Source of the DNA: Promethearchaeota archaeon
GTDB taxonomy: Archaea > Asgardarchaeota > Lokiarchaeia > Sigyniarchaeales > SOKP01
Length of the DNA: 19,897 nucleotides
Reading direction: 5' to 3'
Assembly: GCA_016840165.1 (NCBI GenBank)
Contig: JAEOSU010000058.1
Location: forward strand, 1-19,897
Notes under the pieces: model-generated
Database searches by the model: none
The model's input: only the letters and a program-made list of their open reading frames with translations
What the model was told of the DNA's origin: nothing
Shown: positions 1 through 19,897 of the stretch, one piece after another
Layout of the letters: the number at the start of each line of letters is the position of its first letter
Position numbering within the stretch: position 1 is the stretch's first letter
Program-made: the position numbers and the translations under genes

Positions 1-16
1 TTAAAGGAAATTAAAC

Positions 17-1153
17 ATGAGTGATGTAGAAGAAAGAGTAAGAACTCTTATTGAAAAAAGTATTATTATTGATACTCTTAGTCATGGTCCTATCTTATGG
101 ACGGAACCATTTATTAAAAAAACAGATGATTTGCTTGCATTAGACCTTAGCCCATTCAAGATAGTACAAGAATTGATAGGGGATTTTTCCAAAACAGCTT
201 CTTCTGATGAGAATTATTATGAGAACTTGAAATCAGCATGGAAAAAATCAGGAGTTGACTGTGTAAGTTGGACTGTTGGGCCCATTCATGAGAAACCATA
301 TTCTTTAGAGGGAGTGAGACATAATCTTGCGTTTCTTACGTATCTTTTAGATAATAGACCTGAATTTTTCGTTAAAGTCGTAAAAGCAGATGATATCCAA
401 CTTGCTAAGAAAGCAGGAAAGGTGGGAATTATTTATAATCTTCAAGATTTAGGATTTATCGGTACTGATATTGAACTCTTAGAACATTTTTATTTTATGG
501 GCATTCGAGTGATGCAATTAACCTATAACAGTAAAAATTCTATAGGGACAGGGTGTACAGCAAGACGAGACAGAGGTTTAACTGAATTTGGCTACCAGGT
601 AGTGGAAAAGATTAATGAACTTAAGGCAGTTGTCGATGTTTCTCATTGTGGGGCTCAAACTTCGATGGATGCCGCAGTACATTCTTTGGGGCCTATAATT
701 GCGTCGCATACGTTAGCGGAAAGCGTTTTTAACCATGATAGAGCTAAATCTGACAAATTTTTGCAAACTGTTGCGGAAAAAGGGGGATATATTGGAGTCT
801 TAACAGTCCCTGGCTTTTTAACCAGCAATTTTAAAACCACAATAGAGAATTGGTTGGATCATATCGATTATATCATAAATTTAGTAGGAATTGAACATGT
901 AGGCATTGGTACGGATTATTATGGTTATTCAGTACCAAATAATCTAGCCAAGAAAATTGATGAGCTAATTGGTATTTTAGGCTTTCGACAAGAACATAGA
1001 GCCACATTTACCGATAAGATGCAAGATTTTGAAAGTTATGAAAAGTTTCCTAATTTAATTAAAGGTTTAATTTCAAGAGGATATAGTGATATAGAAATAA
1101 GTAAAATCGTGGGAGAAAACTTCTTACGGGTTTTTAGAAAAATCTGTGGCTGA
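17..1153 (+). CDS. Membrane dipeptidase (peptidase family M19, amidohydrolase fold)
   Basis: Motifs MGIRVMQLTYN, GLTEFG, VVDVSH, PIIASHT, DHIDY, HVGIGTDY and C-terminal KIVGENFLRV are typical of renal-dipeptidase-like M19 enzymes. Confidence 0.9.
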   Translation: MSDVEERVRTLIEKSIIIDTLSHGPILWTEPFIKKTDDLLALDLSPFKIVQELIGDFSKTASSDENYYENLKSAWKKSGVDCVSWTVGPIHEKPYSLEGVRHNLAFLTYLLDNRPEFFVKVVKADDIQLAKKAGKVGIIYNLQDLGFIGTDIELLEHFYFMGIRVMQLTYNSKNSIGTGCTARRDRGLTEFGYQVVEKINELKAVVDVSHCGAQTSMDAAVHSLGPIIASHTLAESVFNHDRAKSDKFLQTVAEKGGYIGVLTVPGFLTSNFKTTIENWLDHIDYIINLVGIEHVGIGTDYYGYSVPNNLAKKIDELIGILGFRQEHRATFTDKMQDFESYEKFPNLIKGLISRGYSDIEISKIVGENFLRVFRKICG

Positions 1154-1159
1154 CAATTC

Positions 1160-2185
1160 TTAAGGAAATTTTTCCACCAATTCTTTTTTTCCTGTCTCCG
1201 AAGATTTATATAATGCACTGATAAGGTATAAAACTTTGGAGCTCTCTTCAATAGTATTTAGATACGGTTTATTATGTAAGATCCAATCTGCATAAGCTTC
1301 TAAGCTGCCTGCGATGTATTGGCTGTAGTTAAGTCTATCTTCACAAGAATATTCATCAATTCCAAACCATTGCAGGGAAGAAGGAACAGCAGCTCTACAT
1401 GTTGCGCGTCCATACTGCCCAAAAACTAAAAGTTCCGAAAGTGCCCTAGTAGTTTCAAATGGAGGTTGGACAATCATAGAACTATTCACTTGAGCTACGA
1501 CTCCATTTTCAAATTCTATGATTCCAAACCCGAGATCTTCAACATTAATTTTGGTGAATTTTACGGTATTTACCTTTCCTATGACCGTCTTTGGTTCTCC
1601 AAATGCCCAAATTAGTATATCAAGTATGTGTGACGCTTGTGTGAGCAAAGTACCGCCTCCCGCATACTTTTTAGTGCCTCTCCAGCTATTATTTTCATAA
1701 TACTCATTGTCTCTGCTAAAAAATATATTACAATTAGCGTAATAGACATCACCTAAAATGCCTTTTTTTATACCACTCACTAATTCATAACAGTTTTGAT
1801 CATAACGGTATTGATAGTTAAAACCGAGTTTTAGGTGCGGATATTCTTGGGTCAAATTATAAATTTCACGAGCGTCTTGAACGGAAATCCCAACTGGTTT
1901 TTCGCAAAAGACGTGCTTGTCATGTTCAAATGCTAATCTAATATGCTTTTTATGAAGATGATGAGGTGTAGCAATGTATAAGACATCGAACTCCTCCTTT
2001 TCAAGCATCTCGTTCAGATCGGTGTAAGAATGGTCTTTTCCAGATATTCTTCGAGCTCGTTTTAATATCTTATCTGCTGCGGCCACAAATTTGGCATTTT
2101 TAATCATTTTAAAAAAAGATTTAAATTCACAGGCAATCTCACCACAACCTATTGTTCCAATTGTTATATAATCTCTTTTAACCAA
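1160..2185 (-). CDS. Gfo/Idh/MocA family NAD(P)-dependent oxidoreductase
   Basis: Rossmann IGCGEIA, YIATPHHLH, HVFCEKP, GGGTLLTQASHILD; TTG start. Confidence 0.92.
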   Translation of the reverse strand: MVKRDYITIGTIGCGEIACEFKSFFKMIKNAKFVAAADKILKRARRISGKDHSYTDLNEMLEKEEFDVLYIATPHHLHKKHIRLAFEHDKHVFCEKPVGISVQDAREIYNLTQEYPHLKLGFNYQYRYDQNCYELVSGIKKGILGDVYYANCNIFFSRDNEYYENNSWRGTKKYAGGGTLLTQASHILDILIWAFGEPKTVIGKVNTVKFTKINVEDLGFGIIEFENGVVAQVNSSMIVQPPFETTRALSELLVFGQYGRATCRAAVPSSLQWFGIDEYSCEDRLNYSQYIAGSLEAYADWILHNKPYLNTIEESSKVLYLISALYKSSETGKKELVEKFP

Positions 2186-2253
2186 GATCTCTCGCCTATA
2201 AGAAAATTAAAATTATTTTATGGTAAAATATCTTGAAAGGCATATGAACAACT

Positions 2254-3051
2254 TTATTTTAAATCTTGTTCTTCTGCTGTATCATATAAATAGCTAAAAT
2301 AATAATTAGCCGCTGGTCCGAAAGCAATATGATCAGTGATCACTCCAAAATAAGATAACTTCTTAAAAAACTTTTGAGTTAAAATTATAAATGCGTCCTC
2401 CCCTTCGTCTATTACAGTGCAATTTCCAAAAACCTGGTCTCTGGAACGAATGACGGCGATTTTAGCATATTTAAGTAATAATTCCTTGAATTCTTTATTC
2501 TTGAAGGCTTCCTCCTCGACAAGAATACGAATATCAGTCACTCCTCTCGCCCGGGCTTTCTTAATATCCTCATAAAAGATATCTAAAAATTCAAAATCGG
2601 ATGCCACAATATATAGTGCCATTTTTGCTTGCTCAATTAAAGATAAACTTTTCGTAATGCAAATATTTCTCCCCCGATGGATATAGAGAGCAACTTTTAT
2701 GGGAGTATCATGAGATTGATAAATTGGAGTTAAGGTGTTAATAATTATATTTGAATCTTTATCGAAACTGTCATTATATTGCTTCTTGGCTATTATTAAT
2801 GCTTCATCGGGGCTTTTTGCAAAATATCTACTAGGTCTGGACTCCTCTTCACGCACAAGAAATTTCTTTTCCTTTTCTAACTGAGTAAGAATGTTATAAA
2901 TCCGTGAATAAGGAACGCCCGATGCTTCAGAGAGTTCTCGAGCATCCATTGGTCCTTTAATAATGAGAGTGAGATATATGGCAATTTCATAATCCGTTAA
3001 TCCTATGCTTCTTAGAGACTCTTTCACATTTTCTGGGATTTCTTTTGACAT
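2254..3051 (-). CDS. TrmB family transcriptional regulator
   Basis: N-terminal wHTH LRSIGLTDYEIAIYLTL...ARELSEASGVPYSRIYNIL, then RPSRYFAKSP and a C-terminal effector-binding domain (ARARGV...IRILV). Confidence 0.92.
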   Translation of the reverse strand: MSKEIPENVKESLRSIGLTDYEIAIYLTLIIKGPMDARELSEASGVPYSRIYNILTQLEKEKKFLVREEESRPSRYFAKSPDEALIIAKKQYNDSFDKDSNIIINTLTPIYQSHDTPIKVALYIHRGRNICITKSLSLIEQAKMALYIVASDFEFLDIFYEDIKKARARGVTDIRILVEEEAFKNKEFKELLLKYAKIAVIRSRDQVFGNCTVIDEGEDAFIILTQKFFKKLSYFGVITDHIAFGPAANYYFSYLYDTAEEQDLK

Positions 3052-3098
3052 GATTGAACACCATAAATCAAAATTGTCTATTTTAAGAGGTTTTGGAC

Positions 3099-3114
3099 AT
3101 TTATAAGAATTTTG
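3099..3114 (-). promoter_or_regulatory. Putative archaeal BRE/TATA promoter of the TrmB gene
   Basis: Minus strand CAAAATTCTTATAAAT: an A-rich tract then TTATAAAT (3106-3099), 47 nt upstream of the ATG at 3051. The AT-rich background limits certainty. Confidence 0.4.
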
Positions 3115-3179
3115 TTATATATGAAATATATTATCTTCCATCATATTAATTGTTAGTCATATAGTTTTCCATATAATTT

Positions 3180-3255
3180 ATGGACAAATCACCCTAGCAT
3201 AGAGTGTGTCACCTTGAAACAAAAGTTTATTCTCAAGGCTCATACGATTGTCCAT
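3180..3255 (-). promoter_or_regulatory. Eukaryote-like SECIS element (selenocysteine insertion sequence)
   Basis: Minus strand AUGGACAAUCGU-AUGA-G-CCUUGAGA-AU-AAA-CUUUUG-UUUCAAGG-U-GA-CAC-ACUCUAUGCUAGGGU-GAUUUGUCCAU. AUGA (3243-3240) and GA (3210-3209) form the kink-turn core. The upper helix CCUUGAGA/UUUCAAGG has 8 bp, and AAA (3228-3226) lies 11 nt after AUGA. An outer helix AUGGACAAUC/GAUUUGUCCAU closes the structure. Confidence 0.75.
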
Positions 3256-3446
3256 TTTATATGGTTGAGGAAGAATTTTATGAAGTAAATACATCCTCAT
3301 CCTCCTCCATCATTATTGCCATCAATTGGTAGCTGGTTAAATAAATATATGAATATTATAGATATACCAGCAATAATCAATACTAAAACTAAAGCAATAA
3401 GGAAATAGGATTTTTTATTTAGATTCATATGAATATCATCTGACAT
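3240..3446 (-). CDS. Unannotated small membrane protein, probable selenoprotein (68 aa with Sec50; 49 aa if UGA is a stop)
   Basis: Hand translation: MSDDIHMNLNKKSYFLIALVLVLIIAGISIIFIYLFNQLPIDGNNDGGG-U(TGA 3299-3297)-GCIYFIKFFLNHIKWTIV-stop(TGA 3242-3240). It has a basic patch, a clear TM helix, a Gly-rich linker, a UxC motif and a SECIS directly downstream. Alternative ATG at 3428. Confidence 0.7.
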
Positions 3447-3465
3447 AATTTCTATTATTATTTAG

Positions 3466-5091
3466 TTATTCAAAATATTTTTCTTTAAATTTGTGTCTTA
3501 TTATTTCGGGATTATCGCCATTATTTAATACGAAGTTCTCATAAAGTTGATACAATTGCGTCATATCTTCATATAATTGCTTAGTATTAATCGATGGAAA
3601 GATATTTACGTCAGGTTGAAGTGCATCGCACCTTGCTATTAAATCTGACCATTCCATTTCATTTCCAATATATTCCTGATAAGCTTTCGCACATCTTAAT
3701 GCAGCACCTAATGCAGCTGAATCTGATACTTTTAAAACTTTGATAGGGGTATTGAATACGTCTGCTAATACTTGAAGTATTTCACTATTTTCAGAACCAC
3801 CTCCTGTGGCAATTATTTCAGTGGGAGCTGATTTTAACCATTGAGAATGAAGGCGAATTGATAAACATTGGGCTTCGATGATTCCGCGGACATTTGCTTG
3901 GATATGATTTGCATCAAAGCCAAACCGATAAACTCTAGGTTCTAAAACTAATGGTACGATTTCGGGATAAAAGTATGGAAGCATAATTCTTCCATTATTT
4001 CCCGGGGATGTTTGCTTTAGAATATTAGAAAATTCATTCCAGGTAAGATGAAATAGAGCTTTTATCGCTTCTCGTGCCAAAGAGCCATTTTTAAAACAGA
4101 TTAATCCCATATAATCCCCAGTTGGAGCTCCAAATACGTGACTTGCCCCACTTAAATCTAAAGTGAGTTTTTCCATATAACTAAAATAAGTGTCGCTTGT
4201 TCCCAGGCTTATCGCAACTTGATTTGGATTAATCAAACCAACACCAATTAAACTGTTTGGATTATCTCCGGACCATGGTAATAGTTTTGTTTCTGATGAA
4301 AAATCATACCGTTCAACGAAATAAGGGCTAATGTTTCCAAGGATTTTAAAGGATTCCGTTAAATTTGGAAGCTTTTGTTTAAGATTAGGAGCTGTTGCAT
4401 CTATTGCGTTATCATTCCAGCGTTTTTTCTCTATGTCCATCAAATTCATTCCTGCTCCATCTCCATGGTCAATAGGAGAGTTATTTCCTAATAAAAGAGA
4501 GGATAAAAACGAACTAATAAGGTGTATATAAGCCGTATTTTGATATTTTTGGGAATCTTCCTGATAAAATTTCCTGATTTGTGGTCCAGAAAAACGTTCA
4601 AAAGTATTTGAACCAGTGAGTTTGATGGTTGATTTTAGCCCTCCTAGTGCTTTCCGAATTTCTTTACATTGCTTTGAAGTGCTCGAGTCCATCCAAACGG
4701 GACTCAACTCTCTTGAAAAGATTTTTTTAAGTTGGGATACCAATGAACCACCTGGTTGAAGATTATTTACAGTTTTCAGGAAATTTTTATTTAAATAGAC
4801 CGTTCCATGTTGTTGGGCTGAACCACTTATGGCTTTAATTTTATTTAATGGAAAGCTTTTTTCCTGAAATATCGTAAATAAGGTATCTAAGGCTTCAACC
4901 CACATTAGCGGATTTGAAAATACTTGCTTTCCATCCTCCGAGATATAAACCCCCTTTTGAGTTTGGTAATGGGGTAAATCTTTATAATAATTAATAGATA
5001 TTTTTATTTGGATGCTTAATGATTCATCATCAATTATTATTCCAGTCAAACTCTGAGTAGAGCAATCGATCCCTAGGAAATAGTTGGTCAT
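3466..5091 (-). CDS. xylB: Xylulokinase (FGGY family), eukaryote-type XYLB/Xks1-like
   Basis: LGIDCSTQSL, SGSAQQHGTVY, PVWMDSST, ERFSGPQIRK, LISSFLSSLL, DGAGMNL, GDNPNSL, ISLGTSDT, ATGGGSEN, AALGAA. Confidence 0.88.
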   Translation of the reverse strand: MTNYFLGIDCSTQSLTGIIIDDESLSIQIKISINYYKDLPHYQTQKGVYISEDGKQVFSNPLMWVEALDTLFTIFQEKSFPLNKIKAISGSAQQHGTVYLNKNFLKTVNNLQPGGSLVSQLKKIFSRELSPVWMDSSTSKQCKEIRKALGGLKSTIKLTGSNTFERFSGPQIRKFYQEDSQKYQNTAYIHLISSFLSSLLLGNNSPIDHGDGAGMNLMDIEKKRWNDNAIDATAPNLKQKLPNLTESFKILGNISPYFVERYDFSSETKLLPWSGDNPNSLIGVGLINPNQVAISLGTSDTYFSYMEKLTLDLSGASHVFGAPTGDYMGLICFKNGSLAREAIKALFHLTWNEFSNILKQTSPGNNGRIMLPYFYPEIVPLVLEPRVYRFGFDANHIQANVRGIIEAQCLSIRLHSQWLKSAPTEIIATGGGSENSEILQVLADVFNTPIKVLKVSDSAALGAALRCAKAYQEYIGNEMEWSDLIARCDALQPDVNIFPSINTKQLYEDMTQLYQLYENFVLNNGDNPEIIRHKFKEKYFE

Positions 5092-5379
5092 AGCTAATGA
5101 TTCATAAGCAATTTTTCTTTAATAATCATTAAATGGATTAGTATTATAAAAGCATTTGAATCAAAAACTATATGAAATTGATAAGTTTCAAATTAAAATT
5201 AAAAGAATTATTAATTTTAAAAAGAGAGGATTTGGGGTTTTAGTTTTTTTTTTTAGTTTCTCGACAAAATTTGGAAATTCAAACATTTTATCGAAAATTT
5301 TAATTATAGTTTTGCACATTATGTATATAGAAAAGTAGATTTTCATAAATTAAAAAAAAATTTTTAAAGGGTATTAAAA

Positions 5380-5799
5380 ATGGATTCTATTGATTTAAAA
5401 ATATTAGAAGAATTAAAAGCGGATGGGCGAAAGTCATTTAACGATATTGCACAGGTTGTTGGCAAGACAGAGGCGACAGTTCGACGACGCGTACGAACTC
5501 TTGAAGATGATAGTGTTATAAAAAAGTACACTATTGAATATAATATTGATTCTAAGCCAAAAACACGAGCCACAGTTAAGATTGAACCCGATTTCAAGGA
5601 AATTAAGTCTATATTGAAAGAACTAATCCAGATTGAAGAAATTACAGATATTTGGCGTTTAAGTGGTGATTGTGGACTTTTTATCAAAGTAGAAATTCCC
5701 TCAATAGAGCAGTTTAATCCTTTAATAGAGGAAAAAATTTCCCAGATTGCGGGAGTAAAAATAATGGAAACCTGTTTTATTACAGATATAATAAAATAA
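5380..5799 (+). CDS. Lrp/AsnC family transcriptional regulator
   Basis: MDSIDLKILEELKADGRKSFNDIAQVVGKTEATVRRRVRTL HTH plus a RAM domain (WRLSGDCGLFIKV). Confidence 0.95.
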   Translation: MDSIDLKILEELKADGRKSFNDIAQVVGKTEATVRRRVRTLEDDSVIKKYTIEYNIDSKPKTRATVKIEPDFKEIKSILKELIQIEEITDIWRLSGDCGLFIKVEIPSIEQFNPLIEEKISQIAGVKIMETCFITDIIK

Positions 5800-5959
5800 T
5801 TCTACAAAAAAATTCCTTTCTTTTATATTTTTATCATTATAGTTACTGGTATAAATAAAAATCATTCCATAATAACTAATAATTTTTAATTTATAACCCA
5901 TTCAATAATAAATTTTTAACCAATATCAATATTAATTACATTTAAAAAAAGGGAAAGAT

Positions 5960-6448
5960 ATGGCAATTCAGAAAGGGGATATAATTAAGGTCGAATATGA
6001 GGGTCGTTTGGAGGACGGTACCATTTTCGATAGTACAGAACTGAACGAAGGCTTACCACTAAAATTCGAAGTAGGAAAAGGACAACTCATTCGTGGTTTT
6101 GATAACGCAGTAGTTGGAAAGGAAGTTGGAGAAGAATTTGAAATTAATATTCAACCTAATGAAGCATATGGAGAGTTTGATCCCGCTTTATCTCAAACTA
6201 TCAGTAGAAACCAATTTCCGGAGGATATAACTCCAGAACCCGGAATGATGCTAAGAATAGATGGGCCCAATAATACATATTCAGTTGCTTGGATAAAAGA
6301 AGTTGATGAGGAACATGTTACGATTGATATGAACCATCCATTAGCTGGGAAAGTTCTAAACTTTAAAATTAAAATCGTGGAAACAGGATGTGAGCCTGAT
6401 CCACCTGAGATGTGCGGTTGTGGCTGTGATTGTGATCATCAGCATTAA
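5960..6448 (+). CDS. slyD: FKBP-type peptidyl-prolyl isomerase, SlyD-like, with Cys/His metal-binding tail
   Basis: VEYEGRLEDGTIFDST, GQLIRGFD, PNEAYG, IDMNHPLAGKVLNFKIKIV; tail CEPDPPEMCGCGCDCDHQH. Confidence 0.92.
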   Translation: MAIQKGDIIKVEYEGRLEDGTIFDSTELNEGLPLKFEVGKGQLIRGFDNAVVGKEVGEEFEINIQPNEAYGEFDPALSQTISRNQFPEDITPEPGMMLRIDGPNNTYSVAWIKEVDEEHVTIDMNHPLAGKVLNFKIKIVETGCEPDPPEMCGCGCDCDHQH

Positions 6449-6573
6449 TTCTATTATATACTTTTAATATTTTTTATTATCTTCACATATTTCATTTTTA
6501 AAAGAAACAATTTAATTTATTTATTTTAAATAATTCTGATATTTAGTTAGATTAATCCCTCTGGGAATAAAAT

Positions 6574-7899
6574 ATGAGCTATAAATTTACGAAAGAAGAA
6601 TTAGAAAACCTTTTGGTGGATTATAATAAAATTGCTCTGAAAGATCTTGATATTCCAAAAGAGGTTTGTATCTGGGATGAAACCTTAAGGGATGGGGAAC
6701 AAAGTCCTACCGTGTACTTAACTTTGGATGAGAAGATACACCTTACTAAATTAATGGATGAAATTGGAGTAAAAATCATAGCTGTTGGATATCCCGCAGT
6801 CTCAGAATCAGAAAAGACTATCGTTAAAACAATAGTAAATGAAGATTGTAAGAATGCCTCAATCGTAGGGATTGCCCGTCCAAGAAAAGAAGATATTGAT
6901 GCATGCATAGATGCGGATCTCCAAGAAATAGTTATTTTCATGCCTATTTCACCAATATTTATGAAAACATTAAAGTTAACGGAACAACAAGAATTAGATC
7001 AGATTGACGATGCAATTCATTATGCGAAAGATAACGGTTTTAAAGTTAATTGGGTATCTGAAGATGGGACTCGAGCAGAATTTGAGCATTTAAAAAACGT
7101 TTTTCTGACTGCTATCGAAGCAGGAGCTGAAAGAATTGTATTAGGAGATACTGTGGGAGTGCTTACTCCTTATTCTACATCTTATCTCATCAAAAAAATT
7201 AAAGCAGAAGTAATTCATGCCCATAGAGATTCAAAATGTATGGGGATTCATACCCATAATGATTTTGGACTAGCGGTTGCGAATACAATCACTGGGGTTT
7301 TTGAAGGATGTTGCTACCCTCATACATGTATAAATGGATATGGAGAAAGAGCTGGGAATGCAGCCTTAGAGGAGGTTGCCACCATTCTCGAACGAATGGG
7401 AATTGATACCGGAATTGATCTCACCAAACTTCCCGAATTAAGCGAAATATGCGAACGGTATTTTTGCAAGCCATTATCTCAATATAAACCAATAGTAGGA
7501 GATTATGCATTTTCGCATGAAAGTGGACTTCATATTGCCGCAATTCTCGCACATCCCTTAACATATGAACCTATAAATCCGCGTATGGTAGGAAGACGTC
7601 GAACTTTTTACTTAGGAAAATTTTCTGGTTCCAAATCTATTTTAAACGCATTAAAGCAAAAGATTAAGGTATTAGATCTCGATATCCCCGATGAGATTAT
7701 TAAAAAAATCGTAAACGAAGTAAAGAAAAAACATGAAGAAACTTCGAAAGAAGAGCTAAGAAAATCATTTGATATCATAAAAGAAGAGTTAAAGAAAATT
7801 ACAAAAGGAGTTGGAGATAAAGAATTTTTCGAAATTGTAAATAAGTACGCTCAACCATATGTTCCCGAAGATTTTAAACCAAAAAATGAAACGGATTAA
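6574..7899 (+). CDS. DRE-TIM metallolyase: homocitrate synthase / 2-isopropylmalate / citramalate synthase family
   Basis: WDETLRDGEQSP, LGDTVG, IHTHNDFGLAVAN, NGYGERAGNAALEE, AFSHESGLH, LGKFSG. No LeuA regulatory domain is apparent, so an AksA/homocitrate-synthase-like role is favoured but not established. Confidence 0.88.
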   Translation: MSYKFTKEELENLLVDYNKIALKDLDIPKEVCIWDETLRDGEQSPTVYLTLDEKIHLTKLMDEIGVKIIAVGYPAVSESEKTIVKTIVNEDCKNASIVGIARPRKEDIDACIDADLQEIVIFMPISPIFMKTLKLTEQQELDQIDDAIHYAKDNGFKVNWVSEDGTRAEFEHLKNVFLTAIEAGAERIVLGDTVGVLTPYSTSYLIKKIKAEVIHAHRDSKCMGIHTHNDFGLAVANTITGVFEGCCYPHTCINGYGERAGNAALEEVATILERMGIDTGIDLTKLPELSEICERYFCKPLSQYKPIVGDYAFSHESGLHIAAILAHPLTYEPINPRMVGRRRTFYLGKFSGSKSILNALKQKIKVLDLDIPDEIIKKIVNEVKKKHEETSKEELRKSFDIIKEELKKITKGVGDKEFFEIVNKYAQPYVPEDFKPKNETD

Positions 7900-7921
7900 T
7901 TTTTATGTTATTTCTAATCTC

Positions 7922-9268
7922 TTACAATAGGTCATTAATCTCGTCAAGCTTTTTCTGAGTCTTTTTTAAATCTATCTTCAATTGAGCTGTTCTTTTTTCA
8001 TACGCTTTTTTGTCCATTGAGCCGGCTTGATACTTTTTTTCGATGAAATCCAAGAGATTTCTCATAGAATTTAGCTTACTTTCTAAAGCATCTCTTTCAG
8101 CCTTTAATTCTTTCTTTTTAAGTTTCTTTTTAGGTTTATCTGAGGGTCTAAATTTAATACTCTCTTCGTCGTCTAATTTTGTTAATCCAATAAAGGGTCC
8201 ATTTCCCTCTTTTTTGAGGCTAACGGGCTTTGGAGGTAACTCTGTAAGATTTTTATCGGTTTGCAAGAGAGAATCAAGAATATCTTCTGAATTTGCATGT
8301 GAAGTTTTAGGAGGTTTTAATTCTGGTGGATGTTCGAGGATTTTTTCATCTAACTCTCCAACAGATCTCACTAATTTATCAATAGTAGTCTTAATGGTAT
8401 TAATTTGATTTTGGAAAATCTTTAGTAGTTCATATAATTCGCTTTCTTTAGAGATTTGCATAGAAAAATCAATATCAATTTTATTATTTCCACCACTTAT
8501 GGTTTCTCTTGGTCCCGAAAAATAATTATTAGTTTGAACCACTGGTTGAGTTATTACTTCAGGTACTTCTCCTTTTGATCGTAATTCCATTCTATAATCA
8601 GAGACTAACCATGTAAAAATATTGTAAGCTAAAGTAGGATGTTCATCTGAATTAAATCCTCCTCCAACATTATCTCGAAACATTTCATAACTTCCAATAG
8701 CGCATACCCTCCCTTTATCTGGTTGGGAAACACAGATGAGTGGGGTCGAAAATGGTTCAGATGTCTCATTTGAAGATGCAATCGAAAAAGCATTCCCCAT
8801 TATTGTAAGGGAACAACCAGATCTATAACAGATTGAAGAAATTCCATTAGATATTGGATGAGGTGGAATAAAAGCGGTGATTATAGGCAAATTTTCTAAA
8901 CCTAAATTAGTAGTTCCATCTAAAACTTGATCATTTTCAAACAGGATCCCAAAACGTTGACTTAATTCACTTAAATTACTATTTCGCCCTTTATCCCCAC
9001 CCGCATGAGATAATAAAAATAAGCCCCCTCCATCTTCTTCAACCCAATTACAAATTTCTGTCATTTCCATAGAAGATATTTTAGCAAAATCTGGGCACAT
9101 AAATACTAACACATCAAATGGTTTTAATGATAATTGGGTTATAGGGGTTTCTAAATAATTATAACACATGAAACCATTGGAATTTAAAAAATCCCGCATT
9201 TCCGTGAGATTCTCATCAATTTTTCCTCGCGGTTTGTGGGCTAAATCAAAGGCAATATTGTATGGCAT
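7922..9268 (-). CDS. GIFT (GldG/IFT52-like, DUF4350-like) domain protein with Pro-rich linker and C-terminal coiled coil / helical hairpin
   Basis: IAFDLAH, FDVLVFMCP, NWVEEDGGGLFLL, NLSELSQRFGILFENDQVLD, HPISNGI, GRVCAIGSYEMFRD and NIFTWL match the GIFT pattern; heptad-rich C terminus. Confidence 0.7.
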   Translation of the reverse strand: MPYNIAFDLAHKPRGKIDENLTEMRDFLNSNGFMCYNYLETPITQLSLKPFDVLVFMCPDFAKISSMEMTEICNWVEEDGGGLFLLSHAGGDKGRNSNLSELSQRFGILFENDQVLDGTTNLGLENLPIITAFIPPHPISNGISSICYRSGCSLTIMGNAFSIASSNETSEPFSTPLICVSQPDKGRVCAIGSYEMFRDNVGGGFNSDEHPTLAYNIFTWLVSDYRMELRSKGEVPEVITQPVVQTNNYFSGPRETISGGNNKIDIDFSMQISKESELYELLKIFQNQINTIKTTIDKLVRSVGELDEKILEHPPELKPPKTSHANSEDILDSLLQTDKNLTELPPKPVSLKKEGNGPFIGLTKLDDEESIKFRPSDKPKKKLKKKELKAERDALESKLNSMRNLLDFIEKKYQAGSMDKKAYEKRTAQLKIDLKKTQKKLDEINDLL

Positions 9269-9384
9269 AATTTTTCACTAACATTTTTTAAATTCATTCT
9301 AATTATTAATAAGAATAATCATCTTCCTATAAATAAATATCATTTAACGCATAAAAAACCTATTTAAAATCATCAAAATAAGGT

Positions 9385-10482
9385 TTAAAAAATGGTTTTG
9401 TCTCCAATAATTAAATTATCTTTACTGATATTCTCAATTTGTGCATTACTTCCGATAAGTGAACTCTCAGAGATCAAATTTTTTATGGATACTTCTTGTT
9501 CAATTACACAATTTTCTAAAATCGAATTTTCTATATAGGATCCACTGCCGATTGAAACATATGGCCCAATGACTGAATTAATGATTTTTGAATTCTTCCC
9601 AATAAAAACTGGATTTTTTATAAAGGACTTATCAATAATAATTTGCTTCTCTGGATAATCTTCCTTTCTGGTGAAATCTTGTTCTAATAGAAATTTATTT
9701 CCATGTAATAATGCAGATGGGCGTCCAAAATCTAAAATGCCTTTTTTAAGGTTAACTGCGGCAATTTTAAAGCCATTATTAACTAAGTCTTGAAGGCTTT
9801 CAGTCAGATAAACCTCTTTTGAATTTTCTGTTCTCTTATCCAAGTAATTTTTAATATTATTAAATAATGCGATGGTTGTTGAATGTGAAAAGGCATAGAT
9901 TCCAGCAATGGCTAAGTTTGAGATATAAGTTTCTGGTTTTTCTATTAATTGCTGAATAATCATATTTTTATCAGTTTTTACGATTCCATATGAACTCGCT
10001 TGCTTTTTTGGGACTTCCATGACCGTTATAATCCCATCTACATTTGATTCATAATAGCGATACATGATATAGGAATATTCATCTATTGGGATCATATCTG
10101 CCAAAAAGATTAAAGCTCCTTCCCTTTTATCCTCCTCATTATTCTTGTATTGAATTTCTTTAAAGTTGTTATGAGCAAGATATACGGCTTCTCCTAAGCC
10201 CCAGAAGAAAGGTACATCATCATTATATCCTCGAGGTTCTTGTTCAATAAAAGTTAATTTAAAGGTGTTTCCATACTTTTGTTTAACAAATTCTTTGATT
10301 TGCCGTTTTTTATACCCTACAATCAAAATCAATTCCGTAGTAGAATCAAAAGTATCACGAAACTTATCTAAGATATGTTCCAATACAGGCTTTCCTGCAA
10401 CTTGAATAAATGTTTTTGGTTTACTTAAAGTAAATGGACGAAGTCTTGAACCAATTCCCGCACAAGGACCAATAATTTTCAT
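9385..10482 (-). CDS. Sugar-phosphate nucleotidyltransferase (long glucose-1-phosphate thymidylyltransferase-like) with C-terminal left-handed beta-helix
   Basis: AGIGSRLRPFTLSKPK, YGIV, LIEKP, AIAGIY, YLTESL, LDFGRP and hexapeptide repeats (NSVIGPYVSIG). Confidence 0.9.
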   Translation of the reverse strand: MKIIGPCAGIGSRLRPFTLSKPKTFIQVAGKPVLEHILDKFRDTFDSTTELILIVGYKKRQIKEFVKQKYGNTFKLTFIEQEPRGYNDDVPFFWGLGEAVYLAHNNFKEIQYKNNEEDKREGALIFLADMIPIDEYSYIMYRYYESNVDGIITVMEVPKKQASSYGIVKTDKNMIIQQLIEKPETYISNLAIAGIYAFSHSTTIALFNNIKNYLDKRTENSKEVYLTESLQDLVNNGFKIAAVNLKKGILDFGRPSALLHGNKFLLEQDFTRKEDYPEKQIIIDKSFIKNPVFIGKNSKIINSVIGPYVSIGSGSYIENSILENCVIEQEVSIKNLISESSLIGSNAQIENISKDNLIIGDKTIF

Positions 10483-10537
10483 TTTATTAATTAATTGAAT
10501 TATGAGAAATTACTTAAACTTTGATATAGTTTTGGTA

Positions 10538-11314
10538 TTAATAGAACCGAGATTTATCGGAATCAAATACTCTTTGCAAATAGCCGAAGATTAGATCCAA
10601 ACCTTTTTCCTCCTTAATAGTGCAAGGGATCAATTCAGCTGTTGAGCCCATTTGAATAAAAACATCCGAAATCAGGATCGAAAGCTCTCTTATCAAACCA
10701 CTTTCTCGTTCGTTTGTCGATTCCTCTAATGCTTGAAAATCCTGGCTCCAATTTACAATCATATCGATTTGATCTTCATCTAATAAATCTGATTTAGCTA
10801 AAAGATTGATTTGGGAGATCTTTCGAAATCGAAATTGTACTGAAGCAGCTAGTAATAACGTAGAAATAAAGCCATTAGGTCTTAGTACCAAATTAGAGTC
10901 AAACAAAAAAGATACTGCTCTTTGAACATCACCAATCCCTAGAGAACTTGCAATCAACGGTCCTGTTTCTCTAAATGCAAAGAGTTCAAGCTGACCTGCA
11001 GTATCAACAAACACCCAGTCGGGATTTAAGTCATCAATCTCATCCTTAATGTCATCCAAGTAGTTTACCATTAAATCTGAGGCTAGAATCATTGCTCCAT
11101 TGGGGCCTAATCCATACTCAGTCATGATATCATCGAGCAGAATATATTCTCTAATATCAATATCGGGAGAGTAAGGAATAATTTTGACTCCAGGATCTAA
11201 ATTGATAGCAATAGCTGATATCTCTGGGTCTCGATTTAAAACATATTCTTTTAACAATCCAGTGAGCGTCGATTTACCACTACCTGCTGTTCCGATAAAA
11301 TAATTTATTAGTAT
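10538..11314 (-). CDS. GPN-loop GTPase (start revised upstream to ATA 11314; 258 aa)
   Basis: YGLGPNG, NLDPG, DTAGQLELF, AKSDLL. The Walker A motif GTAGSGKST lies in frame upstream of the track's TTG (11257). The only plausible starts before it are ATA 11314 or ATA 11308. SD GAGGGA is at 11327-11322 and an in-frame TGA lies just upstream. Confidence 0.9.
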   Translation of the reverse strand: MLINYFIGTAGSGKSTLTGLLKEYVLNRDPEISAIAINLDPGVKIIPYSPDIDIREYILLDDIMTEYGLGPNGAMILASDLMVNYLDDIKDEIDDLNPDWVFVDTAGQLELFAFRETGPLIASSLGIGDVQRAVSFLFDSNLVLRPNGFISTLLLAASVQFRFRKISQINLLAKSDLLDEDQIDMIVNWSQDFQALEESTNERESGLIRELSILISDVFIQMGSTAELIPCTIKEEKGLDLIFGYLQRVFDSDKSRFY

Positions 11315-11404
11315 CTTCTTATCCCTCTCTCAAATTTATCATCTATTTCTTAAACTAGACTAATCTAGCATAATTAAAGAATACTACTTATTATAGATTG
11401 AATA

Positions 11405-12385
11405 TTATTCTGGTTTCTTCAGGTCACTAAGTTCAATTTGATTTGATTTTTGTTTTTGAAGCCGCATTATCTGATTATTGATTGCTTCCTCAGACTTTTT
11501 CATCAGTTCCTCCTCGTTTAGGGTAAGTGCTTTATGTTCATCTTCACTCATAGGTTTTAAGATATCTTTTATACTAAATCCATTATGTTTTTCGGTCACT
11601 TTCTTAAATTTTTCTTTCATTTCTTTGATTACTAACATTTTTACGGAAGAGGCACTCGATTTAATTAAACTAGCTACCTTTTCAGAAGTTACTCTGCTCA
11701 TTGAAGCCCCAGGAATTCGTTGAGTTAATCGTTGGGGAGGTCCACTGGGGATACTTCCCAATGGTAGATTCTGGAGGGTGCTGGTGAGTGTTTTAAGATG
11801 GCTTTCTATGTTTTTTAGAGTTTGATTGCTTTCAGTAATCATTGTCATTAAAGATTGATCGACAGTATAACTTTCTACGCTATTCTTTTCGTAGACATAA
11901 GTTTTTTCCTCTTTATTTTGTCCATAATCCCTTTTAACTTCTTTGATAACCCTTTCTTTTGTAAAATTTTGACGCTGATTACGATTTTTAGTCAAATCAA
12001 TATATTGAAATCCCACATAACAATCTTCATTTATCCAAATATCAGAAATATTGAATTTCTCGCTGAAAGAATACTCGATTCTATTACCTGAATATAGATA
12101 AATACTTAATTGCAAGATTTTAAATTGAAGATCGTCATAACCTTGAATCTCATCCAAATCGATAGAAAAACTGAGGTAATCTTGAGAATGGTAAATTTTT
12201 TTTACTGAAACTAATGAGGGTGCTTGTCGATAATAGATCTGATCTGTAACAATTTTGGAGATTTCGAAGCGAAAATTTAGGCGTTTAATTTTATCGGGAA
12301 GAAAAAGAACTTGCTCTTCCTCATTTTTCTTGAATTCCAGAAATAGTTTCTTCTGATCGTCCCAAAATATTTGGAACAATTCCAT
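11405..12385 (-). CDS. Hypothetical protein: globular N-terminal domain, coiled coil, Pro/Ser-rich linker, helical C terminus
   Basis: 326-aa ORF filling the space between neighbours; heptads ITESNQTLKNIESHLKTLTSTLQNL then PLGSIPSGPP. Confidence 0.75.
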   Translation of the reverse strand: MELFQIFWDDQKKLFLEFKKNEEEQVLFLPDKIKRLNFRFEISKIVTDQIYYRQAPSLVSVKKIYHSQDYLSFSIDLDEIQGYDDLQFKILQLSIYLYSGNRIEYSFSEKFNISDIWINEDCYVGFQYIDLTKNRNQRQNFTKERVIKEVKRDYGQNKEEKTYVYEKNSVESYTVDQSLMTMITESNQTLKNIESHLKTLTSTLQNLPLGSIPSGPPQRLTQRIPGASMSRVTSEKVASLIKSSASSVKMLVIKEMKEKFKKVTEKHNGFSIKDILKPMSEDEHKALTLNEEELMKKSEEAINNQIMRLQKQKSNQIELSDLKKPE

Positions 12386-12508
12386 TTTATAATTAAACCC
12401 TAATTATTATCGTTTTCTAAGTATATTAATTAGGATGAAATCATCAAACTAACTTTAAAATCTTCTGAGTTTATGGAATTTATAATTTATAAGAATGAGA
12501 ATAGAGTC

Positions 12509-12889
12509 TTAATTCTTCAACTGTGAAAGGTAATAGATAGGCTTTTTTATTGCTTGCTCAAAATACTCAATTTCTTCTTTAGAATGATCTCCAATATAAT
12601 TATTAACATCTATTATCAGGATTGCATCATGGTTGTGTAATTTCTGAAGCGCAATAGTCTGTAATCTTTCCCATTCCTCTTCAGAGAATTTTTGTTTATT
12701 GAATAAACCATCTACAGAGCAAATATACACTTGTTTCTCATAAACAATTTGAAGGATCGATTCAACCTTGAGAAAATAATCCTTAAATCGAGAGGATCCA
12801 ACTAAATAGATGTTTTTTTCCTTGATAGAGGAGAAGGTATAATTTTTAAATTCGTCCAAGAAATTCTTATTTAGCCGTTCTTTCTTCAT
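12509..12889 (-). CDS. Nucleoside 2-deoxyribosyltransferase-like (NDT / DUF4406-like) fold protein; probable start ATG 12889 (126 aa)
   Basis: IYLVGSSRFKD ... KLHNHDAILIIDVNNYIGDHSKEEIEYF ... KPIYYL matches the NDT-like pattern with its catalytic-type Glu. The track's longer start overlaps the divergent MTase. Confidence 0.65.
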   Translation of the reverse strand: MKKERLNKNFLDEFKNYTFSSIKEKNIYLVGSSRFKDYFLKVESILQIVYEKQVYICSVDGLFNKQKFSEEEWERLQTIALQKLHNHDAILIIDVNNYIGDHSKEEIEYFEQAIKKPIYYLSQLKN

Positions 12890-12926
12890 GATAATTGTAC
12901 TAATATTGACAAACCTAAATTTGTTT

Positions 12927-13724
12927 ATGATTTTAAACAACATCCACCAAGAAGATAACTTAACTTTTCTAAAGAAATTAGAGTCAAATTTCATTGATTT
13001 AATTTATATCGACCCTCCATTTTATACTGGAGTTGATTATAAGGAGTTTTCTGATTTATGGAGCTCGTTAGGAAATTATTTATTATTCATGGAAGAGCGG
13101 ATTGAAGAAATGCATCGTGTTTTAAAAAAGTCAGGAAGCTTTTATATTCATTGTGATGCAAATGCTTCATATGATCTGAAACCACTCTGTGACAAAATAT
13201 TCGGTAGAGATAATTTCCGGCGAGAAATTATCTGGAATGTTGCCAGTGTTTCTGGATTTAAAAGCCAAGTAAAAGGTTGGGTTCGACAGCATGATATTAT
13301 TCTTTTTTATACAAATAGCAATGAATACACGTTTAATAAGCAATATATTCCTTATAGAGAAGAGTATATTAAAAAAATGTTCCGATATAAAGATAAAGAT
13401 GGGAGAGTTTATAGAAAGAGGAGAGGAGGAAAACAATATCTAGATGAGAGACCTGGGAGGTTAATCGGGGATGTATGGAACGACATTTATTCCTTTCAGA
13501 CCAGAACAAGATCGAAAGAATATTTAGGATATCCTACACAAAAACCTGAGGATTTGTTGGAACGAATCATATTAGCATCATCAAATGAGGGTGATATTGT
13601 GGCAGATTTTTTTTGTGGCTCAGGAACCACATTAGCGGTGGCTAAAAAGTTAAATAGGCAATGGATTGGAGTAGATAACAATCCAAATGCAATTGAATTA
13701 TCCAAACAAAGATTAAATATTTAG
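12927..13724 (+). CDS. Orphan site-specific DNA methyltransferase (N6-A/N4-C, beta-class motif order); probable start ATG 12927
   Basis: IDLIYIDPPF (motif IV) precedes YPTQKPEDLLERII and VADFFCGSGTT (motif I); no nuclease gene adjacent. Confidence 0.93.
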   Translation: MILNNIHQEDNLTFLKKLESNFIDLIYIDPPFYTGVDYKEFSDLWSSLGNYLLFMEERIEEMHRVLKKSGSFYIHCDANASYDLKPLCDKIFGRDNFRREIIWNVASVSGFKSQVKGWVRQHDIILFYTNSNEYTFNKQYIPYREEYIKKMFRYKDKDGRVYRKRRGGKQYLDERPGRLIGDVWNDIYSFQTRTRSKEYLGYPTQKPEDLLERIILASSNEGDIVADFFCGSGTTLAVAKKLNRQWIGVDNNPNAIELSKQRLNI

Positions 13725-13777
13725 GAAATTTATTTGTAATATTCTATTTATGAAAATAAATTAAGAAGGATGAGAAA

Positions 13778-14131
13778 ATGACTAAACCAAAATTTGCATT
13801 ATTTGCTTTTAATGGAGATCCGATGTGTTTTATTCATGTAATAATTAATGCCTTAGACATGCTTGGAAAAGGTTATGATGTGAAAGTGATCGTAGAGGGT
13901 TCGGCGACAAAATTAGCTCATGAATTTGAAAATGAAGGTAATCCTTTTTATAAACAATATAATGATTTGAAAAACTCTAGATTAATTGATTGTTTTTGTA
14001 AAGCTTGTAGTAATAAAATGGGTTCCTTAGATGATGTTGAAAGAATAGGTTTTCGAACTTGTGCGGAATTGATGGGCCATCCAAGCATGGCACGATACAT
14101 TGAACAAGGTTATACGATCATTACTTTCTAG
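13778..14131 (+). CDS. DsrE-like small protein
   Basis: MCFIHVIINALD, VKVIVEGSAT, CFCKACS, MGHPSMARYIEQGYTIITF; SD-like AAGGATGA upstream. Confidence 0.8.
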   Translation: MTKPKFALFAFNGDPMCFIHVIINALDMLGKGYDVKVIVEGSATKLAHEFENEGNPFYKQYNDLKNSRLIDCFCKACSNKMGSLDDVERIGFRTCAELMGHPSMARYIEQGYTIITF

Positions 14132-14156
14132 CAAACTTAACTACTTGGGATTAAAA

Positions 14157-14990
14157 ATGGCATTTAGCATCGAAATTGTATCTGGATTGCTATTAGGTAT
14201 TGTGGCAAATATATCCTTATATTTAGGAAAAGGGATTCAAAAATTTGCCATTGAAGGATATAAAGATCGCGGAAAGTATAAAGGAAAGGGTAAGAATACA
14301 GGCATATGGATATTTGGAACAATTTTAACATCCTTGTATATGTTTATTCAATGGATTGCATTATTATATGCTCCTATTAACATAATCGCTCCGATAGAAG
14401 GATTAGGATTAGTTGTGTTAGTGATTTTCTCTTATTTTATATTAAAAGAATCGATTTCAAAGCCTCAAATATTTGGAATTATATTGATAATTATAGGGAC
14501 AATTGAAATTACCCTTTTTAACGAAAACCCAAGTTCAGTTCCTTTTAATGCTTTGAATTTTGAACTATTAACAATCATTTCAATAATTCTCATTGCTATT
14601 GAAATCGCAGTTTTCTCTTTTTCAAAATATTACAAACTAAAAGCGATTGGGTATATATCTGGATTGATAGCTGGAACGTTCATGGCTTTTCAAACAGTTT
14701 CTAAAAGAATTACTGCCATTCCAAATTCTCTGCTTTCAACAGCATTTATCTTCATAACCTTAATAATGGCAGTTTTAACATTAATTATGACCCAATATGC
14801 ATTTACAAAAGCTAATGCGAATATTGTTGTTCCATGTACAACTTCTTCCAGTATAATTTTAGCGATACTAATTGGAGTGATTTCACTTAGTGAGCAAATG
14901 ATAGTTAATCAAATTATTGGAGTAGTATTTCTTATAGGAGGAATCATTTTGTTAACGGGATTTAACTTAGAATTAGAAAAAAGTAAGTAA
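14157..14990 (+). CDS. DMT superfamily transporter, NIPA-like (possible Mg2+ transporter); probable start ATG 14157
   Basis: About 9 hydrophobic segments; GIQK, WIFG and ALLYAPINIIAPIEGLGLVVLVIFSYFILKE resemble the NIPA signature region. Confidence 0.72.
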   Translation: MAFSIEIVSGLLLGIVANISLYLGKGIQKFAIEGYKDRGKYKGKGKNTGIWIFGTILTSLYMFIQWIALLYAPINIIAPIEGLGLVVLVIFSYFILKESISKPQIFGIILIIIGTIEITLFNENPSSVPFNALNFELLTIISIILIAIEIAVFSFSKYYKLKAIGYISGLIAGTFMAFQTVSKRITAIPNSLLSTAFIFITLIMAVLTLIMTQYAFTKANANIVVPCTTSSSIILAILIGVISLSEQMIVNQIIGVVFLIGGIILLTGFNLELEKSK

Positions 14991-15022
14991 AACAGTGAAA
15001 AATTAAATTATCACTTAAATGA

Positions 15023-16120
15023 TTACATTTCTCTATAAAATTTTTCAAACTCCTCTAATTCTTGCTCAATCTCTTTCAATTTTTTAATATCCTCTTCAGT
15101 AGGGTTTGGGATTTCTGAAAAAAGGTCATATTCAGGAATATTTAGGTTTTTACGGACTTGTTCCTCTATTTTGGCAAATGGTAATCTTGTAGCGAAAAAT
15201 TTTATAGACTTGAATTTAAGCTTACTCAATTTTGACTCCCACTCTTCGGCAAATTTACCGGATTCGATATCGGTTAAAATTTCTTTTTGCTTTTTTCCAA
15301 TTTCCTTCGAAATGCCTCGGAATTTTATCCCACGACTCATCGACCCATATTGCGAGGTTTGAGAATGGAAGTTAGTTTGTTTCACTAAACCAACTTGAGC
15401 CATCTTCTCATATGTATAGCTCATTTCACCTGACATAAACATTTCCACTAAAACTGCCTCCGGAGGATATCCCGCATCAAGGAGAGTTTTCATGGCCTTT
15501 AATAAGACTTGACCAAACGCAGGTCCAAACCCTTGTTCATTAAATAAATCCAACACAGCCTCCTGTTTAAAGGTAACTTCGATAGCTCCCTTTATAAGTG
15601 CTCCAACTCCTTTACTTAGACCAAGCAGTATCTTTTTTGCATCACCAGAACCATCTTGGTGAACTCCGATAAAAGTGAAAAATCCTTTTTTATTCAGATA
15701 ACATTCTCTCACTCCAATTCCGATCATACGTGGAGCAATAAGTAATATATCTATGTTTGAAGGCAGTGAAATTATATTGAATGCGAGATTATAACCGCTG
15801 GCAAAAATAATTGTATCATTTTCTTTTAAAGACGGAATAATTAGATCATCAAATAGTTGCTTCATAATCTCATCAGGGATCAAAATGAAAAAGATTTGAG
15901 CTCTTTTTAGTACCTCTTTAATACTATAGCTTTCAAAACCATCCTTTTCAGCTCTTTTTTTATATTCATCTTCTCGATTTCCAATAATAACTTTGAGTCC
16001 GGAATCTCTTAGATTAAGAGCTTGGGCTCTTCCTTGATTGCCATAGCCAATTACAGCAATTAGTTTATCCATAATAAATGTTAAGTCTCCATCACTTTCA
16101 TGGTAAACATTAGCTTTCAT
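15023..16120 (-). CDS. ilvC: Ketol-acid reductoisomerase (class I-like)
   Basis: IAVIGYGNQGRAQALNLRDSG, LIPDE, FASGYN, IAPRMIG, TFKQEAVLDLFNEQ, AGYPPE, SQTSQYG, IESGKFAEEW. Confidence 0.92.
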   Translation of the reverse strand: MKANVYHESDGDLTFIMDKLIAVIGYGNQGRAQALNLRDSGLKVIIGNREDEYKKRAEKDGFESYSIKEVLKRAQIFFILIPDEIMKQLFDDLIIPSLKENDTIIFASGYNLAFNIISLPSNIDILLIAPRMIGIGVRECYLNKKGFFTFIGVHQDGSGDAKKILLGLSKGVGALIKGAIEVTFKQEAVLDLFNEQGFGPAFGQVLLKAMKTLLDAGYPPEAVLVEMFMSGEMSYTYEKMAQVGLVKQTNFHSQTSQYGSMSRGIKFRGISKEIGKKQKEILTDIESGKFAEEWESKLSKLKFKSIKFFATRLPFAKIEEQVRKNLNIPEYDLFSEIPNPTEEDIKKLKEIEQELEEFEKFYREM

Positions 16121-16184
16121 ATTCTCATCTTGATATTTTATAGATCGATTACCAACTAAGAGTAATATTTGAAAATTATTACCT

Positions 16185-16243
16185 TGTTTATTAAATTGGG
16201 ATGAAAATTTGATAAAGATTGTTATTTTTTCTGATTGTCACAA
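16185..16243. repeat. 59-bp direct repeat, copy 1 (upstream of ilvC)
   Basis: tgtttattaaattgggATgaaaatttgataaagattgttattttttctgaTtgtcAcaa; 55/59 identical to 18344-18402. Confidence 0.95.
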
Positions 16244-16491
16244 AACAAGTGGTTAAAAAGAATGAAATCAAGCAAAAAGTATGGAAATTTTGCATATTCT
16301 CGTAGTTATGCTCAACATTATGATTATAGCGTGAAGAGAATTTATGTTATGTTTAATCGTTCTTAGAAAACGGTTGGAAAAAAAAATTTAGTAGAAAAAT
16401 ACTCTAAGATTTAATTTATAAATAATTTTTAAGAAAAAACCTTGAAGTATTTCAAAGACAAAAAAAATAGAGAAATAAAAAAAATATTTAA

Positions 16492-16848
16492 TTAATTTAA
16501 AATAGTACTGATTGATTGGAAATAAATCAAAGTAATAAAGACCATACCGATAACACAATGTCCAAGTAAGATATTCCTTCCAATCTTAATATTTCGGTTA
16601 TTTGGTTCGCTTTCCTTAAGCTCCTTATATTTCTTTCTGCTTAACCATATCCCATACATTATCTCAGGATTAATGATATAGAAAACAAGTGAGATAATTG
16701 CTATTGATATGAATATGAAAGGCATAACAATAATCATGGGATCAATACTTCTAAGCCCAAATGCTACTGGGATTAAGAAAGAAAATATAATGAGAACAAG
16801 AATCGCACCAATCAATTGAGTTCTTACGTCTCGTCTTTCTATTTTCAT
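16492..16848 (-). CDS. Hypothetical membrane protein (about 3 TM helices)
   Basis: Three hydrophobic stretches; SD GAGGTGA lies inside the upstream gene; ATGA stop/start overlap at 16848-16845. Confidence 0.8.
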   Translation of the reverse strand: MKIERRDVRTQLIGAILVLIIFSFLIPVAFGLRSIDPMIIVMPFIFISIAIISLVFYIINPEIMYGIWLSRKKYKELKESEPNNRNIKIGRNILLGHCVIGMVFITLIYFQSISTILN

Positions 16849-17186
16849 TTTTTATTCACCTCATTTATTTTAGATTTTTTATATAACTCAATTAATTCTT
16901 CGGGAACAGGTAAATTATACTTCTGATATAACTCATATCTTGTTTTTAATATATCCTTTCCAAGAATAGACATGTCGAAGTAGCCTTTTTCTAATTTATG
17001 TTTAAGAAATTTTACTTGTCTTATGATCATGACAAGACCATTAATATTAGAACGAATTTCCTCCTCATTTAGAGGATCTATCCTTAATATTGTTTCTAAC
17101 AATGCCTCAGCAATTTTTTTCCTTTCTAACAATTTATTATAACTAGCTTCCCAATCAATTATATTGATTCTATTATAACCTATCAT
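16845..17186 (-). CDS. Hypothetical alpha-helical protein, local family B (B2)
   Basis: SD GAGGTGA; aligns by eye with 17219-17608 (NxLLExKxI, PL, EIxxNIN, KD, ExxxKYNLP). Confidence 0.85.
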   Translation of the reverse strand: MIGYNRINIIDWEASYNKLLERKKIAEALLETILRIDPLNEEEIRSNINGLVMIIRQVKFLKHKLEKGYFDMSILGKDILKTRYELYQKYNLPVPEELIELYKKSKINEVNKK

Positions 17187-17218
17187 ATTTTTTACTCACC
17201 TCGATTTAATGGAATATT

Positions 17219-17608
17219 TTAAAAAAAATCTTTTAAGAGAAGTATCAAAGATATAAATAAACCATTTTTCACTTCTTTAGAAAAGAATTCTTTCTCCTCC
17301 TCGTTATCTTCCACTTTAGTGGAAACTATAGCTACTTTTTCGAATATATAAGGTAAATTATATTTGTCCAATATTTCATGTTTATAGTTAAGTATATTGT
17401 CTTTACTGAAACGAAAAAAATCTAAACTTTTTCCTTCAGATATGTATTTTCTCCATTCAATCTGATTTTCAATTAAGGCCAACATATTTATATTATGATG
17501 AATCTCAGTAAGATCTAATGGAGTCTTCTGTAAAAGTCCTTCTATCTTTTTCTCATATATCTGTTTTTGTTCCAGTAAGTTATTCATATATTCTTTTTTC
17601 TTATCCAT
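17219..17608 (-). CDS. Hypothetical alpha-helical protein, local family B (B1)
   Basis: SD GAGGTGA; paralogous to 16845-17186 and 19330-19644 (SEGK, ExxxKY). Confidence 0.85.
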   Translation of the reverse strand: MDKKKEYMNNLLEQKQIYEKKIEGLLQKTPLDLTEIHHNINMLALIENQIEWRKYISEGKSLDFFRFSKDNILNYKHEILDKYNLPYIFEKVAIVSTKVEDNEEEKEFFSKEVKNGLFISLILLLKDFF

Positions 17609-17614
17609 TTTTTA

Positions 17615-17660
17615 TTCACCTCTCTAAGAAATTAAGAAAAAATATAGCCTGAATATTAGA
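17615..17660 (-). repeat. 46-bp SD-bearing junction element, copy 1
   Basis: Minus strand tctaatattcagGctAtattttttcttaatttcttagaGaggtgaa; 43/46 identical to 19715-19760 (+). Confidence 0.92.
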
Positions 17661-18223
17661 ATAATGAGTAATGATATTGCTAATAGTAAACCGATAACAA
17701 TTCTAACATGACCTTTTTCTTCATGAATCTTTTTCTCTTTTTTCTCCTGTTCTTTTAATAATTTAATTATAGGCGCAAAGTGTTCTTTCGTTGGAGGACG
17801 AAAGGATAATACGGATAAAAAAGAGGCATTCATTCCTAATGAAAACCCATCTCTACTCGTATGCATTAAATAATCAAATATTTCCCAATCCCTATCGGTA
17901 AACGGTTTGAGATAATCCATTTTATAACAAAAAACTTTCCATTCATTATTGGAAATAAATAATTGTCTTTTTAGTTTTCTAAAGTCTTCTTCCTTATCCC
18001 ATTTCCACCAAACGCCCTTAGGACATTCCTTATTATGAATAGTTGGAACAGTATAGAAAAAATTGTAATTAGATTCTTTTTGTAATGATACCGAAGAATC
18101 GGGATGTATCCAGACCTTAAAATTGATCGTGAAAAAATTAGCTCCAATTGTTTTATCTCCTACACTAGCCCTTTCTACTCTCTCCTGAAACTCTCTCCAT
18201 TCCTGTTTGGTAAATTTTTTTAT
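17624..18223 (-). CDS. Hypothetical tail-anchored membrane protein, local family A (A1); extended to ATA 18223 (199 aa)
   Basis: The frame stays open for 101 codons upstream of the track's ATG 17920 (IKKFTKQEWREFQERVE...NNEWKVFCYK-MDYLKPF). SD GAGGTGA at 18239-18233 contains an in-frame TGA. The extension is homologous to 18503-18934. Confidence 0.78.
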   Translation of the reverse strand: MKKFTKQEWREFQERVERASVGDKTIGANFFTINFKVWIHPDSSVSLQKESNYNFFYTVPTIHNKECPKGVWWKWDKEEDFRKLKRQLFISNNEWKVFCYKMDYLKPFTDRDWEIFDYLMHTSRDGFSLGMNASFLSVLSFRPPTKEHFAPIIKLLKEQEKKEKKIHEEKGHVRIVIGLLLAISLLIILIFRLYFFLIS

Positions 18224-18238
18224 TTTTTTGATTCACCT

Positions 18239-18253
18239 CTCTGGACTCCAGAG
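18239..18253. repeat. Perfect 7-1-7 palindrome CTCTGGA-C-TCCAGAG abutting the SD of the left operon
   Basis: Read directly from the sequence. Confidence 0.85.
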
Positions 18254-18263
18254 CTAACACGAG

Positions 18264-18279
18264 TATTTAAATTTTTCTG
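18264..18279 (-). promoter_or_regulatory. BRE/TATA promoter of the leftward island operon
   Basis: Minus strand CAGAAAAA-TTTAAATA; standard archaeal spacing places the start site near 18241, just before the SD. Confidence 0.6.
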
Positions 18280-18343
18280 ATTCCTCCAGTATCATCAAAC
18301 TAAGGTTATACATTGTGTCCTATCATCTAAAAATTCAATAATC

Positions 18344-18402
18344 TGTTTATTAAATTGGGTCGAAAATTTGATAAAGATTGTTATTTTTTCTGACTGTCGC
18401 AA
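18344..18402. repeat. 59-bp direct repeat, copy 2 (between the divergent island operons)
   Basis: tgtttattaaattgggTCgaaaatttgataaagattgttattttttctgaCtgtcGcaa; 55/59 identical to 16185-16243. Confidence 0.95.
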
Positions 18403-18468
18403 TAATTTTCTTCCTTATAGTCTTATTACAGGAGAGAAAGAAGAATAGAGAACAATTAAATAACCGTT

Positions 18469-18497
18469 TTTTTTCTTAATTTCTTAGAGAGGTGAAT
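18469..18497 (+). repeat. SD-bearing junction element, partial copy 2 (29 bp)
   Basis: ttttttcttaatttcttagagaggtgaat, identical to the reverse complement of 17614-17642. Confidence 0.92.
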
Positions 18498-18502
18498 GAA
18501 AA

Positions 18503-18934
18503 ATGTTTATAGGAGATAAAGAAAAAGTATATAATGAGATAAAAAACAAGCTTGATTTTTCAGATCAGGAATGGAGAGCATTTCAAGAGAAACAAATCTC
18601 TCTCAAACCCTTTAATGATAAAGAATGGAAAGCATTCCAACTGATTAGAAAAGAAATAGAGAGCAGTCATATATCCATAGGTGTTAATTTCTTTTCTGCT
18701 ACACAAGTTAAGACTAAAAACGGGTGGAAGAGATTATCAGAGGAATATAGAATATCGGAATCTACCTATAATAAACCTGAACTTACTCAAAGCAATCGAG
18801 TAGAGCCATTTGATAAGTGGGACGCAATTTGGTGGTGTTTTATCTTAACGGGAATTATCCTTATTGCTATTCTCGTAATATCATTTGTTAATAGTTTTGG
18901 ATGGAAGGCGTTTTGGGATATTCTTAGTGCTTAA
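18503..18934 (+). CDS. Hypothetical tail-anchored membrane protein, local family A (A2)
   Basis: SD GAGGTGA; tandem FSDQEWRAF / FNDKEWKAF motifs, IGVNFF and a C-terminal TM helix. Confidence 0.85.
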   Translation: MFIGDKEKVYNEIKNKLDFSDQEWRAFQEKQISLKPFNDKEWKAFQLIRKEIESSHISIGVNFFSATQVKTKNGWKRLSEEYRISESTYNKPELTQSNRVEPFDKWDAIWWCFILTGIILIAILVISFVNSFGWKAFWDILSA

Positions 18935-18971
18935 TTCCATTCCTTTACTTTATAAATGAGGTGAAAGAAAA

Positions 18972-19316
18972 ATGAATGAAGTTTCCGAAAATATAGACAG
19001 GAGAAGTTTAGTTATACAAAAACTTATTGATAAATATACTGAAATTGTAATTATGTTAGAAGATGGATTAAGGAAAATTCTTAGAGATGATTTATCAGTC
19101 GAGGCAAATAAGAATGATATTATGTTTCAAATTAGACTGATCGGGATTTATTCTGGATTTGTTGAATATTATAAACAAAAGCTTCATGACAAGACTGTTT
19201 TCTTACTTCCTCCATCCCTAAGTGATATAGGGGATACAAATCGTTTGAGAAAAATTGAGCAAGAAATTCGAAAGAAATTTGATGTGCCTAAATCTATTCC
19301 TATAATTTATAAATAA
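18972..19316 (+). CDS. Hypothetical alpha-helical protein, probable divergent family B member (B3)
   Basis: SD GAGGTGA; helical pattern and C-terminal EIRKKFDVP correspond to ELYQKYNLP / EILDKYNLP. Confidence 0.8.
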   Translation: MNEVSENIDRRSLVIQKLIDKYTEIVIMLEDGLRKILRDDLSVEANKNDIMFQIRLIGIYSGFVEYYKQKLHDKTVFLLPPSLSDIGDTNRLRKIEQEIRKKFDVPKSIPIIYK

Positions 19317-19329
19317 GGGGAGAAAAAAA

Positions 19330-19644
19330 ATATCTGAAGAAGAACGGGCAAGATATAAAGAAGCATTTGAAAATACTAAAAAGGATTTTCGTGAAATGAT
19401 GGAGAAATATTTAGAATTTAAAAACCAACAAGAAAAAATAATCGAAAAATATTTAAAAGAGAAACTTGTAGATTTACGGAAAATTAAAATTCATATTGGC
19501 TTTTTAACTAAAGAGATTTGTCTCGTAGAGCATTTTAGATTATCCTCAGAAGGTAAAACTATAGAAGCGATGAAATGCATATCTAATGAATACTTTAATA
19601 AGGTATTAAATGAGTTATATGAAAAATATAAAATAACTGAATAA
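19330..19644 (+). CDS. Hypothetical alpha-helical protein, family B (B4); extended to ATA 19330 (104 aa)
   Basis: SD-like GGGGAG at 19317-19322, then ATA TCT GAA GAA GAA CGG... in frame with ATG 19396; SEGK and ELYEKY are shared with B1/B2. Confidence 0.72.
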   Translation: MSEEERARYKEAFENTKKDFREMMEKYLEFKNQQEKIIEKYLKEKLVDLRKIKIHIGFLTKEICLVEHFRLSSEGKTIEAMKCISNEYFNKVLNELYEKYKITE

Positions 19645-19670
19645 TTTTTTTTTTTCATTTCTTTTTTTCT
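19645..19670 (+). terminator. Oligo-T archaeal terminator-like tract after the rightward operon
   Basis: T11-CA-TTT-C-T7 immediately after the stop at 19644. Confidence 0.55.
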
Positions 19671-19714
19671 AAATAGTCTACATTTTTGAAATATCAGATC
19701 GCATTTTCTTCAGA

Positions 19715-19760
19715 TCTAATATTCAGACTTTATTTTTTCTTAATTTCTTAGAAAGGTGAA
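19715..19760 (+). repeat. 46-bp SD-bearing junction element, copy 3
   Basis: tctaatattcagActTtattttttcttaatttcttagaAaggtgaa; inverted relative to 17615-17660. Confidence 0.92.
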
Positions 19761-19764
19761 GGAA

Positions 19765-19827
19765 AAGTGGTCATTGAAAATGACCATTTATTTTTTCTAA
19801 TAGTTCGTGAAAGACTTGTTTCACGAA
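19765..19827. other. Two tandem hairpins / inverted repeats
   Basis: TGGTCATT-GAA-AATGACCA (19768-19786, extendable to 19765-19789) and TTCGTGAAA-GACTTG-TTTCACGAA (19804-19827). Confidence 0.8.
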
Positions 19828-19897
19828 GAAATTGTTATATATAATTAGATCAAATCTATAATAGCATTTCTAGAATTAAAAAATGGAGAGAATTAAA

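Follow-up and report, generated by a model that had tools for sequence, protein, structure and literature searches.

The window, meaning the whole 19,897-nucleotide stretch of DNA that was analysed, is contig C37; the MAG to which it belongs measures 3.6 Mb and has a G+C content of 31.6%. On the minus strand, the gap between the gene for an FGGY sugar kinase upstream and the gene for a TrmB regulator downstream contains an unannotated ORF of 68 residues (3446-3243). The parts of this ORF follow one another in a clear order: (i) a K/R-rich N-terminus, (ii) a transmembrane (TM) helix, (iii) an acidic, glycine-containing linker, (iv) the motif GGG-U-G-C, in which U is the predicted selenocysteine (Sec), and (v) a hydrophobic tail; 18 residues follow the Sec, the G-C and 16 more (Table 1). 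The first-pass annotation of the window had described a hidden minus-strand ORF in the gap between xylB and trmB, and its reading is reproduced letter for letter: the TGA at 3299-3297 stands in the same codons, after three glycine codons and within a U-x-C motif, and the kinase gene upstream ends in TAA as it had said. What that reading omitted is an ATG that overlaps the Sec TGA (as ATGA) and opens a 40-codon ORF in a different frame at 3300-3178. A scan for promoters and terminators found no signal above chance, and no RNA sequencing run is listed as containing the stretch, which does not bear on expression. Further downstream, a CCC/GGG hairpin recurs within the genus at the position of the small G+C hairpin of Table 1 and shows partial covariation; the main selenoprotein claim is independent of this hairpin and of the lower stem.

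Table 1. Features of the candidate selenoprotein gene and of its predicted lokiSECIS element, with positions in the window.
Feature	Position	Strand	Remarks
Selenoprotein codons 1-49	3300..3446	-	ORF translation MSDDIHMNLNKKSYFLIALVLVLIIAGISIIFIYLFNQLPIDGNNDGGG; begins with the ATG at 3446
TM helix and linker	about residues 14-36, then linker NQLPIDGNNDGGG	-	preceded by the K/R-containing N-terminus
In-frame TGA, predicted Sec (residue 50)	3297..3299	-	three Gly codons before it; kept in 84/84 distinct members
Post-Sec 18 codons GCIYFIKFFLNHIKWTIV	3243..3296	-	Cys52 pairs with Sec as U-x-C; hydrophobic helix next
Predicted true stop TGA	3240..3242	-	doubles as the UGA of the SECIS AUGA
lokiSECIS	3208..3243	-	AUGA, 9-bp stem, 11-nt loop AUAAACUUUUG, GA(C)
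SECIS AUGA	3243-3240	-	
SECIS 5' stem	3239-3231	-	
SECIS loop	3230-3220	-	
SECIS 3' stem	3219-3211	-	
SECIS GAC	3210-3208	-	
Small G+C hairpin	3206-3190	-	in the minimum-free-energy fold
Lower-stem 3' strand	3188-3180	-	pairs with 3255-3248 in the minimum-free-energy fold

The element that would recode the UGA lies directly downstream. An AUGA stem-loop had been placed 53 nt past the TGA, and both the element and the spacing are confirmed, the distance from the Sec codon to the AUGA being exactly 53 nt. The lokiSECIS is defined by an AUGA, a 9-bp stem, an 11-nt loop and a GA after the stem, all near the end of the coding sequence; the first five bases of the loop favour A and its last base is an ultraconserved G (PMC4989117). 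The window element (3243-3208) has every one of these published features. After the stem, the lokiSECIS of VhuU has AA instead of GA (PMC4989117), and the family element of genome G041 carries this known variant. Folding of the 131 nt from 3300 to 3170 yields -37.8 kcal/mol, compared with -21.5 ± 3.2 kcal/mol for shuffled sequences (z = -5.1). A scan of the window against Rfam at gathering thresholds returned no match, which is uninformative because the lokiSECIS escapes standard SECIS models (PMC4989117).

The first-pass annotation had proposed that the stem-loop be examined for covariation and compared with the elements of selenoprotein genes in the same genome, and both comparisons speak for it. 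Among the ten closest homologous elements of the small membrane family (alignment A2), in which the stop codon lies 0-11 nt ahead of the AUGA or overlaps it, compensatory changes occur in five of the nine stem pairs; among 73 distinct family elements they occur in all nine. In these 73 elements, 91% of cells are paired, against 44-54% in a control in which the partner column was slid. A covariance model trained solely on alignment A2 (R1) scores the window element at 56.5 bits and has seven matches in the whole genome, the window element included. Three of the others stand behind VhuD/MvhD-like genes, each of which has two in-frame UGAs; the rest stand behind a Prx-like gene with UxxU, at a paralogous small TM gene on contig C82 (..DGQNNGTG-U-GC-ILLMQILQQLI) and, as a weak match, behind another small membrane ORF. 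A model trained on the membrane family alone thus finds the SECIS elements that serve selenoprotein genes already known.

The genome also contains the components of Sec decoding that had been named as a check on the prediction (tRNA-Sec, PSTK, SepSecS, EFSec and SelD), with PSTK represented by a PSTK-like gene below the equivalog cut-off. SepSecS (C63:14952-16109) has a profile score of 371 bits; SelB/EFSec, about 6 kb from it, reaches 246 bits and is above its cut-off; the PSTK-like gene is a full-length match at E = 9.5e-45 and 153 bits; and SelD has one in-frame TGA of its own (Sec-SelD). The tRNA-Sec gene is of unusual shape. In this genome the Rfam model RF01852 returned ordinary tRNAs only, ARAGORN listed no tRNA-Sec among the 11-13 tRNAs of the whole MAG, and a hand-written search for the anticodon arm and acceptor had no match. 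A BLAST search with the tRNA-Sec copies of relatives placed the gene at C63:16334-16482, adjoining SepSecS: it is 149 nt long, with a UCA anticodon arm, matching ends and two insertions of about 30 nt. Within the genus, tRNA-Sec was found in 16 of the 42 genomes searched, at 58-64 bits. TGA terminates 15.5% of the genome's long ORFs, so it is a normal stop codon unless recoded, and genome-wide reassignment of TGA is ruled out. In the proposed mechanism, the UGA at 3299-3297 would be recoded to Sec by a lokiSECIS that begins at the gene's own stop codon, and the decoding would run through the archaeal/eukaryote-type machinery of an intron-bearing tRNA-Sec, PSTK, SepSecS, EFSec and SelD.

The gene has many relatives. 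Of 42 genomes of the genus, 10 contain the motif GGN-GRN-GGN-TGA-GGN-TGY, each of them once, and the reversed control has no occurrence. The motif together with the SECIS pattern was sought in 185,579 species genomes, where matches with a TM ORF and at least seven stem pairs are confined to Promethearchaeota or archaeal MAGs; 21 bacterial matches and one further archaeal MAG match have at most six pairs and no TM ORF. Profile searches, built on 12 and then on 41 members and run in six frames with stops read through, gave strong matches with exactly one TGA in 37 of 41 genomes of genus g1, 44 of 54 of g22, 4 of 5 of g12, 3 of 10 of g21 and 2 of 7 of g23, as well as in all three genomes of f5, a second family of the same class. 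In g1 and g22, the two genera with the best sampling, most of the genomes searched thus have the family. In the other classes of the phylum there was no strong one-TGA profile match. The membrane selenoprotein family is found in about a hundred genomes of Lokiarchaeia (Promethearchaeia) and, as far as the searches reach, appears to be restricted to this one Asgard class and common there.

The five genera and f5 together yielded 84 distinct proteins, which are 44-112 residues long (median 66). They have a common layout, in which a K/R-rich N-terminus and a hydrophobic stretch of about 23 residues are followed by a linker that is acidic or polar and closes with a run of glycines, then by Sec and a variable tail. 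In 74 of the 84, glycine makes up two to four of the last four residues before Sec. The TGA/Sec is the sole invariant column in an alignment of 41 homologues. Independent assemblies from other studies, which include two diverged strains, have the TGA and its neighbours unchanged and vary in the tail and the TM segment; outside the Sec motif the family evolves fast. The motif itself takes several forms (UGC, UPC, ULC, UIC, UQC, UAC, UVC and USC; UPSTC and UPNIC; CGUGG, CxxU and CU). In genome G020 there is a decayed copy: it lacks the N-terminus, its loop is damaged, and CGA stands in place of the Sec codon. The genomic neighbours are an FGGY kinase and TrmB in g1; in g22 they are a NUBPL-type ATPase, an ARMT1-like phosphatase, an MFS transporter and a C_GCAxxG_C_C protein. 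No gene partner is shared between genera in the neighbourhoods compared, and these give no functional clue.

Gene callers have ended the ORF at the UGA, and the family is present in public databases as hypothetical proteins of roughly 47 residues. Of 1.84 billion protein representatives, 48 match the profile, and these are either 44-52 residues long and cut just before Sec, or longer with W at that position. The full-length 'W' homologues were considered as tryptophan or cysteine variants and rejected: the TGA had been read with table 4, and one W call was confirmed as TGA in the DNA. A homologue with Cys in place of Sec was found neither among the 84 members nor among the 1.84 billion representatives, an absence that speaks for selenium itself being required for function.

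A second candidate family of small membrane selenoproteins is represented at G000:C103:13494-13682, the small membrane ORF ahead of the weak R1 match. Its product has two TM helices, which flank ..S-U-G-D..F-D.., and its SECIS is weaker. The TGA of this candidate is aligned in homologues from genomes G020, G123, G141 and G054, of which the G054 copy has three TGAs.

For the window gene, the case for translation past the UGA comes from the frames of its homologues. The first-pass annotation had looked to homologues that keep the UGA and remain coding after it: TGA is kept in 84 of 84, and among the 66 members whose SECIS has seven or more pairs, the UGA frame comes within 25 nt of the SECIS without meeting a stop in 59, the +1 frame in 10 and the +2 frame in 39. 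In the 22 members in which the SECIS lies at least 90 nt from the UGA, the UGA frame is open in 19, the +1 frame in one and the +2 frame in six. Before the UGA, the differences between homologues at codon positions 1, 2 and 3 number 2382, 1427 and 3024, a coding pattern; after it they number 285, 185 and 259, with position 2 the least variable and position 3 not the most variable. The post-UGA tail would accordingly be described as loosely constrained, with a weak codon-position bias. The SECIS is always 3' of the stop of the extended ORF. It lies 43-121 nt from the UGA, at a distance that follows the length of the tail. Where the tail is a single residue, a spacer of 37-39 nt still leaves 43-45 nt between UGA and SECIS. 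These distances suggest that UGA and SECIS need to stand at least about 43 nt apart, as might be expected if the element has to remain folded outside the ribosome.

A different reading of the same letters is that the gene stops at the TGA and encodes a membrane microprotein of 49 residues, that a coupled second ORF (3300-3178, MRMYLL...) follows with GGAGGAGG as its Shine-Dalgarno site, and that the 'SECIS' is coding sequence. The sequence does contain the ATGA overlap and a GGAGG run ahead of the 40 codons, the +2 frame is open in the 39 of 66 members given above, and the G007 homologue has a similar ORF of 47 codons in that frame. The +2 frame nevertheless closes early in 16 of the 22 members with a distant SECIS, and in G010 a TAG in the loop interrupts it. 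The compensatory base-pair changes in the stem are those of a structure, and the same element stands behind the VhuD and Prx-like genes, where there is no such ORF. The glycine codons decide the matter of the GGAGG run: within the genus their third positions vary (GGA, GGC, GGT and GGG), down to GGTGGTGGA, in which the Shine-Dalgarno site is destroyed. This synonymous variation means that the glycine run is coding sequence and rules it out as a Shine-Dalgarno site. Two coupled ORFs are hardly credible as an account of the locus. It is highly probable, judging from the sequences compared, that 3446-3240 on the minus strand is a genuine selenoprotein gene of 68 residues with its UGA recoded through a lokiSECIS. 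The earlier proposal of a membrane-anchored selenoprotein from an unrecognised family gains from the conservation of the UGA, the covariation and the decoding machinery, and 41 members have no Pfam match above threshold.

The predicted product has a simple membrane topology. AlphaFold2 (pLDDT 70, moderate) models a helix at residues 9-38, a loop at 39-50 and a helix at 51-67, making Sec50 the last loop residue, right before the second hydrophobic helix. Over the 84 members, the hydrophobic stretch has a median length of 23 residues, the mean net charge is +2.8 before the TM segment and -1.7 after it, the N-terminal flank is the more positive in 83, and the net charge of the linker is never positive. 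Under the positive-inside rule, which is the sole basis of the prediction, this charge pattern would predict a cytoplasmic N-terminus and a Sec loop exposed outside the cell, at the outer face of the membrane. The K/R residues, the roughly 23 hydrophobic residues and the polar acidic segment are also laid out like the n- and h-regions of a signal peptide, and cleavage there would release a mature secreted or surface selenopeptide of 25-45 residues, for which fast evolution away from the Sec motif would not be out of place. Such processing is unlikely: a median of 23 residues fits a signal anchor and is longer than a cleavable h-region, and the alignment shows no conserved motif of small residues at which cleavage could occur. 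The reading adopted here is that of a single N-terminal TM helix that would anchor the product in the membrane. A glycine-rich loop with Sec50 and Cys52 would lie at the outer membrane face, at the point where the short C-terminal hydrophobic helix begins.

The placing of cysteines bears on the possible chemistry. The Cys nearest to Sec is at +2 in 50 of the 84 members, at +4 in 12, at +1 in three and at -1 to -4 in 12, and U-x-C-x4-H is common to many members. Seven members have no Cys within six residues of Sec, so a Se-S pair is not the universal chemistry of the family. Where a Cys is near, the most economical chemistry would be a reversible selenenylsulfide (Se-S) between it and Sec. This might serve as a redox centre tethered to the membrane, with peroxides, disulfides or metals as its possible targets; the chances of such a centre are put at a little below even.

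The layout of these proteins recalls the eukaryotic selenoproteins SelK and SelS, and the first-pass annotation had suggested an analogue or relative of the two. SelK and SelS are grouped by architecture and have no sequence similarity to each other; their features are a single N-terminal TM helix, a segment rich in Gly, Pro and basic residues, a Sec at the second or third residue from the C-terminal end, and a C-terminus that lies in the cytosol (PMC10650576). The family has in common with them the small size, the single N-terminal TM helix and the glycine run directly before Sec. In genus g12, where the proteins end in ...PPPNGGG-U-G-stop or GGGG-U-C-stop, and in some g22 members (GGTG-U-G(G)-stop), there is also the penultimate Sec of GGG-U-G-stop, and a selenenylsulfide between Sec and a nearby Cys is conceivable, like that of Cys174 and Sec188 in SelS. 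A true kinship, with the family possibly an archaeal forerunner of SelK/SelS, would draw on these C-terminal ends and on the fact that SelK and SelS themselves are united by architecture in spite of sharing no sequence (PMC10650576).

Several features set the family apart. The linker of the family is acidic (mean -1.7), with Pro in some members only, as in the PPPNGGG ends of g12, whereas that of SelK/SelS is basic and Pro-rich. A Sec that is second or third from the end occurs in 7 of the 84 members (tails of 1-2 residues), but in the window protein Sec stands 19 residues from the C-terminus, and most members, unlike SelK/SelS, have a hydrophobic tail of 10-33 residues after it. The predicted topology is the opposite, with Sec outside in the family (the charge pattern of 83 of the 84) and cytosolic in SelK/SelS, which have a type III topology. 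Cys homologues exist for SelK/SelS in some lineages, whereas none was found for the family. Neither 12 nor 41 members matched the Pfam profiles SelK_SelG or Selenoprotein_S at E <= 10, and the other Pfam matches were scattered, sub-threshold and TM-driven, to unrelated families. The family is found in one Asgard class only, and the common motif of three to four residues could easily have arisen by convergence. Descent from a common ancestor with SelK/SelS is improbable. The comparison of sequences does not support homology and points to a likeness of architecture: of the earlier suggestion, the analogue stands and the relative does not, given the missing profile match, the acidic linker and the opposite predicted topology. 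The family is accordingly not classed with SelK/SelS, though it resembles a small membrane selenoprotein with a short tail or none.

Other known systems offer partial parallels. PF12669, the FeoB-associated Cys-rich membrane proteins, are likewise tiny and have one TM helix followed by a Gly/Cys-rich motif, but the family studied here bears Sec, is archaeal and has no feoB link; 2 of 41 members match PF12669, at best with E = 0.18, and the gathering score was not reached. In thioredoxin reductase, the C-terminal Gly-Cys-Sec-Gly redox centre forms a selenenylsulfide. The family likewise has Sec and Cys within a few residues in a flexible glycine context, but differs in their order and spacing (G-U-G-C, UxC, UxxxC, CxU, CxxU), in the membrane anchor and in having no flavoprotein domain. 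VhuU, of roughly 50 residues, is also a very small archaeal selenoprotein with Sec and Cys a few residues apart. It is the soluble C-terminal end of the large subunit of the [NiFeSe] hydrogenase and carries the nickel-binding motif Sec-x-x-Cys-x-x-His. Identity with VhuU was rejected for the window gene, which encodes a TM helix, has no hydrogenase Pfam match and has no hydrogenase genes nearby.

The closest parallel in decoding is with the selenoproteins described from Lokiarchaeota (HdrA-VhuD, VhuU and PrxL), which have the same 3' element just past the stop codon (PMC4989117, PMC11227280). The family differs from them in being tiny and membrane-anchored, with no known fold, and none of the 11 archaeal families listed up to 2026 is related to it. 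These 11 families are enzymes or subunits that were found by homology, and no membrane or micro-selenoprotein is listed among them (PMC13188914, PMC11227280). No description of the family was found in the literature searched, namely the archaeal selenoprotein surveys of 2016, 2024 and 2026. On this evidence the window gene is the predicted founding example of a previously undescribed family, and its decoding is that of the known lokiSECIS system.

If the prediction is correct, the family adds the first membrane-anchored selenoprotein to the archaea. Searches that start from the SECIS can recover such hidden genes in Asgard genomes. About 75 additional natural variants of the lokiSECIS, together with the apparent minimum spacing of about 43 nt, aid the understanding of a eukaryote-like Sec system in archaea. 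The origin of the SelK/SelS-like architecture becomes a testable question; were homology with SelK/SelS to prove true, no eukaryote-type selenoprotein would have been traced to Asgard archaea before it. More modestly, Asgard archaea may carry a layer of Sec-only membrane microproteins that homology-based surveys of selenoproteomes would miss, with at least two families apparent in the genome from which the window comes.

The genome of the window contig (G000) encodes a paralogue of the window gene on a second contig, C82, with a GTG-U-GC motif ahead of its C-terminal tail, and followed by the top-scoring SECIS of the whole genome (60 bits). It adjoins a 300-aa ORF and a DUF4184/YdjM-like membrane protein. 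A third contig, C103, carries a member of a candidate second family of small membrane selenoproteins, with two transmembrane helices, the sequence ..IVS-U-GDRQRGFD.. between them and no Cys nearby. Its TGA is aligned in homologues from G020, G123, G141 and G054, the last of which has three TGAs, L-U-G-U-GG-U, and a SECIS-like element with 5-9 of nine pairs is present in most homologues.

Features of the window-gene family, the candidate second family and the Sec machinery
Feature	Location	Strand	Remark
Window-gene paralogue	G000:C82:26155-26337 (locus L034:1557-1739)	-	MNLLKSKESKK..DGQNNGTG-U-GC-ILLMQILQQLI
SECIS of paralogue	C82:26102-26149
Member of candidate second family	G000:C103:13494-13682 (locus L040:1294-1482)	+
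SECIS-like element of candidate	C103:13701-13748
CCC/GGG-type hairpin	window 3190-3206	-	directly 3' of SECIS GAC
Lower stem	window 3255-3248 / 3188-3180
f5 (second Lokiarchaeia family) members	L126 (G058), L145 (G059), L166 (G060)
Member with second TGA	L168 (G109:C124:47288-47458)		GGGG-U-P-C, then immediate TGA
Decayed second copy	G020:C15:17227-17384 (L102:2463-2620)		~0.9 kb downstream of intact gene
tRNA-Sec gene	G000:C63:16334-16482	-	beside SepSecS (C63:14952-16109)

Next to the SECIS hairpin of the window gene stands a short CCC/GGG-type hairpin that is absent from the published description of lokiSECIS and recurs across the genus at equivalent positions of alignment A1, with partial covariation. 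Both hairpins are enclosed by a lower stem in the window sequence and in the two relatives nearest to it. The f5 elements have AUGA, the 9-bp stem and GA as in the window type, with loops of 9, 10 and 12 nt among the three members. Their stems covary among themselves, and none of the three was found by the covariance model built from ten window-family elements.

In the G109 member, the SECIS lies 117 nt downstream, a spacing like that of relatives with 33-residue tails. The additional TGA could thus encode a further Sec instead of ending the frame. The second copy in G020 looks like a pseudogene: CGA replaces TGA (..NTNGGG-R-PC..), the start codon and transmembrane segment are missing, and the SECIS loop has lost both its A run and its terminal G.

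The tRNA-Sec gene of G000 is 149 nt long, compared with 89 nt in relatives, and was missed by Rfam and ARAGORN because of two intron-like insertions of ~30 nt each in the D-arm and T-arm regions. Although the MAG is 99.7% complete, ARAGORN detects no more than 11-13 tRNAs in it, which makes similar interruptions probable in many of its tRNAs.

In public protein collections the window-gene family is present in two forms only (proteins P0002-P0049; locus L173): fragments of 44-52 aa ending at the Gly run, and longer products in which W stands in place of Sec, a consequence of reading TGA as Trp when the contig was translated. Both forms are artefacts of annotation, and they conceal the family.
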